Shown piece after piece: positions 1 to 64,000 of a DNA stretch of 64,000 nt; within the stretch, counting starts at the first letter, position 1; each line of letters opens with the position of its first letter. A program made the position numbers and the translations under genes. The notes below the pieces were generated by a model that had not been told where the DNA came from, made no database searches, and saw only the letters and a list, made by a program, of their open reading frames with translations. Source of the DNA: a virus; the IMG/VR virus record IMGVR_UViG_3300046514_000858, positions 29,746 through 93,745 of that record. One strand, given 5' to 3'.

Positions 1-80
1 TGCAGGGGCAAGGGTGACGAACCACCGGCCGATGCCGGGTAACAGGCTGATCACTTAGGGGATTTTTGAATCGCTTTTCC

Positions 81-107
81 TGTCATACCCTCCTCGTTCG
101 GTCGTCT
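81..107 (+). promoter_or_regulatory. class I (early, ECF-sigma-like) promoter TGTCAT-N16-CGTCT
   Basis: One of 8 copies with an exact 16-nt spacer and T-rich upstream flank; precedes ORF at 120/132. Confidence 0.75.
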
Positions 108-131
108 CTAATACGGCTGATGAAAGGAGAA

Positions 132-407
132 ATGATGGGTGCCTCGCGACTGGTTCCGGTGATCGTGAAGTTCGTCTGCGCGGGAAACGTGGCTATGACG
201 CCTTCCGCGTGGCAGTCGAAGTACTGCGGCAAGCCCAACGACGCGAATCTGGCCAAGCACATCGACCACCTCTCGAAGTCCTTCTTGCCCGGCGGTGTCA
301 ACGAGCACTGCGGCCCCACCAAGATCGTGTCCGCCGAGGTCATCCGTCAGTCGACCGGTGAGGTGCTGGCGAAGTGGATGATGCCGATGTTCGAGGTGAT
401 CGCGTGA
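132..407 (+). CDS. hypothetical early phage protein
   Basis: AGGAG SD before ATG 132; in-frame ATG at 120. Confidence 0.7.
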   Translation: MMGASRLVPVIVKFVCAGNVAMTPSAWQSKYCGKPNDANLAKHIDHLSKSFLPGGVNEHCGPTKIVSAEVIRQSTGEVLAKWMMPMFEVIA

Positions 408-516
408 GCGCCCCGACCTGCGGATGTCCGGTCGACGCACCCGAGGCCGACTCGACCCAGTACCCGTGTCCCTGCGGGGATCATTGTCAGATTTGTAAGT
501 GAAGTCAGAGGACACT

Positions 517-696
517 ATGAACAGCCTCGACAAGCAGATCGCCGCAGCCGACCGAGTATGGCGCGCACACGGGCAGCGCCTACTCGCTGTAGGCGCGATC
601 TGGACACCCGTCCTGCAGCATCTCTTCGACATGAAGGAATACCTTGAATCCCAGCGTCGACATGCCCGGAAGTCCAAGCGTTCCTGTAAGAGTTGA
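517..696 (+). CDS. hypothetical protein
   Basis: GAGG SD before ATG 517; short ORF. Confidence 0.5.
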   Translation: MNSLDKQIAAADRVWRAHGQRLLAVGAIWTPVLQHLFDMKEYLESQRRHARKSKRSCKS

Positions 697-712
697 CTTC
701 TTTCCGCAACCG

Positions 713-751
713 CCCCCGGGATCGTACCACACACGATTCCGGGGGTTTTTT
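713..751 (+). terminator. intrinsic terminator
   Basis: CCCCCGGGATCGT/ACGATTCCGGGGG stem followed by T6. Confidence 0.75.
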
Positions 752-753
752 AT

Positions 754-780
754 TGTTACGCTCCGCGCGCCGGGTCGTCT
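754..780 (+). promoter_or_regulatory. class I promoter TGTTAC-N16-CGTCT
   Basis: Motif copy; GTG exactly 7 nt downstream (788). Confidence 0.8.
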
Positions 781-805
781 TACTCTCGTGATGAATGGAG
801 GAAAA

Positions 806-1018
806 ATGATCGTGAGCAAGGAAGCCAAGGCCGCCGCGCGCGCCGAGAAGGCGCTGGACAAGCAGATCGAGGCCGAGTACTACAAGCAGGGCTCGGGCGT
901 GATGGTCGACATCATGGACATCGGGAAAATCTTCCGCGACGTCAAGCTGGAGCTCGCCGCGGGGACGCCGTTGCCGACTGCCATTTCGGCAGCTATCGCC
1001 AAGTACCGCAAGAACTAG
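806..1018 (+). CDS. hypothetical early protein
   Basis: GGAGG SD, ATG 806; in-frame GTG/ATG at 788/791. Confidence 0.75.
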   Translation: MIVSKEAKAAARAEKALDKQIEAEYYKQGSGVMVDIMDIGKIFRDVKLELAAGTPLPTAISAAIAKYRKN

Positions 1019-1042
1019 ATTCCGTTTCCCGCGTCACTTTCC

Positions 1043-1069
1043 TGTTACGGCCGATACGGTGGGTCGTCT
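1043..1069 (+). promoter_or_regulatory. class I promoter TGTTAC-N16-CGTCT
   Basis: Motif copy; GTG 7 nt downstream (1077). Confidence 0.8.
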
Positions 1070-1076
1070 TACTTCC

Positions 1077-1175
1077 GTGATGAGAAAGATGATCGCGGCC
1101 CTGCGGGAGTGGTTCTCTGCGGGGCAGGTTGACCCGGCGGAGTTGAAGAAGGTGCTCGACGGGTTCTGGATCTAG
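1077..1175 (+). CDS. small peptide (MMRKMIAALREWF...), not in ORF track
   Basis: Starts at the GTG 7 nt after a class I promoter; 32 codons. Confidence 0.5.
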   Translation: MMRKMIAALREWFSAGQVDPAELKKVLDGFWI

Positions 1176-1191
1176 CGGAAGGGAGACTCGG

Positions 1192-1320
1192 ATGGAGATG
1201 AAGATGTCGGAAGGGGAGCTGCTGGTGATGGCGCTGGGCGGAGATCCGGCGGAAGCGTGGGAGCTGTTCGAGCCCGCCCCGGTGGCCCCCGCCCCGGCTC
1301 TGGTCTTGGTGGAAGCGTAA
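1192..1320 (+). CDS. small hypothetical peptide, not in ORF track
   Basis: GGGAG SD, ATG 1192; stop abuts the SD of the next gene. Confidence 0.5.
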   Translation: MEMKMSEGELLVMALGGDPAEAWELFEPAPVAPAPALVLVEA

Positions 1321-1330
1321 GGAGGATCGG

Positions 1331-2245
1331 ATGGCGAAGAAAGAAGAGAAGCTGACCCCGGGCCTCGACAAGGTGAAGGCATCGCTCGACGCGACCTTCG
1401 CCCGTATCGAGCCCAAGCTGAAGAGCATCCTGCAGGCGGCCTACCGCAAGGACGCGGATCGAGCCTTCGCGGCTCTGATGGAGTACGCGCCGAAGGCCAA
1501 GACGGGAGACCGACTGGGTGAGTACGGTTCCCCGTCGGAAAATTACTACCACTGGACCCAGTACGACAAGGACGCCGCCATGAAGGTGTGGTACGCGTCC
1601 TTCAAACGCACCGCCGACGACTCGGTGCCCGCCGCGGCTTACAAGACGATGCCTCCAGATCACATGCAGTCTTTCGCCGACATCGTGGAATGGGCCAAGT
1701 ACCTCTCGGTCAGCTACCACAACGCTGACAAGCGCGCGAAGGATTCCGTCGAGAACGCGCGGGACTCCTTCGTTCGGAAGAACGTCGCGAAGTTCGGCAA
1801 CGTCCTCGTCGCCTGCGACATCACCACGGTCGACGGTCGCGTCGAGTGGAAGGGTGGATACTTCGAGGGCTTTCTGAAGATCGGCCTGCCGACCGGCCTG
1901 ATCACGGCCGAGGTCTCCCTGAAGTACGTGCTGCGCCGGATCCCCCGGACGACGCCCTACTACCAGTATCCCCTGATCTTCCTCTGCGCCAAGATCGGCG
2001 AGAAGGAAATGAACCGTCCCTCGGAGGCCGAGCTCCGCGAGGCGCTCGGCAACGGCAAAGCCCCGACTCCCGCGGAGGTCTTCGCCGCCAAGGGCTACTG
2101 CCCCGGGTCCGGGAAGGAATCGCACCCGACGTTGAAGGCGTGGGGCCGCGACCGCAAGATTTGCAGCGAGTGCAAGGGCGTGTTCTACGCGAGCCCCACG
2201 TCCGGACTCGTGCGTGCCCACCGCGCCTACGTGAAGAAGAGCTAG
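1331..2245 (+). CDS. hypothetical protein with C-terminal Zn-ribbon
   Basis: GGAGG SD; CPGSG...CSEC...H motif; phage-like codon usage. Confidence 0.75.
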   Translation: MAKKEEKLTPGLDKVKASLDATFARIEPKLKSILQAAYRKDADRAFAALMEYAPKAKTGDRLGEYGSPSENYYHWTQYDKDAAMKVWYASFKRTADDSVPAAAYKTMPPDHMQSFADIVEWAKYLSVSYHNADKRAKDSVENARDSFVRKNVAKFGNVLVACDITTVDGRVEWKGGYFEGFLKIGLPTGLITAEVSLKYVLRRIPRTTPYYQYPLIFLCAKIGEKEMNRPSEAELREALGNGKAPTPAEVFAAKGYCPGSGKESHPTLKAWGRDRKICSECKGVFYASPTSGLVRAHRAYVKKS

Positions 2246-2254
2246 GAGGATTCA

Positions 2255-2527
2255 ATGAGTCGCTACGACGAGAATTCGCCGCGCGCGCTGATCGCCAAGA
2301 TCCGCGAGAGCTACAAGCAAAACTGCGTGATCGACATGCGCGGCTTCTGGATGCCCGCCGACGAGAGCGGCAAAGAGCCGGTGCAGCTCACGGACGAGCA
2401 GAAGCTCGCCGTCGAGACGCGTCTCAAGGACAACTTCCGGATCTGGTGGCAGACGTGGGTCGGCCCGCGGCTCGATATGATCGAAGACCGCGTCGTCAAG
2501 AATCGCAAGCCGATTCCTCCGGCCTAG
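2255..2527 (+). CDS. hypothetical protein
   Basis: GGAGG SD, operonic. Confidence 0.7.
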   Translation: MSRYDENSPRALIAKIRESYKQNCVIDMRGFWMPADESGKEPVQLTDEQKLAVETRLKDNFRIWWQTWVGPRLDMIEDRVVKNRKPIPPA

Positions 2528-2544
2528 TCGCGTTCTTAGATGGT

Positions 2545-2808
2545 ATGAACGTCACAAGGTGGTACAAGACCTTCGCAGCAATCGCCGGGTGGAAGAAGCG
2601 CCGCCTTCATGATCGTGCCGAGTACGTCGGCACCGACTTCCGCTGCTTCGTGGTGAATCACGACGCGCTGGTGAGCTGGTCGCGCAAGTTCAAGTTCGAT
2701 TTCTACATCAGCGACGACAAGGTGTCCATCCACGAGCCCGGACTCATCATCCACGCGGGCTGGATCGTCGCCGTGATCCGCTGGCCGTTCGGCCGTCGCA
2801 TCAGGTAG
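2545..2808 (+). CDS. hypothetical protein (leaderless, class II motif at 2530)
   Basis: GCGTTCTT then 7 nt then ATG. Confidence 0.6.
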   Translation: MNVTRWYKTFAAIAGWKKRRLHDRAEYVGTDFRCFVVNHDALVSWSRKFKFDFYISDDKVSIHEPGLIIHAGWIVAVIRWPFGRRIR

Positions 2809-3334
2809 GCTTGGCCGCGTAGCGTTCCAGCGCCCCGAGGCTGCGCTTGGCGCGCTTCAGTCGCGTGGTGAGAGCCTTGATCTTCCGCTCCAGTCCCTTG
2901 ATCTGCCGCTGGCGCTTCTCGATCTTCTTCGCCCGGATGTCAGCGATCAGCGGAGGAGGGATCGGCGGGAGCTCGGCTTTCTTCAGAGCGCCATTCATCC
3001 AGCCGTTCTTGATTGCCCATGCCCGCAGCTTCCGCTCGATCCGCGCGTGCACTTTCGAGTGGGGCCGCCCTCCGATCTTCTCGGTGTAGTACCAGTGCGA
3101 GAAGAGGTGGATCAGATCACCCCATCCCTTCTCGACGTTGACACGGAACTCGCTTCCGCGCAGCCACGTATAGCGGTTGCCGGAAGTCTCCGTGATCCGG
3201 TAGGGGAATTTGTGGCCGCTGAGATGTCGGTACATCTTCCGGACTGCTCGGGTGGCCTCGTCGAGGGTCAGTGGAGTGACCGGGTCGACCGGCTTGATCA
3301 GGTTCACTTTCTCGTACGCCTGCGCGATGTTCAC
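2801..3334 (-). CDS. hypothetical protein, HxxxH/His-rich with basic coiled-coil tail
   Basis: AGGAGG SD; IHLFSHW...PHSKVH. Confidence 0.7.
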   Translation of the reverse strand: MNIAQAYEKVNLIKPVDPVTPLTLDEATRAVRKMYRHLSGHKFPYRITETSGNRYTWLRGSEFRVNVEKGWGDLIHLFSHWYYTEKIGGRPHSKVHARIERKLRAWAIKNGWMNGALKKAELPPIPPPLIADIRAKKIEKRQRQIKGLERKIKALTTRLKRAKRSLGALERYAAKPT

Positions 3335-3343
3335 GCCGTCCTC

Positions 3344-3664
3344 CTAGAATTTCAACTGGCCGTTGATCTTGTCCCGTAGATTCCTCGCAGCCACGAGCCG
3401 CCCGCGGGAATCGACGTCGTTGTTATCGCTCGCGATATCGATGATGCTTCCGCAAACGGTCTCAGCCAACCACTTCGCATCGCGGTCATTCAACTCCAGC
3501 CACGACCGTGTCTCCTCCGCGCGCGCGAGGCGCGCGTACAGGTGCGTCGCATACCCCAGCGCGCAGGTCTTGTACTGCTCGACGCCCTCGTCTTCGATCC
3601 ATGCTTCGAGGTCGTTCCACACCGCGCGTTCCTGAGCCCGCGTGACTTTCACCCGCACCGTCAT
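3344..3664 (-). CDS. hypothetical protein
   Basis: AAGGAG SD before ATG 3664. Confidence 0.65.
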   Translation of the reverse strand: MTVRVKVTRAQERAVWNDLEAWIEDEGVEQYKTCALGYATHLYARLARAEETRSWLELNDRDAKWLAETVCGSIIDIASDNNDVDSRGRLVAARNLRDKINGQLKF

Positions 3665-3674
3665 ATCTCTCCTT

Positions 3675-3878
3675 CTAGCTCTGGGCCAGAACCGCCAGTC
3701 CGAACACGATGGCCTTGTCGAACGCGTCGTCGTCCAGTTTCTCCAGTTTCTCCCACGACTCCGCACTCACGAGGTACCCGTACTTCGGGATCACGCCCGA
3801 GGTTTTCGCGAAAATCTTGAAGCCCTTCTTGGTTTGCTGGGCTTTGAAATTCGCCGTCTCTTTCACCGCAACGCCCAT
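3675..3878 (-). CDS. hypothetical early protein
   Basis: AAGGAG SD; in-frame GTG at 3908 after a class I promoter. Confidence 0.7.
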   Translation of the reverse strand: MGVAVKETANFKAQQTKKGFKIFAKTSGVIPKYGYLVSAESWEKLEKLDDDAFDKAIVFGLAVLAQS

Positions 3879-3915
3879 GCCGATCTCCTTTCCACACGTA
3901 CCGATCACGTAATAT

Positions 3916-3942
3916 AGACGACCCACCCCGCCGATCATGACA
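3916..3942 (-). promoter_or_regulatory. class I promoter (minus strand) TGTCAT-N16-CGTCT
   Basis: Motif copy, divergent from the copy at 3967. Confidence 0.8.
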
Positions 3943-3966
3943 CGAAATCGCGATTATCATTTTCTT

Positions 3967-3993
3967 TGTTATACCCGCCCGGGTGCGGCGTCT
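3967..3993 (+). promoter_or_regulatory. class I promoter TGTTAT-N16-CGTCT
   Basis: Motif copy; GTG 7 nt downstream (4001). Confidence 0.8.
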
Positions 3994-4000
3994 TACTGTC

Positions 4001-4186
4001 GTGATGAGCGAAGGAGGTCGAGTGAGTGTGAAGCGCGGGCCCGGGAAGAAGAGCTACTGGCTGACCTGCTGGGCGATGAAGGCAAGCGCGGCTGGCATGC
4101 CCATGGAAGAGATCAAAGTGAAGATGGCGGAGATGAAGAAGAAGTCCATCGCCGAGATCATGGCGTGGACGAAGGAGAACTCATGA
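4001..4186 (+). CDS. small hypothetical early protein
   Basis: Leaderless GTG 4001, or SD-led GTG 4022 in the same frame. Confidence 0.65.
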   Translation: MMSEGGRVSVKRGPGKKSYWLTCWAMKASAAGMPMEEIKVKMAEMKKKSIAEIMAWTKENS

Positions 4187-4503
4187 AAGCGAAACTGAAG
4201 CGCCTCCCGGTGTACCGCTCGGCCCTCGGCGATTCCTCGAACGACGGGATCTCCGGGAAGGAATCCCACGTCTATCTGATCGAGCTCGACGGCTTGATCC
4301 CGCCCCAGATCCCGCTAGAGGCCGTCTTCCGCGCCGAACAGCGCGGTCCGAAGTACTTCGCCCTGATTCCCTTCGTGTCGCCCGTCAAGATGTGCGGCCC
4401 GATGTTCGGCGGGAACCTCGCCATGGACGAGGATTCCGGCCGGATCTACAAGATCCACGACCGCTTCGAGACGCCGGAGCTGAATGCACTGTTGAGTTCT
4501 TGA
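4183..4503 (+). CDS. conserved phage hypothetical (GPMFGGN...IHDRFE motif)
   Basis: AAGGAG SD, ATGA overlap; motif recognised from phage early proteins. Confidence 0.7.
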   Translation: MKAKLKRLPVYRSALGDSSNDGISGKESHVYLIELDGLIPPQIPLEAVFRAEQRGPKYFALIPFVSPVKMCGPMFGGNLAMDEDSGRIYKIHDRFETPELNALLSS

Positions 4504-4513
4504 CGCTTTTTCC

Positions 4514-4540
4514 TGTCACGGGCGTCGGGGTCGGGCGTCT
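4514..4540 (+). promoter_or_regulatory. class I promoter TGTCAC-N16-CGTCT
   Basis: Motif copy; GTG 7 nt downstream (4548). Confidence 0.8.
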
Positions 4541-4586
4541 CAGATACGTGGCGATGATGATCGGAAACTGCGGAAAGGAGATCGGT

Positions 4587-4967
4587 ATGAGCGAGCTGAA
4601 TCTGGTGGCCCTGTTCGGGAAGGCCCACGCGGCGGGGAACGCGGCGGCTGCGGCCTTGATCCCGGTTCCCATGATCGTCGCGGAGCACGCGAGTCCGCTG
4701 GATGACGCCTCCCCGGTGGTCCAGAGCTGGCAGGTGGAAGGCGGGGTGTGCGGCTTCGCGTGGGTGACGATCTCCCCCGGGACCTCGAAGGCAGCGCGGT
4801 TCGCGAAGGAGCACTACGGCGCGCGGAAGGGGTACTACGGCGGAATGGAGCTCCGGGTGTCCCAGTTCGGGCAGAGCATGCAGAAGAAGGAAGCCTACGC
4901 CGGAGCGTTCGCCGCGGTCCTGAGCGCCGCGGGGATCACGGCCTACTCCGGTTCTCGGATGGACTAA
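4587..4967 (+). CDS. conserved phage hypothetical (CGFAWV...QS..KKEAYA..FA...SRMD family)
   Basis: AAGGAG SD; widespread phage early-gene motif. Confidence 0.8.
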   Translation: MSELNLVALFGKAHAAGNAAAAALIPVPMIVAEHASPLDDASPVVQSWQVEGGVCGFAWVTISPGTSKAARFAKEHYGARKGYYGGMELRVSQFGQSMQKKEAYAGAFAAVLSAAGITAYSGSRMD

Positions 4968-5003
4968 GCGCATTTCTTCCGAGATCACGCGTTCTTGTCT
5001 GGT

Positions 5004-5465
5004 GTGAAATGTACGCAATGTCCCCGTATCGCGCAATACGATAGGCGACGTTGTCCTAAGTGTTTGGCAACTTCGCGCGCTTGTGCTAGGGCATATTATG
5101 CCGCCAACCCCGAACGTGCTCGTGCTGCGGTTCGAGCCTATCAGGCAACTCACAAGGCGGCGCTGAGACTCTACAACCGAAAGTGGCGCACCAAGAAATG
5201 TCGGGAGTACAATTCTTGGGCGTGCATGATTCAGCGTTGCACAAATTCCAAACACCATGCCTTTCACAACTACGGTGGCCGCGGCATTAAGGTCTGCGCG
5301 CGCTGGCGTAATTCCTTTGAGCACTTTCTCGCCGACATGGGTCCGCGGCCAAGTCCGAAGCATTCCATCGACCGCTTCCCCAACAACGACGGCGACTACG
5401 AGCCCGGCAACTGTCGCTGGGCTACGGCGAGAGAGCAGGCGCGTAATCAACGAGGGCGTGTATGA
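5004..5465 (+). CDS. HNH homing endonuclease
   Basis: W..MIQRC, YGGRGIKVC.RW, F..FLADMG.RP, SIDR..NNDGDYEPGNCRWAT; lower GC; GTG start 7 nt after a class II motif. Confidence 0.9.
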   Translation: MKCTQCPRIAQYDRRRCPKCLATSRACARAYYAANPERARAAVRAYQATHKAALRLYNRKWRTKKCREYNSWACMIQRCTNSKHHAFHNYGGRGIKVCARWRNSFEHFLADMGPRPSPKHSIDRFPNNDGDYEPGNCRWATAREQARNQRGRV

Positions 5466-5728
5466 CCATAAAATTTATCGACGTCGACCAGAAAGCCATC
5501 GCGGATCGGGACCCGAACCCCATCAACATCCGCATCCGGACGCCGATGCCATCTCCCCTCGGAGAGTTCGCGTGCCTGCGCGCGCGCGAGGTATTTATCT
5601 CCGGCCCCAGTGAGATCCGCTACTGCCCGGTTCATCCCCAGCCGTTCGGTGCGCGCGTCTGGGTTCAGACCGATTCACCGATCATGTACAAGTCCAGCGA
5701 ATTATTGGACTGGCAGCGAATCCCGTGA
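5462..5728 (+). CDS. conserved phage hypothetical
   Basis: I.GPSEI.Y.P..P...GARVW motif; overlapping stop/start. Confidence 0.65.
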   Translation: MTIKFIDVDQKAIADRDPNPINIRIRTPMPSPLGEFACLRAREVFISGPSEIRYCPVHPQPFGARVWVQTDSPIMYKSSELLDWQRIP

Positions 5729-6216
5729 ACTCCACGCTGGCCGCCCCGACCCTCGATCTCAAGGTTGAGCCGATCCTGCGACCCGACGGCAAGGCCCGGG
5801 CCTACGCCATCAACGGGCGCATGCACACGCTGATCGACCGGGACAACCAGCGCTATCTCTACCGCCTCGGGCGTTTCATCGTCAAGGTCGGCGTGCAGAG
5901 CAAGATGGAGGCCGCTCGCGCAGCCGGGTCGTGCGCCGGGTCGCCCTACTTCTGGCCGCTCGTCGGCTCGGGCAAGGTGAACGGCCTCAAGTACGACGAC
6001 GTCTGGTGGACCGCGCAGGAGATCCTGCCGTTGAAGCGCGCGATCTACACCTACGACCGGGACGAGTGGTGCGCGGCCTACCATGTGATCCTCGGGGTGG
6101 CCGCCGATCACCACATCTACGATATCGAGCTGGACGAATTCCCGGACGGCCTGATGAGGCCGCACAACTGGACCATTTTCCGGGACACCCCGGTCATCTA
6201 CGACTACGGCATGTAA
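5725..6216 (+). CDS. minimal protein-kinase-like fold protein
   Basis: IVK, then D...RPHNW...VIYDYG resembling the catalytic loop and DFG motif. Confidence 0.5.
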   Translation: MNSTLAAPTLDLKVEPILRPDGKARAYAINGRMHTLIDRDNQRYLYRLGRFIVKVGVQSKMEAARAAGSCAGSPYFWPLVGSGKVNGLKYDDVWWTAQEILPLKRAIYTYDRDEWCAAYHVILGVAADHHIYDIELDEFPDGLMRPHNWTIFRDTPVIYDYGM

Positions 6217-6226
6217 GGAGGACAAC

Positions 6227-6439
6227 ATGGGACAGCAGAAGAAAGACGCGCCCGTTCAGAAAACCCCCAAGAAGGGCAAGAGTGTGCACACGGTGCACTC
6301 CTCGGTGAAGTACGCCATCCGGCACGGCTACACGCCGGGATCGAGCCCGCGTCGCACGGGCAAGCGCTGGAATTCCGGCCGTCGCGAGCGCATGCTCAAC
6401 GCCCCGACGAAATCGGCGGGCCTGCCGAAGGTGCACTGA
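6227..6439 (+). CDS. small basic protein
   Basis: AGGAGG SD; K/R-rich. Confidence 0.6.
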   Translation: MGQQKKDAPVQKTPKKGKSVHTVHSSVKYAIRHGYTPGSSPRRTGKRWNSGRRERMLNAPTKSAGLPKVH

Positions 6440-6452
6440 CCGCCGCTTTTTC

Positions 6453-6479
6453 TGTTACGCCGCGCCTCCATGGTCGTCT
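6453..6479 (+). promoter_or_regulatory. class I promoter TGTTAC-N16-CGTCT
   Basis: Motif copy; GTG 7 nt downstream (6487). Confidence 0.8.
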
Positions 6480-6504
6480 CTATTACGTGATGAATGGAGG
6501 AAGC

Positions 6505-6975
6505 ATGGACGCCAAGGCAGCCGGTCCGATCAAGCAGGTCTGGGAAGGCGCGGTCGGGACGGCCAAGCGCTGTCGCGCGGTTCTAAAAGCCAAGTTCCCC
6601 GGCACCAAGTTCTCGGTCCGCTCCAAGACGTACTCCGGCGGATCCTCGGTTTACATCGACTGGACCGATGGTCCCCTGACGGAAGCTGTCGACAAGCTCG
6701 TGAAACCCTTCGAGGGCGCGTCCTTCGACGGCATGGTCGACCTGATGAGCTACGTCGACGTGGTCGTGGTGGATGAGTCCGGCGAGCTGGTTCAGATCCA
6801 CGGCGCGAACTACATCCTGACCCAGCGTTCCCGCTCGGCTGAGCGCGAGAAGCTGATCGAGGCGGAGCTCCGGCAGTACTGGTGCGAGAAGGAAGCAGAG
6901 GAAGCGATCAAGTTCCACGACTGCCGCCTGTACGCGGAGTCGGAAGCTCGGATGATGAAGGAGGGCAAGCTGTGA
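6505..6975 (+). CDS. LPD29 (large polyvalent protein domain 29) protein
   Basis: LK..FPGTKFSVRS..YSGGSS..I.WTDGP....V......F.G..FDGM.D. Confidence 0.8.
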   Translation: MDAKAAGPIKQVWEGAVGTAKRCRAVLKAKFPGTKFSVRSKTYSGGSSVYIDWTDGPLTEAVDKLVKPFEGASFDGMVDLMSYVDVVVVDESGELVQIHGANYILTQRSRSAEREKLIEAELRQYWCEKEAEEAIKFHDCRLYAESEARMMKEGKL

Positions 6976-7307
6976 TGGATCAAGCGAAGATGGTCGGCGT
7001 GCTGGTGCTGGCTCGGGTCGCCGCGGAGGACTCCGTGCGTCCGTTCTCGGACGGCGGGACCTGCAATATGGATTCCTGCGTGATCGTCGCCCCGCCGGAG
7101 GTGAACATGGCGCTGGCGTGCGCCGCGGCCGGGCTGGGCTCCTACTACCGCGGAGGCAGCAAGAAGCGCGACATGTGGGCCGGGAAGTGGTTTCTGCACG
7201 CGCCCAAGGGCGGGCAGGGCGACGCCCGCACGAAGCAGGCCGAGGCGATGGACAAGGTCATGAAGGAGTACGGCATCGAGTCGACGGTGTACTACCAGAT
7301 GGATTGA
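6975..7307 (+). CDS. conserved phage hypothetical (DGGTCN.D...GQG..RT..AEAM...YYQMD)
   Basis: TGATG coupling; recognisable phage family motif. Confidence 0.75.
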   Translation: MDQAKMVGVLVLARVAAEDSVRPFSDGGTCNMDSCVIVAPPEVNMALACAAAGLGSYYRGGSKKRDMWAGKWFLHAPKGGQGDARTKQAEAMDKVMKEYGIESTVYYQMD

Positions 7308-7323
7308 TGGTCCAAGAGGGTGC

Positions 7324-8073
7324 ATGTTGAAAGCGTCTCGTCCCAGTTCTCCCTTCGACGACCCCTTCCGTAAGGGCAACGCGAACTCCGGCAACCATGG
7401 CCATTCCGGTCGCCCGGGCCAAGTCGGAGGCAGCGCCCCCGGCGGCGGGCAGAACGCGGCGGTCAATCCCGTGATCCGGGCCCAGACCGAGCACGTCATG
7501 GCGCAGGCCCGGGCGATGGACAACAAGATCACGCCTCTGATCGCCATGACCGTCGACACGAGCGGTGGCCAGATGATCGGTCTCGAACATCGCATCAAGA
7601 CCTCGGCCGACCGCATCTCCCAGAAGATCGCCGAGAAGATGGCCACCGAGAATCTCACGCCTGAGCAGGCGCGTAACAACATCTACGACTCCCTCCGCTT
7701 CACGGCATCGTTCAGTCCGGACCAGTACACCGCCGGAGTGGAGAAGCTGTTGTCCAACCTCAAGGCGCAGGGTATCGAAGCAGCCCCGGGCAAGGACAAG
7801 AATTATTGGCCCCCGCCGCCCGGTGTCTACCACGGCCTCAACTACGTGATGACCGACAAGAGCGGCTTCAAGTTCGAGCTCCAGTTCCACACGCCCGAGA
7901 GCTTTGCCATCAAGCAGCAGAACCACACCGTCTACGAAGCATTCCGGAACGCGGGAGGCAGCAAGGAGCAGCGCCTCCAGCTCTGGAACGAGATGAACCA
8001 GCGCTGGGCTGGCGTGACCGTGCCGCCGGGCGTCAAGCGGCTCGGCCGGTCGGTGAATCAGGAACAGGCATGA
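7324..8073 (+). CDS. RelA/SpoT-domain toxin (Apk2/Tas1-like alarmone synthetase) with N-terminal SGNHGHxGRPG virion-protein motif
   Basis: RIKT...I..K, D.LRFT, KNYW, YHGLN, FELQFHT, NH.VYE; late motif GTCCAAG at 7310. Confidence 0.8.
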   Translation: MLKASRPSSPFDDPFRKGNANSGNHGHSGRPGQVGGSAPGGGQNAAVNPVIRAQTEHVMAQARAMDNKITPLIAMTVDTSGGQMIGLEHRIKTSADRISQKIAEKMATENLTPEQARNNIYDSLRFTASFSPDQYTAGVEKLLSNLKAQGIEAAPGKDKNYWPPPPGVYHGLNYVMTDKSGFKFELQFHTPESFAIKQQNHTVYEAFRNAGGSKEQRLQLWNEMNQRWAGVTVPPGVKRLGRSVNQEQA

Positions 8074-8083
8074 GGAGGATGGT

Positions 8084-8314
8084 ATGACGAAGATCCGCTA
8101 CTTCGAGTTGCAGCCCGCCACGGAACCCAAGCCGACCGGGATCCTGCGCCTCACGATCACGGACACCCAGCTCACGCTGGAGCACTACGATCCCAAGTCG
8201 GCCACATGGATCGATGACCCCAAGGCCCTCGACTTCCTCAACGGCGACGACGCCGACGCCGAGGAGATCCCGTCGGGCGAGGCCCTCAAGTTGATCTTGC
8301 AGCTCACCGTCTGA
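8084..8314 (+). CDS. probable immunity protein for the upstream toxin
   Basis: Small acidic ORF directly downstream; Y-F...LR...E.Y....W.DD...EEI...EA pattern. Confidence 0.6.
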   Translation: MTKIRYFELQPATEPKPTGILRLTITDTQLTLEHYDPKSATWIDDPKALDFLNGDDADAEEIPSGEALKLILQLTV

Positions 8315-8344
8315 TTTGTAGCATCTGGCGGCGTTCCTACAAGT

Positions 8345-9022
8345 ATGAGGATGCTGCTGGCCCTCCTATTCCTGATCCCGCAGGACTGCGAACAAGAGCA
8401 CCCCAACCGCGACGGCCTGAGTACGGACGATCTCGTCGAGGCCCTCGAAGCGGCCGATATAGACGCGGCCAACTGGCGGGCGTCGTACCATCGCATTGAC
8501 TTAGAGAACGACGAGATCATAGCGCGCATGTCGCTCGTCTCCGCCGAGTGGGAGTTCATGGTCAATGAGTGCGAGCGCGCGGGACAGGCCCACGTCCTGA
8601 ACACTCTTGAGCGCGTGCTGGTGCAGCGCTTTATCGAACCTCTCGATCTCTGGATGTCGAATCCCCATGTGACGGGCCATCCCTTCCCTCGCTTCGTCGA
8701 CGGCGAGTGCTGGTACGCCATCGTGATCCAGCCTCTGGACGCACTGAAGAGCGATCCGGTCTGGCTGAAGTTCCCGCTGGAGACGAAGAAATACGGCAGC
8801 GCCCTCGGTTATGGAGACGATAAGAACGAGAGCATCCTCCAGCTCCACTACAAGCGCACGATGCGCAAGAGCATCTTGGATTCGCTGGAGCACCATCTCG
8901 TGCTGCTATTGGACCAGCCCGAGTGCGTCACCACACTCATCACCGGAACGCCGCACCTCTACCGCCTGACCTTCCGGGAGAGCAACATAGAGCATCTCCG
9001 CAAGGAAGATCGGATCTATTGA
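8345..9022 (+). CDS. hypothetical protein with short N-terminal signal-like segment
   Basis: MRMLLALLFLIPQD; class II motif 6 nt upstream. Confidence 0.65.
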   Translation: MRMLLALLFLIPQDCEQEHPNRDGLSTDDLVEALEAADIDAANWRASYHRIDLENDEIIARMSLVSAEWEFMVNECERAGQAHVLNTLERVLVQRFIEPLDLWMSNPHVTGHPFPRFVDGECWYAIVIQPLDALKSDPVWLKFPLETKKYGSALGYGDDKNESILQLHYKRTMRKSILDSLEHHLVLLLDQPECVTTLITGTPHLYRLTFRESNIEHLRKEDRIY

Positions 9023-9474
9023 TGGGCGCGCACATCCTTGGCGATTTCCGCACGCAGCCGCACTGCGAATTGCCCGAGTCCTACTTCACCGGCCGAGACT
9101 GCTGGGTCGACTGTCGCGCGCCCGACATGTTGCACATCTCCCGGGACTGCAACATCGGCTGGGAGGCCCGGCTGGTCTGTCAGTCCCACAACCCGATGCC
9201 CGGCAAGTTCGGCGACGTGACCGCGCGCTCGATTATCATTCGGCCCAAGGCGTTTATCGCCGGGTTCGCGACGCTCTACAACTGCGAGATCGGCGAGGGG
9301 TCTGTCGTGGCGCTCGGGGCCGTGGTGAGAAGTCGGATCGTGCCGCCGTGGGTGATCGTCGAGGGGAATCCGGCGCGCATCGTGAGCAGCTTCGACCATG
9401 TGCTCGGGAAGTGGGTCGAGGTGCCGGGGGAATCAGGACTTGGGGAGAACCTTCCAATGCGTCATCGGCGGTAG
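9022..9474 (+). CDS. hexapeptide-repeat (LbH) acyltransferase
   Basis: IGEGSVVALGAVV...VPPWVIVEGNPARIV. Confidence 0.85.
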   Translation: MGAHILGDFRTQPHCELPESYFTGRDCWVDCRAPDMLHISRDCNIGWEARLVCQSHNPMPGKFGDVTARSIIIRPKAFIAGFATLYNCEIGEGSVVALGAVVRSRIVPPWVIVEGNPARIVSSFDHVLGKWVEVPGESGLGENLPMRHRR

Positions 9475-9984
9475 GACCTCGCCATCGGGCACGACGATCC
9501 CGTAGCCCGCGACCGGCACGGGCACCGAGTAGTCGGGCACGATCACCCGGCCGTACTGCTGGAGCACCGCGGGCGGGACCTTGTGGCATCCGGCCTGCCC
9601 GCAATCCAAGTCGACGTTGTTGACGTAGAGGATCCCTTCCGGGAAACGATTGTGGACGATAGCCAGCTCTTCGCCGAGCGGTCTCTCCGATCCCCACGTC
9701 GTGTCGAAGTAAAACACCGACGGCCGGGGCGCGTCGACCTCGCGCAGGTATTCAACGGAGCTGGCGACCTTGAGCTGCAGCCACGGGTACCGGCCCCGCG
9801 CGATCTCCAGCGTCTCGGCGTTGATGTCGCATCCCATCCCGATCTTGCCGGGCACGAGCTCCGAGAAGTACCCGACGGTCTCGCCCTCGTGCACGCCGAC
9901 CTCGACCCAACCCTTGATCTGGAACCGGCCGATCATCCAACCCGTGATGCACATGCGCTGGAAATTGTCTTGATGAGTGGTCAC
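9433..9984 (-). CDS. class I SAM-dependent methyltransferase
   Basis: VEVGVHEGET, GCDI, FYFD; GTG 5 nt after GTCCAAG. Confidence 0.7.
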   Translation of the reverse strand: MTTHQDNFQRMCITGWMIGRFQIKGWVEVGVHEGETVGYFSELVPGKIGMGCDINAETLEIARGRYPWLQLKVASSVEYLREVDAPRPSVFYFDTTWGSERPLGEELAIVHNRFPEGILYVNNVDLDCGQAGCHKVPPAVLQQYGRVIVPDYSVPVPVAGYGIVVPDGEVLPPMTHWKVLPKS

Positions 9985-9988
9985 GTAA

Positions 9989-10006
9989 TCTTGGACCAGT
10001 CCAAGA
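9989..10006. promoter_or_regulatory. back-to-back late motifs TCTTGGAC-CA-GTCCAAGA
   Basis: Palindrome of two GTCCAAG boxes between divergent methyltransferase genes. Confidence 0.7.
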
Positions 10007-10025
10007 GAATATCAAGGGAATAATT

Positions 10026-10631
10026 ATGATCGACAAAGGACTGCTGTGGGACGACACCAAGATGATGGGATTCTATCCCGTGATCGATCCCGTGTACGGC
10101 CCGGACTATTGGGCCAAGTACGAGGGCTACGGCAAGACGCCCATGGGCAAGGCCATCACCGCGTGCCGGGCGTGGTTCGTGGGCCAGTGCCTGAAGCCGG
10201 ACGAGCAGCTCCTTGACGTCGGCATCGGATCGGGCGACTTCGTTCGGTCCCGTCCTAACACGTTCGGGCAGGACGTGAACCCTGTCGCGCTGGCGTGGTT
10301 GCAGGGCCTCGACCTGCTCGGCAACTACGACGAGATCCCCAACTACAGTTTTTGGGACACGCTCGAACACATCTTGGACGCGAAGGGCGTCGTCGCCAAG
10401 ATCAAGAATTACTGCTTCGTCTCGCTCCCGATCTTCCGCGACCGCGAGCATGTCCTGAAGAGCAAGCACTTCCGGCCCGACGAGCATTACTGGTATTGGA
10501 CTGAAGTGGGTCTGATCAACTGGTTCGATGAGCAGGGCTTCGCTCTGCGCAGGATGACTTCGATTGAGTCAGTGCTCGGCCGCGAAGACATCATGAGCTA
10601 CGCCTTCCAGCGCTACGGCGTTCGGTCGTGA
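10026..10631 (+). CDS. SAM-dependent methyltransferase
   Basis: LLDVGIGSG, G.DVN, FWDTLEHI, KHFRPDEH. Confidence 0.85.
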   Translation: MIDKGLLWDDTKMMGFYPVIDPVYGPDYWAKYEGYGKTPMGKAITACRAWFVGQCLKPDEQLLDVGIGSGDFVRSRPNTFGQDVNPVALAWLQGLDLLGNYDEIPNYSFWDTLEHILDAKGVVAKIKNYCFVSLPIFRDREHVLKSKHFRPDEHYWYWTEVGLINWFDEQGFALRRMTSIESVLGREDIMSYAFQRYGVRS

Positions 10632-11329
10632 ACGCAGCCGTCCTTGTCCCTAGCTACGACAAGTACGCGGACGTCTGGCCCATCGCCGAGACGTGCTTCT
10701 CCCGCTTCTGGCCCGACCGCTCCATCCCCATGTACTGGATGACGAATGGGCTTCCGGTCCCGCGCATGGCCACGGGCGTGTGCGTGCCCGCGCGCGCGAG
10801 GCAAGAGTGGGGTGAGGGCATTGCTCAGGCGCTGGACTCCGTGCCCGAGGATCTGGTGCTCTTCTGGATCGAGGAGGTCTTGCTTCTCAGTCCCGTCCCC
10901 AATCAGCGGATCATGGAAGCCATTCGTCTGATGAACGAGGATCCCACCATTCAGGTCGTCAACGTCAACCGGTACTACTACGCCGCCGCTGCGGGCGATG
11001 GCTTCATTGACGCGCCCGACAAGATGTTCGACGTGATGGCGATGCCCGCGATCTACCGGAAGTCCGTGCTGAAGAGGCTGGTGTTAGAGAACCCGGACCC
11101 GCCGGAGTTCGAGCGCCGCTCGGCGATCAGCTTCCACAAGCTCTACCCCGACGGCCGAGTCCTGATCCCGGGCTCGAAGATGTTTCGCTTCTGCGACAAC
11201 CTCATGATCATCGGCCGCTGGCGGAAGTGTGCGCTGAATCACTTGCAGGAGTTGCAGATCCCGGTCGACGCGTCCATCCGCGGCGTCGCCGATGACGACT
11301 GTCGCTTCATGAACGGGACGGATCAATAA
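10628..11329 (+). CDS. putative glycosyltransferase (GT-A-like), paralog of 45282
   Basis: VLVPSYDKY.D.W...FWPD...W...LFWIEE, shared with the 45282 ORF. Confidence 0.6.
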   Translation: MNAAVLVPSYDKYADVWPIAETCFSRFWPDRSIPMYWMTNGLPVPRMATGVCVPARARQEWGEGIAQALDSVPEDLVLFWIEEVLLLSPVPNQRIMEAIRLMNEDPTIQVVNVNRYYYAAAAGDGFIDAPDKMFDVMAMPAIYRKSVLKRLVLENPDPPEFERRSAISFHKLYPDGRVLIPGSKMFRFCDNLMIIGRWRKCALNHLQELQIPVDASIRGVADDDCRFMNGTDQ

Positions 11330-11330
11330 T

Positions 11331-11419
11331 TGGTCGCAGGTGGAGGAGTCGAACCTCTGCCCACCGCCGGAGACTTGGCCTTGGGACACGGGAGCTACCC
11401 GTCCTCCGGATCACCCGCG
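11331..11419 (-). ncRNA. tRNA-like RNA / pseudo-tRNA with encoded CCA
   Basis: CGCGGGTG/CACCTGCG stem, GAGG-TTCGACT-CCTC T-arm, ACCA end; no canonical anticodon arm. Confidence 0.6.
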
Positions 11420-11594
11420 ATTTGTTGTGCACCGTATAGCTCTTCCGTCTATGCCCAGTAAAATTTACGACACTTGGGGTGCATCCGCACAAGGCCACAT
11501 TTGCTGGCGACCCACTTCCATCCCTCCCGGAGTCTGTTTCGACACAGCCAGCAGAGCGGCAGCCTTCGTTTTCTTTTAGACTTCTTCATAGCGT

Positions 11595-11930
11595 TCAATC
11601 GTGTGTCTGCTTACAAGCAGGGCACGGGTAACCGGGAACGTAGGCCGCCGCCTCGCACTTCGGGGTTGGACGAATCCGCTTTTCTGTTGCCGTCAGAATA
11701 TCTTCCATGCTGTTCGCGGCCTGCCGGATCGTGAACCAGTGGCGTTTTAGTTCGTCAATCTGCAGGTTTGCTGTGCGCAATTCGAGGGTTCGCGTATTGG
11801 CGAGATCCCACCCCTCCTTCGCGTGCTTCTTCATCAACTCCAATTCGGCCTTGTTGCAGTAGCTTTCCGGGTGTGGCTCATGCGGTAGAGACTTGCTCCC
11901 GCAAATCTTGCACGTTCTAAAGTCGCTCAT
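11595..11930 (-). CDS. hypothetical protein with Cys motifs and coiled coil
   Basis: CKICG...C, C...CPAC; lower GC. Confidence 0.55.
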   Translation of the reverse strand: MSDFRTCKICGSKSLPHEPHPESYCNKAELELMKKHAKEGWDLANTRTLELRTANLQIDELKRHWFTIRQAANSMEDILTATEKRIRPTPKCEAAAYVPGYPCPACKQTHD

Positions 11931-12400
11931 GCTTCGATCTCGTAGCGGTCGTGCCGCACCCAGCCCTTCTTGGTCCAGAACCCCCAGCTCCGGCGGATCG
12001 CGCCGCAGAAGACTAGAGTCACGATGGGGCGGCTGCTGACCCAAGTGATGGCGTGCCTGTCTTCGGCGCGCTTCCAGTTCACCCACCGGACGTGCCGCGG
12101 CTCACGGTCGGCATCACAGTCGTCGCACCGGCACGGGCCGCAGCAGGGTTCGGTCGGCACGTCCTCGACGTAGCTGCCCCAGAGCACGAGGGACAGGAAC
12201 GACCACGGATGGTCGTGCAGGTCCCGCTGCTGGTCCGGGCGGTAGATCAGGTGCAGCTTGATGGAGAACCACGGGGTGAGGAGAATGTTCAGGCGGCGCA
12301 TGTACACGCTGCGCCCGTCGCCGATGATCTTCCAGTACCACCAGCCCCACTTGCGAGCGGCCTTGGGGTCGGTCAGCTCGTCGCCTTCCAGCTTCTCCAT
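11927..12400 (-). CDS. cupin-fold protein
   Basis: LHDHPW.F.S.VL.G.Y.E...H.I; class II motif 6 nt upstream. Confidence 0.8.
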   Translation of the reverse strand: MEKLEGDELTDPKAARKWGWWYWKIIGDGRSVYMRRLNILLTPWFSIKLHLIYRPDQQRDLHDHPWSFLSLVLWGSYVEDVPTEPCCGPCRCDDCDADREPRHVRWVNWKRAEDRHAITWVSSRPIVTLVFCGAIRRSWGFWTKKGWVRHDRYEIEA

Positions 12401-12425
12401 GTCTACAAGAACGCGCGCATTTTCC

Positions 12426-12452
12426 TGTAATGCGCATGGGCGTGGGTCGTCT
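12426..12452 (+). promoter_or_regulatory. class I promoter TGTAAT-N16-CGTCT
   Basis: Motif copy; GTG 7 nt downstream (12460). Confidence 0.8.
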
Positions 12453-12477
12453 TATAGGCGTGATGAAAGGAGCCGAC

Positions 12478-12696
12478 ATGACCTGCGAAAACTGTGGGAA
12501 GCGCACGATCACCGCGACGTTCGTCTACTGTTGCGCCCGCGCGACTTTCCTGCCCATCGCCTGCTCGGCCAAGTGCCAGAAGGCCCTCGGCGGTGTCGAC
12601 CCGACCAAGGTCGCCGACTGCGGTGAACACTGTGCCTGCGGGGACTGCGTCGACTGTGATCTGGCGGCCCGCGACAAGGCCGCGCTCAAGAGCTAG
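12478..12696 (+). CDS. Cys-rich small (Zn-binding) protein
   Basis: AGGAG SD; multiple CxxC. Confidence 0.65.
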   Translation: MTCENCGKRTITATFVYCCARATFLPIACSAKCQKALGGVDPTKVADCGEHCACGDCVDCDLAARDKAALKS

Positions 12697-12705
12697 GAGA
12701 CTGCG

Positions 12706-13308
12706 ATGAAACAGTGGGATCTCCACCGGACCGAGCTACTTCAAGATCGCGAGTGGTCGAAGCTGAAGCGCTTCCTCGACGACGAGTCGGATCTCGCCGA
12801 GTTGAATGGCAACCGCACTGCCATCCAGAACCGCGTGATCTGTTACGTAGCGGTCTGGGCCGGGCTCCGGCGCGCCGAGATCGCGAGCCTCGACCTCGAC
12901 GACTTGTACCTGACGAACGACTCTCCCTTCCTCGTCGTGAAGGACGGCAAGGGCGGCAAGCGCCGGGAGGTCATGATCTCCCCGATCCTCCGGGCCATCC
13001 TTAAGAAGTTCATTCGCGGCATGGAACCGGGCCCCGTCTTCCGGCCCCAGCGCGGCGAGCGGTACACGGGCAACGGCCTCTGGCGCGTGTGGGCGGTCGC
13101 CTGCGCGGGCGCGGGGATCCTGCCTCGGTCGATCCACAAGGCCCGTCACTTCTACGGTCAGAAGCAGTACGAGGCGACCAACGATCTCCGCTTCGTCCAG
13201 AAGCAACTCGGCCACTCCCGGATCGTGACCACTCAGGTCTACGTCGAGATTTCCAATACGAAGGCGGTGGAGAATCTGGCGGGCCTCGACAAGGTGCTGC
13301 GGGCTTAG
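12706..13308 (+). CDS. tyrosine recombinase, catalytic domain only
   Basis: GLRRAE (R), GKGGK (K), HKAR (HxxR), LGHS, TTQVY. Confidence 0.9.
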   Translation: MKQWDLHRTELLQDREWSKLKRFLDDESDLAELNGNRTAIQNRVICYVAVWAGLRRAEIASLDLDDLYLTNDSPFLVVKDGKGGKRREVMISPILRAILKKFIRGMEPGPVFRPQRGERYTGNGLWRVWAVACAGAGILPRSIHKARHFYGQKQYEATNDLRFVQKQLGHSRIVTTQVYVEISNTKAVENLAGLDKVLRA

Positions 13309-13592
13309 GCTATTGCGGCCTGTGGGGTGCGGTTACCTTTTATCTTATTACATTTAGCGCAGAGAACCTGCAACTTCCCTTCCTTCTCCTCCTGCTCGTA
13401 GCGCCTCACGCGGCCGAGCTGGGAGAACGCCCGGAGGTACCAGTCCCGCGGCTTCTTGTGGTCGACTTCGAGCTTGTTCTTCTTCGAGCCCTTGGTGCCG
13501 CAGTGGACGCACTTCCGACCGAGGCGATCAATGATCGCTTCCCGGCGGACCTGCGCCCGCAACGCCCGCTGTCGTGTCTCTAGGTTGCCCAC
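13305..13592 (-). CDS. HNH endonuclease
   Basis: CVHCG...LEVDH...LQVLCAKCN..K. Confidence 0.85.
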   Translation of the reverse strand: MGNLETRQRALRAQVRREAIIDRLGRKCVHCGTKGSKKNKLEVDHKKPRDWYLRAFSQLGRVRRYEQEEKEGKLQVLCAKCNKIKGNRTPQAAIA

Positions 13593-13869
13593 TCTCTAAG
13601 GAATGCTCGGATCCTGCAGCTTTCAACGCCGCCATGATTTTCGCCATCTCTGTGGCGTCCTTGATCGTGCCCTGCTGGTCTCGCTCGGTGATGAGACGGT
13701 CGACGATCTGCCGCGGGCCCGGCCCCGGCAGGTCGACGTAGGCGTTCATGAAGAACTCCAGCGCCGCGGCGATCACCCGGCCCCGTCCCATGCGGGTGGC
13801 CGTGCACAGATGGACCAGCACGTCGTCGGCATCTCCCACCATTTGGATTGTTTCGAGTTCGTGCTTCAT
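13528..13869 (-). CDS. possible ribbon-helix-helix regulator
   Basis: L..LC..T.MGRGRVI.AALEFF pattern; class II motif 6 nt upstream. Confidence 0.5.
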   Translation of the reverse strand: MKHELETIQMVGDADDVLVHLCTATRMGRGRVIAAALEFFMNAYVDLPGPGPRQIVDRLITERDQQGTIKDATEMAKIMAALKAAGSEHSLESGQPRDTTAGVAGAGPPGSDH

Positions 13870-13907
13870 ATTTACAGGAACGCTTGTGTGCGCGCGTTCT
13901 TATTGGC

Positions 13908-14246
13908 ATGGAAGCAACGCCCAAAGAAATCGCGCTGAAGACCATCGCCCGGATGCGGCCCGAAGTCGCCCGCCGGTCGCTGCTGGTGGGCCGCTGGTAC
14001 AACGGCGGCTTCTACGTCGCGCCCGACTTCTCGTGCTGCTGCCCCTTCGGTGCTGGCGTGATCACCAATCCCCGCCACGCAACAGCCGAGTCCTACTGCG
14101 CGGTCGACGAGGAGGTCAGCCGCGCGTTCCGGATGGCCGGGTTCTACGACGCCGAGCAGATGCTCCTCTCCAAGTTCGTGGCCGGACTGCCCGAGCTCAC
14201 GCAGGAGGAGATCCGCGCGGCCATCGCGGAGGCGATGATCCAGTGA
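13908..14246 (+). CDS. hypothetical protein
   Basis: ATG 6 nt after class II motif (13894). Confidence 0.65.
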   Translation: MEATPKEIALKTIARMRPEVARRSLLVGRWYNGGFYVAPDFSCCCPFGAGVITNPRHATAESYCAVDEEVSRAFRMAGFYDAEQMLLSKFVAGLPELTQEEIRAAIAEAMIQ

Positions 14247-14518
14247 AGAAGATCGAGATGTTCTACGTCCAGCGCAGCACGGACGGCCACGTTTTGTACA
14301 TCCGCAAGGCTCCCAACAAGCGGTGGGAGGCGAAGATCGACCAGATCCACGGGTCGGCGTACCTGTTCGAAGACATCGCGCCGGGCACAGGGGGCTGGTA
14401 TTTTTTCGAGCCCGTCGTTTCTCCGACACAGATCAAGAACATCGACGTCACAGAAGTATCGCTCGTGGCGAAAGCGCCACACGGAAAAAGATTTCTATTG
14501 AAAGGAGATAGGTCATGA
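14243..14518 (+). CDS. hypothetical protein
   Basis: GGAGG SD, GTGA overlap. Confidence 0.6.
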   Translation: MKKIEMFYVQRSTDGHVLYIRKAPNKRWEAKIDQIHGSAYLFEDIAPGTGGWYFFEPVVSPTQIKNIDVTEVSLVAKAPHGKRFLLKGDRS

Positions 14519-14949
14519 AAAGAGGTTTCACGCTCTTTGAAGGCATGGTTGTCTTCGCCGCCGTCGCGATCCTCGCACTCCTCTTCCTGCCGTTCGTCCT
14601 GTGCCTCTTCCCGTCCGGCTGCGATCCGTCGTATTCCGACGGCGACCGGGTCGGAGTGGTGACGAAGCTGAGCCACAGGGGCCTCAGCATGAAGAGCTGG
14701 GAAGGCCAGCTCAACGTGGGGAGCACGAGTACCGACGGGAACGGTGTCGCCGTTCCCACCACATGGGCGTTCAGCGTCGAAGACGAGGCCGTCGTGCAGC
14801 GGCTCAAGGAGGTCGCCCAGACCGGCCAGCGAGCAACGCTCCACTACCACCAGTATCTGGTCAAACCGTGGCGATTCGACACGGAATACGTGATCGACAG
14901 CGTGGACGTCGAGAAACCGGACGGCACGAACAAGAGCCTCCGACACTGA
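14515..14949 (+). CDS. prepilin-type N-terminal (GFTLxE) membrane protein with conserved periplasmic domain
   Basis: MKRG|FTLFE plus hydrophobic helix; YSDG.RVG.V.KLS..G...KSWEG.L...FSV. Confidence 0.75.
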   Translation: MKRGFTLFEGMVVFAAVAILALLFLPFVLCLFPSGCDPSYSDGDRVGVVTKLSHRGLSMKSWEGQLNVGSTSTDGNGVAVPTTWAFSVEDEAVVQRLKEVAQTGQRATLHYHQYLVKPWRFDTEYVIDSVDVEKPDGTNKSLRH

Positions 14950-14964
14950 AGTACGAGTCAACCG

Positions 14965-15000
14965 AAGCCCGGGGATGCAAAGTCCCCGGGCTTTTTCTTT
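14965..15000 (+). terminator. intrinsic terminator closing the early region
   Basis: AAGCCCGGGGA/TCCCCGGGCTT stem plus T tract. Confidence 0.85.
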
Positions 15001-15037
15001 GCCCCGCACCCATACCGCAGGTGCGGTCCAAGATGGT

Positions 15038-15169
15038 ATGCTCCGCGCCATCGGTCGGAAGGTCGCCATCATCGCGGCGACCATCGTGCTCACCGCCTTC
15101 ATCTTCGCGTTCGCGACGGAGTTCTTCCGGGCCGTCTCGCGCACCAAGCAGGATCTGCAGGTGCCCTGA
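15038..15169 (+). CDS. small membrane peptide
   Basis: ATG 5 nt after GTCCAAG (15026); one TM helix; coupled to TerL. Confidence 0.55.
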   Translation: MLRAIGRKVAIIAATIVLTAFIFAFATEFFRAVSRTKQDLQVP

Positions 15170-16965
15170 TGAAGATCACCCCGCAGATCCTCGCCAACGA
15201 CGACCGCATGACGGCCGACGAGGTGGACAAGATCACCGCGGCCTACGCCGGGAAGACCCCCGCCCAGATCGTGGCCAAGGATGAGAAGATCCTCCTCCAC
15301 TACCTCAAGAATCCGCCCCAGCGCGAGATCGAGCTCTACACCTTCCTGACCGCGCTGACGCATGAGCCGATGCCGTGGCAGTCGATCTGTGAAGACCACT
15401 GCACGCCTTGGGATTTCATCTGGTACAGCTACCGGGTCGACCTGCCGCAGTTCCGGGAGAAGACGTCCCGCCATCTCATCTACGTCGGCCCCCGCGGGGG
15501 CTACAAGACCCTGTCCGTGGCGAAGCTGATCGCCGCCGAGCTCCTGCTCAAGCGCGGCTGTTGGACCGTCGGGATGGGTGCCATCGAAGCGCACGCCAAG
15601 CGCACGTACCAGTACGTTCAGCGCTACCTGTCCCACCCAGTGCTGCTGAGCCTCAAGGCCGCCGAGCTGATGACGATGGCCGAGACCAAGATGTGGAACG
15701 GCTCGGTCTACAATCAGGTCTGCGCGACGTGGGCGGGCGTGAACTCCCAGCACCCGCACAAGATGCGCACCGAGGAGAACGACCTCATCTCCGACCCCTT
15801 CATTCTAGAAGAGGCGAAGATGATGCCGAGCTCGCACGGCAAGCTGCGGGCGCACATGTCCTACGTCTCCTCGCGCAAGTTCGAGGACGGGATCATGGAC
15901 CAGCTCGTCGCCAACGCCGATGCCAAGGGCTACGACTACATGATCTCGTGCTACAAGGACTCGGCCGAGCAGTGCACCGAGGCTCGGCACGGTGAACGCG
16001 CCGTTGCGCCGCTGGAGGTCGAGGATCTGGAAGACCCCACCAAGACGGTCATTCTCCCGCCCGACAAGATTTTCAAAAACTGTGTAACCTGCCCGATCCT
16101 GCCGTCGTGTCAGGGCGACCTCGCGCGCGCGCACGGGGCCGTCGCCATCGACGACGTCATCTCCGACTGGCGCGTCCTCGACCGCGACGTCTGGATGTGG
16201 CAGAAGGAATGCAAGCGCACCCGGTCCTCCGCGACGTTCTTCCAGTTCTGGAACGAGCATGTGCAGGAGGGCGATTTCAACTTCCGGCCGGAGTGGGGCC
16301 CCGTCGATCTCTCCTTCGACTTCACCGGAGGCGGCGAGGATCCGACCGTCATGGGCGTCTGGCAGACCGACCCCGTGAACGACAACGATTTCATGATCGG
16401 CGAGAAGGTCTGGGACGGCGCGAAGCTGGCCGACTTCGTCTTCGCCGACGCCATCGAATATCTGCAGAAGCTGGGCGTGCAGTCCATCCGCAACATGATG
16501 GGCGACTCGGCCGCCCAGACGTGGATCAACGAGCTCAACAGCAAGATCAACCCGGCGACCGGCAAGGAGTTCTTCCACATCAAGCCGGTCAAGAAGATCG
16601 AGCGGGTCGAGGGCTGGAAGCTGATGCGCCAGCGGGTCCGGGACAATTCCGGCTGGCACCACATCTTCGCGAACAAGAAGGAGTGCCCGCTCTTCTGTGC
16701 TGAGGTCCGGCGGGCGAAGAAGCACAAGACCATCAAGGACGACATCCCCAAGAGCTGCTCCGACCACTCCCTCGACCAGTGCCGGTACCGGCTGGTGGAG
16801 CTACGGTACAGCGGTCTCCGGCAGCCCAACATCCGATTCGTGGGGGAGGGGCACACCTACCGAAGTGACCCCGCAGCCATCGCCGACCAGCGGTCCAAGG
16901 ATTCAGCGAGCGGTGCAGGTCTGACCCGCATGCTCCACCTTGACCCTGATCTGGACGACGAGTAA
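15169..16965 (+). CDS. terL: terminase large subunit
   Basis: Walker A GPRGGYKT; nuclease motifs FDF...D, GDSA, DHSLDQCRY; precedes portal. Confidence 0.85.
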   Translation: MKITPQILANDDRMTADEVDKITAAYAGKTPAQIVAKDEKILLHYLKNPPQREIELYTFLTALTHEPMPWQSICEDHCTPWDFIWYSYRVDLPQFREKTSRHLIYVGPRGGYKTLSVAKLIAAELLLKRGCWTVGMGAIEAHAKRTYQYVQRYLSHPVLLSLKAAELMTMAETKMWNGSVYNQVCATWAGVNSQHPHKMRTEENDLISDPFILEEAKMMPSSHGKLRAHMSYVSSRKFEDGIMDQLVANADAKGYDYMISCYKDSAEQCTEARHGERAVAPLEVEDLEDPTKTVILPPDKIFKNCVTCPILPSCQGDLARAHGAVAIDDVISDWRVLDRDVWMWQKECKRTRSSATFFQFWNEHVQEGDFNFRPEWGPVDLSFDFTGGGEDPTVMGVWQTDPVNDNDFMIGEKVWDGAKLADFVFADAIEYLQKLGVQSIRNMMGDSAAQTWINELNSKINPATGKEFFHIKPVKKIERVEGWKLMRQRVRDNSGWHHIFANKKECPLFCAEVRRAKKHKTIKDDIPKSCSDHSLDQCRYRLVELRYSGLRQPNIRFVGEGHTYRSDPAAIADQRSKDSASGAGLTRMLHLDPDLDDE

Positions 16966-19409
16966 TGCGCGCCATCGACTTCATCACCAACAGCGCCCGC
17001 CAGTACCTCGGAGCTCCGGAATCGATCCGTAAGGCCGCCCCACTCCCGCCGCCCGCCCCCGTGCGCGACACCCGCGAAGTCGAGCTGGAGAAGGCCCGGG
17101 AAGCACTGCGCTCGACGCAGGCGCAGATGGAGCGTCTGATCAAGGTCCAGCAGGGCCGCATCACCGACCCCAACGAGATTGAGCGGCACGAGCCGATGGA
17201 GGCTCCGCTCATCTCCGAGCGGTTCAGCTACGTCGACCTCCGCAACTTCCTCAAGCTCTACGGCAACCACGTCTGGACGTATCGCTGCTCCAGCGTGATC
17301 GCGGCGTCCTGCGCCTCGGTGAAGTTCGTCTGGAAAGAGAACGGCGACCCGGTCAAGCCCAACAAGCTGTCCGGATTCTACATCAAGCCGAACTCGTACA
17401 TGACGTGGCACGACCTGATCGAGGTCGCGTTCATCCACATGGAGCTGGCGGGCAACGCCTTCTGGGAAGTTCAGCGCGACTCCAAGGGTAAGATCGTCGC
17501 CATCTATCCCCTCCGCCCCGACCGCGTCCGCATCATCCCGGACGCCAAGAAGCGCATCAAGCGGTACGAATACTGGGTCCCGGGCGCGGCCGACTACATC
17601 AAGTACGAGCCGCAGGAGATCCTGCATCTGAAGTACGCCGACTCCATGTCGGAATACTATGGCATCCCTCCCTGCGCCGCCGCGCAGAACGACATCATCC
17701 AAGACCTGTACATGACGGCGTGGAACAAGAAGTTCTTCATCGAAGGAGCCACGCCCGGCGGCGTCCTGAAGACCCCGAACACGCTGACCGAGATCGCCTA
17801 CAACCGCCTCATGAAGGTGTTCGCGCGGAAGCACCGCGGGAACCCGGCGGAGATCGCGATCCTCGAAGAGGGTCTGGACTTCGTGCCCGTCGGATCCAAG
17901 CACACCGACATGCAGTACCTACAGGGCAAGGAACAGCAGCGCGACATCGTCATCGCCGCGTACGGCGTGCCCCCGGTGCTGGTGGGCGTCGTCGGCCGCT
18001 CGACGGGCGCGGTCAACGACGAGAAGAAGATTTTCTGGCAGCACAACATCATCCCGAAGATTCAGCGCTTCGAGAGTTTCCTGAACGACTTCCTCCTCCT
18101 GACCGGATTCCAGATCGACTTCATCACGAAGACGCTGGCGACGATCATTGAGGACGAGAAGATCAAGGCCGACATCGCCCAGTCGAACGTCACCCACGGC
18201 ATTTGGACCATCAACGAGGCGCGTCTCATTGAGTGGGACATGCCGCCGGTCGAATGGGGTGACTCGTGGTGGGCTCCGGTCGGCCTCTACGACGTCAAGA
18301 ACCCGACCAAGACCCATCCCACCGCCATCGCGGCCAAGTACGCCGCCCAGCAGGCGGCGGCAGCTCCGAGCGTGGGCAAGGATCCCATCGGCCGGGCGCA
18401 GCCCGGGGTCGGTGAGACCGCCGCCGCGGGGAGTCCGACGCAGGTCGCGAGTCTGCAGAAGCCTGTGGGGCGGCCCAAGACCAAGAGCGAGGACGACCAC
18501 ATCTGGATCGACAAGCGCGAGCTGGCCGAGCCGGACTGGACCAACCGCCAGCAAGTCGCGGACTACACAGAGTACCTCGTTTGGAAGCAGTCGGCCGGGC
18601 CGGACGAGCGCGAGCTGTACAAGCGCGTCCGCGGGCTCTTCGCCGATCAGGGCCAGCGGATCATCGCCTCCCTGAATAATCACTGGCCCTTCCGCAAGGC
18701 GGACGGAGAGAACGACGACCTGATCGTCGACGCTGTCTTCGACGCCCAGCAGGAGGACAACTCCACGCGCGTTGTGCTCATGGCGGGTGCGGAGAAGCTC
18801 CTCAAGAAGTACGGCTCGGCTCTGCTGAGCTCGCTCGGCATCAACAAGGACTTCCGCCTCACCAACGACCGCGTCCAGAAGTTCCTCGCGGACTACGCGG
18901 CCGAGAAGGTTCGGATCATCAACGAGACGACCCGCAACCTGCTGCGTGAGGCTCTGTCCGAGGCGTACAAGAACGAGACGCCGTACAAGGAGCTGATCGG
19001 GAAAATCGCCGACATCTTCGACGGCGACGTCTCCGTCAGCCGGGCCGAGCGGATCGCCCGCACGGAGATGGTCACGCTCACGAACACCGCGCGCTACGAG
19101 GCCGCGGTCGACAGCGGCGTCGTCCAGTACAAGCGTTGGATCAGCGAGCAGATCCCGACCACCCGCCAGCGTCCCGGCGGCGAGAACCACGTCATCCTGC
19201 ACGGCGTTGTGAAGGCACTCGACGAGCCCTTCGAGGCGCGCAGCCGGACGGGTGTGGACATGATGAGCGCCCCCGGCGATCTGAACGCGTCCGGCGAGAA
19301 CGTATGCGGCTGCTTGTGCATCGCCAGCTACTACTCGGGGACCTCGGAATTCGCCGACCTCCTCCTGCCGGACGGCGTTCCGGCGGCGGACTCGGGCGAA
19401 GCGCCCTAA
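16965..19409 (+). CDS. HK97-family portal protein fused to a MuF (minor head) domain
   Basis: L.GNAFW, IYPLRPDRV, EILHLK, YYGIPP, YGVPP.LVG, TINEAR; C-terminal RAERIARTE...KRW...H..LHG...PGD...ENVCGCLC. Confidence 0.92.
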   Translation: MRAIDFITNSARQYLGAPESIRKAAPLPPPAPVRDTREVELEKAREALRSTQAQMERLIKVQQGRITDPNEIERHEPMEAPLISERFSYVDLRNFLKLYGNHVWTYRCSSVIAASCASVKFVWKENGDPVKPNKLSGFYIKPNSYMTWHDLIEVAFIHMELAGNAFWEVQRDSKGKIVAIYPLRPDRVRIIPDAKKRIKRYEYWVPGAADYIKYEPQEILHLKYADSMSEYYGIPPCAAAQNDIIQDLYMTAWNKKFFIEGATPGGVLKTPNTLTEIAYNRLMKVFARKHRGNPAEIAILEEGLDFVPVGSKHTDMQYLQGKEQQRDIVIAAYGVPPVLVGVVGRSTGAVNDEKKIFWQHNIIPKIQRFESFLNDFLLLTGFQIDFITKTLATIIEDEKIKADIAQSNVTHGIWTINEARLIEWDMPPVEWGDSWWAPVGLYDVKNPTKTHPTAIAAKYAAQQAAAAPSVGKDPIGRAQPGVGETAAAGSPTQVASLQKPVGRPKTKSEDDHIWIDKRELAEPDWTNRQQVADYTEYLVWKQSAGPDERELYKRVRGLFADQGQRIIASLNNHWPFRKADGENDDLIVDAVFDAQQEDNSTRVVLMAGAEKLLKKYGSALLSSLGINKDFRLTNDRVQKFLADYAAEKVRIINETTRNLLREALSEAYKNETPYKELIGKIADIFDGDVSVSRAERIARTEMVTLTNTARYEAAVDSGVVQYKRWISEQIPTTRQRPGGENHVILHGVVKALDEPFEARSRTGVDMMSAPGDLNASGENVCGCLCIASYYSGTSEFADLLLPDGVPAADSGEAP

Positions 19410-19443
19410 GCCCGACGCGCGCGACCTGTCCAAGAGGATAGCA

Positions 19444-19629
19444 ATGAACTCATTGAACGCACTCGCCCCCTCCAAGAAATACCGCATCGTCTACCGCGGC
19501 AAATCCTACCTCGCCGACGTGATCGACTGGGACCAGTCGAGCGGCATCCTGACCTACGACGGCACCGCGATGATGATCTTCCGACCCGACGAGCTGGCCA
19601 TCCTGCGTACTGATCAGATTTCTCTCTGA
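19444..19629 (+). CDS. small hypothetical protein
   Basis: After GTCCAAG at 19428. Confidence 0.55.
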   Translation: MNSLNALAPSKKYRIVYRGKSYLADVIDWDQSSGILTYDGTAMMIFRPDELAILRTDQISL

Positions 19630-19646
19630 CATTGAAGGAACATCGC

Positions 19647-20051
19647 ATGTCCGACGACGCCTCGAAGTTCAAGCCGTTCAGCGCCAAGGGTCGTGAATTC
19701 TTCGAAGATGGTATCTGGATCCTCGTCGTGGTGGGCGGGGCCGAGTACTACGTCAAGGTCGACAAGGACAACCTGAAGGCGGCCTTCGAGGGCAAGTCCT
19801 TCGACGCGCACATGCCCATGGCGATCCAGCTCCAGCAGCCGCCGATCTTCATGCCGAAGCTCTACGGCACCATCGACGCCTTCCGGATCCACGGCGGTTC
19901 GTTCTCGACGACCGCGCTTGTCCATCCGGAGCTCTCGGCCGCGCTGGACAAGCAGCTCCAGCATGGCCTCTCGATCATCGACGTCGTGACGGAAGGTGAC
20001 GCTCCTCCTCCGCCGAAGCCCGGAGAGAAGGTGAAGCTCCACCTCACATGA
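19647..20051 (+). CDS. hypothetical protein
   Basis: AAGGA SD; codon usage. Confidence 0.65.
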   Translation: MSDDASKFKPFSAKGREFFEDGIWILVVVGGAEYYVKVDKDNLKAAFEGKSFDAHMPMAIQLQQPPIFMPKLYGTIDAFRIHGGSFSTTALVHPELSAALDKQLQHGLSIIDVVTEGDAPPPPKPGEKVKLHLT

Positions 20052-20079
20052 ACCGCCCGGCCCCGACCGGGGAGGGCGC

Positions 20080-20403
20080 ATGGAATACAGACTCCGATGG
20101 GGAGTGATTGAAGTTCGGGCGACCCTCGACGTTCAGGGCCTCCTGCACTTCGCCTGCCCGTTCTACGGGCGGGATACGTTCTTTCGACCCGATGACTTCC
20201 GCGCGAGCGCGCGCGAGATCCGGACGGTCGGGGTAGCACTGTGCGAATTCCGCGGATGTAACGTGCCGTACGAGATCGTGCACTCGTACTTCATGCCGTT
20301 GCGATTCGAGGACCTCAACAAAATGTGCATGTACCAGCAGTGGTACATGCCCGAGATGATGCACGCAGTCTGGAAGGCCCGCAATGAGCGACGACGCGAA
20401 TAA
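20080..20403 (+). CDS. hypothetical protein
   Basis: GGAGG SD. Confidence 0.55.
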   Translation: MEYRLRWGVIEVRATLDVQGLLHFACPFYGRDTFFRPDDFRASAREIRTVGVALCEFRGCNVPYEIVHSYFMPLRFEDLNKMCMYQQWYMPEMMHAVWKARNERRRE

Positions 20404-20662
20404 CATTGACTTCACCCTCGACAATCCCAAGACTAAGAAGCGCCGCCGCATGCTCTTCTTCAAGCGGCCGAAGGGATCGAGCATCCCCGTCGGCCTCAAG
20501 TGGACCTGCCTCTGCGGGACGGTGAACGTGCTCAACGACAAAGAAAAGCAGTACTGCGCCGACTGCGGGAGTTGCCTGCAGAATCAGGAGAACCTGAACC
20601 CGGCGCACACGTACTACACCCTCGTGATCGTCGCGCATTTCAACCCCGCAATTCGCCGCTGA
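20384..20662 (+). CDS. Zn-ribbon protein
   Basis: WTCLCGTVN...YCADCG. Confidence 0.6.
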   Translation: MSDDANNIDFTLDNPKTKKRRRMLFFKRPKGSSIPVGLKWTCLCGTVNVLNDKEKQYCADCGSCLQNQENLNPAHTYYTLVIVAHFNPAIRR

Positions 20663-20714
20663 GTATTTCGGTTCCTATGGTCCAAGGGAATAGACCGTAG
20701 GAGCTGAAATACCC

Positions 20715-21467
20715 ATGCGCAACATCAAGCTGTCGAGCGTTTCCTTCACCATCTCCAAGGCCGCGAAGGCCCCCAAGGCACCCCTGAGCGCCCCGTCCGG
20801 CGCGCCCACGGATGTCGTCGATCCGAACGATCCCGGCGACATGGATCAGTGCTGCGACGACCACGCCCCCACCTCCCCCGTCATGAAGGGCATGTCCCAC
20901 GTCGAAGCGTACGGCGTGCGCAAGCTCTGCAAGGCCGCGAAGGGCGAGCATTACCCCTTCAGCCAGTGCCTGATCGACCGCCAGAAGGACGGCTACTCGC
21001 AGGAGTCCGCCTCCAAAATCTGCGGTGCCATCAAGGCCGGGACCGTCGTGCACAAGAACGAGTTCATCGTCACCCCGAACGAGGATGGCTCGGTCAACTG
21101 GAAGCTCAACGTGGAGTTCACCAAGGTCGACGCCGAAGAGCGGATCGTCAAGGGCGTCGTCTACGAGCCCGACGTCGTCGATTCGCAGGGCGACAGCGCC
21201 TCCGCCGACGAGATCCGCAAGGCGTGTCACGGCTTCATGGCCGACTCGAAGACGCTCGGCGTGATGCACAAGGAGACCGCCGGACCCCGCGCGTCCATCG
21301 TCGAGAACTACATCACCGACAACGACCAACGAATCGGCAACCAGTCCGTCAAAAAGGGAACGTGGATGATGGCCGCGAAGGTCCACGACGACGAGCTGTG
21401 GAACGCGATCAAGAAGGGCGACATCACCGGTTTCTCCATGGGCGGGCGCGCGGAAAACGCGGACTGA
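20715..21467 (+). CDS. prohead maturation protease, XkdF-like serine protease
   Basis: EERIV.GVVYEPD.VDSQGD...EIRKA.H.F...MH...VE.YI...KKGTW...IKKG.ITGFSMGG. Confidence 0.88.
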   Translation: MRNIKLSSVSFTISKAAKAPKAPLSAPSGAPTDVVDPNDPGDMDQCCDDHAPTSPVMKGMSHVEAYGVRKLCKAAKGEHYPFSQCLIDRQKDGYSQESASKICGAIKAGTVVHKNEFIVTPNEDGSVNWKLNVEFTKVDAEERIVKGVVYEPDVVDSQGDSASADEIRKACHGFMADSKTLGVMHKETAGPRASIVENYITDNDQRIGNQSVKKGTWMMAAKVHDDELWNAIKKGDITGFSMGGRAENAD

Positions 21468-21517
21468 CGCGAAAAACAGAAGCACCGCGCGGGATGTGCT
21501 GTCCAAGAGAGTAGACC

Positions 21518-21880
21518 ATGAAACTCAAGAACATGCGAATCGACGAGGTGAGCCTCGTGGACAAGGCGGCCAACCGCCGGGCGTTCGCAGTCGTGAAGCG
21601 CGACCTGTCGAAGTCGGCGGAAGACGAGGCGGTCAAGGCGAAGGCGGAGGCCGATGCTAAGATCGCCGCGGAAAAGGCCGCGTCCGATAAGGCTGCCGCC
21701 GATAAGGTGGCCGCGGATGCGAAGGCCGAAGCCGACCGGAAGATCGCCGAGAAGATCCGACTTGAGACAGAAGAGGCTCAGCGTACCGCCGCGAAAGCGA
21801 AGGAAGACGCCGAGCTGAAGGAAGCGAACGAAACGCTTCAGGCCGCGAAGGCTTTGCTGGAGCTGGTCACGCAGCTCTGA
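21518..21880 (+). CDS. scaffold-like protein with EVSLVDKAAN motif
   Basis: KLKN..IDEVSLVDKAAN.R.F.VVK followed by an Ala/Lys/Glu coiled coil. Confidence 0.7.
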   Translation: MKLKNMRIDEVSLVDKAANRRAFAVVKRDLSKSAEDEAVKAKAEADAKIAAEKAASDKAAADKVAADAKAEADRKIAEKIRLETEEAQRTAAKAKEDAELKEANETLQAAKALLELVTQL

Positions 21881-21987
21881 GCCGCCCTCGCAAATTTTCA
21901 CATCGACACCTCATTGAACCAACCGCATAGCGGGTATGTGCCCGCGCGGTCACGTCCTTAGACTCCAAGCAGCCGACGAGAAAAATC

Positions 21988-23346
21988 ATGGACCTCAAGA
22001 AGATTCAGGACGAGATCGCGCAGACGATGGCCGAAGCGCGCAAGCAGATCGAGAAGAAGAACGCCGGTCAGGGCTCCTTCAACGCCGAGGCGTTCGAAGC
22101 GAAGTTCATGAAGGCGCTCGCCGACCGCGACGCCATCCACGCCGCCGAAAAGCGGAAGGCCCCCTTCATCATGGAAGAGGAGCCCACCAAGCCCCAGCCC
22201 CGCGTGCTTCTGGAGAAGTCCGAGCGGCCGGAGGTCAAGGAGTTCCAGAAGTTCAACGACGACTGCGTCATGCTGGCGTCGCTGACCCGGAAGCACCCCA
22301 CCACGCTGGAGTACTTCCAGAAGAACAAGGACCGCTTCCTCGACGAGCGCGGCAGCACCGAAGTCGCCAAGGCCATGGCCGCCGCGACCGGCGGCTCCGG
22401 CGCGGACTGGGTCCCGACCGAGTTCAGCTCCGATCTCTACGACCGCGTCCGGCTTGACGCCGTGATCGCGGGGCAGTTCGCCGAGATCCAGATGCCGACG
22501 CCCATCTACAAGCTGCCCACGGGCGACACCGATCCGACCACGTATCTCACGCCCGAGAACACGTCGGACACCCCGAACCTGTACCCGGCGTCCACGCCCT
22601 CGACGGGCAACGTCACCCTGACCGCGTCGAAGCTGACCACGAACATGGTCTTCAGCGACGAGATCACGGAGGACTCGATCATCCCGATTCTGGAGTACCT
22701 CAAGAACCGCCTCGCGAAGTCCATGATGTACACGCTGGAGGACGCCTACCTGAACGGCGACAACTCCACGACCCACATGGACGCCGACGTCACGGTTTCG
22801 ACCGACGCCCGCAAGGTCTGGAAGGGCCTGCGCAAGCTGGCGCTGGTCTCGAAGGACACGTCCTTCTCCTCGTGGGCTCCCGCGGTGGTCGCCACCGGCA
22901 TCGGCCTGCTCCGCTCCATGCGCTCGAAGATGGGTCGCTACGGCACCCTGCCCAGCAAGCTGGCCTACATGGTCGGCGTGCGCGGCCTGATCGCGCTGCT
23001 GAGCATGCCCGAGATCATGACGCTGGAGAAGTACGGCCCGCAGGCCACGATCCTGACCGGCGAGATCGGCAAGGTCGACAACATCTCGGTGCTCGTCTCC
23101 GAGAAGTTCCGCGAGGACCTGAACGCGTCCGGCTTCAACGACTCGACGACCAACGTCCGCGCGGCGATCCTGCTCGCCCACCTCCCCGCCTTCGTGCGCG
23201 GCACGCGGCGTGGACTCCGGGTCCGGCCGTGGGTCGACCCGCGCTCCGGCACCCAGAACCTCGTGCAGGACTGGCGCGGCGACTTCCAGCCGGTCTTCGC
23301 CACGGGCCAGCCCTACGTGGTCAAGGGCGTGGACTGGGGCATCTGA
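21988..23346 (+). CDS. major capsid protein (HK97 fold) with N-terminal delta-like domain
   Basis: G.D.VPTEFS..., VTLTASKL, S.E..EDS.I, A.LNGD, G.RK; position after protease. Confidence 0.9.
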   Translation: MDLKKIQDEIAQTMAEARKQIEKKNAGQGSFNAEAFEAKFMKALADRDAIHAAEKRKAPFIMEEEPTKPQPRVLLEKSERPEVKEFQKFNDDCVMLASLTRKHPTTLEYFQKNKDRFLDERGSTEVAKAMAAATGGSGADWVPTEFSSDLYDRVRLDAVIAGQFAEIQMPTPIYKLPTGDTDPTTYLTPENTSDTPNLYPASTPSTGNVTLTASKLTTNMVFSDEITEDSIIPILEYLKNRLAKSMMYTLEDAYLNGDNSTTHMDADVTVSTDARKVWKGLRKLALVSKDTSFSSWAPAVVATGIGLLRSMRSKMGRYGTLPSKLAYMVGVRGLIALLSMPEIMTLEKYGPQATILTGEIGKVDNISVLVSEKFREDLNASGFNDSTTNVRAAILLAHLPAFVRGTRRGLRVRPWVDPRSGTQNLVQDWRGDFQPVFATGQPYVVKGVDWGI

Positions 23347-23370
23347 TCCCGGCTCTGCAACCAAGTCACT

Positions 23371-23417
23371 AAGACCCCGGGTCTGTCCAAGTGGATGGAC
23401 CCGGGGTTTTTCTTTTT
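23371..23417 (+). terminator. strong terminator after the capsid gene, with GTCCAAG at the hairpin apex
   Basis: Roughly 18-bp stem followed by T-rich tract. Confidence 0.85.
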
Positions 23418-23433
23418 CATTGCAGAGCACCGC

Positions 23434-24240
23434 ATGACGCTATACGCCTGCCTGAACGTCTATCAGGAGGAAGCGCTCCTCCCTGACTGCCTCCGCTCAA
23501 TCCGTCACGTTCTTCCGCAGGCCAAGATCATCCTGATCGACGGGGCCTATGCGTCGTGGGTCCGGCACGTCCGGATCGAAGCCGCCGTCGAGCTGTCGCT
23601 CGGCAACACCGGCATCGGCAACGACATGCTGGCGCGCTTCGTCAGCGCCGAATCGACCGACCGCACCATTGAGATCGCCAAGTCCTTCGACGTCGAGCAC
23701 ATCGTGATGCCGAAGACCCAGTGCATGTGCGGCGGCAAGAAGTTCGACTACGGGTACTACGAGAAGGGCGCGTACCTGCCGTGGCCGACCGAGTGGGAGA
23801 AGCGCAATCGATTCTTCGAGTTCGGCAAGAACGGGGACTACTACTTCATCGTCGACGGCGACGAGCGCCTGCGCGGCACCCTGCCGGAGCTCAAGGAGGA
23901 CCACTACAACGTGATGCTCCAGCGCGACGACGAAATGGGGGCCTATCCCGTGCAGCGCGTCTTCAAACACCAGCCCGGCATCAAGATGGAGGGCGCGCAC
24001 ATGGCGGTCTGGGTCGACAGCCCCGCGGGCCCGCGGCTGCTGCGTCGCCTAGATCGCAAGGACAAGCAAGGCAACGTGATCGAGAAGTCCGACGCCCACC
24101 TCCTGCAGGGCATCACCATCGACCATCTCTTCAACGAGCGCGGCTCGACCGATCAGGTCCGGCACATGGCGAAGGGCGCGTATTACCGGCATGGCCTCAG
24201 CAAGGAAGAGGAAGGCTTCCGTCAGAAGTTCGACGTATGA
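23434..24240 (+). CDS. glycosyltransferase family 2
   Basis: NVYQEE.LL..CL.SI, IDG, STDRT.EIA, KRN, VDGDE (DxD). Confidence 0.85.
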   Translation: MTLYACLNVYQEEALLPDCLRSIRHVLPQAKIILIDGAYASWVRHVRIEAAVELSLGNTGIGNDMLARFVSAESTDRTIEIAKSFDVEHIVMPKTQCMCGGKKFDYGYYEKGAYLPWPTEWEKRNRFFEFGKNGDYYFIVDGDERLRGTLPELKEDHYNVMLQRDDEMGAYPVQRVFKHQPGIKMEGAHMAVWVDSPAGPRLLRRLDRKDKQGNVIEKSDAHLLQGITIDHLFNERGSTDQVRHMAKGAYYRHGLSKEEEGFRQKFDV

Positions 24241-24806
24241 CCGAGCCAATTTTCACGATTCAGGTCTCGGGCACGGTTGAGCTCATCGCCAAGCTGCAGC
24301 AGCTCGCGTACCTCCCGAAGTCGCCCCGCATGCGGGCGCTGCTGGAAGACGCGGGCAATGCATACGTCGTGCTCGCCATGCAGGACGTGCCCAAAGCGAC
24401 CCGCTTCCTGAAGGCGTCGATCAACCATCAAGTCGAGGGCTGGGGCAGCGACAACCCCGGCGTTCGGATCGGCGCGGGCGGCCCGGGCGCGGGCTACGCG
24501 TACTACGTCGAGGTCGGGACCCGGCCGTCGGTCCGCTTCGCTCGGCAGCGGCGCTTCATGCACTGGTTCATGGAGGGCGGCAAGACCCTGCAGGTCCCCT
24601 TCGGGCCCCGCGGCATGACCGCGTACGGCGTCTCCATCGCCAGCGGCTCGGCCGAGAGCGTCTTCGCCAAGAAGGTGCGCCACCCCGGCACCCGGCCCCA
24701 GCCGTTCTTCTTCAAGCAGATGGAGATCATCGGCCCGCGGTTCCTCGAAGCTCTGGCGCGCCTGATCAACGAAGACATGGCAGTCGGGGGACCCTCACCC
24801 TCCTGA
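24237..24806 (+). CDS. HK97 gp10-like neck/tail-completion protein
   Basis: VPKAT..LK.SI, YAYYVEVGTRP, FAKKVRHPGTRPQPF. Confidence 0.8.
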   Translation: MTEPIFTIQVSGTVELIAKLQQLAYLPKSPRMRALLEDAGNAYVVLAMQDVPKATRFLKASINHQVEGWGSDNPGVRIGAGGPGAGYAYYVEVGTRPSVRFARQRRFMHWFMEGGKTLQVPFGPRGMTAYGVSIASGSAESVFAKKVRHPGTRPQPFFFKQMEIIGPRFLEALARLINEDMAVGGPSPS

Positions 24807-24840
24807 AGAGGGTCCAAGGAAGTAGATCGTAGGAGCCGAT

Positions 24841-25422
24841 ATGACCGATTGGACCACCCTCGCGCGCGTGAAGCGTCATCTCAACCTCGACGCTGACAAC
24901 ACGGATCTGGACGACAAGATCAACGACCTGATCCCGGCCGCGTCCCTCGCGCTCGAACATCACATCGGCCACCCGCTCCATGAGGCGACCTACACGGAGT
25001 ACTACGACGGCGACCGCACGAACGAGATCATCCTCGACCACTATCCGGTCAGCGCGATCACCTCGATCAACGACGATCTGACGCGCGTCTTCGATGCCGC
25101 GTCTCTCCTGCTGCCCGCCAACTACGTGTACGACGCGAACGGCCAGCGCAACATCGGCAGCGTGCGCCTGTTTCAGGGCACGGCCACCTTCTTCCAGCGC
25201 GGCATCCAGAACGTGAAGGTCGTCTACGTCGCCGGGTACGCCACCCTCCCGGAAGACGCGGAGATGGCGGCGGTGCACCTCGTCGCGTGGCTGCTCAGCC
25301 GGTCCGGCTCCGAAGGCATGTCCGCGGCCACTCTCGGCGCGAAGAGCGAGAGCTACGAGCCCGATTCCATCCCGCCCTACATCAAGCGCATGGTGGCGGC
25401 CTACAAGAAGTACGCTGTCTGA
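24841..25422 (+). CDS. head-tail adaptor (gp6-like)
   Basis: TTLA.VK.HL, EYYDG, YPV..I, G.QNVKV.Y.AGY..LP.D. Confidence 0.85.
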   Translation: MTDWTTLARVKRHLNLDADNTDLDDKINDLIPAASLALEHHIGHPLHEATYTEYYDGDRTNEIILDHYPVSAITSINDDLTRVFDAASLLLPANYVYDANGQRNIGSVRLFQGTATFFQRGIQNVKVVYVAGYATLPEDAEMAAVHLVAWLLSRSGSEGMSAATLGAKSESYEPDSIPPYIKRMVAAYKKYAV

Positions 25423-25775
25423 TGAACTACCGCTCGCTGCACTTCTTCAACCAGAAGGCTCGCATCCTCCGTGCCAACTACATGGTGGACGTGACCACCA
25501 TTCGGGACCGCATCCTGACGGACTACTCGACCGTCAAGGACAAGGTGTCCTGCATGGTGCAGGATGGCGGCAACGACGTGATCAATCACCCGCTCGCGGG
25601 CATGATCTCCGTCGACCGCGCCGATGTCTACTTCCCGGGGAATTGTGGCGTGCTACCCAACGACCTCCTCTTGATCCGCGGCGTGTACTACGACGTCGGC
25701 CAGATGGACGATCATTCCTTCAACGGCTGGGAGATCGTCGCGCACTGCGTCAAGCGGAACATCCAGCGGAGCTGA
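25422..25775 (+). CDS. head closure protein
   Basis: Size, position, D.L.I.G..Y.V pattern. Confidence 0.6.
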   Translation: MNYRSLHFFNQKARILRANYMVDVTTIRDRILTDYSTVKDKVSCMVQDGGNDVINHPLAGMISVDRADVYFPGNCGVLPNDLLLIRGVYYDVGQMDDHSFNGWEIVAHCVKRNIQRS

Positions 25776-25776
25776 T

Positions 25777-26271
25777 ATGACGACCAACGCCTACCCCGTC
25801 CTGCCGATCTGGAACGAGCTCGCACGCCTGCTGGAAGCCGAGCTGAAGTCTTCGATGGGCCTGAAGTCCATCATCCAAGGCAGCTTTGCGTCCCAGCCCA
25901 CCCCGGGCCTTGCCACCCTCGTGCCCGGCATCTGGGTCCATCCCTCCCCGGCCATGACCGTCGAGGAGACGGAGATGCCCCGGGTCATGATCCAGAAGCA
26001 CAATTTCCGCCTCATCTACCTCCGCAAGATGGGGCTCAACGAGAACCCCACCCAGATCACGGCGGCCGACGCCGTCACCATCGCCAACATGCTGACGGCC
26101 AACTTCACCCTGCCCGCGGCCTCCATGCCCGCCAACGCCCAGATCCTCTGGATGATGGTCAGGACCGTGGAGTTCGAGCCGCAGGAGGACGATCTCGTCG
26201 CCACTATCTCGGCCGACGTCCGCGCGGCGGCCCTGCAGGTCGAGGTGACGGTCCGGGTTAACGCCCGCTGA
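25777..26271 (+). CDS. tail terminator protein
   Basis: Position before tail tube; size. Confidence 0.55.
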   Translation: MTTNAYPVLPIWNELARLLEAELKSSMGLKSIIQGSFASQPTPGLATLVPGIWVHPSPAMTVEETEMPRVMIQKHNFRLIYLRKMGLNENPTQITAADAVTIANMLTANFTLPAASMPANAQILWMMVRTVEFEPQEDDLVATISADVRAAALQVEVTVRVNAR

Positions 26272-26369
26272 GCCTGCAGAGCATCCTCGTACCTCCTGTC
26301 CAAGAGAATAGCCCCCGTCCTATGGGGATGGTCTCGTTTTACTCCACTCTTTGACAGGACATTAGGACC

Positions 26370-27350
26370 ATGGCGCAGAATGTTGGCCTCGGCATGCGGT
26401 CTCACATCGGCTTCGGAGACGAAGTCGTTTGGGGAAGCGCAGTCGCCCGCACCCACTTCATCGAACTCATCTCCGAAAGCATCTCGAAGCAGGTCGCGCG
26501 GATCGAGTCCAACTCCGTTCTCCGCCGCGGCGTCCTGAACGACCACGTCATCGCCGGGATGATCTCCGTGGCGGGCGATCTGGTCTTCGACGCGACGTAC
26601 GGCGGATGGCTCAAGATCGCCAAGCACGCCTTCGGCTCCGTCGACACGACCCAGCCGGACGTGACGAACGCGCCCACCGCGTACCAGCACGTCTTCACAA
26701 TCTCCGACACCCCGCTCGCGGGCATGACCATGGAGGTCTTCCGCGACAGCTCCCAGTTCGTGACGGAGCCCAACAAGGCGTTCGTCTACCGGGGCATGAA
26801 GGTGTCGAGCATCGAGTTCTCGTGCGGCGTCGACGAGATCCTGCGCGTGACCGCGAGCCTGATCGGCACCGACGAGACGCGCGAGGCGAAGAGCACGCCC
26901 TCGTACGGCACCTCGAAGGTCTCCGTCTACCATCAGGGCATCGTCAAGTGGAACGACGTCGACGTCGAAGTCGACCACTTCACCCTGAAGCTCGACAACG
27001 GCTTCGGCCCCCGTCCCAAGCTGGGGTCCCAGTACAGCCGCGAGCCGGTGCCCGAGAACAAGCTGTCCCTGTCCGGCTCCTTCGAGATGGAGTTCGCCTC
27101 GTGGGCCGAGTACGACGACTTCTCGGCGACGACCCAGCGCGAGTTCAAGGTCTCCTTCACGGGCGACCTCATCGCCGCGGGGGTCTACGAGGAGATCATC
27201 CTGACCTGCCCCGTCTCGCTGCTCGACAACGTGCGCGTCCTGATCGACAAGCCCGGCCGCATCAAGATCGCGGCCGACTTCAAGGCGTACCGCACCACGC
27301 TGGCGAACGAGTGCACCATGACCGTGCGCAACACGGACACCGTGATCTGA
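26370..27350 (+). CDS. major tail tube protein
   Basis: GFG.E..WG, SES, V.GD..F, AY.H.FT, Y.G.KV.S.EFS, L.LDNG, SGSFE..F. Confidence 0.85.
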   Translation: MAQNVGLGMRSHIGFGDEVVWGSAVARTHFIELISESISKQVARIESNSVLRRGVLNDHVIAGMISVAGDLVFDATYGGWLKIAKHAFGSVDTTQPDVTNAPTAYQHVFTISDTPLAGMTMEVFRDSSQFVTEPNKAFVYRGMKVSSIEFSCGVDEILRVTASLIGTDETREAKSTPSYGTSKVSVYHQGIVKWNDVDVEVDHFTLKLDNGFGPRPKLGSQYSREPVPENKLSLSGSFEMEFASWAEYDDFSATTQREFKVSFTGDLIAAGVYEEIILTCPVSLLDNVRVLIDKPGRIKIAADFKAYRTTLANECTMTVRNTDTVI

Positions 27351-27421
27351 ACCGGCTCGGGCCCCGCGGGACCTTGTAAGCCCCGGGGTCCAGCCGCCAT
27401 TGCTGAGTTTTTGAGGAACGT

Positions 27422-27838
27422 ATGGAAACCGCCAAAGAGACCCCCACCTCCGAGCTGCGCGAAATGGCCAAGGGCAGTCTCGTGACCGCTCCGGTCGTCA
27501 AGGATCGCGACGGCAAGGATTGGACCCTCCTTCCCCTCGACCTCTCCGATATCGTCGACTACGAAGAGTCGGTCGGTGATTCGCTGTTCAGCGAGTCGCT
27601 CGGACAGATCAAGGCCAAGAACATCATGTTTCTGATGTACCTCTCGCTCCGCAAGACCGGCTGCAGCGATGCCGATCTGGAAGCGAAGAAGTACGCCTTC
27701 CCCGGCTACCGCGCCTTCCTCCGCCGGTTCAACGTCGGAGCGTTCGTGGAGTCGGTCACGGCCCTGCCCGCGCTCCTGCAGATGTCGGGGCTGGATCAGG
27801 AGAAGAGTGCCGCAAACCCTCAGAAGGCGGACCAGTAA
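27422..27838 (+). CDS. tail assembly chaperone (G-like)
   Basis: Between tube and tape measure; slippery heptamer near the 3' end. Confidence 0.8.
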   Translation: METAKETPTSELREMAKGSLVTAPVVKDRDGKDWTLLPLDLSDIVDYEESVGDSLFSESLGQIKAKNIMFLMYLSLRKTGCSDADLEAKKYAFPGYRAFLRRFNVGAFVESVTALPALLQMSGLDQEKSAANPQKADQ

Positions 27839-28068
27839 AGCGGCGGCGCAAACTCAGGGACGCCACCATCGACTGGTTCGCCCTCTACAAGGGCCTCCGC
27901 AACGAACACATCGTTACGTCGCGCAGCGAGTTTATGCGACTGAACATCGGACAGATCCGCTTCTTCCTCCGTAAGCAGGACGAGCAGGCGGCGCTGAAGA
28001 AGAAGTCCAAGGAGCTGAACGACAAGCTGAAGGCGCAGGAGGCTGCGCGTAAGAAGCTGGACACATAA
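27814..28068 (+). CDS. -1 frameshift extension of the tail chaperone (GT-like), slip site A AAC CCT
   Basis: X XXY YYZ heptamer at 27814-27820 in the correct phase; -1 frame open for 83 codons to TAA 28066-68. Confidence 0.8.
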   Translation, partial: KPSEGGPVKRRRKLRDATIDWFALYKGLRNEHIVTSRSEFMRLNIGQIRFFLRKQDEQAALKKKSKELNDKLKAQEAARKKLDT

Positions 28069-28069
28069 G

Positions 28070-30571
28070 ATGGGCGTAACGAACGAACAGGTCCTGACCG
28101 CGGTCCTTCGCATGCGCGACGAGCTGTCGCCGGGCATGAAGAAGGCTCAGCAGGCGACCAGCGATTTCGACAAGACGATGGGCGGCGTCAAGAAGACGCT
28201 CATCACCCTCGGAACCATACTGGCCGGGCTACAGGTCGCCCAGTTCATCAAGAGCATCATCAACACCGCCAGCGAGCTCGAAAAGCTGTCGAAGCAGACG
28301 GGCGTCTCCACCACCAACCTGCAGAAGATCGCCGCGTCCGCCAAGTCCGCGGGCGGGGACATTCAAGACGTCGCGATGGGCTTCCGCACGCTCAGCATCA
28401 ACGCCCAGCAGGCCGCCGCGGGCAATGATGTGGCGCGGGCTAAGTTCGAAGGTCTCGGCATCAGCATTCGTGACGCCAGCGGCAAACTCAAGAGCGCCGA
28501 GATTCTCTTCGGTGAGGTCGCGGATGTCATCCACGACACCGAGAGCTCGACCCTGCGCATGACCATCGCTCAAGAGCTGTTCGGACACTCTGCCCTGCGC
28601 CTCCTCCCGACACTCGAACAGGGCCGGGATGGTCTGTACGCTGTCGGCGATGCAGCGGAGCGGTTCGGCGGGATCCTGAGCAAGGACTCGGTCAAGGCCC
28701 TCGACGATTTCGGGAATCAACTCACCGCGACCAAGGATGTCATGACGGCGGTGATCGGCAACTGGCTGGTCCAGTCGGGCGTCACCGTGCCCGCGATCAT
28801 CGACCTGTTCGGCAAGCTGGTGCAGGGCGTGCAGGGCGTCATGCTGGGCTGGAAGATCATTTTCAATTCCGCGTGGCAGACGATCAAGTTCTTCGCCAAC
28901 GCGGTCAATGATATCCTGACCGGCATTGTCACGACCATCGCGGTCTTTCTCGCCAAAGCCCTGCATCCTATGACCGAGTTCGCCAAGACTCTGCTCCAGT
29001 GGTTCGGCAAATACCTGCCGGATGGCATCAAGGATACCCTCGGCGGCCTGATTTCCTTCGCCGACAACCTTGCGGGCAAGGGACTCGTCGATCCGCTGCA
29101 GGAGACTATCTCCAAGATCGACAAAGGTTGGGAGCAGCTCGGCACGAACGTCGACAAGTACAACAACGAGACCGCGGCGAACACCGTCGAAAAGGTCGAC
29201 CTGACCCTCAACAAGCTCGAAGAGCTCAAGGCCGCCATCGGAGCGGTCAGCGGCACGGCTAAGAAGGCCGCCGCCACGCCTGTTCTGAGTGCTTCGGCCG
29301 CGCTCGACGATCTCCTCCGTCTCGGCGGCGAGGCGACAAACGCCGGACCGAACGGCAAGGTCTCGGATGCAGAGCGCGAGATCCGCATGAAGGAAGCCTC
29401 TCTGCGGAGCAAGCTGCAGGCTTTTCAGGAGGAAACCGGCATCAAGGTCACCACCGAACAGCTCCGCCAACTCGCTATCGCGGCGCAGCAGGGCGATGAG
29501 TCGCTCAAGAAGATGCTGGACGACATCAAGCGGATGGCGGAGGCCGACCCGTTCACCGGTTTCGAGCTGGCGATCTACGATCTGTCGAAGGCGTCCTACT
29601 CCTTCCGCGACGCGTGGACGGGGATTTTCAATGACCTGAAGTCTGGCTTCTCGGACATGTTCGCCAACGCCATCGAGGGCACGGACAGCTTCTCGAACGG
29701 CTTCAAGAAGGCGATGAAGTCCCTTAAGCACGACCTGATCAAAATGTTCACGGACTTCGCCACATCGTCGCTGTTCCAGTCGGCGGGCGGCGGCCTCCTC
29801 GGAATGCTGGGCCTCGGCGGGGGCGTGAGCGGAGCTCCGGGATCCACGACCGGCCCCGGCAGCAACAACATGGCGCAGCAGGGCACGAACATCGCCGGGC
29901 AGGCGCTCTCCTCCGGCGGCGTGACCATGTCCAACTTCACCACCGCTCTGGGCGGGGTCGGCATGAGCGCGGGATCGCTCGGTGCGGTGGCCGGGCTCGG
30001 CGCGGCCGGTACTGCGCTGGCGGTGAGCGGCGTCTCGAACGGCAACGTCACACAGGGCACGGTCGGCGGCATCGTGGCGGGCGCGAGCATGGGCGCTATC
30101 GTGGGATCCATCATCCCGGGCCTCGGCACCGTGGCGGGCGCGGTCATCGGTGGCATCATCGGCGGCGTCACGGGCTACCTCGGCTCCAGCCGCAAGAAGC
30201 GCAAGAAGGCGCGCGAGGCCGCCCGGCACGCGGCGGAGGCGCTGGCCGCCTACAACGCTGCCATCGCCAAGGCCCGCGTCGTCCTGAAGCAGGACATCCG
30301 GAATAAGATGGGCGGCGGGCTGGCGACCGAGGAAGCGGCCTCCGACTACGGGCGGCTCTTCTCCGGTGACCTCTCGGCCGACGAGATCATGGCCTTCGGC
30401 GATCCCGCCGCGGTGGCCGCGAAGGCGTCCGAGGTGAACCGGCAGACCAACGTCAACGCGCCCATCACGGTGAACGCGCAGATCACAGGCTCGTACGACG
30501 TTGCCGTTCTCGCGCAGGAGCTGAGCTACCATCTGCAGAATCAGATGGGCGGTTCGGCGGGAGGCATCTGA
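28070..30571 (+). CDS. tape measure protein
   Basis: 833 aa Ala/Gly-rich helical; LSKQTGVST..LQ, A.ELFG, LLP.L. Confidence 0.9.
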   Translation: MGVTNEQVLTAVLRMRDELSPGMKKAQQATSDFDKTMGGVKKTLITLGTILAGLQVAQFIKSIINTASELEKLSKQTGVSTTNLQKIAASAKSAGGDIQDVAMGFRTLSINAQQAAAGNDVARAKFEGLGISIRDASGKLKSAEILFGEVADVIHDTESSTLRMTIAQELFGHSALRLLPTLEQGRDGLYAVGDAAERFGGILSKDSVKALDDFGNQLTATKDVMTAVIGNWLVQSGVTVPAIIDLFGKLVQGVQGVMLGWKIIFNSAWQTIKFFANAVNDILTGIVTTIAVFLAKALHPMTEFAKTLLQWFGKYLPDGIKDTLGGLISFADNLAGKGLVDPLQETISKIDKGWEQLGTNVDKYNNETAANTVEKVDLTLNKLEELKAAIGAVSGTAKKAAATPVLSASAALDDLLRLGGEATNAGPNGKVSDAEREIRMKEASLRSKLQAFQEETGIKVTTEQLRQLAIAAQQGDESLKKMLDDIKRMAEADPFTGFELAIYDLSKASYSFRDAWTGIFNDLKSGFSDMFANAIEGTDSFSNGFKKAMKSLKHDLIKMFTDFATSSLFQSAGGGLLGMLGLGGGVSGAPGSTTGPGSNNMAQQGTNIAGQALSSGGVTMSNFTTALGGVGMSAGSLGAVAGLGAAGTALAVSGVSNGNVTQGTVGGIVAGASMGAIVGSIIPGLGTVAGAVIGGIIGGVTGYLGSSRKKRKKAREAARHAAEALAAYNAAIAKARVVLKQDIRNKMGGGLATEEAASDYGRLFSGDLSADEIMAFGDPAAVAAKASEVNRQTNVNAPITVNAQITGSYDVAVLAQELSYHLQNQMGGSAGGI

Positions 30572-31344
30572 TGGCCACTCCTTCGATCAAGTTCGATAGC
30601 GTCGACCTCGCCGAGTACATCGCGACGTGGGGCGAGAACGCCAACGCCCGCATCAACGCCGTCACGGTCCCCCGGCGGCACGGTGCCCTCATCACGGAAT
30701 CCGTGGTCGAGGACGCCCGGACCATCAACGTCGCGGGCCGGATCTCCGCCGACACCGCCTCGGGCCTGCGCGATCTGCTGGACGCTCTGTCCGAGCTCTT
30801 CACGCGCCGCGGCAAGCGTCTGCAGCTCTGGGACGACCGGTACATCGTGGCCTACAAGGCGACCTTTGCCTTCGCGTACGTGGTCGGCTCGGCCCTGCGG
30901 GCGGTCGACTTCACGCTCCAGTTCTTCTGCCCCGACCCGTTCTGGTACGGCACCTCGGCAGAGACCACGAACTACGACCTGACCGAGGCCGACGTCCCGC
31001 TCGACATCACCAACAACAAGTACCGCCGGACGATCACGATCAACAACCCCGGCAGCGCCTACATCTTCCCGCTCATCACGGTCACGACCGGCCTTGAGCC
31101 CCTGACCACGATTGTGGTGCGGAACATCACCAGCGGCCGGTATTTCGTGTACACCGGGACGCTTCCCATCGGCAAGGCGCTCGTGATCGACATGGCCAAT
31201 TTCACGGTCAACAACGACGGCGTCGAGGACCTGACCAACTTTCAGGGCGACTTCTTTGCCCTCCAGCCGGGGGACAACGAGATCCAGATCGAGGGCACCG
31301 CCCCGGCCAACTACCAGTTCGACTACCCCATCCGGTACAACTGA
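30571..31344 (+). CDS. distal tail protein (Dit-like)
   Basis: VP.RHG, R.I...G.I, F.CPDPFWYG, I.N.G.....P, G.FF.LQPG.NEI. Confidence 0.85.
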   Translation: MATPSIKFDSVDLAEYIATWGENANARINAVTVPRRHGALITESVVEDARTINVAGRISADTASGLRDLLDALSELFTRRGKRLQLWDDRYIVAYKATFAFAYVVGSALRAVDFTLQFFCPDPFWYGTSAETTNYDLTEADVPLDITNNKYRRTITINNPGSAYIFPLITVTTGLEPLTTIVVRNITSGRYFVYTGTLPIGKALVIDMANFTVNNDGVEDLTNFQGDFFALQPGDNEIQIEGTAPANYQFDYPIRYN

Positions 31345-32021
31345 TGAACCGGGAGGACTTCCTCTTCCCGGCCGGTACCGTCGCCGCCCGGCCCCGGCGG
31401 AGGGGTCTGGCCCGTATGATGGTGCTGGACCGCGCCACGGGCGATTTAACGCATCGTACGGTCCAAAACCTCCCAGAGTACCTTTCCGGCTGGGAAACGT
31501 GGGCAAACGCCTCCTACGCAGCGCAGCACCCCAATCCAGAGCTGCACCCCCTCTACGCCGCCGTTCCGGGGTCCCACGCCACCCCCAGCGCCGGGATCCC
31601 CCTGCCCGAGGATGTGGTCAAACGGCTGGAAATCAAGACGTTCACTCTCCACATCGGCGGTCCAAGAGATCAGCCGGACATTCGCCAAGGATTCAAGACC
31701 GGGGTGGGCTGGCGGGAATGGTACCAAATTCCCGCCCCGCCCAAGACCCCGGTCGCTGCCATCGGAACGACGGCGGTCAAGGCCATGGAGACGTGGGCTC
31801 GAACCGGCCAGCTTGAAGGCTGGAGCGACCTCTTCATCCAGCCCCCCTTCGAGTTCAAGGCTGTCGGGAAGCTGCTGACGAATTGGCACTTTCCCGGCGA
31901 GCCGCTGCTGGCGCTGACCTGCGCCTTCGGCGGATATGAATTTGTGCGTGAGGCATACGAGGCGGCTGTGGCCGAGAAGTATCTCTTCTCCTGCTACGGC
32001 GACCGCCTCCTGATCATCTGA
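31344..32021 (+). CDS. queA: QueA-like protein lacking the inserted beta-barrel domain
   Basis: A.RP...ARMMVLDR..G...H, YA..PGS.A.PSAG, TLHIG, AIGTT..KA.E, LFI.P, LLTNWH.P, AF.G....EAY..AV..KY.F..YGD.LLI; only 225 aa. Confidence 0.85.
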   Translation: MNREDFLFPAGTVAARPRRRGLARMMVLDRATGDLTHRTVQNLPEYLSGWETWANASYAAQHPNPELHPLYAAVPGSHATPSAGIPLPEDVVKRLEIKTFTLHIGGPRDQPDIRQGFKTGVGWREWYQIPAPPKTPVAAIGTTAVKAMETWARTGQLEGWSDLFIQPPFEFKAVGKLLTNWHFPGEPLLALTCAFGGYEFVREAYEAAVAEKYLFSCYGDRLLII

Positions 32022-35000
32022 TGAGTTGCACGGGTCCGGCCCCGACCTTCGCGGATATCGGCGATTGGGTCCTCTCTCACGACGGATCCGGTTGCGAGAA
32101 CACCGCCACCATCCACGTCAACGCCGAGTGCGGCTCGTCCGGCTACACCGTCAAGCTCATCCGCACCATCGACGGATCCGACACGACGGTCTACACGGCC
32201 TCCATCCCCAACGGACCTTTGACGGCGATGGCGTTCTCGTACGAGGACCTTCCGCCGTGCGGGCACAAGACCATCGAATACCGCTGGGAGATCCAGTGCG
32301 ACGGCGTCCTGCAGTCGACCAGCTACAACATGTCGACGGATCAGGGTGGCGGCCAGACCCTGACCGGGCACACGATCAATGTCTCCTCGTGCGAGGCCAC
32401 CGACCAGATCCGGGTGCAGCAGAATTGCGGCAACTGCGCGGCCACCCTCAAGCTCTATCGGTCGGCCATCAACTCCTCGGTCACCTTCGATCCGGGCGAG
32501 GTGATTTACACGGTTTCCGTCGGCGCGGGCGTGACCGACCAGACGTACTCGTACGGCGACACTCCGACCTGCGGCTACGGCCAGTACCACTACCAGTGGC
32601 GGCTCACGCCGTCCGATGACGCGGCGATCACGTCGGACGAGCAGACGTACGATCAGGAAACCGCCCCGACAGTCGACGGCTTCACGCTGACCCCCGCAGG
32701 TTGCGACAACGTTGCCAGCGTCCACGTTCTCCAACCCTGCGGCCGGTGCGGTGCGATCCTGAAACTATACCGCCACTTCAACGGCTCGGTGGCCTTCAGT
32801 CCCGACGAAGTCATCCACACGGAAGATGTGCCGCAGGGATTCTCCGATGCCACGTACAGCTACACCGACACGCCCTCTTGCGGTAAGGGAACGTGGCACT
32901 ACGCGTGGAAGCTGGAATGGGACAACGGCTCGACCGGCGTCGCGGAGCTCACGGCCGATGGCGCGCTCCCGGCAACCCTCGTCGATCACGAGATCGCCAA
33001 AGACGCCGAGTGCAACATCACCAACAAGATCAAGGTCACGAATCCCTGCCTCGCGTGCGCGGGCACGATCAAGCTCTATCGGAAGCTCAACTCCGCGCCC
33101 GCGGGCGTGCCGGGCGAGCTGATCTATACCGACGCCGTCCCGGCGGGGCTGATCGTCCACAAGCAGTACATCTACACCGAGCATCCGGGAGACGGGCACT
33201 GGTACTACGAGTGGTCGGTCGTGGATGTGGACGGCAACGTCGACGACACGCTGCCTCCCAAGGACATCACGGTCGACTGCACGGTCTACGTTCCCGCCCG
33301 GGTCACGCTGCCTTCGGATGCGTTCGAGAAGCAGGTCGTGCTCGTGCAGGTCACGGGATCCCCCGCGGGCGGGCTGATCTTCACCGACAAGCAGATTCTC
33401 AATCTCGCCGAGCAGCGGCTGGAGTGGTGGTACCACAAGAACGGCGGCTGTGCCTACTTCCGGATCCTGACCCACGAGTTCCTCGACGGCGCGGACTTCA
33501 CCGACGCGATGGATGAGTCGTGGGAGGTCCACGTCCGCATCAAGCTGGGCGGCGAGGACACGTACACGACGTGGTACCGCGGCGTCATCCGATCCATCAA
33601 GCAGCAGGAACAGGGCACCGACCTCTACATGGACGTCCGCGGCTACGGCTACGTCGAGATGCTCAACAACATCATGGTCCAGCGGGAGTATCCCGTGGGC
33701 ATGACGGTCAAAGAGATCGTCGACGACATCATCGACAAGGACGTCCGGCCGTGGACTCGCATCGTCCGGCCGAGCGACATCGACGTCACGAACGGCGACA
33801 GCGGCGTCGATCCGTCCGGCTATGCCATCAAAGACCGCGTCCACTTCGAGTGCTCCGCCCTCACCGCGATCAAGTTCCTCGCCGAGCTGCAGGGCGACCG
33901 TGAATGGGGAGTTGACGCCCTCCGGCGCTTCTACTTCCGGGCCAACAACTCGGATGTCGTGGCCAACTTCTTCCTGCTGAAGGACGTCATCGACCGCGTC
34001 GCGGGCGGCAAGATCCTCGGCCAGACCAACAGCTACAAGATGGCGGGCAAGTCCTTCGGCGCACGCGACTATCTCAAGGTGCGCGCGGACGTGACGGACG
34101 CCACCGCCGTGGGCCGCCGCGAGAAGGCAGTCGAGCTGCCGTGGCTGGAGGGCGACCTCGACGCCAGCCGCTGGGCCGACAACATCATCGGCATCAATCG
34201 GGGTGGGCAGCAGTGGGCCGTCATCACGAAGAAGCACGTCACCCAGCGCCTCGACGCCTCGCACCCGTTCGGCCGGGTCACCGTGTACGGCTCGGACATG
34301 TCGAACGACGTGCACACGTACGACATCGCCAAGATCCAGTACATCGAAGGCGGCCCGCGCGCGCCCGCGGAGGTGCGCGAGAAGGGCGTGCCCAAGAAGA
34401 CGGCCGACAACGACCAGCCGCTGAAGGTCCAGTATTACCTCGGCCACTACCCGAACGATCTGATCGACGAGCTCAAGGAAACCCTGCGCGACCAGATCGA
34501 GGCGCTCAAGGGCCGCCATAAGCAGTTCCGCTATCCCAACGACATCACGAACGAGGCGATTCTCATTCCGGGCAAGATCCCGGGCGAGATGAAGTTCTAC
34601 CACAAGGTTCCGGACGTCACGAACACGGATGTCCTGAACAGCGCCATCGACCTCTCGGACCCGACGAACCCCCGCGGCTCGCAGGTCGTCTGGATCGGCG
34701 GCCAGTGGGTGAAGGTCTCTGTCCGGCGCACGTTCACCTCCCTGTCCGGCGTCCGGGGCCTGTACATCGGCGAAGTCGCCTCGGTCATCACCGACATCAC
34801 CAACAGCTCGTTCGGTGTGATGTACTGGTGGAACGGGCTGGTCTGGGACGTGGTGGGCTCTGGAAGCGGCGGCGGTGGGGGCGGCGGGTCCTCCGTAGGT
34901 TCCGACCCTCCCACGACCATCCTTCCGGACGATGCGCCGAATCCCGGTGTGTCCGCGCTGGCCTCGCGCCAAGACCACCGTCACGGCATCGCCGCGGACG

Positions 35001-35368
35001 TCGCCGGGCCCATCGCGATTGGCGACAGCGCGGCCGAGGGCGTTGCGACCAGCTTCGCGCGTTCGGACCATCGGCACTCTGTGCCCGCGGGCACGCCGGT
35101 CGACATCACGAACGCGAACGCGGACGGCGTCGCCACGACGTTCGCGCGCTCCGATCACAGGCACCGCGGCATCCGTACCGTGAAGGTGAAGGGTCAGGCC
35201 GACATCGACGGCTACGTCGACATCACGGCCGGGCTCTACATCCGCGTCACGCAATCCGGTCAGACCCTTACGTTCGATGTTGATGATCTGGTGGCCTACA
35301 TCAACACGCTTGCTTTGGCCGCCTATAACCCGATCACCGATCCGGTGTTCTGGTCTCTCATGGGGTGA
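32021..35368 (+). CDS. large tail/baseplate protein: four Cys-rich repeats, Tal/hub-like middle, fibre-type C-terminus
   Basis: Repeated C..C...KLYR...D.P.CG units; GGC..F, W.G.I, GY...L, LAEL.G.REWGVD..R.FYFR; ARSDHRH repeats. Confidence 0.8.
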   Translation: MSCTGPAPTFADIGDWVLSHDGSGCENTATIHVNAECGSSGYTVKLIRTIDGSDTTVYTASIPNGPLTAMAFSYEDLPPCGHKTIEYRWEIQCDGVLQSTSYNMSTDQGGGQTLTGHTINVSSCEATDQIRVQQNCGNCAATLKLYRSAINSSVTFDPGEVIYTVSVGAGVTDQTYSYGDTPTCGYGQYHYQWRLTPSDDAAITSDEQTYDQETAPTVDGFTLTPAGCDNVASVHVLQPCGRCGAILKLYRHFNGSVAFSPDEVIHTEDVPQGFSDATYSYTDTPSCGKGTWHYAWKLEWDNGSTGVAELTADGALPATLVDHEIAKDAECNITNKIKVTNPCLACAGTIKLYRKLNSAPAGVPGELIYTDAVPAGLIVHKQYIYTEHPGDGHWYYEWSVVDVDGNVDDTLPPKDITVDCTVYVPARVTLPSDAFEKQVVLVQVTGSPAGGLIFTDKQILNLAEQRLEWWYHKNGGCAYFRILTHEFLDGADFTDAMDESWEVHVRIKLGGEDTYTTWYRGVIRSIKQQEQGTDLYMDVRGYGYVEMLNNIMVQREYPVGMTVKEIVDDIIDKDVRPWTRIVRPSDIDVTNGDSGVDPSGYAIKDRVHFECSALTAIKFLAELQGDREWGVDALRRFYFRANNSDVVANFFLLKDVIDRVAGGKILGQTNSYKMAGKSFGARDYLKVRADVTDATAVGRREKAVELPWLEGDLDASRWADNIIGINRGGQQWAVITKKHVTQRLDASHPFGRVTVYGSDMSNDVHTYDIAKIQYIEGGPRAPAEVREKGVPKKTADNDQPLKVQYYLGHYPNDLIDELKETLRDQIEALKGRHKQFRYPNDITNEAILIPGKIPGEMKFYHKVPDVTNTDVLNSAIDLSDPTNPRGSQVVWIGGQWVKVSVRRTFTSLSGVRGLYIGEVASVITDITNSSFGVMYWWNGLVWDVVGSGSGGGGGGGSSVGSDPPTTILPDDAPNPGVSALASRQDHRHGIAADVAGPIAIGDSAAEGVATSFARSDHRHSVPAGTPVDITNANADGVATTFARSDHRHRGIRTVKVKGQADIDGYVDITAGLYIRVTQSGQTLTFDVDDLVAYINTLALAAYNPITDPVFWSLMG

Positions 35369-35371
35369 TGC

Positions 35372-35704
35372 ATGGCTGGAACGCCGAAATGCCTGATTCA
35401 GTACCTGTTCACCAACGCGCTGACGACCGCCGTCACCGTCCCGGCGAACAAGCGTTGGACCGTGTCCATGATCCATGTGACGAACATCGACACGGTGCAG
35501 CGCACCTTCACGATCCATCACGTCGCGAGCGGAGACAGCGCGGCGGATAAGAACAAGCTCGCGAAGGCGGCGGCCCTCCCGGCGGCCGACTACTGCGAGT
35601 TCTTTGGCGGGGCCGTGATGGCGACGGGCGACTCGATTCAGGGTAACTCCGATGCCAACAACGGCATCTCGATTCAGGTCTACGGCATTGAGGAGTCCGT
35701 CTGA
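35372..35704 (+). CDS. small tail-associated beta protein
   Basis: TVPA.....V..I.VTN.D...GD.I.G...I..YG.E. Confidence 0.7.
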   Translation: MAGTPKCLIQYLFTNALTTAVTVPANKRWTVSMIHVTNIDTVQRTFTIHHVASGDSAADKNKLAKAAALPAADYCEFFGGAVMATGDSIQGNSDANNGISIQVYGIEESV

Positions 35705-36612
35705 TGCCTCGTGGTATCTCCCGTCATAGAGGAGCAGAAAAGCAGACGATCCTCGACTTGGATACGAGGACCATCACTGCTCTGGCGGCCGACACCGACG
35801 ACTGGGCTGACCTTCTGGTCGGCGCGGCGTTCGCCATCGGCTGCACCGGAGCCGACCGCACGGTCAAGGGCATCGCGGGCGGGCGCGAGGGACGCACCAT
35901 TGAGCTGATCAACGTGCTCGGCTACAACGTCTTCCTGCAGAACGAGGCCACGTCCTCGGTCGCCGGAAACCGCATCCTGACCGGCATGCCGAGCAACGCG
36001 TCCTTCCAGATCCCGCCGAACGGCGCGGTGTTCCTGACCTATAACAACACCGTCAATCGCTGGGTTGTTGCCCACGGGAACGTGAACTACTACCCCGAGA
36101 CGGATGCCAACGTCGCCGTGCTGTTCCGCAACAAGAAACCGAATCGCGCGGGCGGCATGATGACGCAGGGCACCTTCCTGCAACTGCTCGGCACGTCTCA
36201 GGGATTCCTCAAGCCGAAGTTCACCGCCAAGACCAGCGGCGACATCGGCAATCAGGCGTTCGGAGTGGTCTCTGGCGCTCAGGTATCCTTCACGATGCCC
36301 GCAGCCGGAGACGTGATTGTCGCTGTGCATGCCACTTCTAAATCCGGCACGCCCGGGGCGGTAGTGGCCATCGCTTCGGCTATCGGTGTAAGATTCGACT
36401 CTGATACGGCTCTGGTCTTGAACAGCGTGGACATGGTCAACGGCGGCGGCTCGGACTACATCAACGCCTTCCCTCTCTTTGGAGTGTGGGGCAAGTCGCT
36501 CGCTGCTGGCGCTCATACGGCTGATCTTTGTTGGGGAGACTCGTCCGGAAACTACGGCATGTACGCCGACGCGTCCCATCCTGCAGTCATCGCAGTTTTG
36601 TATCCGGGGTAA
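35704..36612 (+). CDS. tail fibre/receptor-binding-like protein
   Basis: I.GI.GG..G..I.L.N....L.NE...S...NRI...Y......W, then a beta-rich domain. Confidence 0.65.
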   Translation: MPRGISRHRGAEKQTILDLDTRTITALAADTDDWADLLVGAAFAIGCTGADRTVKGIAGGREGRTIELINVLGYNVFLQNEATSSVAGNRILTGMPSNASFQIPPNGAVFLTYNNTVNRWVVAHGNVNYYPETDANVAVLFRNKKPNRAGGMMTQGTFLQLLGTSQGFLKPKFTAKTSGDIGNQAFGVVSGAQVSFTMPAAGDVIVAVHATSKSGTPGAVVAIASAIGVRFDSDTALVLNSVDMVNGGGSDYINAFPLFGVWGKSLAAGAHTADLCWGDSSGNYGMYADASHPAVIAVLYPG

Positions 36613-36614
36613 GC

Positions 36615-37010
36615 ATGGGCATCACGCGATTCAATCAGTGGGAAGATCCGAGCCCCGTGATCGGCAAGGCTGATTTCGAGTGGTTCTACTCTGGCACTCT
36701 GCAGATCAACGACGACAACAAGATCCCGGTGAAGTCCAAGAGCATAGACGTCTACATCAACAAGCTGGAAGTGCTGCTGTACAGCGCGGCGGTCGATTCG
36801 GACGTCACAAACGGAGCCGTGGTCGTGAAGTTCTACAAGAACGCCGTCCTGATTGATCAAGTGCGCGTCGTAGGCGGGGCCGTGCAGGCTTCGACGACCA
36901 TCGCCCGCACTCTGGTCACGGCGGGCGACCGCATGACGGCGTCGATCACGCGCGTCGGCACGACCAATTACGGCATCACAGCTTCCATGTACGCGCGGGT
37001 GACGACGTGA
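36615..37010 (+). CDS. tail-associated beta-sandwich protein
   Basis: Beta-rich; AGD.MT..IT.VG. Confidence 0.6.
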   Translation: MGITRFNQWEDPSPVIGKADFEWFYSGTLQINDDNKIPVKSKSIDVYINKLEVLLYSAAVDSDVTNGAVVVKFYKNAVLIDQVRVVGGAVQASTTIARTLVTAGDRMTASITRVGTTNYGITASMYARVTT

Positions 37011-37816
37011 CGATTCCTTTCTTTCTCGACTCGACTCAGGTCCCGTTCAACTACACCGAGATTTACGGGATCACGGACGTCGAGACCGGCGGCGTGGGCA
37101 TCATCACGACGTTCCGGGCGCAGGCCGTCACTGGCCTCGGCTGGACCGAGCCTTCGGCCGCACTCTTCAAGACCCCAGTCGACGCGGCGAGTCGGTGGTT
37201 CGACGTCCTGCTGACCCGCATCTCGGCAACAGTCCTTGAGTTCCGGATGCGCAACTCTGCGGGCACCACGATCACGACGCGCCGCATCCAGATCACGTCG
37301 GGGTTCGCGGTCCGCTTCTTCACGAATACCATGGGATTCCTGATCGAAGCGCTGCAGGCTGACCCGGCGTCGTCCGAGACGTTGCAGGGTCATATGCTTG
37401 ATCAGAGTCCGAATCTGCAATCGGACGTGTCTAATTACGTCGTCATGGGCGGTCGTCGCAGCAACACGAGCACGGACGATGGAAGCGGCAACATTGTGGG
37501 TAACCTCGCGGCCATCGACAACGGCACGCCCGCGTTTGTGGCGGGACGGTTGCCCTCCTCTCTGAATCCGGCGAGTGCGGGTATCGCCTTACTGAACAGC
37601 CAACAGAGTGTTCTTCTGCGGGATCTGCTCATTCACATCAATCAGGCTGGCACGATCCGATGGAGTGGGCGCATCTGCCACGCGCTCCAAATTGATTCCG
37701 GTATTCCTCCCGGCTCGGATAGGGCGGTCAAAATCGACACCAGCACGACGGCGACATATCGGGTAACCGGCAACCCGCTATTCCAGACCGTCAGAATGTG
37801 CATGAGGAAATCCTAA
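37007..37816 (+). CDS. virion protein, paralog A
   Basis: GITDV, L.WTEP..ALF..PVD.A.R..D.L.TRI.AT..EFRMR, shared with the next ORF. Confidence 0.7.
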   Translation: MTIPFFLDSTQVPFNYTEIYGITDVETGGVGIITTFRAQAVTGLGWTEPSAALFKTPVDAASRWFDVLLTRISATVLEFRMRNSAGTTITTRRIQITSGFAVRFFTNTMGFLIEALQADPASSETLQGHMLDQSPNLQSDVSNYVVMGGRRSNTSTDDGSGNIVGNLAAIDNGTPAFVAGRLPSSLNPASAGIALLNSQQSVLLRDLLIHINQAGTIRWSGRICHALQIDSGIPPGSDRAVKIDTSTTATYRVTGNPLFQTVRMCMRKS

Positions 37817-38602
37817 ATGGCCTCTCCTGATTTCATCAACGACACGATCTGTCCGTGGTACTACCACCAGAGCACGGGCATCACGGACGTCAATACGATC
37901 ATTTCGGATCTACGGACGGCGCTTGTCACCAATCTCTCGTGGACCGAACCGACGACGGCGCTCTTCCAGTCCCCGGTCGATTCCGCCGGGCGTTTCATGG
38001 ACATTCTGTGCACGAGGATCACGGCAACCAACATCGAATTCCGGATGCGGGATTTCCGAGCTGGCGTGCTTGTCACTGAGCGTATCCAGATCGACGCGAC
38101 AGCGACCGTTAACTACTTCGCTGGGAAATATTACGTTGTCGTCGAATCACTCAGGGCCACTCCTGAACTGATGCGCATGTGGATTCTTGAGCAGACTCCA
38201 GACGCGGCAGGGTCGAGCGGAAACTATACCGCGGCGCACGCATACCGTACAAGCGGCGATGTCGCGGATGGAAGTGAATCGGCTTGGAGGTTTTTCGTTT
38301 TCGAGAACGGAGTCTCTACGGTTGCCCATCGCTCCCATCTCTCCAACAGCATGGCGGGCAGCGTCATCACGCTCACGGATGCCGCCGGATCTCTCATGTA
38401 TCTTGAGCCTGAAATTTATATCTCTCCTCAAGGCGTCGCCCGCTGGGCGGGCAGGCTGTATCAGGCGTTCATTTGCGATTCCGGCATCGCGTTTGGAACC
38501 GACAAAACGATCCCGGTAGACGACGCAGGAACGACGGCAGTATTCCGAGTCCTCGGCCTACCGTCGATCAATAATTATCGCATCTGTGTTAGGAAGGCAT
38601 GA
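37817..38602 (+). CDS. virion protein, paralog B
   Basis: Tandem paralog of 37007 along its full length. Confidence 0.7.
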   Translation: MASPDFINDTICPWYYHQSTGITDVNTIISDLRTALVTNLSWTEPTTALFQSPVDSAGRFMDILCTRITATNIEFRMRDFRAGVLVTERIQIDATATVNYFAGKYYVVVESLRATPELMRMWILEQTPDAAGSSGNYTAAHAYRTSGDVADGSESAWRFFVFENGVSTVAHRSHLSNSMAGSVITLTDAAGSLMYLEPEIYISPQGVARWAGRLYQAFICDSGIAFGTDKTIPVDDAGTTAVFRVLGLPSINNYRICVRKA

Positions 38603-38973
38603 TGCCGACGTTTCTCAATCTGCAAGCGCGAGCGACGGGCAGTCCAAAAAACGCCGTCGTGATTACTGCCGTTGCACACTGTGACCAAGTTCATACTGCC
38701 GACACTCTTGCTCATGTGGCAACTGACCGAACGTCGCTCTTGAAGACCCTATCTGGATCCGCAGCACAATCAGCTCCGCTCCTTATGAAACGGGAAACGT
38801 CGACCCCTAAGAACGCCGCGATCATCACGACGATAGGAGACGGGAATTGTGGCCTCTCTCTTGTGGATGTGGTCAGGCAAGAAAGCGGAACAAAAACCTT
38901 CGTTCATATGAAGGGCGACATGAACGGTAATTTCAAATCCGACCAAAAGCATCGCGGTGGCGTGGCTGGATGA
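38599..38973 (+). CDS. hypothetical protein with internal PKNA..IT repeat
   Basis: Overlapping start; lower GC. Confidence 0.55.
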   Translation: MMPTFLNLQARATGSPKNAVVITAVAHCDQVHTADTLAHVATDRTSLLKTLSGSAAQSAPLLMKRETSTPKNAAIITTIGDGNCGLSLVDVVRQESGTKTFVHMKGDMNGNFKSDQKHRGGVAG

Positions 38974-38988
38974 GTCCAAGGAGATACA

Positions 38989-39471
38989 ATGAAGAATTTC
39001 AAGAAGCATCACGCTGAGCATCTGGACGGGACCCGCGGGTCGTGGCGGCCTGCCTTGATCGGTGCGCTCGTTGGCGCGGATGGTCACTACGTCTCGTGGA
39101 AAGAGATCGTGGTCGTCTCCTGCCACAACTGCGGCCTGCAGTACGGCGTCGGTGGTGACGAGGCTCAGATCCAACCGGACGGCACGACCGACATCCCGGT
39201 CCGCTGCCACCACTGCGGCCTGACCGATCACATGACCTTCGACTCCCACGCCGCCCCCGCCGGGCGCGAGCACTTCGCCAAGATCAAGGCCGAGGCCGAG
39301 AAGGGCGTGCGAGATGCACGTCTGAACGCGCTGCACGAGAAGATCAAGGCCGACATGCAGGCCGACCTTCACGACCGGGCTCTGGCCGAAGCACGCAAGA
39401 TCCTGCCGGACGGAGCGACCAACGCGCAGGAACTCTTCAAGTCCGCGATGGGCAAGAAGTTCACGGGGTAA
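38989..39471 (+). CDS. Zn-finger protein with coiled coil
   Basis: CHNCG...CHHCG; GTCCAAG at 38974. Confidence 0.65.
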   Translation: MKNFKKHHAEHLDGTRGSWRPALIGALVGADGHYVSWKEIVVVSCHNCGLQYGVGGDEAQIQPDGTTDIPVRCHHCGLTDHMTFDSHAAPAGREHFAKIKAEAEKGVRDARLNALHEKIKADMQADLHDRALAEARKILPDGATNAQELFKSAMGKKFTG

Positions 39472-39518
39472 GGCTTCGAGTCTCGCTGTCCAAGATTGCG
39501 TACATCGCAGGACAGTGA

Positions 39519-40118
39519 ATGACCACGAAGCTGCATATCGGCTGCGGCACCGTTTATCTGGACGACTGGATCAACGTTGACGTGCCCTCCTCGGATTGTC
39601 ATCTCGCCACCGACCGCCCAGATCTCGTCGCCAAGTACCGCACCACGGCCGACGACTATTACGCCCGGCACAAGAAGACGGTCGAGGATCTTCGCAAGGG
39701 GCCGCTCCATCAGGAGTACGTCTGCGACCGCTACGGGTCGTACGAGTTCCTCCCCGCCGCGCCCGGCACGATCACCGAGATCCTCGCGCGACATAGTTTC
39801 GAGCACCTCTCCATCACGGAAGCCCGGCGTGCGCTCGTTCTTATGAATAGGGTTCTCGCGGCCGACGGACAGCTTGTGCTGGACGTGCCCGATCACGAGG
39901 CTACGCTCCGGCTCTACCGAGAGACCGGTGACGAGTTCTTCGTGCGCCATCTGCTCGGCCCACGGAGAAACGACTGGGGTTTTCATTGCATGAGCTACAC
40001 GCCGGAACGTCTGGACGGGCTCTTGCATGACTACGGCTTCTCCCTGATCGCCGACGAGCCCAACATCCACGTCTACCCCGCCTTCTGCCGTCGTTACGTG
40101 AAGCGCGAGGCGATCTGA
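39519..40118 (+). CDS. SAM-dependent methyltransferase
   Basis: KLHIGCG....DWINVD, HSFEHL, RVL...G.L...VPD. Confidence 0.85.
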   Translation: MTTKLHIGCGTVYLDDWINVDVPSSDCHLATDRPDLVAKYRTTADDYYARHKKTVEDLRKGPLHQEYVCDRYGSYEFLPAAPGTITEILARHSFEHLSITEARRALVLMNRVLAADGQLVLDVPDHEATLRLYRETGDEFFVRHLLGPRRNDWGFHCMSYTPERLDGLLHDYGFSLIADEPNIHVYPAFCRRYVKREAI

Positions 40119-40813
40119 TGGATCAGCCCCTTCTGAGCGTGATCGTCGGCACTATTGATCGCCCTCAGCACATCGCCAACTGCATCGAATCCGTCCGGCG
40201 GCACACGACCATTCCTTACGAGCTCATTGTCGGCGACGCATCCGAGCGGCATCCTCCACTGGTTTCCAGCGGCCCCCTACGCGTCGTACGGGAGAAGCCT
40301 CGTCTCGGCCACGCCAAGGGCTACAACCAGCTCTTCCGGCAGGCCCGCGGCAAGTGGGTCTGCTGGCTGAACGACGACGCGCGCGTCACGCCCGGCTGGG
40401 CCAACAACGCGGTCGCGTTCATGGAGTACACCCCATGGGTCGGCCTCGGGTGCTTCTACTACTCCGAGCACGGCTGCTGCTTCCACCTCTCCCAGTATCA
40501 GGATTTCATCTACGCCAACTTCGGGATCCTGTCGAAGCAATTCGGCGACCGCATCGGGTGGTTCGATGAGTGCGTCCGGATGTATGGGGCCGACAACTCC
40601 ATCACCTTCAAGACGATCCTCGCCGGGAAGGGCGTGTCCGGCATCCCCGGCGCGAAGATCATGCACGAGCCCATCTCGGACGACATTCGCCGCGGCAACA
40701 TGGCGGGACAAAAATCCGACGAGAAAGCGCTTTTGGACAAGTATCGACCGTTCATGTGGGAAATGAAGAAGTCCATGGCGCGCCTTCCGCAGTCACCATT
40801 GAGGATTCCATGA
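40118..40813 (+). CDS. glycosyltransferase family 2
   Basis: LSVIV.T.DR, YELIV.D, YN....ARG..V..LNDD, G.FDE....Y..D. Confidence 0.88.
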   Translation: MDQPLLSVIVGTIDRPQHIANCIESVRRHTTIPYELIVGDASERHPPLVSSGPLRVVREKPRLGHAKGYNQLFRQARGKWVCWLNDDARVTPGWANNAVAFMEYTPWVGLGCFYYSEHGCCFHLSQYQDFIYANFGILSKQFGDRIGWFDECVRMYGADNSITFKTILAGKGVSGIPGAKIMHEPISDDIRRGNMAGQKSDEKALLDKYRPFMWEMKKSMARLPQSPLRIP

Positions 40814-41226
40814 TCAAGAAGACGACGATCTCGTTCCACGATACCGGCGACCGCGGTGATCTCGCCGTCTTCGATCTGCCGGGCCCGGAGTGGCAGGGCG
40901 TCCGGACATGTCCATTCGAGCCCCGCCGGATCTTCTGGATCACGAACATGCAGCAGCTCGGCCGCCGGGGCGGCCACGCGCATCGCAAGGGCGAACAGTT
41001 CCTCTTCTGCCCGACCGGCGGCGTCCAGATCGCGTACCAGTGCCCGGAAGGCAAGGGGCTGGTGGTGCTGAAGGGCTCCAGCGTCGGCGCGTACGTCCCG
41101 CCTCTGCACTGGCTGGACATCCGGAACCTGCACACGAAGACGGTGCTCGTCGTGCTGGCCTCGAATCCGTATGACGAAGCGGACTATATCCGCGACCCCG
41201 AGGAGTTCAAGAGGCTCTGCAAGTGA
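40810..41226 (+). CDS. fdtA: dTDP-4-keto-6-deoxyhexose 3,4-isomerase (FdtA/QdtA, cupin)
   Basis: D.RG.L, PF..RRIFWI, RG.HAH....Q, YVPP..W, VLAS..YDEADYIRD. Confidence 0.88.
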   Translation: MIKKTTISFHDTGDRGDLAVFDLPGPEWQGVRTCPFEPRRIFWITNMQQLGRRGGHAHRKGEQFLFCPTGGVQIAYQCPEGKGLVVLKGSSVGAYVPPLHWLDIRNLHTKTVLVVLASNPYDEADYIRDPEEFKRLCK

Positions 41227-42299
41227 AGGTTCCCTACCACGACCTGCAGCCGATCCTCGACATCGAATCCTCCGCCATCGCGGACGCCATGGCTCGCGTC
41301 ATGAAGTCGGGCCGCCTGATCCTCGGGCCGGAAGTGGAAGCATTCGAGTACGAGCTCGCCGAGCGGATGGGATACGCCCACGCCATCGGAGTGGCCAACG
41401 GCACGGACGCCATTGAGCTCGTGCTGGCCCAGCGCCCCTCACACGGCGGCAACGAGGTGCTAGTCCCGGCCAACAGCGCGCCCGCGACGGTGACCGCGGT
41501 CATGCGCGCCGGATGCAGGCCGGTATACTGCGAGGTCCAGCGCAACGGGATTATCAACCCGGAGAAGCTGGGCTACTTCCTGACGCCCCAGACCTTCGCC
41601 GTGCTGGCAGTGGACCTGTATGGACAGCCCTGCGACTACCGGGCGCTGGCCAACTTCGCACACGCGCGCCAGCTCGCGCTCTACTCCGACGGCGCGCAGG
41701 CGTTCGGATCTCAGAGCACCGCCCGACTCTACGTCAACGCCCAGACCATCAGCTTCTACCCGACCAAGGCGCTCGGCGCGCTTGGGGACGGGGGCGCGAT
41801 CCTGACCAACGATCAGGGTCTGATGCTCGACCTCCGGGCCCGGCGCTTCTACGGGATCTACGACCGCCGCACCCTGCAGCAGGACTTCCTCGGCTGCAAC
41901 TCCCGGCTGGACGAGCTGCAGGCCGCGATCCTGCGTGAGCGCATGGATGTCGCCGAGAAGTGGTGCGAGGTCCGCCGCGCGGTGGCGTGGTTCTACCACA
42001 AGTGGATCCGGACCGATCTCCAGCGCCGCTCCTACGACCACAACCAGAACTACCACATCTTCAACATCCACTGCCAAGATCGGGACGGATCCCGCGAGCG
42101 GCTGGCCGGGCGAGAGATCGAGACGGCCATCCATTATCCGATCCCGGCGCACCGCCAGTCCCCCAGCGCCGCGCCGTATCGCGACTTGCCGATCACTGAA
42201 GACTTCTGTCGGACGACGCTGTCACTACCGATCTGGGTCGGGATGTCCGACGACCAGATCCATAGTGTAGTGGGCGGCGTCAACGAGTTGTGCAAATGA
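41223..42299 (+). CDS. DegT/DnrJ/EryC1/StrS PLP sugar aminotransferase (FdtB-like)
   Basis: LGPEVEAFE, VANGTDA, DLYGQ, D.AQA, SFYPTK.LGA.GDGG, NSRLDELQAA, IHYP.P.H. Confidence 0.93.
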   Translation: MKVPYHDLQPILDIESSAIADAMARVMKSGRLILGPEVEAFEYELAERMGYAHAIGVANGTDAIELVLAQRPSHGGNEVLVPANSAPATVTAVMRAGCRPVYCEVQRNGIINPEKLGYFLTPQTFAVLAVDLYGQPCDYRALANFAHARQLALYSDGAQAFGSQSTARLYVNAQTISFYPTKALGALGDGGAILTNDQGLMLDLRARRFYGIYDRRTLQQDFLGCNSRLDELQAAILRERMDVAEKWCEVRRAVAWFYHKWIRTDLQRRSYDHNQNYHIFNIHCQDRDGSRERLAGREIETAIHYPIPAHRQSPSAAPYRDLPITEDFCRTTLSLPIWVGMSDDQIHSVVGGVNELCK

Positions 42300-43351
42300 A
42301 GATCGCCTTCGTCGACACCTACTATCCTGACGTCCTCGTCGGGCGTGACAAGGTCTCGTACGCGTCGCGCATGGCCGATCTGATGCGCCTCCACTTCGGG
42401 ACGGCGTACTACTACTCCGACGCGTTCAAGAAGATGGGCTGGACAGCCATCGACATCATCGGGAACGACACGGATGGCCGCAAGCTCTGGTGCGCCGAGG
42501 CGGGCCTCACGTACGAGAACGATCAGGCGTCCGTCATCGACCAGCTCGTCATCTTCGAGCCGGACATCGTTTACATGCAGGACCTCGGCTTCTTCGAACC
42601 CACCCAGATCGCGGGTCTCAAGAAGCGCCTGTACTGGAAGTTTGTGTCCCAGCACTCCTGCCCGTGGGCCGGAGACAACCGCATTAAGGCGTTCGACGCC
42701 GTCTTCTCGTCCTTCCCGCACTACCTTCCGCGGATCTCCGCGCTGGGCGTTCAGACGTCCATGCTGCCCATCGCTTTCGGCCACCGCGTGCTGGAGCACA
42801 TCAAGCCCCAGCGCCGCGACCTACCCGTGACGTTCGTCGGGGGTCTGAACGGCACGAGCGGGCACTGGGCGCAGGGCACTGTGATGATGGAGCATGTCGC
42901 TGCCGAGGTCCCGGCCTTCAAGTGGTGGGGCTACTTCATCGGCGAGCCGCGCAACTACCCGGCGCTCCAGCGCACCTATCAAGGCCCGGCGTGGGGCATG
43001 AAGATGTACAACGTCTACGCCCGGTCGCAGATGGTGATCAATCGCCACGGCGAGGTTGCCGAAGGCTACTCCAACAACATGCGCATGTTCGAGGCGACCG
43101 GCTGCGGCGCGCTTCTGCTCACCGAGCAGTCGAAGAACCTGCACGATTACTTCGCGCCGGGCATGGAATGCGTCGCGTACCGTGAGCCCGCGGAGCTGGT
43201 CGACATTATCAACAAGCAACTCCTCTGGCAGCCCGAGCTGGTGGCCGACATCGCGAAGCGCGGACAGGCTCTCACGCTGGAGAACCACACGTACGAAAAG
43301 CGGCTCGCCCAGATCGAACCCTTCCTGCAGAAGATCGCGGCGGGCAAATGA
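42296..43351 (+). CDS. GT-B glycosyltransferase (CgeB/Glyco_trans_1_2-like)
   Basis: V.FVG, WG..MY.VYARS..VIN.H, NMRMFEATGCG..LLT, HTY..R. Confidence 0.88.
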   Translation: MKIAFVDTYYPDVLVGRDKVSYASRMADLMRLHFGTAYYYSDAFKKMGWTAIDIIGNDTDGRKLWCAEAGLTYENDQASVIDQLVIFEPDIVYMQDLGFFEPTQIAGLKKRLYWKFVSQHSCPWAGDNRIKAFDAVFSSFPHYLPRISALGVQTSMLPIAFGHRVLEHIKPQRRDLPVTFVGGLNGTSGHWAQGTVMMEHVAAEVPAFKWWGYFIGEPRNYPALQRTYQGPAWGMKMYNVYARSQMVINRHGEVAEGYSNNMRMFEATGCGALLLTEQSKNLHDYFAPGMECVAYREPAELVDIINKQLLWQPELVADIAKRGQALTLENHTYEKRLAQIEPFLQKIAAGK

Positions 43352-44274
43352 AGCACTACTGCACGCTGTTCGATCTGAACTACGCCGCCAAGGGCCTCGC
43401 CCTGTACGAGTCCATCGCCCGTCACTCTTCGGAGGACTTCATCCTCTGGACCGTGCCGATGAACGACAAGACGTGGGATTTCCTGCAGCACACCAAGAAT
43501 CTCCGACCGAACATGGCGGTCTTCCGCGACAGCGAGGTTTTCAACGACCGCTTCTGCAAGGCGGCATATGATCGAGAGATCAGCTACCGCTGCTTCATGG
43601 CGGCCCCTTGGCTACTACACCATCTCCTCGACATGCCGAGCATCGACGAGGCGACCTACCTTGACGCCGATCTGGGATTCTACGCCGACCCCAAGATCGC
43701 GCACGACGAGATGGGCGACAACTCCGTCGGCATCGTGCCTCACCGCTTCATGCCGCACGACGTCGCCCGGCTGTCGCCCAACGGCTGGTTCAACGTCTCT
43801 TGGGTCACGGTGAAGCGCGACAAGTGGGGGATGCCGATCCTGTCGCGCTGGCGCGAGCAGACGCTGGAGAAGTGCGACCGCGAAAGCTGCGGCGATCAGA
43901 AGTACCTAAACGAGTGGCCGACCTTCTGGAACGAAGACGGCGACGGCGTGCACATCTTCAGCCATGAAGGCATTGGCGTCGCTCCGTGGAACGCCATGAA
44001 ATATCGTTTCTTCCCGGGCCCCAAGATCGCGCTGCAGGACGGCCCGGGGTTCGGATCGTGGCAGAAAAAGGAGATCGTCTTCTACCACTACCACGAGCTG
44101 AAGCGCCGCGCGAAGAACGATTATCAACTGACCGGCTACCCGCTACCCGAGGCGTGCAAGGAGCTGATCTACAAGCCGTACATAGCCCAACTTGAGGTGG
44201 GCGAGGATCTCATCACCGAATACGAAAGGACATCGCCATGGTCAAAATCCACTCCCTCCGCACCGACGACCTGA
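43348..44274 (+). CDS. GT-A glycosyltransferase
   Basis: YCTLFD.NY...GLALY.S, YLDADL.F, G.FN...V, GDQKYL..WP, APWN, FYH.H. Confidence 0.85.
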   Translation: MKHYCTLFDLNYAAKGLALYESIARHSSEDFILWTVPMNDKTWDFLQHTKNLRPNMAVFRDSEVFNDRFCKAAYDREISYRCFMAAPWLLHHLLDMPSIDEATYLDADLGFYADPKIAHDEMGDNSVGIVPHRFMPHDVARLSPNGWFNVSWVTVKRDKWGMPILSRWREQTLEKCDRESCGDQKYLNEWPTFWNEDGDGVHIFSHEGIGVAPWNAMKYRFFPGPKIALQDGPGFGSWQKKEIVFYHYHELKRRAKNDYQLTGYPLPEACKELIYKPYIAQLEVGEDLITEYERTSPWSKSTPSAPTT

Positions 44275-45188
44275 AGCTCCTCGGATACACCCAGTTCTCC
44301 GGGCTCAACTTCAAGGGCGCGACGATGGTCGACACCATCGAAGAGGCCGATGCCGTCTTCATCCCGCTCCCGACCCGACCCGTGCTCGACCCGAGCCAGC
44401 GCGGCATCCACATGGGCGCGCCGGAGCTGCAGGAGATCATCACCAAGTTCGGGCTGGAGGAGAAGCGCGTCATCACGTACGATTGCAGCGACTTCACGGC
44501 GGACTACACCGCCACCAACCCCAACTGCATCTTCATCCGCTGCAGCGCAAAGGGCTGGTACGTCCGGCAGATGCCGCGGACCATCTCGTGGCCGTGGCCC
44601 GTCGAAAACTGGGCCGACGTCGTCCCGATGCCGGAAGGTGGATTCAAGTACGACGTCTCCGGCCACATGTGGCTCAGCTCCTCCACCCGAGTGAACGCCA
44701 TCGACAGCGTCCGGGAGACCTTCGGCGCGCGGGCGGACCTCGTGACCCGCAAGGAGTTCTGGGGCTACCTCGAACGCGACGACCTCGCCCGGGCCATGCC
44801 TATGAAGGTCGCCATGAAGAAGTCCATGCAGGAGAGCCGAGTCTCCCTCTGCCCGGCGTCGATCCCCAACGTCTTCCCGTACCGGTTCTTCGAGGCTCTG
44901 AGCGCCGGACGCGTGCCTGCGCTGTTCTGCTCCGACTACGTCCTACCGTTCGGCACCAAGGTGAAGTACAACGACTTCTGCCTGATGTTCGGCGAGGAGG
45001 ACAGCAGGCAGGCCGGGCCTCTGATCAAGGAGTGGCTGTCGCGTCACACAGACGACGAGATCATCGCCATGGGCCTGCGCGGGCGCGAGGCGTTCCAGCA
45101 GTGGCTCAACGTGCGTGATCGCGGCGACGAGCTCATGACGTACGCTATCGAAGAGGCGCTGCGATACGACGGGCTACTCAAGCCCTAA
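44238..45188 (+). CDS. exostosin (GT47)-like glycosyltransferase
   Basis: M..S...LCP......YRFFEALSAGRVP......VLPF. Confidence 0.75.
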   Translation: MVKIHSLRTDDLKLLGYTQFSGLNFKGATMVDTIEEADAVFIPLPTRPVLDPSQRGIHMGAPELQEIITKFGLEEKRVITYDCSDFTADYTATNPNCIFIRCSAKGWYVRQMPRTISWPWPVENWADVVPMPEGGFKYDVSGHMWLSSSTRVNAIDSVRETFGARADLVTRKEFWGYLERDDLARAMPMKVAMKKSMQESRVSLCPASIPNVFPYRFFEALSAGRVPALFCSDYVLPFGTKVKYNDFCLMFGEEDSRQAGPLIKEWLSRHTDDEIIAMGLRGREAFQQWLNVRDRGDELMTYAIEEALRYDGLLKP

Positions 45189-45281
45189 GACCCGCGGGTG
45201 GTATGTACCCGACCAAGTCCGGTCGGGGAGGACCGGGATTCCCGCCGCCGGACAACACCGGCTTCTAGGGTCCAAGATGGC

Positions 45282-45968
45282 GTGCACATCGTAGTCGCAT
45301 CGACTGCATCGTACTCAGACGCGTGGGGCCCGTTTCAGGCGCTCTTCCGGATGTTCTGGAAGGACTGTCCGTTCCCGGTCACGCTCGTCACCGACCGCGG
45401 CACAGAACCGTGGGATCTCGGCCAGCGCTTCGACGTCGGTGATGATCGAGGATGGTGCAAGAACCTCCTCGCCTTCGTGAAGGACGTGCCCGAGGACAAG
45501 GTCCTCCTCCTGCAGGAAGACTTCTGGCTCAACTTCCCGACCGACACGGCGTTTATCAATCGCGCCGTCGCAGCTATGAATGCCGACCCCAAGATCGCGG
45601 CGTTCCGCATCTATCCCTGCCCCGGGCCAGAGGGACCGATCAACGAGGAGTATGGTCTTCTCCGGCCGGGCTCGGCCTACCGCGTGAGCTGTCAGGCCAC
45701 GATCTGGCGCAAGGACGAGCTCGTCAACCTCCTCGAACGATTCGATCACCCGCGGGACTTCGAGATCCAAGGCACCATCTACGCCAACGCCGAGCGCGCA
45801 CACTTGAAGTACGTCGCCGTCGAGGAGCGCGATCCGAACAAGTGGCCGATCCAGTATTACTGCTCCGCCATCACCCGCGGAGAGTTCGACCGGGGCGCGC
45901 TGGAGTTCTGCAAGAAAATGGGCGTGCCGGTGCATGAAGGCCGCCCCATCATGGGCGGTCCAAGGTAA
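45282..45968 (+). CDS. putative glycosyltransferase, paralog of 10628
   Basis: GTG 5 nt after GTCCAAG (45270); VAS..SY.D.W..F..LF..FW.DCPF, LLLQEDF.L, YR.S.QA.IW.K, FE..G. Confidence 0.7.
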   Translation: MHIVVASTASYSDAWGPFQALFRMFWKDCPFPVTLVTDRGTEPWDLGQRFDVGDDRGWCKNLLAFVKDVPEDKVLLLQEDFWLNFPTDTAFINRAVAAMNADPKIAAFRIYPCPGPEGPINEEYGLLRPGSAYRVSCQATIWRKDELVNLLERFDHPRDFEIQGTIYANAERAHLKYVAVEERDPNKWPIQYYCSAITRGEFDRGALEFCKKMGVPVHEGRPIMGGPR

Positions 45969-45984
45969 TAGCAACGGATTGCCC

Positions 45985-46272
45985 ATGACTTCAGACGAAA
46001 AACTTGACCGTCTCAGCAACGAAGTACACCAGCTCGGACTCGGGCTCGCCCGAGTCGAAGGCGGGATCACGGCACAGAACGCCTTGCTGGGCCAGTACCG
46101 ACACGAGATCGCAGAGGCCAAGACCCAGACCAACAAGCTCGAAGGCCGCATCTGGGGCATCGTGATCGCCGTCGCCGGGTTCGGCCTCTCGTCCATCGCC
46201 GCCCTCGTCATGTCCGCCACCCTGCATACCAAAGCCCATGAGGCCGTCGCCATGGTGGCGCGGCTCTTTTGA
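45985..46272 (+). CDS. coiled-coil plus C-terminal TM protein (possible lysis-related)
   Basis: After GTCCAAG 45958; IWGIVIAVAGFGL TM segment. Confidence 0.55.
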   Translation: MTSDEKLDRLSNEVHQLGLGLARVEGGITAQNALLGQYRHEIAEAKTQTNKLEGRIWGIVIAVAGFGLSSIAALVMSATLHTKAHEAVAMVARLF

Positions 46273-46283
46273 TTGGAGTGACC

Positions 46284-46862
46284 ATGAACCGCTTCGCCCG
46301 CGTCCTGCCTCTTCTCGCTCTCCTGTGCCTGTTCGCCCTGTCCCTCACGGGATGCGGCCTGCTGGATACCTTCTTCCTCGGGGATCCGACCGATCCGACC
46401 TCGGTCTCGAATCCGCCCGCGAAGCAGTTCGCGGACGCGATCAGCGTTCTTATCCCGGTATGGGGTCCCATCTCCGCCACGGCCCTGACCGGATTCGGCT
46501 GGCTCTATGCTCACCTGCGCGGCAAGAAGCGCGAGTCGGCGTTCCCGGCGCTGGTCCTCGACATCATCAACGCGGTGATGGCGGCCAAGGGCGGCACGTT
46601 GAACTACGATCTCCTCTACACGACCCTCAAGGATGCGACCACTCTGTTCGCCAACAAGGACAAGTTCGTCAAGCTGGTGGACGATGTGCAGGCGTCGCTG
46701 AAGCAGGTACTCGCTGATGGGTTCCAGCCGGAAGACATCGGGAAGGTCGTCGACGCCGTCAAGGCCGACTTCGTTGACGTCGCGGCCATTCCCAGCGCAC
46801 CTGCTGCGCCCGTCGCCCCCGCCGCCCCCGCCCCGGAAGCCCCGGCAGCGCCGAGCGCCTAA
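46284..46862 (+). CDS. lipoprotein with TM segment (holin/spanin-like candidate)
   Basis: Lipobox LSLTGC; second hydrophobic helix; Pro/Ala tail. Confidence 0.6.
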   Translation: MNRFARVLPLLALLCLFALSLTGCGLLDTFFLGDPTDPTSVSNPPAKQFADAISVLIPVWGPISATALTGFGWLYAHLRGKKRESAFPALVLDIINAVMAAKGGTLNYDLLYTTLKDATTLFANKDKFVKLVDDVQASLKQVLADGFQPEDIGKVVDAVKADFVDVAAIPSAPAAPVAPAAPAPEAPAAPSA

Positions 46863-47322
46863 GCTCGGCCCCGGCGGCTGGCGCTTCAAAGAGAAGCGCG
46901 AGAACGCCGAATACTGGCTCTGTTCCGAAGGGACGATCTTCTGCGGTGGAGAATACCGTCCGGGACTGGGCCTGTGCACCAACTGCCGCACGCGCCGCTA
47001 CCATCAGAAAAAAGGGAAGGACACGCGCCGCAATGTCTGGACGTTCATCCGGTATCACGATCAGAGCGGCGCGCGGTCCGGCGGTGGTGGCCACCTCTTC
47101 ATCCGGTACTCTCCTGCCCTATTCCAAAACAAGAAGCGTCGCAATCTCTCGTACGCGCGCGTTCTTTATGAAAGGGTGATGAGGACAACATTGTCACCCG
47201 ATCAAGTGGTCGTTTATCTGGGGGCTGGGTCAGTGCCAACGTTTGAAGAGCTCCATGTCGTGGGTCGTGACCAGACTCATGACGCTCAACTGACCAAAGT
47301 TCTCATGTACCGCGGATTCTAA
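46717..47322 (+). CDS. degenerate HNH-like protein (start uncertain)
   Basis: ARVLYE.VM...L...QVV.Y..G......L.V....H resembles an HNH core without catalytic H/N; CxxC. Confidence 0.4.
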   Translation: MGSSRKTSGRSSTPSRPTSLTSRPFPAHLLRPSPPPPPPRKPRQRRAPKLGPGGWRFKEKRENAEYWLCSEGTIFCGGEYRPGLGLCTNCRTRRYHQKKGKDTRRNVWTFIRYHDQSGARSGGGGHLFIRYSPALFQNKKRRNLSYARVLYERVMRTTLSPDQVVVYLGAGSVPTFEELHVVGRDQTHDAQLTKVLMYRGF

Positions 47323-47332
47323 GGAGATCACC

Positions 47333-48232
47333 TTGAAGAGCCTGAAAGTTGAGCTGGAGCCCGCAAAGAACGGCTGGGCAGAGATCGACGTCACGTCGTG
47401 CCTCCACTTCGGTCATGCCTGCCATCTTCGTGAGCAGACGCTCGCGCTCTTCGACGAGGTGATGCAGACCCCCGGGCGTTACCTGTGGTCGCTCGGCGAC
47501 AATCAGGACAACGGCACCAAGAACTCCCCCGGGGCAAGCGTGTACGAGAACACGCACAACCCCAAGCAGCAGCTCATCCTCTCGGCCGCCATGTACCGCC
47601 CGCTCGTGAAGGCGGACAAGGTCGTCATGTTCCAAGACTCGAACCACTCCGCCCGGATCATGAAGGACGTCGGCTTCATCACGTCGGAAGACGCGATGTA
47701 CCGTCTCCTGACCGGCGACGCGCTGTCGAAGCGCGACTGGAAGGTCGTGGAGAAGTACGCCATCGGCGGCTTCGCCGGGCGCGACAAGGCGCAGGCCGAG
47801 AAGTGGATCGTCGACCTCGCCGCCGACTGCCCGGACGTGCGCACTCGGAAGCCTCTCTGGGGCGGCTGGCAGGCCATCACCGAGGTCAAGGTCGGATCCC
47901 AGACGTACACCGTCCACTCCATGCACGGCGAGGGCGCGGGCACCGCGTCGGCGTCGGCGCTGCAGGCCGTCATGAAGCAGCAGGAGATCGCCCACGCCGA
48001 CCTATTCCTCCGCGGCCACCACCACAAGCGCGTGCTGGCCGATGCGGACTACGCGCACTTCACCTCGCACGGGCAGGACGCGGAGATGCGCCGGATCGGA
48101 TACCTGACCACGGGCTGCATGCTCGGCTACCACAACTCGTACGGCGAGGCCAAGGGCTACCGTCCGACGTCGCCCGGCATGGCCCGCCTCCACCTGAACG
48201 CCAAGGAGCACCGTTTCCGTCTGTCAATGTAA
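47333..48232 (+). CDS. calcineurin-like metallophosphoesterase
   Basis: S.LH.GH, LGD..D, NH, HG.G, GHHH, TGC.L.Y...Y.E.KG. Confidence 0.8.
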   Translation: MKSLKVELEPAKNGWAEIDVTSCLHFGHACHLREQTLALFDEVMQTPGRYLWSLGDNQDNGTKNSPGASVYENTHNPKQQLILSAAMYRPLVKADKVVMFQDSNHSARIMKDVGFITSEDAMYRLLTGDALSKRDWKVVEKYAIGGFAGRDKAQAEKWIVDLAADCPDVRTRKPLWGGWQAITEVKVGSQTYTVHSMHGEGAGTASASALQAVMKQQEIAHADLFLRGHHHKRVLADADYAHFTSHGQDAEMRRIGYLTTGCMLGYHNSYGEAKGYRPTSPGMARLHLNAKEHRFRLSM

Positions 48233-48342
48233 TCCCCGGCGGATCGGGGTGTGATCGACTTGTGCCTGCTTATTCCGGGCGCTCGCCGTGAGGCCCAGAA
48301 GCCGCCACCCTGATCCGTCGATTATCAACGCTTGAGGAATCT

Positions 48343-48909
48343 ATGAGCCGCGAAACCATGAAGCCCTGTAAGTCCTGCGGGTCCACCTGCGATGGACAGT
48401 TCAGCGCCTTCTGCTCCACCAAGTGCAAGACCGGCCAGCAGGCCGTCGAGCAGCTCGGCACCCAGCTCATCAACCTGAAGCCCGCCGCCGTGAAGCACAT
48501 CTACTTCTACGACTTCGCGTTCGGCGACCTCTGCGATCTGTTCACGACGTACCTGATCAAGCATCTGAACGCCTCCGACCTGACGAAGCAGCGGGTCATC
48601 CTGCGCGCGCTGGAACGCGTCGAGCGGGCGATCACGACCAAGCTGGACAAGTGGAATCCCGCCCCCGCGATCCGCAAGACGATCAAGGACGAGATCGAGG
48701 CGCTGTACCACGCCAACATGCTGATCTGGCGGTGGAAGGATGAGCACTTCACTCATGGCCCGGAGTATCGCCTCCAGACTCCCACCGACGAAACGTGGGC
48801 CGACTTCGTGGACGCCTACGCCCTGCGTGACGCCGCGCGCCGTCAGCTCGACCGTCTCGTCGAAGGTTTCACCATGACGGACAAAACCTATGATCAGCCC
48901 CGATCCTAA
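48343..48909 (+). CDS. hypothetical protein with N-terminal Zn-finger
   Basis: CKSCG...FCS.KC; helical C-terminus. Confidence 0.6.
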   Translation: MSRETMKPCKSCGSTCDGQFSAFCSTKCKTGQQAVEQLGTQLINLKPAAVKHIYFYDFAFGDLCDLFTTYLIKHLNASDLTKQRVILRALERVERAITTKLDKWNPAPAIRKTIKDEIEALYHANMLIWRWKDEHFTHGPEYRLQTPTDETWADFVDAYALRDAARRQLDRLVEGFTMTDKTYDQPRS

Positions 48910-49849
48910 GAGAGTCCTCGTCACTGGGGGCTACGGATTCGTCGGCCGCAACCTTCTTGGCTACCTGAAGCAGAACCATCCTGAAGTCAACGCCATGTAC
49001 TTCAGCTCCAAGAAGTACGACCTGACGGATCTCGCCGAGACGCGCGCCCTCTTCAAATTCTCCAAGCCCGACGCCGTCATCCATCTCGCGGCGACGTGCG
49101 GCGGGATCTTCGCCAACATGATGAACCCGGCGACGTTCTGGGGAGAGAATCTACGCATGGGCCAGAACATCCTCGACGCGTCGGTCGAGTTCGGTGTCCA
49201 GAAGCTGGTCATGATGGGCTCGGTCTGCAGCTATCCCAAGGAGCCCGCCACGATGCCATTCGCCGAGGACCAGCTCTGCATGGGCTGGCCCGAGATCACC
49301 AACCGGCCGTACGGGATTGCCAAGCTGGCGCTGCTGGAAGGCTGCCGCGCGTACAACGCCCAGCACAACCTCCAGTACACCTACCTTATCCCGACGAACA
49401 TGTACGGCCCGGCCGACAACTTCGAGCTGGAGTCGAGCCATGTCATCCCGGCGATGATGCGCAAGTTCCACGAGGCCGTGGCCTTGAAACGGAGCGAGGT
49501 GGTGCTCTGGGGCGACGGCACCCCCTCCCGGGACTTCCTGTACGTCCACGACTGCGCCCGGGCGATCTACAAGGCGCTGGACACGGACACCGGCACCCAG
49601 CCCCTCAATCTGGGCAGCGGGCAGGAGACCACCATGACCGGCCTCGTCCAGATGCTGCGGTCCGTGACCGGCTTCGAGGGCGACGTGGTCTGGAACCTCG
49701 ACCGCCCAAACGGACAGCCCCGGCGGTTCATCGACTACCGGGAGGCCCAGCGGGTCATGCACTGGACGCCCCTGACCACCACTTTCGAGGGGATCCAGAA
49801 GACCTACGCGTGGTACCGCAAAAACGGTGCCATGACCCTCCCGAACTAA
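48890..49849 (+). CDS. fcl: GDP-L-fucose synthase family epimerase/reductase
   Basis: VTGG.GFVG, IHLAA..GGI.AN, GSVCSYPK, YGIAK, N.YGP.DNF....SHVIPA, WGDG.P.RDFLYV.D, PNGQPRR. Confidence 0.93.
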   Translation: MISPDPKRVLVTGGYGFVGRNLLGYLKQNHPEVNAMYFSSKKYDLTDLAETRALFKFSKPDAVIHLAATCGGIFANMMNPATFWGENLRMGQNILDASVEFGVQKLVMMGSVCSYPKEPATMPFAEDQLCMGWPEITNRPYGIAKLALLEGCRAYNAQHNLQYTYLIPTNMYGPADNFELESSHVIPAMMRKFHEAVALKRSEVVLWGDGTPSRDFLYVHDCARAIYKALDTDTGTQPLNLGSGQETTMTGLVQMLRSVTGFEGDVVWNLDRPNGQPRRFIDYREAQRVMHWTPLTTTFEGIQKTYAWYRKNGAMTLPN

Positions 49850-49973
49850 GCCGGACGGGCGTTCTTACATGGCAAGGCCCTTCCGGCTGCGCCAGAGGCC
49901 CGCTGTGGGCCCGTACGGACGAGGGATGACCTAGAACACCAACCTGACCCGTTTGACGCGCTGGAGGGCATCT

Positions 49974-51479
49974 GTGAAGGCCGTAGTGAAGCCTGTCTGG
50001 ACGTACCTGCAAGATGTCTCCCTTTTGGAGCAGGACCGGCTGGACAAGGCTTTTGCCATCCCCATCCCCGGGGTGATGTTCCAGCCCCGCATGCGCAGAA
50101 TGATCCAGCAGAAGCTCTGGGACGGCTGCTTCCACTTCTACGACAAGAAGCAGGCCCGGATCCAGTCCGGCCTCCTCCAGAAGCTCCGGCAGGCGTTCCC
50201 GCAGGTCGTGGTGGAAAACCACTGCCTCGACAACCACCTCCAGCAGTGGGCCGACGCCAAGGTGGCGGCGCGCACCGTCGAGATCAACGGCATCACCTTC
50301 TCGACCGACCAGCGCAACAGCATCATCTCCGCCGTCGAGAACGTCCGGGGCATTCAGAAGCTGGCCACCAACGCGGGCAAGACCGAGGTCGGGGCCGGAC
50401 TGATCAAGGCGCTGCAGCTCAAGGCTCTCTGGGTGATCCACCTGAAGGGTCTCCTCCACCAGACGGCCGAGCGGCTGGAGCTCCGCCTCGGCATGCCGGT
50501 CGGTCGGATCGGGGACGGCATCGACAAGCCGCAGGCGTTGGTCGACGTCGCCATGATGCAGTCCATCCGCCCCAAGACGAAGGCGGGACGCGAGCGGCTG
50601 GCCCAGTACGACGTGATCCTGTTCGACGAGGCGCACCACCTCTGCAGCGACACCCAGCAGAGCATCGCCAAGGCGTGCGTCAATGCCCCCTTCCGGTACG
50701 CGTTCGGTGGATCCTTCCCGAAGGAGGACATCAAGCGCCTCAAGATCATGGCCGCGACCGATGCCACCGTCCTCTACGATCTAACCAACAAGGACCTGAT
50801 CGCCAGCGGCTGGAGCGCGAGCCCGACCGTCCACATCCAGACGATCCAGCACAAAGACTTCGACGACAAGAAGTACCTGATCGAGCAGGAGATCCCGGCC
50901 GACATGGACGGAGATCCGGAGGATGAGGAGGCGGAGACCGATACGATCCGCCGGGTGCTCTACCACAAGGTGGATGAGGATCTGATTTCCAACAACCCCA
51001 AGGTCGACGAGGTCGTGCTGACCGAGATCGAGAAGTATTTCATGAAGGGCATGACAACACTGGTGCTGGTCGACCGGCTCGCGCACGGGGAGCGACTTGG
51101 CCGGAAGCTGGGCGGCAAGGGCATCAACTACGAGTTCCTGAACGGATCGCACAACAGCGCCTTCCGGGAAGCCAAGCTGCGGGAGTTCAAGAAAGGTACC
51201 CTGCCCGTCATCATCGCCACCAGCATCCTCGACGAGGGCATCGATGTCCCCCGCGTGCAGTGCGTCGTACTCGCGGGCGGCGGCAAGTCGAGCGTGAAGC
51301 TCCTGCAGCGGCTCGGCCGCGCGCTGCGTCGGAAGCAGGGCATCGGCGAGAACGTCGCCCACATCGTCGACTTTTTCCACTTCGGATCTAAGTATTCCTC
51401 CAAGCACGCGCGCGAGCGGGAGAAGGTCTACAAGTCCGAAGAGTTCGAGATCGTTCGAGAAGGGACAACCACTCTGTGA
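49974..51479 (+). CDS. superfamily 2 helicase (UvsW-like)
   Basis: ATNAGKT, DEAHH, ATSILDEGID.P, QRLGRALR. Confidence 0.9.
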   Translation: MKAVVKPVWTYLQDVSLLEQDRLDKAFAIPIPGVMFQPRMRRMIQQKLWDGCFHFYDKKQARIQSGLLQKLRQAFPQVVVENHCLDNHLQQWADAKVAARTVEINGITFSTDQRNSIISAVENVRGIQKLATNAGKTEVGAGLIKALQLKALWVIHLKGLLHQTAERLELRLGMPVGRIGDGIDKPQALVDVAMMQSIRPKTKAGRERLAQYDVILFDEAHHLCSDTQQSIAKACVNAPFRYAFGGSFPKEDIKRLKIMAATDATVLYDLTNKDLIASGWSASPTVHIQTIQHKDFDDKKYLIEQEIPADMDGDPEDEEAETDTIRRVLYHKVDEDLISNNPKVDEVVLTEIEKYFMKGMTTLVLVDRLAHGERLGRKLGGKGINYEFLNGSHNSAFREAKLREFKKGTLPVIIATSILDEGIDVPRVQCVVLAGGGKSSVKLLQRLGRALRRKQGIGENVAHIVDFFHFGSKYSSKHAREREKVYKSEEFEIVREGTTTL

Positions 51480-52807
51480 TGAAAACCCCATTTACCGTCG
51501 AGTTCGAGCAGGCCGTGCTGGTCTGTCTCGTGCAGGATCAGAAGTTCATGCGCGAGGCTCTGTCGGTTCTCAGGCCGGAGTATTTCGTCGAGGCCCTACA
51601 CGCGTCCGCCTGCGCCTGTATCTCCTCGGCCTACGTCAAGACCAAGCTGCCGCCCAGCAAGGTAGGGCTGCTGTCAGGGCTCGTCGAGGCGGAGCGCCAG
51701 CGGCTGCGCTCGAAGAAGAACTCCGAGGAGGAGATTATCATCGAGCCGTGCCGGAAGCTGGTGGACGTTCTCTATGCTCCGCACAACGCCATGGCCGACG
51801 TCCAGCAGCGCTTCCTCGAATTCTGCCGCCAGCGCGAGATGGAGAACGTCATCCTCGAACAGCACGAGAAGCTGGAGAAGGGCGAGATCGGACCGGCCGA
51901 GGTCGCCGACGCCGTCCGCCGCACGCACCAGCGTCTGTCGTCGAAGTCTCAGGGCGGCAGCAACTTCTTCATGGACCTGATGAACCTGCCCGCGGAGATC
52001 ATGGAGCAGCGCGGCAAGATGTGGACGACCGGCTTCCCCGGCCTCGACGAGAAGATGGGCGGCGGCGTCAGCGCGGGCACGCTGGCCGTCGTGCTGGCCG
52101 GGCCCAAGGGCGGCAAGTCCACCGTCCTCCGCAACACGGGCTACAAGAACATGGCGCGCCAGAAGACCAAGGTCGTGCACTTCACCTGCGAGATCAGCGA
52201 GAAGAAGACCAAGAAGTGGTACGCCTCACGGATGAGCAGGATTCCGTACCACAAGCTGCACGAGCAGCCCGACCTGATGGTCCAGCGCTGCGCCGAGTTC
52301 TGGGAGAAGAACGAGTCCATGCTGATCGTCAAGGGCTACCCGGCGGCGACCGCAACCTGCGACGACTTCCGGTCGTACCTCTACTGGCTGGAGCTGGACC
52401 AGAACATCAAGGCCGATCTCGTCATCATCGACTACGGCGACGAGGTGCTGCCTATCGAGAAGAAGGGCGAGGTCCGTCACGACCTCGGGCAGGTCTACAA
52501 GGAGATGCGTGTCCTCGCCGACGAGTTCGCCGTGCCCGTGGTGACCGCGTCCCAGACCAACCGCGAGTCGCTCGACAAGCAGGTCATCACGATGAAGGAC
52601 ATCTCGGAGTCGATCCAGAAGGTGCAGGTCGCCGATCACATCTTCTCGGTGTGCATGACCGACGAGGAGCGCAAGCAGGGCAAGGGTCGCCTGTTCTTCG
52701 CCGGATCCCGCGAGGCCGAGACCGGCGGGCAGATCAACATCGTCCACGACTTCGGGACCAGCTTCATGGAGCAGGCCCGGGACCAGCTCATTATCACCCA
52801 CAACTGA
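51479..52807 (+). CDS. dnaB: DnaB-like replicative helicase
   Basis: TG...LD...GG, GPKGGKST, F.CE, IIDY.D, TASQ.NR. Confidence 0.9.
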   Translation: MKTPFTVEFEQAVLVCLVQDQKFMREALSVLRPEYFVEALHASACACISSAYVKTKLPPSKVGLLSGLVEAERQRLRSKKNSEEEIIIEPCRKLVDVLYAPHNAMADVQQRFLEFCRQREMENVILEQHEKLEKGEIGPAEVADAVRRTHQRLSSKSQGGSNFFMDLMNLPAEIMEQRGKMWTTGFPGLDEKMGGGVSAGTLAVVLAGPKGGKSTVLRNTGYKNMARQKTKVVHFTCEISEKKTKKWYASRMSRIPYHKLHEQPDLMVQRCAEFWEKNESMLIVKGYPAATATCDDFRSYLYWLELDQNIKADLVIIDYGDEVLPIEKKGEVRHDLGQVYKEMRVLADEFAVPVVTASQTNRESLDKQVITMKDISESIQKVQVADHIFSVCMTDEERKQGKGRLFFAGSREAETGGQINIVHDFGTSFMEQARDQLIITHN

Positions 52808-53742
52808 TGAGCTCCATTCTCGACGTCTTGGATCGCAACGGAGTGACCGCCCGGCCGACCGGCAAAGCGTCGGAGTACGTCGTCACTTGTCCTGTATGTG
52901 CCAAGCCCAAGTTGTACGTCAACGTGGAGAAGAAGGTCTGGGTCTGCTACGTCTGCGGAGATGGCGGCTACGCATCGAAGCTCTTCAAGCTCTTCGGCAT
53001 CAAGCACCGCGAAGCCTTCAAGCCGGACCTCGACACGCTTCGCCAGCGGGCGCACGACAAGATGGCCGCCAAGCATGGGGTCGTCGAGGCGGTGGAGGAG
53101 ATCCATCCGCTGCCCGACGAGTTCAAGCCCATCATCCCGGGGTTCGCCGCCATGGGCATCGTCGGCACCACGATCTACGAGTACCTCCTTCGCCGCGGCA
53201 TGACGAACGAGCAGATCCTATCGTGGAAGGTGGGCTACTGCGCCGAGGGCCGGTACCGCGGCTGCTGCATCATCCCGGTCACCGACAAGTCCGGCGCGGT
53301 CGTGACCTTCCAAGGCCGCCGCGTCATGGGAGTCGGCCAGAAGAACGCCAACCCTCCGGGCGGTGGGGGCTTCCTGTTCAACACCGAGTTCGCGCAGGGA
53401 CACATGGGGATCGTGGTAGTCGAGGGTCCCTTCGACGCGGCATCGATCCACACGCGCCTCAGCAAGACGATGGGGATCTCCAGCATCGCTCTACTCCGGC
53501 ACAGTATCGCCGAGGAGGGCGCGGCCTACATCGCGAGGATTATCAAGCCCAAGATCGTCTGGGTCGGACTCGACCCGGACGTCGAGAACACGTACATGCA
53601 CAAAGTTGGGGGAGCGCTTCGGGCGAACGGGTGCCCGGAGGTCTTTGTCGCGCTCTTCCCGCAGGACCCCGATGAGCTACCGACTGATGCGCTGCTGGAC
53701 TGCCTCGACAAGGCCAAGCCCGCGCGCCAACTGAGGAAATGA
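52807..53742 (+). CDS. DNA primase (Zn finger plus TOPRIM)
   Basis: CPVC...CYVC, YL..RG, IIP, FQGR, VVEGPFDA, LDPD, DP.E. Confidence 0.88.
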   Translation: MSSILDVLDRNGVTARPTGKASEYVVTCPVCAKPKLYVNVEKKVWVCYVCGDGGYASKLFKLFGIKHREAFKPDLDTLRQRAHDKMAAKHGVVEAVEEIHPLPDEFKPIIPGFAAMGIVGTTIYEYLLRRGMTNEQILSWKVGYCAEGRYRGCCIIPVTDKSGAVVTFQGRRVMGVGQKNANPPGGGGFLFNTEFAQGHMGIVVVEGPFDAASIHTRLSKTMGISSIALLRHSIAEEGAAYIARIIKPKIVWVGLDPDVENTYMHKVGGALRANGCPEVFVALFPQDPDELPTDALLDCLDKAKPARQLRK

Positions 53743-54557
53743 TGAGCGACAAGAAGATTGTGGAAGTGATCGGCCTCGGCGAGATCGGCGGCGCAGTATT
53801 CGGCGAGCTCCTGAACGGTCTCAACAAATTCGACCTGATCGGCGTGGACGTCAACCCGGCCAAGTTCGACACCACGCTCGGCGGAGTGGCCTACTACACC
53901 GAGCCCGTCCCGGCCGACGTGTACATCATCTCGGTCTGGACGATGGACCAGCTCATGAAGGTGATCGATCAAGTCGGGCCGGACGCGCAGAAGCGCAATG
54001 CGCTGGTCGTGATCGAGAGCACCATCGAGATCGCTCGCCTCGACGAGATCGCCGACAAGATGCAGTACTACGGACTTCTGGACTGCCTCGTCACCATGCC
54101 GCATCGCTGGAATCCGGGCGATCCCCACCACGGCGTGTTCAACCAGAACCGTGTGCTAGGCACATTCACGACAGCGGCGGCGACGAAGGCTATCAACTTC
54201 TACACCCACTTCATGCCGATCACCAACATCCATGTCACGGACTTCTGGACCGCGGCGGCGTCGAAGGTGGCGGAGAACGCATGGCGGGCGCTGGAGATTA
54301 TCATGTCGCAGGAACTCCTGCTGTCGTGCGCCCGCAACGGCTACGACTTCGTCCGGCTGCGCAAGGCGATGAACACCAAGTGGAACATCGACGTCAAGGA
54401 GGCTCGGGACGGGGTGAAGGGCAAGTGCCTGCCGAAGGATCTCGCCTTCTTCTGCGATGCCTTCCCTGACCACACACTGGCGCGGATCTCCAAGCTCCTC
54501 AACGAGGACTACATTCAGAAGTGGAAGCCGAATGATTTGGGGTCTCCGCGTTCATGA
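53739..54557 (+). CDS. UDP-glucose/GDP-mannose dehydrogenase family protein lacking the C-terminal domain
   Basis: IGLGEIG, IEST, P.R..PG, K..EN, G..GKCLPKD. Confidence 0.8.
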   Translation: MMSDKKIVEVIGLGEIGGAVFGELLNGLNKFDLIGVDVNPAKFDTTLGGVAYYTEPVPADVYIISVWTMDQLMKVIDQVGPDAQKRNALVVIESTIEIARLDEIADKMQYYGLLDCLVTMPHRWNPGDPHHGVFNQNRVLGTFTTAAATKAINFYTHFMPITNIHVTDFWTAAASKVAENAWRALEIIMSQELLLSCARNGYDFVRLRKAMNTKWNIDVKEARDGVKGKCLPKDLAFFCDAFPDHTLARISKLLNEDYIQKWKPNDLGSPRS

Positions 54558-54600
54558 TGGTGTCCAAGAGATTGGACGACTGCTCTCTGAAAAGAAGATT

Positions 54601-54694
54601 GCTCCCGTAGTTCAACAGCTAGAACCGCGTCAAAGGTCGCTGCACAAAAACAGTGGACATGAAGCTAATGCAGGTTCAAATCCCGCCGGGGGCT
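54601..54694 (+). ncRNA. tRNA-like RNA with elongated anticodon arm
   Basis: GCTCCCG/CGGGGGC acceptor, GTTC/GAAC D-arm, GCAGG-TTCAAAT-CCCGC T-arm; ~39-nt hairpin in the anticodon position; no CCA. Confidence 0.65.
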
Positions 54695-54837
54695 CTTAGA
54701 AAAGCTGGGGCAGAACGGGTGCAACTCCCGGACCACAATGGACGTGAAAGCGTTCGTGGATGGTGTAACAGCAGCACTCCCCACACTCTAGATTTTACCC
54801 ATCCTGTGCTTGGGAGTGTGGCAGGCACAGGACTTAT

Positions 54838-54911
54838 CGGTGGGTCGTCTAAGATAGGACGCCGGGGTTCAGCTCCGGCAATGCAGGTCTCGATTCCTGC
54901 CCCATCGACCA
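54838..54911 (+). tRNA. atypical tRNA, anticodon TCA (UGA-reading)
   Basis: Full cloverleaf CGGTGGG/CCCATCG, GTCT/GGAC, CCGGG-GTTCAGC-TCCGG, GCAGG/CCTGC, ACCA; 8-nt T-loop, D-loop lacks GG. Confidence 0.7.
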
Positions 54912-55021
54912 ATATTTATACTTTCTGAGACCGGCCGCGTGTATGTCGGCCAAATCTTGGAGCGAGCGGTGCCCGACCGGCCATGCGACGCGGTAGCACT
55001 AACGGTCTCGCACAAACAATC

Positions 55022-55067
55022 AACCCCGGATCGGCTCGCGAGAGTCGCCCCGGGGTTCTTTGTTTTT
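55022..55067 (+). terminator. intrinsic terminator after the RNA cluster
   Basis: AACCCCGG/CCGGGGTT stem plus T tract. Confidence 0.75.
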
Positions 55068-55106
55068 CATGCTCGCCTCCGTCTCCATTGTCCAAGGGTA
55101 TAGCAC

Positions 55107-55253
55107 ATGAAACTGACAAAAGAAGAAGCTGCGAAAGAACTCAACAACTTACGACTTGCTGCTGACCCAACACCAAACAACGAACGACTGATCTCTTCAC
55201 TTGAACTAGCCATCAAAATTCTCACTCCATCTCCGAAGCGCAAGCGTTCTTAA
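55107..55253 (+). CDS. 48-aa peptide (MKLTKEEAAKELNNL...), not in ORF track
   Basis: ATG 10 nt after GTCCAAG (55090). Confidence 0.55.
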   Translation: MKLTKEEAAKELNNLRLAADPTPNNERLISSLELAIKILTPSPKRKRS

Positions 55254-55346
55254 AGACATCGGGGCATTAGGCTCATCGGACTCAGGTCCTCAACCGCCGT
55301 TCGCCCTACCACGACATTTTCACATTTCGTCACCGGTCTCTGAAAA

Positions 55347-55673
55347 TCTGGAAGTGGTGATAGGACCAAGCGCCGACCGAGGCAATAGCACTCGACCGCG
55401 CGGGGAGCCGGAGATCCTACGGAATAGGATCGCCTCAGTGGCCGACCGCCTGAACCTCAAGGTTCTGCCTAACGTGGAATACACCCGGATGCAATCCCGA
55501 GGTGCCACGGGGGACTCTGATCTATCTCGTAAAGCAAGGCCACATGGGGGCCGAGCGAGAGACGCGCAATACGTAGGGCCTGCGCGCGCGACAGCGTGAG
55601 ACTGAGACCGACGCCGATGACAGGGGATTGAGAATATCCCTAGAAGGCTACGTCCGAAATTTCCACTTCCAGA
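55347..55673 (+). ncRNA. putative ~330-nt structured RNA
   Basis: 11-bp closing stem TCTGGAAGTGG/CCACTTCCAGA with nested hairpins; no credible ORF; strand inferred. Confidence 0.55.
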
Positions 55674-55819
55674 GTCCAACCCTCCTTCCCACCGCGTCGT
55701 GCGGGGCTGGGGGAACTCTCTGCCTCTGACATCTCTGCTTCTTTCCGAGAAGAATCAGAGTTCTCTCTCTTTAAGTGCTGAGTAGAAGCATTCATGAGAG
55801 AGTGTTAGGAGACAGCGAC

Positions 55820-56503
55820 ATGAGCAACAAGTACGACGCCCCCTGTCGGGGCAGCGAATCCCTGAACCACTGCGCCGAGCACATGCAGTCGATCTTCAAG
55901 TGTTCGGAGGAGAAGGACGCCCTACTGCGTCTCTCCCACGCCGCGACCGAAGCATCCCAGAAGGCCCATGGCGACGACCTGCTGAAGGTCAGCAAGATGC
56001 TCGTCGACAAGGCCGTCCCCGCCCACAACGCGAAGGTCCGTGAGATGGCCGCCCTGCGCCTCATCAACGCCGATCTGGAGGTCAAGCTCAGCGATCACAA
56101 GGCCGCCGTGGGCGAGCTGGAGGACGAAAAGGACGACGTCCACATCGATCTGTGCGAGCAGAACCGCAGCCTGCAGCGCATCGTCGAGCAGCAGAACACC
56201 GAGCTGGCCGAAGATGCCAAGCTGATCGAGGAGGCCACCGCCGCCCTCAACTCGGTGAGCGACGCGCTCGACAAGGCCAACGAGCAGGCCGCGGAGCTCA
56301 TGGCGTTCATCGTCACCAACGAGCTGCTCGACAAGATGTCGAAGGAGGAGCAGTCCAAGGATCCCATGGACGTGGAGCTGCCCGACCGCGGCTTCGCGTC
56401 CGAGGTCGAAGACGCCCTGCAGTCCGACCAACCCCCGCCGCCCGATCCGGAGCAGGATCCGCGCCCGGAGCCCCCGGCCATCGACGGCGAAGGGCCGATC
56501 TAA
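55820..56503 (+). CDS. acidic coiled-coil protein
   Basis: AGGAG SD; heptad pattern; Pro-rich tail. Confidence 0.7.
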   Translation: MSNKYDAPCRGSESLNHCAEHMQSIFKCSEEKDALLRLSHAATEASQKAHGDDLLKVSKMLVDKAVPAHNAKVREMAALRLINADLEVKLSDHKAAVGELEDEKDDVHIDLCEQNRSLQRIVEQQNTELAEDAKLIEEATAALNSVSDALDKANEQAAELMAFIVTNELLDKMSKEEQSKDPMDVELPDRGFASEVEDALQSDQPPPPDPEQDPRPEPPAIDGEGPI

Positions 56504-56510
56504 GCCGACC

Positions 56511-56651
56511 ATGCGCCTCCCAGAGCGTCTGAACGCCGTGCTCACTGTGATCGCCTGTCTCCTCGCGGTGCTGGGCGCTCTGGGAGTTGTCGAGCTGGTG
56601 TGGTACTGGTTCATCCGATCCCTGTTCATCATGTGCGGAGGCAGCCCATGA
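56511..56651 (+). CDS. small membrane peptide
   Basis: Long hydrophobic stretch; ATGA overlap with next ORF. Confidence 0.5.
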   Translation: MRLPERLNAVLTVIACLLAVLGALGVVELVWYWFIRSLFIMCGGSP

Positions 56652-56893
56652 CCATCACGAAGATCGACCTCGCGCTCTGGACGCCCATGGGAGAGTGCGA
56701 CAGGCCCCACCGCCGGTCGTTGTGTGTGAACGGCAACTGGTACCACAAGGCTGGGAACGTGTTCGTGCATCTGGAGGGTTCCTTCACCCAGACCGAGCGC
56801 GGAGAGAAAGCGGCGCTCGTCGCGAAGGCGCTCGGCTACACGGTATTCACGTTCTCGCACAGTACGATTCAGTCCGAGGACGCGCGTTCCTAA
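56648..56893 (+). CDS. hypothetical protein
   Basis: GGAGG SD. Confidence 0.55.
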   Translation: MTITKIDLALWTPMGECDRPHRRSLCVNGNWYHKAGNVFVHLEGSFTQTERGEKAALVAKALGYTVFTFSHSTIQSEDARS

Positions 56894-57042
56894 TAACAAG
56901 GGAAACCGCGACTGAGTCAGGGGCCGCTTATGTGCAGGACTGACGGGATCGCGTGTAAGACTGAGCATCCGGCCCGCATGACGGCATCCGCGGACTACGT
57001 GAGCGGGACAGCTCGTGCTCCTTTAATTTTTTGAGGTGTGAG

Positions 57043-57468
57043 ATGGCGCGCGTGCAGACGATCATGACGACCGACCAGTACGAGAAGCTGGCGGCTACGC
57101 CGAGAGCCAAGCGCCCCGCGAAGGCGCGAGCCTTCAAGATGGTGTACGGCAACTTCTACTCGCACAAAGTGAGCCGCAAGGGCCACAACATCATGTATCG
57201 GATCGGGGAAACCGTGCGCAATCCGGACGGCGTAGACCGCGGAAGGTATCGGGAGTGCTCGTTCGGTCTCAACATTGCCTCCCTTCAGTGGCTGGCTCTC
57301 CACCCCCGCGCCAATATTTTGTCCAGCCATGCGACCACGCTCATGCTGATGGTCGAGTTCGATCCGCGCAAGGCTGTCTTCCCTGTCTACTCGGGCGGCA
57401 AGTTCCGCGTCGCCAAGCTGCGCGTGCTCGGGCTTGTCTCCAAAGGCACCGGCAAATTGAAGAGGTGA
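57043..57468 (+). CDS. hypothetical phage protein (ECS.GL.....W...GKFRV family)
   Basis: GAGG SD; motif. Confidence 0.65.
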   Translation: MARVQTIMTTDQYEKLAATPRAKRPAKARAFKMVYGNFYSHKVSRKGHNIMYRIGETVRNPDGVDRGRYRECSFGLNIASLQWLALHPRANILSSHATTLMLMVEFDPRKAVFPVYSGGKFRVAKLRVLGLVSKGTGKLKR

Positions 57469-57471
57469 ACC

Positions 57472-57720
57472 ATGGCCGATCAGATCGTGCACAAGATGAC
57501 GATGAAGCGCGGGGCCCAGCCTGCGCAGTATCGTCTCCACCATCCGACCGATCCCGCGAAGTCGCCGAGCATGCTCAGCCAGATCCACGCGGCCGTGACT
57601 CTCGACGCGGTGGACAAGCTGGAGCGGCAGGCCGCGGGCATGACCGGCGCGAGCGCGAAGACGCGGCGGAGCTGGCAGCGGGCGATGGACGCCCGTCGTC
57701 GGGCTCTGGTGAAGCTGTAG
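57472..57720 (+). CDS. hypothetical protein
   Basis: GAGG SD. Confidence 0.6.
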   Translation: MADQIVHKMTMKRGAQPAQYRLHHPTDPAKSPSMLSQIHAAVTLDAVDKLERQAAGMTGASAKTRRSWQRAMDARRRALVKL

Positions 57721-57812
57721 ATCCAGTACGTAGCAGGACTCACTCCTCCGGGGCCGCACCCCGCTGAACCTGTCAGCACGACGAAGATGAGATAAGGTCG
57801 TGCCCAAATCTT

Positions 57813-57939
57813 GAGCGACCGGACAAGTGCGGCGCGCCGAGCAGCGCGCGGCGACGCATCTGAAGCTCGGACAGGCCCACACGGATTCTGAGCATGTGGC
57901 CGTGGGGGATAGCAGGTTCAAATCCTGCGCCGGTCGCTC
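57813..57939 (+). ncRNA. tRNA-like RNA (acceptor stem plus T-arm, novel core)
   Basis: GAGCGACCGG/CCGGTCGCTC closing stem adjacent to perfect T-arm GCAGG-TTCAAAT-CCTGC. Confidence 0.65.
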
Positions 57940-58046
57940 GTTATTCTGGAGTGCTTCTGGGCTGGGTCACTGACACGCGGTGCGGTGCTGAAACACCAGA
58001 ACCATCCGTTTCAGCGGACAGGTCAGTGACCCGACTCCGGCGCACT

Positions 58047-58787
58047 TCAGCGGTCGAGGAAGCTGATGATGTCGAGCGGGTGGACGGCGTAGTTGACGTG
58101 GGTGATCGGATGCTCGCGGTGCGGATCGACCAGCTTGACATGCTTCATGATCGCCACCAGAGTCCAGTGGCCGCTGATCTTCACCCAGCACCCGCCCCCG
58201 CTGTTGCCGTACGTGATCGGCGCGGACGTGCTGATCGACCGCATCTTGGCTTCCAGATCGGAGATGTAGCCCGCGGTGAGGTGTGCGGCGTCGACGAAGC
58301 CCGCACCATCCGGATGACCCAGCGTCGCCGGGTATCCCATCACGAGGCACGGCAAGTAGACGCAGATGTCCTGCCCGTACTGTCGCTCCGTCAGGACCCG
58401 CGCCACTCCCGGGAAGCCGGACTTGCCTTCGAGAAGGGCCAGATCCTTCACGACGTCAAATGTTACGATTTTCATTTGACTATTCCAATTTGAATGATAC
58501 ATTCCATTATGATACGAGACGGTCGCCTCGGTGGATCCGCGCACGACATGATAGCACGTCAGGACTCGCGCGACCAGATCATCTTGATAGACGACCACGC
58601 CGCTACCCCCGCCTCCTTCCGGCGTCTCGATCAGCACGGTTGCCCGGGCGATCTCCTTGTCAATCTGGAAGGCCGCCTGCACTTCGGCCGACGGACTCGG
58701 GCCCGTGATCACGGCACCCGCCCCGAACATCACAACCGACGCCAGAGCCATCGCCACGTAGAGCCAGTGGGCTTTTAGGAAATTCAT
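58047..58787 (-). CDS. exported trypsin-like serine protease
   Basis: N-terminal TM/signal; GSGVV, LTCYHV, DLALL, GNSGG; GTCCAAG at 58805-58811 (-). Confidence 0.88.
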   Translation of the reverse strand: MNFLKAHWLYVAMALASVVMFGAGAVITGPSPSAEVQAAFQIDKEIARATVLIETPEGGGGSGVVVYQDDLVARVLTCYHVVRGSTEATVSYHNGMYHSNWNSQMKIVTFDVVKDLALLEGKSGFPGVARVLTERQYGQDICVYLPCLVMGYPATLGHPDGAGFVDAAHLTAGYISDLEAKMRSISTSAPITYGNSGGGCWVKISGHWTLVAIMKHVKLVDPHREHPITHVNYAVHPLDIISFLDR

Positions 58788-58844
58788 GATGCACCTCACA
58801 ATTCCTTGGACATCGAGCATTCATATATCTGCAGTGAAAAATAG

Positions 58845-58872
58845 GTGTAACTAAAAAGGTTACACGAAGTCT
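58845..58872 (+). promoter_or_regulatory. variant class I promoter TGTAAC-N16-AGTCT overlapped by inverted repeat GTGTAAC-N7-GTTACAC
   Basis: Exact 16-nt spacer; perfect 7-bp IR in AT-rich intergenic DNA upstream of the sigma-like gene. Confidence 0.6.
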
Positions 58873-58973
58873 CTGAATTATCGCTGTAGGCGCAACAACG
58901 GTAGTTACGGGTGGTGGGCAGCCGGGTGTTCCGGCTGACGCAGTTCTGATGGACAGGTAGAGGGAACAAAATC

Positions 58974-59534
58974 ATGGCCAATCCGACGAATCTTGGAGTC
59001 TGCCCGAAGAGTTCCAATTTGCACTCCGGCCCGATCCCGCGCCACGACTTCGCCGCCCTGCTGGAGTTCTACCGGCTGTACATCCAGAAGATCGCCCAGA
59101 AGCACGCCGGGCCGCACCCCTACTGCTCCATGGAGGACATCTTCCAAGAGCTGAGCATGGTGCTCTGGCAGGTCCAGCAGAAGTACCCCACCAAGCCCGA
59201 CTCGGAGTTCCATGACATTCTCGTCAGCAGTCTCATCAACAAGATCGTCGCCCACTTCCGGGTGAAGCGCGTCGGCCGGGACAACGCCATGGTCCGGCTG
59301 GACGCCGACGCGGGCGGCGACGGTTCCCACGGCTCGCGGCGCGACCCCTACCCCATCGTCCGGACGGAGCAGTCCGAGGACTTCTACCGCGCCGGGATCT
59401 TCGAGCTGGTCGACACGTTGCCGCCGGAGACGAAGCAGGCCGCGCTCGACGCGATGGACCCGGCCAACCGCGGCCATGTCGGCGGCTCCAAGAAGGCGTA
59501 CCATGTCGTGAAGAACGCACTCAATGGCGTCTGA
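58974..59534 (+). CDS. sigma70/ECF-like factor, region 2 clear and region 4 degenerate
   Basis: F..L...Y...I..IA...EDIFQEL...LW.....Y......F...L...L.NKI....R; later LV..LP. Confidence 0.7.
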   Translation: MANPTNLGVCPKSSNLHSGPIPRHDFAALLEFYRLYIQKIAQKHAGPHPYCSMEDIFQELSMVLWQVQQKYPTKPDSEFHDILVSSLINKIVAHFRVKRVGRDNAMVRLDADAGGDGSHGSRRDPYPIVRTEQSEDFYRAGIFELVDTLPPETKQAALDAMDPANRGHVGGSKKAYHVVKNALNGV

Positions 59535-59922
59535 GAACCCAGCGCGTCCCAACTGCTTTGCACGTCTGCACGATCCGCAGAACGGGTTGTGTCAGGCGTG
59601 CGCGGTCATGGTGACCTGCGGCGTCGCGCGCATGAAGACGTGGTTGCTTGAAGGTCCGATGCCGACGATCCGCACGCCGCAGGTCCGCGTCAACGACTGG
59701 CCGCCGGGCACCTGCCGCTGGGCCGCCCGGGAGGCGATCAACCGACTCGACGGCACCTTCACCGAGATGGACGTGATCATCCCGTATCACGCCATCTGCC
59801 GTTCGATCAAGCATCGCCCGGGTAACCCCGAGCGCACAATCCGCCGGGTCGTCTCGGATCTCGTGCGCGCAGGCGTTCTTATCAGAACAGCGAAGGCGAA
59901 GCTACAACATGGATCTCACTGA
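59524..59922 (+). CDS. Cys-motif plus winged-helix-like protein
   Basis: CF...D....CQ.C.....C; P..TIRR...DL...G.L.R. Confidence 0.6.
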   Translation: MASENPARPNCFARLHDPQNGLCQACAVMVTCGVARMKTWLLEGPMPTIRTPQVRVNDWPPGTCRWAAREAINRLDGTFTEMDVIIPYHAICRSIKHRPGNPERTIRRVVSDLVRAGVLIRTAKAKLQHGSH

Positions 59923-62900
59923 TCAGGACTACACCGACCTGCACGTCCACTCGACGTACAGCCTCCTCGACGGTACCGCTGATCCTTCGCAGCTCCTCGA
60001 AGCGACCAAGAAGCTCGGCCGGAAGCAGATGGCCCTCACCGACCACGGGTCCATCGACGGCTGGCTCCGGTTCCAGAAGGCCGCGCAGAAGATGGGCGTG
60101 CAGCCCATCTTCGGATGCGAGCTCTACATGCTGGAGAATTTCGAGGAGCGCGAGTCTGGCAAGCACAAGAACCTTCACCTCTCGGCGATTGCCAAAACCC
60201 CGGAGGGCGCGGGCAAGCTGATTCAGGCGCTCGGCTACGCCAACATGGAGGGCATGGGCAAGCACGGCTTCGCCGCGCGTCCGTTCCTTCCGCTCGACTA
60301 CCCCATCGCCCACAACTGGGGTGGCGACGTGATCATCATGACCGGCTGCGCGAGCTCGCCGTTCTGGAATGCGGTCGGCGGGGACGAGCTGCTCGGATTC
60401 TACAAGGACCACTTCAAGGACGACCTGTACGCCGAGATCATGCCGATCCACGACTGGGTCGATCCGCTGCTGCCTCCATCCGATCCGGCCCATCTCGTGC
60501 AGGGCGCGATCAACCGGAAGGCTCTTGCGGCGTGCGACCGGTTCGGCATCAAGCCCGTCGTGACCAGTGATATCCATTACGTCACGCCGGAGGATGGCCA
60601 GTTCCACGAAGTCGTTCTTGGTCTCGGCCAGAAGTACATGACGTGGAACAATCCGAAGAGGTGGAAGTTCGAGACGCACTGCAGCTTCGTCCATACGGTT
60701 TCCGGCCTGCAGGAATCGCTTTTCAAGATGGGGCACGATCATGATCTCTCATGCGCCGCCATTCGGAACACGCGCGAGGTGGGAGAGAAGTGCTTCCACA
60801 AAATTCACCAGCCCACCATCAAGCTCCCTGCGGTCATCGGCGAGATGTCCGACGAGGAAGAGCGCGAGCGTTTTCTTCAGCTCGTCATGGCGGGTCTTCG
60901 GGCCAGAGGAGTCGCAGATCGCCCGGGATATCTTGAACGCGTTGCGACCGAGTACGACGTCATCGCACCGAAGGGCTTCGTACGATACATGCTCATGGTG
61001 TGGGATGTCGTCAAGTGGGCCAAGACCCACGGCGTGCTCATCGGCCCTGCCCGCGGTTCGGTGGGCGGTTCTCTCGTGGCTTTCGCCCTTGGGATCACTG
61101 ATCTCGACCCTATTGTCCACCGTCTGTGGTTTGAACGGTTCATCGACCCGGAGCGCAACGACCTCCCCGACATCGACATCGACATCGAAGATAGGAACCG
61201 GCACCTCGTCGAGCAGTACCTGAAGGAGAAGTACGGCGCGTACAACGTCGCGCACGTCTCCACTTTCTCAACCATGCTCGGGAAGACCGCCATCAAGGAC
61301 GTGTCCCGCCTGTTCGAGGTCCCACTCGTCGAAGCCCAGCGCATGTGCAACTGCATTCCCAAGATCCACGAGTCCGATGCGCGGGCCCACTTCACGATCA
61401 AGGACACCATCGAAGGGGGAGATCCCGATGCCAAAGCGTTCGCGTCCAAGTATCCTCATGTCGTTCAGCACGCGGCCCAGCTTGAGGGGCAAATTCGCGG
61501 GTGCGGCATTCACGCGGCTGGCTTTGTTGTGTCGGCGGATGATCTTAGAACGTCTGCGAGAGCACATCTTGTCACTCGACACGGCAAGGTCTCGATCAAC
61601 TGGGACAAGAACGACGCCGAGTCCATGGGATTCGTCAAGCTCGACCTGCTAGGAATCTCTACGCTTTCAGCGGTCGCTGAGGCGGTTCGCCTTGTCGAAG
61701 CGCGGCACGCCCGGAAAATCGAAATGACCGAGCTGCCGCTGACCGATCCCAAGACGTACGAGATGATCGGCCGGGGCGAGACGGCGACGTGCTTCCAGAT
61801 CAACACCGCGGGTACGACGAAGTATTGCAAGAAGCTGAAGCCCGACAACTTCGAGCACCTCGCGGCGATTACGGCTCTGTGGCGGCCCGGCCCTATCGCG
61901 TCGGGGGCGACCGAGATGTACGCCAAGTGCAAGAACGGCGAGGTCCCGATCTCGTACATCAACGACGCGTGGCGCGACATCACCGAGATCAGCTACGGCC
62001 AGATCATCTATCAGGAACAGATGGCCCAGATGCTGATGAAGCTCGCGGGCTACACGTTCGCTCAGGCCGACAAGGTCCGGAAGATCGTCTCGAAGAAGGG
62101 CGGCGTGCAGGCGTGGGACGATGAGGAACCGAAGTTCGCGGCCGGGTGCGCGAAGATGGGGCTCATCGATCAAGACTCCGCCCACAAGCTCTGGCAGGAG
62201 TCGAAGATGTTCGCCCTGTACGCGTTCAATCGCGCCCACTCGGTCGGGTACGGCATGCTGTCCTACTGGACCGCGTACCTCAAGGCCAACTACCCGGGTG
62301 AATGGCTCTGCGCATTCCTGAACTACGGCAACGCGGAGCGCGAGGAGCACGGCATCATGAATCGCGACGTCGCGCTCAAGGAGGCGCTGCGTCTCGGGAT
62401 CGACATTCTCCCGCCGGACATCAACAACAGCGAGGTCATCTGGGGCGTGGAGACGAATCAGTACGGGCGTTCCGTCCTGCGCGTCGGCCTGAAGGACGTC
62501 AAGTATCTCGGCGAGACCGCGGTCGAGGAGATCCAGAAGCTCAAGAGCCGCGTGAGGCGGATCGAGTCCATTGAGTTCTTCATGGAGAACGTCGACCGGC
62601 GCATCTGCAACAGCAAGGTCGTCAAGGCCCTCCTCTTCTGCGGCGCGTTCGATTCACTCCTTCCGCCGGAGGAGCGCACCCGCTGGATCAAGCAGTTCGA
62701 GCAGATGTACTCCACCTTCGAGCACGACAAGAAGCGGACCGAGCTCCTGCTGTGCCCCGAGCCCGACACCAACGCCGACGACATCATCGCGCGCGAGCGG
62801 AAGGTGTACCTGCGCTTCGATCCTCTGACACTGGACGGCGTGCATGCGCCCGAGCGGATTGCCAAGATCATCGGTGCGACGCTGGACCTCGATCTCGACG

Positions 62901-63565
62901 AGCCCGTCCTGCGCCGCGGCACGAAGACGTGGCTGGTTACCGACGCGATGGCCGGACTCCTGCCGGGTGCCAATGGCGTCATGTCCGGCGCTGAGGCAAA
63001 CATCTCCGACATCGTCGACAAGATTACCAAGTGCAAGCTGTGCGAGCTCCGAGATAGCTGTAAGAAACCAGTGCGGCCCGAGAAGGGCGTGCTTCGGGCG
63101 ATGATCGTATCCGAGACGCCCAGCACGTATGAGGACAAGTTCGGTCGGGCGTTGATCGGAGACTCCGGCGGCGAGTTCTGGCCGAGGCTGGAGCAGGCCG
63201 GGATCCTGCGCACCGACGTACACGTCACCAACGTGGTGAAGTGCGCCGCTCCGAAGAAGACCAAGCCCACGGCCGACCAGATCGATGGATGCATGCACCT
63301 CGAAGAAGAGATCAAGCGCGTGCAACCGCTGTGCATCCTCGCTCTCGGCAACCCCAGTCTCTACTGGTTCACCGGTCGCGAGGGCGGCGTCATGTCGGCG
63401 AACGGCCGGACGGAGTGGTCCACCAAGGCCAATGCGTGGGTCACCTTCTGCATCTCGCCGTCCAATCTCGTGTACGCCCGGGAAGAGGACGAGTACACCG
63501 AGCGGGCGGGGCTGCTCACCGCGGCCATTCAAGAATTCGCGCGGTGTATCGGGCAGTTCGTCTAA
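59909..63565 (+). CDS. dnaE: DNA polymerase III alpha (PHP + Pol) fused to a C-terminal family-4 UDG-like domain
   Basis: LHVHS.YSLLDG, ALTDHG, GPARGS.GGSLV, PDIDID, HAAG, KLDLLG, YQEQ, FNRAHS, LPPDIN; C-terminal CKLCEL, V.E.P, TNVVKC, ALGN. Confidence 0.95.
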   Translation: MDLTDQDYTDLHVHSTYSLLDGTADPSQLLEATKKLGRKQMALTDHGSIDGWLRFQKAAQKMGVQPIFGCELYMLENFEERESGKHKNLHLSAIAKTPEGAGKLIQALGYANMEGMGKHGFAARPFLPLDYPIAHNWGGDVIIMTGCASSPFWNAVGGDELLGFYKDHFKDDLYAEIMPIHDWVDPLLPPSDPAHLVQGAINRKALAACDRFGIKPVVTSDIHYVTPEDGQFHEVVLGLGQKYMTWNNPKRWKFETHCSFVHTVSGLQESLFKMGHDHDLSCAAIRNTREVGEKCFHKIHQPTIKLPAVIGEMSDEEERERFLQLVMAGLRARGVADRPGYLERVATEYDVIAPKGFVRYMLMVWDVVKWAKTHGVLIGPARGSVGGSLVAFALGITDLDPIVHRLWFERFIDPERNDLPDIDIDIEDRNRHLVEQYLKEKYGAYNVAHVSTFSTMLGKTAIKDVSRLFEVPLVEAQRMCNCIPKIHESDARAHFTIKDTIEGGDPDAKAFASKYPHVVQHAAQLEGQIRGCGIHAAGFVVSADDLRTSARAHLVTRHGKVSINWDKNDAESMGFVKLDLLGISTLSAVAEAVRLVEARHARKIEMTELPLTDPKTYEMIGRGETATCFQINTAGTTKYCKKLKPDNFEHLAAITALWRPGPIASGATEMYAKCKNGEVPISYINDAWRDITEISYGQIIYQEQMAQMLMKLAGYTFAQADKVRKIVSKKGGVQAWDDEEPKFAAGCAKMGLIDQDSAHKLWQESKMFALYAFNRAHSVGYGMLSYWTAYLKANYPGEWLCAFLNYGNAEREEHGIMNRDVALKEALRLGIDILPPDINNSEVIWGVETNQYGRSVLRVGLKDVKYLGETAVEEIQKLKSRVRRIESIEFFMENVDRRICNSKVVKALLFCGAFDSLLPPEERTRWIKQFEQMYSTFEHDKKRTELLLCPEPDTNADDIIARERKVYLRFDPLTLDGVHAPERIAKIIGATLDLDLDEPVLRRGTKTWLVTDAMAGLLPGANGVMSGAEANISDIVDKITKCKLCELRDSCKKPVRPEKGVLRAMIVSETPSTYEDKFGRALIGDSGGEFWPRLEQAGILRTDVHVTNVVKCAAPKKTKPTADQIDGCMHLEEEIKRVQPLCILALGNPSLYWFTGREGGVMSANGRTEWSTKANAWVTFCISPSNLVYAREEDEYTERAGLLTAAIQEFARCIGQFV

Positions 63566-63593
63566 CTCCCGCGCAGCGGCATTCTTATAGTGT

Positions 63594-64000
63594 ATGACCG
63601 ACAAGTTGAAAGTGACGCTGACAGTCGACGGAGTGGTGGCCAGCCTGACCCTCCCCGACGACCTGAACATCCACGAGGCCACCCTCAACCGTGACCTGTC
63701 GAATCAGCCCGGCGCGTACGCGTTCTTCGGCATGATCTCCACGCGACTGGGTCTCCACCGTGATCGTGTCTCCCAGACGTTGCGCGACACCACCTCCGCC
63801 GCATCGATTCGAGTGCGTGCTAACGCCGCCGCGCTCGGCGAGAAGACCACCGAGGACAAGATCGCCGCGAAGGTTTCGCTGGAGCCCGACGTCGTCAAGG
63901 CGCGGGAGGCGCTGCAGGTCGCCGAGCGCCAGAGCTCGGAGGCGGCCCTGATCAAGGACGCCTATTACCATCGCCTTCAGGCGCTCATCAGCCTGTCCGC
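63594..64000 (+). CDS. UvsY-like recombination mediator (partial, runs off the window)
   Basis: I.E..L..D...QP..YA.., K.TE..I.A.V, A..HR...LISL; ATG 7 nt after class II motif 63579. Confidence 0.65.
   Translation, partial: MTDKLKVTLTVDGVVASLTLPDDLNIHEATLNRDLSNQPGAYAFFGMISTRLGLHRDRVSQTLRDTTSAASIRVRANAAALGEKTTEDKIAAKVSLEPDVVKAREALQVAERQSSEAALIKDAYYHRLQALISLS

Follow-up and report, generated by a model that had tools for sequence, protein, structure and literature searches.

A QueA homologue lacking the inserted beta-barrel in the tail-tip operon of a soil siphophage, a candidate for an enzyme with a new acceptor

Reviews present QueA, the S-adenosylmethionine:tRNA ribosyltransferase-isomerase, as an enzyme without parallel, known to catalyse a single reaction on a single substrate (PMC9092360, PMC10491745); according to a phage study, no virus carries it (PMC8265664). 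What, then, is a shortened QueA homologue doing between two structural genes of a phage tail tip, and does it still act as an enzyme? The gene that raises this question lies in a stretch of 64,000 nt, referred to here as the window, which forms part of a complete phage genome of 93,745 bp; all coordinates given below are positions within the window. In the literature, we found no paper describing a QueA without its barrel in a phage tail operon.

The gene (P0001; 31344..32021, plus strand) runs from ATG to TGA and encodes a protein of 225 aa that matches PF02547 (Queuosine_synth) in two segments (E 5.6e-39, 134.6 bits, cut-off 25). The protein misses the NCBIfam equivalog cut-offs, scoring 116.9 against 324 for NF001140 and 95.2 against 267.45 for TIGR00113. 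A public gene call (P0002, 201 aa) begins at M25; the family conserves the 24 residues ahead of M25, which are homologous to the start of QueA, so the database start is wrong and that at 31344, chosen in a sequence-only reading of the locus, is right. Assembly error can be dismissed as the source of the short form, since a 5.6-kb contig from an independent soil metagenome (a different study) is identical across 31230-32500. The ORF at 31344-32021 is thus confirmed as a real QueA homologue minus the inserted barrel.

The predicted fold can be compared with three solved QueA structures, from Thermotoga maritima (1vky), Bacillus subtilis (1yy3) and Thermus thermophilus (1wdi), a comparison that the sequence-only reading had put forward. 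An AF2 model of the 225-aa protein (pLDDT 89.7) matches all three with Z 21.2-22.7 and an rmsd of 2.3-2.4 Å over 185-196 residues, at 26-37% identity in the structural alignments, and the next-best structural match has a Z of 3.5. In this model, the alpha/beta core of QueA is present. Foldseek returned QueA structures only, and no virion or baseplate chain, when the model was searched against the PDB, in which many solved baseplates are represented; it returned nothing similar from the BFVD viral models, and an ESM Atlas search with the protein found generic QueA clusters only.

Relative to QueA, the protein retains the two halves of the core and a short linker in place of the insert, all encoded on the plus strand. 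The N-terminal core (residues 1-55, 31344..31508) extends to the invariant N55, and its residues 5-49 align to 1vky 19-64. The linker (residues 56-66, 31509..31541) occupies the site of the barrel and the PLPPYI motif, and the C-terminal core (residues 67-225, 31542..32018) carries the retained invariants from E125 to D220, with residues 66-225 aligning to 1vky 170-347. The alignment therefore jumps 1vky residues 65-169, which is the inserted domain. In a 263-sequence alignment, the stretch separating N55 from residue 67 measures 105 residues (median of 224 full-length sequences) or 11 (median of 39 short ones), and the short forms have gaps throughout the PLPPYI columns. The two-domain architecture of QueA, with a beta-barrel inserted in the core, is absent from the short form, and two barrel profiles searched against the whole phage genome for a barrel encoded in trans gave only E > 0.4. 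The losses described in the sequence-only reading are therefore borne out, as are the motif changes that it listed: the translation carries LHIGGPRD, TNWH and SCYGD at altered QueA motif sites. HVGxGTF has become HIGGPRD and the YQT of YQTVYA has become LHP, while TN(F/W)H and YGD are retained.

The pattern of retained residues is one expected for an enzyme. Nine polar residues never vary among 208 mainstream QueA sequences, and eight of these (N55, E125, E149, T179, N180, H182, Y205 and D220) are invariant or nearly so in 33 tail-family sequences, some of which share no more than ~32-36% identity with the window protein; T142 and T143 are likewise retained. The invariants that the short form shares with bacterial QueA, on a homologous alpha/beta core, comprise N55 and the C-terminal E125, G141-T142-T143, E149, T179-N180-x-H182, Y205 and G219-D220; G11 and R20 are nearly invariant across the short family, and N55 is fully so. 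What bacterial QueA has and the short form lacks, besides the barrel of ~105 residues and PLPPYI, is the Y67 of YQTVYA, 100% conserved in mainstream sequences, together with the GTF loop and four basic positions conserved in QueA (H86, H119, R214 and the arginine of V.AR); some short subclades have also dropped H103. It has also acquired family-invariant residues of its own (R146K, S186E, S217D and A221R). The changes run in one direction: the loss of PLPPYI, the barrel and the basic positions, taken together with the new residues, fits a protein that has given up RNA binding and gained a new acceptor site; the isoelectric point gives no separation of the short family from QueA cores. With Y67, the GTF loop and, in part, H103 gone, the protein may run a different chemistry or none. 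In the literature, the mode of SAM and tRNA binding by QueA is described as not known (PMC10491745), so that the retention of catalytic residues is read here from their invariance.

Some 38 short QueA homologues exist, and in an alignment of 21 of them 31 columns are invariant, 14 of which are polar. The search for relaxed selection suggested along with the sequence-only reading gave no pseudogene signal: dN/dS is 0.25 between the window gene and that of the related locus L001, and 0.10 between L009 and L007, these being the only two usable QueA-like pairs because most pairs are saturated at synonymous sites. For the window-L001 pair, Dit and the tube protein gave 0.38 and 0.40. Judged by these ratios, the short gene is under purifying selection and is not a remnant.

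Divergent full-length QueA-like proteins (315-333 aa, from metagenomes) fall together with the short forms in a clade of 54 sequences, from which 74 mainstream QueA are separate. Both groups share K146, E186, D217, S161 and P69 and have lost T108 and H119; unlike the short forms, the full-length members keep the barrel, a degenerate PLPPYI (e.g. PIPPWV), Y67 and R214. One of the full-length members, P0127, is encoded in a complete, unrelated 44-kb phage (locus L003, genome G003) directly after a glycine-rich tail-fibre-like gene, which provides a second link between the clade and phage tails; this phage and the window phage have no other tail-module gene in common. No fused QueA-like form longer than 394 aa was found. 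Pattern scans of 185,579 bacterial and archaeal species genomes detected no member of the short family and none of the divergent full-length proteins, a weak form of evidence for their absence because such scans depend on the patterns chosen. Among cultured phages, the QueA-like protein has no close homologue and the tube protein no match at all; cultured-phage matches at ~30% are ordinary bacterial queA, an example being H1, a 361-aa queA on an unverified contig, followed by a 392-aa ORF at the position expected for tgt. The IMG/VR matches L013-L018 (~32%), which lie at contig ends, were taken as ordinary host-type queA.

The genomic setting of the short gene is that of a tail-tip operon. On the plus strand, a chain of overlapping genes begins with the tape measure protein TMP (28070..30571, 833 aa, identified with tape-measure PHROGs) and continues with the distal tail protein Dit (30571..31344, 257 aa; PF22768, PF05709, phrog_33), whose profile matches SPP1 gp19.1 (2x8k) at E 9.4e-9. 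The QueA-like gene comes next, followed by a Tal/baseplate hub protein (32021..35368, 1115 aa), assigned from a hub model and a weak match to the baseplate hub phrog_196. Each of the three junctions is a ctgATG one-base overlap, so the TGATG couplings to Dit and to the large tail gene were read correctly from the sequence. Tal comprises N-terminal Cys-rich repeats, a hub domain from about residue 430 and a fibre-like C-terminal part. In a model of the fragment 430-900, the first ~213 residues (pLDDT ~75) form a gp27/VgrG-like hub, with Z 8-13 to solved hubs (HFTV1 tail, CIS baseplate, Mu gp44, Douge, Bxb1, 80alpha and p2), and pLDDT falls below 30 beyond fragment residue ~213; a profile search of the fragment against PDB sequences gave no match.

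This arrangement persists across the relatives. At all seven loci with readable flanks (the window, L001, L002, L005, L007, L008 and L009), Dit directly precedes the QueA-like gene, Tal directly follows it, or both, and the junctions always abut or overlap, at an identity of 32-67% for the QueA-like protein, 36-65% for Dit and 31-59% for Tal and with a genome GC of 46 to 63%. Every IMG/VR contig bearing this type of Tal also has the QueA-like gene. Because all readable loci come from one phage lineage, the synteny counts as one evolutionary observation. In this lineage of uncultured soil siphophages with genomes of ~95 kb, the QueA-like gene belongs to the core of the tail-tip operon and is passed on vertically. 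In more distant phages with a related Dit, this gene leads straight to Tal, and tails are built without a QueA-like gene.

A scan for sigma-70 promoters and terminators around the QueA-like gene found nothing beyond chance. An exact copy of the motif GGTCCAAGAG lies inside the gene (31659..31668, plus strand), 353 nt ahead of the Tal start. With up to one mismatch, the motif occurs 17 times in the window against 4.9 expected, a count reached in none of 100 shuffles, and in the relative L001 a copy stands immediately ahead of the Dit start. GGTCCAAGAG may be a phage promoter element.

Elsewhere in the genome, the pathway in which QueA normally works is missing. The absence of tgt and other que genes, already remarked for the window, extends to the complete 93,745-bp phage genome, in which no match was found to TGT/DpdA, QueC, PTPS/QueD, QueF, GTP cyclohydrolase I (FolE) or a radical-SAM protein such as a QueE-type enzyme. 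The phage has no 7-deazaguanine route of its own to tRNA or DNA, and a pathway supplied by the host is possible. ARAGORN detected a single tRNA in the window, a tRNA-Pro, which is not among the queuosine-carrying tRNAs. Sugar genes lie 8-13 kb downstream of the QueA-like gene and include a GT2 (40118-40813), the FdtA (40897-41217) and DegT (41223-42299) genes that the sequence-only reading had named, and GT1-like and GT47-like genes. DegT and GT2 are also present in the close relative G001, and L009 has a GT2 homologue; neither DegT nor GT2 was found in G003, the complete phage with a full-length clade member. A post-capsid gene considered as a GT2 was not confirmed. A weak candidate for a hexapeptide-repeat acyltransferase is seen at about 9232-9330 of the window.

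The sequence-only reading had proposed a repurposed enzyme with a non-tRNA acceptor. The intact family, the low dN/dS, the retained invariants, the loss of the barrel, PLPPYI and basic positions, the lack of tgt and preQ1 genes and the placement among tail genes together point to a core that is repurposed and still selected, which fits all the computed evidence; the part of that proposal in which a tRNA-like RNA would be the acceptor finds no support, the one tRNA detected being the tRNA-Pro. We tentatively favour an active SAM-using enzyme whose acceptor would no longer be tRNA and which would act on the tail tip. In such an enzyme, the QueA core without its barrel would run QueA-type chemistry on a primary amine other than that of preQ1 in tRNA, releasing adenine and methionine and transferring a ribose-derived five-carbon ring, with a predicted adduct of about +114 Da. 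The translational coupling with Dit and Tal makes a part of the nascent tail tip the most likely acceptor, the first guess being a lysine or the N-terminal amine of Dit or Tal and the second a virion-bound amino sugar. Homology, fold, barrel loss, conservation, selection, synteny and the lack of a 7-deazaguanine pathway in the phage are shown; SAM binding, catalysis, the acceptor and any effect on the tail are what we infer for this protein. A broader version, in which the phage enzyme would place a SAM ribose-derived epoxy-cyclopentanediol ring on an amine of a tail-tip protein or glycan and the whole phage-borne clade, with or without the barrel, would be devoted to that task, is rather doubtful.

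The same coupling can be read without any chemistry. The protein could be an exapted, non-catalytic component of the tail tip or an assembly factor of the Dit-Tal junction, much as enzyme-fold proteins are encoded in other tail-tip modules; conservation would then serve the fold, the sensing of a ligand or an interface. The one-base overlaps from TMP through Dit and the QueA-like gene to Tal would make its output near-stoichiometric with the baseplate subunits, and no sigma-70-type promoter or terminator separates the gene from its neighbours; coupling of this kind with structural genes is at least as easily explained by a structural or assembly protein as by an enzyme. The same position in every related locus with readable flanks and the match between its identity range and those of Dit and Tal point the same way. 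A scaffold, however, would have no need for eight of the nine strict polar invariants, buried acidic and histidine residues included, that are kept down to ~32-36% identity. Nor is any virion or baseplate chain in the PDB, or any BFVD model, similar to the protein, and the tails of the more distant phages, in which Dit goes directly to Tal, do without it. On balance, we regard a purely structural role as unlikely.

If the protein is an enzyme, its acceptor could lie in the sugar cluster, as the sequence-only reading had also considered: QueA chemistry requires a primary amine, and FdtA and DegT could provide a 3-amino sugar, modified as a nucleotide sugar or as a tail-attached glycan. The FdtA, DegT and glycosyltransferase genes 8-13 kb downstream, also represented in G001, make such an acceptor possible, and the GT2 homologue of L009 agrees with it, although co-occurrence within one lineage is not independent. 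The idea is weakened by the position of the gene in the tail-tip operon, 8 kb from the sugar genes and in translational coupling with Dit and Tal instead, and by G003, which has a full-length clade member and lacks DegT and GT2; furthermore, the candidate acyltransferase could cap the amine in a conventional way. A sugar-tailoring enzyme is improbable.

Continued action on nucleic acid is quite improbable. Here, a minimal QueA would still convert host preQ1-tRNA to epoxyqueuosine-tRNA, or act on another RNA or on DNA, and its place among tail genes would be historical. In favour of this, the protein is plainly homologous to QueA and keeps most of the core invariants, no role has been established for the barrel of QueA (PMC1282579), and manipulation of the queuosine pathway by phages is documented (PMC8265664). 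The same source states that no viruses have QueA, QueG or QueH (PMC8265664), and the protein is without the barrel, PLPPYI, Y67 and four basic positions that QueA conserves. The equivalog scores fall far short (117 against 324 and 95 against 267), the phage has no tgt or preQ1 genes and only a tRNA-Pro in the window, and the tight coupling to the tail tip persists across deep divergence.

Known phage SAM-degrading enzymes act early. A counter-defence protein, possibly virion-borne, that would destroy or sequester SAM without an acceptor and so starve SAM-dependent host defences has the slimmest prospects of all, for although the proposed QueA mechanism starts with the elimination of adenine from SAM (PMC10491745), a step that the lost acceptor-side elements could uncouple, the gene sits in a late structural operon, the QueA mechanism is ordered with tRNA bound before SAM, and the newly conserved E186, D217 and R221 suggest a new binding site over simple loss.

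Set against known systems, the short form differs from bacterial QueA not only in what it has lost but also in its own invariant K146, E186 and R221 and in its location in a tail-tip operon without tgt or que genes. Lambda gpK and similar enzyme-fold proteins are encoded and co-expressed among the tail-tip genes of siphophages, and the QueA-like protein resembles them in being an enzyme fold in that place; these proteins have peptidase-type folds that act on the cell wall or in assembly, and we know of no SAM-dependent transferase fold among them. Phage enzymes that decorate virions or consume SAM are represented by virion glycosylation systems and SAM lyases. This phage, too, has glycosyltransferase, FdtA and DegT genes, but the fold and chemistry of virion glycosylation enzymes and SAM lyases differ from those of the QueA-like protein, and to our knowledge QueA-type ribosyl transfer and isomerisation has no use in virion decoration or in SAM lyases.

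The new element is a phage-borne clade of QueA-like proteins whose barrel-less members are fixed in a tail-tip operon and keep most of the core invariants. Should these proteins be inactive, they would clearly illustrate how an enzyme core can be recruited into a tail. If they are active, they would add a second class of substrates to SAM ribosyl transfer and isomerisation and reveal a novel type of virion modification, and would offer a natural minimal QueA core that is useful for the question of how SAM is bound. If the ring-transfer reading is true, the tail tip would bear a previously unseen covalent modification of the virion (about +114 Da), whose reactive epoxide could even cross-link.

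The QueA-like gene is an uninterrupted ATG-to-TGA frame of 225 residues (31344-32021, +), the product of which matches the Pfam family PF02547 (Queuosine_synth) in two stretches, with a score of 134.6 bits (cut-off 25). In a PDB sequence search, residues 5-49 and 66-225 align with residues 19-64 and 170-347 of T. maritima QueA (1vky), so the inserted domain is skipped. In an alignment of 263 sequences, the segment from the invariant N55 to residue 67 has a median length of 11 residues in 39 short forms, which lack the beta-barrel, versus 105 in 224 full-length proteins, and the short forms have only gaps at PLPPYI. The loss of barrel and PLPPYI proposed in the sequence-only reading is thus confirmed, and its variant motifs HIGGPRD, TNWH and SCYGD all occur in the translation. 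A soil-metagenome contig from a different study is identical to the window across 31230-32500, which rules out misassembly as the source of the short form. The public gene call P0002 (201 aa) and the ESM Atlas record begin at M25; the 24 residues ahead of it (31344-31415) are conserved among family members and have a homologous counterpart in the N-terminus of QueA, which means that the deposited sequence lacks its true N-terminal end. An AlphaFold2 model computed with 21 family members as input is confident (pLDDT 89.7, pTM 0.89) and superposes on all three solved QueA structures compared (Z 21.2-22.7, rmsd 2.3-2.4 Å, 185-196 residues); the best match beyond these reaches Z 3.5.

The virus record is a single sequence of 93,745 bp (GC 62%), and its 127-bp direct terminal repeat (record positions 1-127 and 93619-93745, the latter being window 63874-64000) indicates a complete genome, circularly permuted or terminally redundant, the completeness estimate nonetheless being 80%. 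Several family members lie on contigs of 84-99 kb, suggesting that the lineage has ~95-kb genomes. Directly upstream of the QueA-like gene is the distal tail protein gene, Dit (30571-31344, +; PF22768, PF05709, phrog_33), whose family profile matches SPP1 gp19.1 (2x8k) at E 9e-9. Directly downstream is Tal (32021-35368, +), a protein of 1115 aa in which N-terminal Cys-rich repeats are followed, from about residue 430, by a domain modelled as similar to solved baseplate hubs (HFTV1, contractile injection systems, Mu gp44, Douge, Bxb1, 80alpha and p2) at Z 8-13, the matching part being the first ~213 residues of the modelled fragment, which were predicted with confidence. These identities give the order tube, chaperone, tape measure, Dit, QueA-like and Tal/hub. 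The Dit/QueA-like and QueA-like/Tal junctions are the one-base overlaps (ctgATG) described earlier, and the tape measure/Dit junction has the same form.

This arrangement recurs across relatives. The neighbourhood survey proposed in the sequence-only reading placed Dit directly before the short gene, Tal directly after it, or both, in every locus with readable flanks, namely the window, L001 (67% identity), L005 (56%), L002 (37%, genome GC 46%), L008, L007 and L009 (32%), all junctions overlapping or abutting. The relatives keep the capsid, tube, chaperone, tape measure, Dit and Tal genes and those further downstream in the same order and similarly diverged (Dit 36-65% and Tal 31-59% identity), which marks the QueA-like gene as a vertically inherited core gene of the tail module. 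Every IMG/VR contig bearing this Tal type carries the gene. At the loci of more distant Dit relatives (at most 34% identity), no QueA-like ORF separates Dit from the tail gene that follows. This synteny evidence comes entirely from one phage lineage; cultured phages yielded no close QueA-like homologue and no tube protein match at all.

Several further features of this region were observed. The motif GGTCCAAGAG, allowing one mismatch, occurs at 17 sites in the window (among them 19427-19436, 21500-21509, 26297-26306, 31659-31668 and 54561-54570), where 4.9 are expected, and most of these lie on the + strand ahead of late genes; an exact copy lies within the QueA-like gene, and L001 has a copy immediately ahead of the Dit start. 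The Cys-rich repeats of Tal (32021-33310), of ~100 aa each, vary in copy number between the window phage and L001, L002, L008 and L009, the window protein aligning from residue 122 with L001 from residue 23, and from residue 324 with L002 from residue 14. The first Tal residues, M-x-C-x-G-x-x-P, are invariant in all five proteins (these four and the window), and Tal has two invariant D-x-T motifs (residues 841-843 and 865-867). The D-I-T-N motif of Dit (residues 145-148; 31003-31014) is invariant across five relatives of 37-65% identity. Two genes 3′ of Tal (35372-36612; 110 and 302 aa), which overlap by one base, have counterparts in L009 (14119-15327; 50% and 43% identity) and no Pfam family, the smaller matching phrog_1276 of unknown function.

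A search of 5.8 billion proteins yielded ~27 short-family members of 220-235 aa, aligned over the full query at 36-72% identity, and a profile search against 1.84 billion cluster representatives yielded ~13 clusters of short forms at the 50% identity level. An alignment of 21 members has 31 invariant columns. Relaxed selection, as in a pseudogene, is rejected: Nei-Gojobori dN/dS is 0.25 for the window versus L001 and 0.10 for L009 versus L007, compared with 0.38 (Dit) and 0.40 (tube protein) in the window-L001 pair; synonymous sites were saturated in other pairs.

In a FastTree phylogeny restricted to the core columns, 38 of the 39 short forms group with 16 full-length proteins (315-333 aa), apart from 74 mainstream bacterial QueA. 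These full-length members retain Y67, R214 and the barrel, already have K146, E186, D217, S161 and P69, and show a degenerate PLPPYI, so the core shift seems to predate barrel loss. One of them, P0127 (315-322 aa), is encoded in a complete 44-kb phage (IMGVR_UViG_3300031576_000109, 10001-10948) directly 3′ of a glycine-rich tail-fibre-like gene (PF21722, phrog_863/754); this phage and the window phage have no further tail gene in common. Neither the short family nor the divergent full-length group turned up in pattern scans of 185,579 species genomes. A barrel-less metagenomic protein, P0147 (252 aa), with canonical HVGLGTF, YQTIYA and FYSYGDAM, nests within mainstream QueA; it either lost the barrel independently or is an artefact of assembly or gene calling.

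Full-text literature searching returned no account of QueA-like proteins in phage tails or of a barrel-less QueA, and according to a phage study QueA, QueG and QueH are carried by no virus (PMC8265664). A comparison of 33 tail-family sequences with 208 mainstream QueA showed that the tail family has kept eight (N55, E125, E149, T179, N180, H182, Y205 and D220) of the nine polar positions at which QueA is 100% invariant, and also T142 and T143. Such retention at ~32-36% identity argues for a site of ligand binding or catalysis and against a plain scaffold, and the fixed coupling to Dit and Tal argues that the protein works in connection with the tail tip; a non-catalytic role in structure or assembly is possible but doubtful.

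Tailoring of an amino sugar is unlikely. FdtA, DegT and several glycosyltransferases do lie 8-13 kb downstream (40118-45188: GT2, FdtA at 40897-41217, DegT aminotransferase, a GT1-like and a weak GT47-like gene), DegT and GT2 recurring in the close relative G001; both are absent from P0127's 44-kb phage. A weak hexapeptide-repeat match lies far from this cluster (~9232-9330).

Residual action on tRNA or another nucleic acid appears improbable. The tail family lacks Y67 of YQTVYA, H86, T108, H119, R214, the R of the V.AR motif, PLPPYI and the barrel, and has gained K146 (R in QueA), E186 (S), D217 (S) and R221 (A) as invariants. Conserved basic residues are over-represented among the losses, and two gains are acidic, which we read as probable loss of RNA binding with a remodelled acceptor side; how QueA binds SAM and tRNA is not known (PMC10491745), and the role of its barrel is unclear (PMC1282579). 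The reported lack of tgt and other que genes extends to the whole genome (no TGT/DpdA, QueC, PTPS/QueD, QueF, GTP cyclohydrolase I or radical-SAM gene), which holds a single PF02547 locus and no separately encoded barrel piece; ARAGORN found one tRNA in the window, an unusually long tRNA-Pro (54601-54695, anticodon AGG, 95 nt). Destruction or sequestration of SAM is very improbable.

Taken together, the kept polar invariants and the Dit/Tal coupling tentatively favour a predicted active SAM-using enzyme with a tail-tip amine as putative acceptor. Such a QueA-like enzyme would use SAM to modify an amine at the tip of the phage tail.
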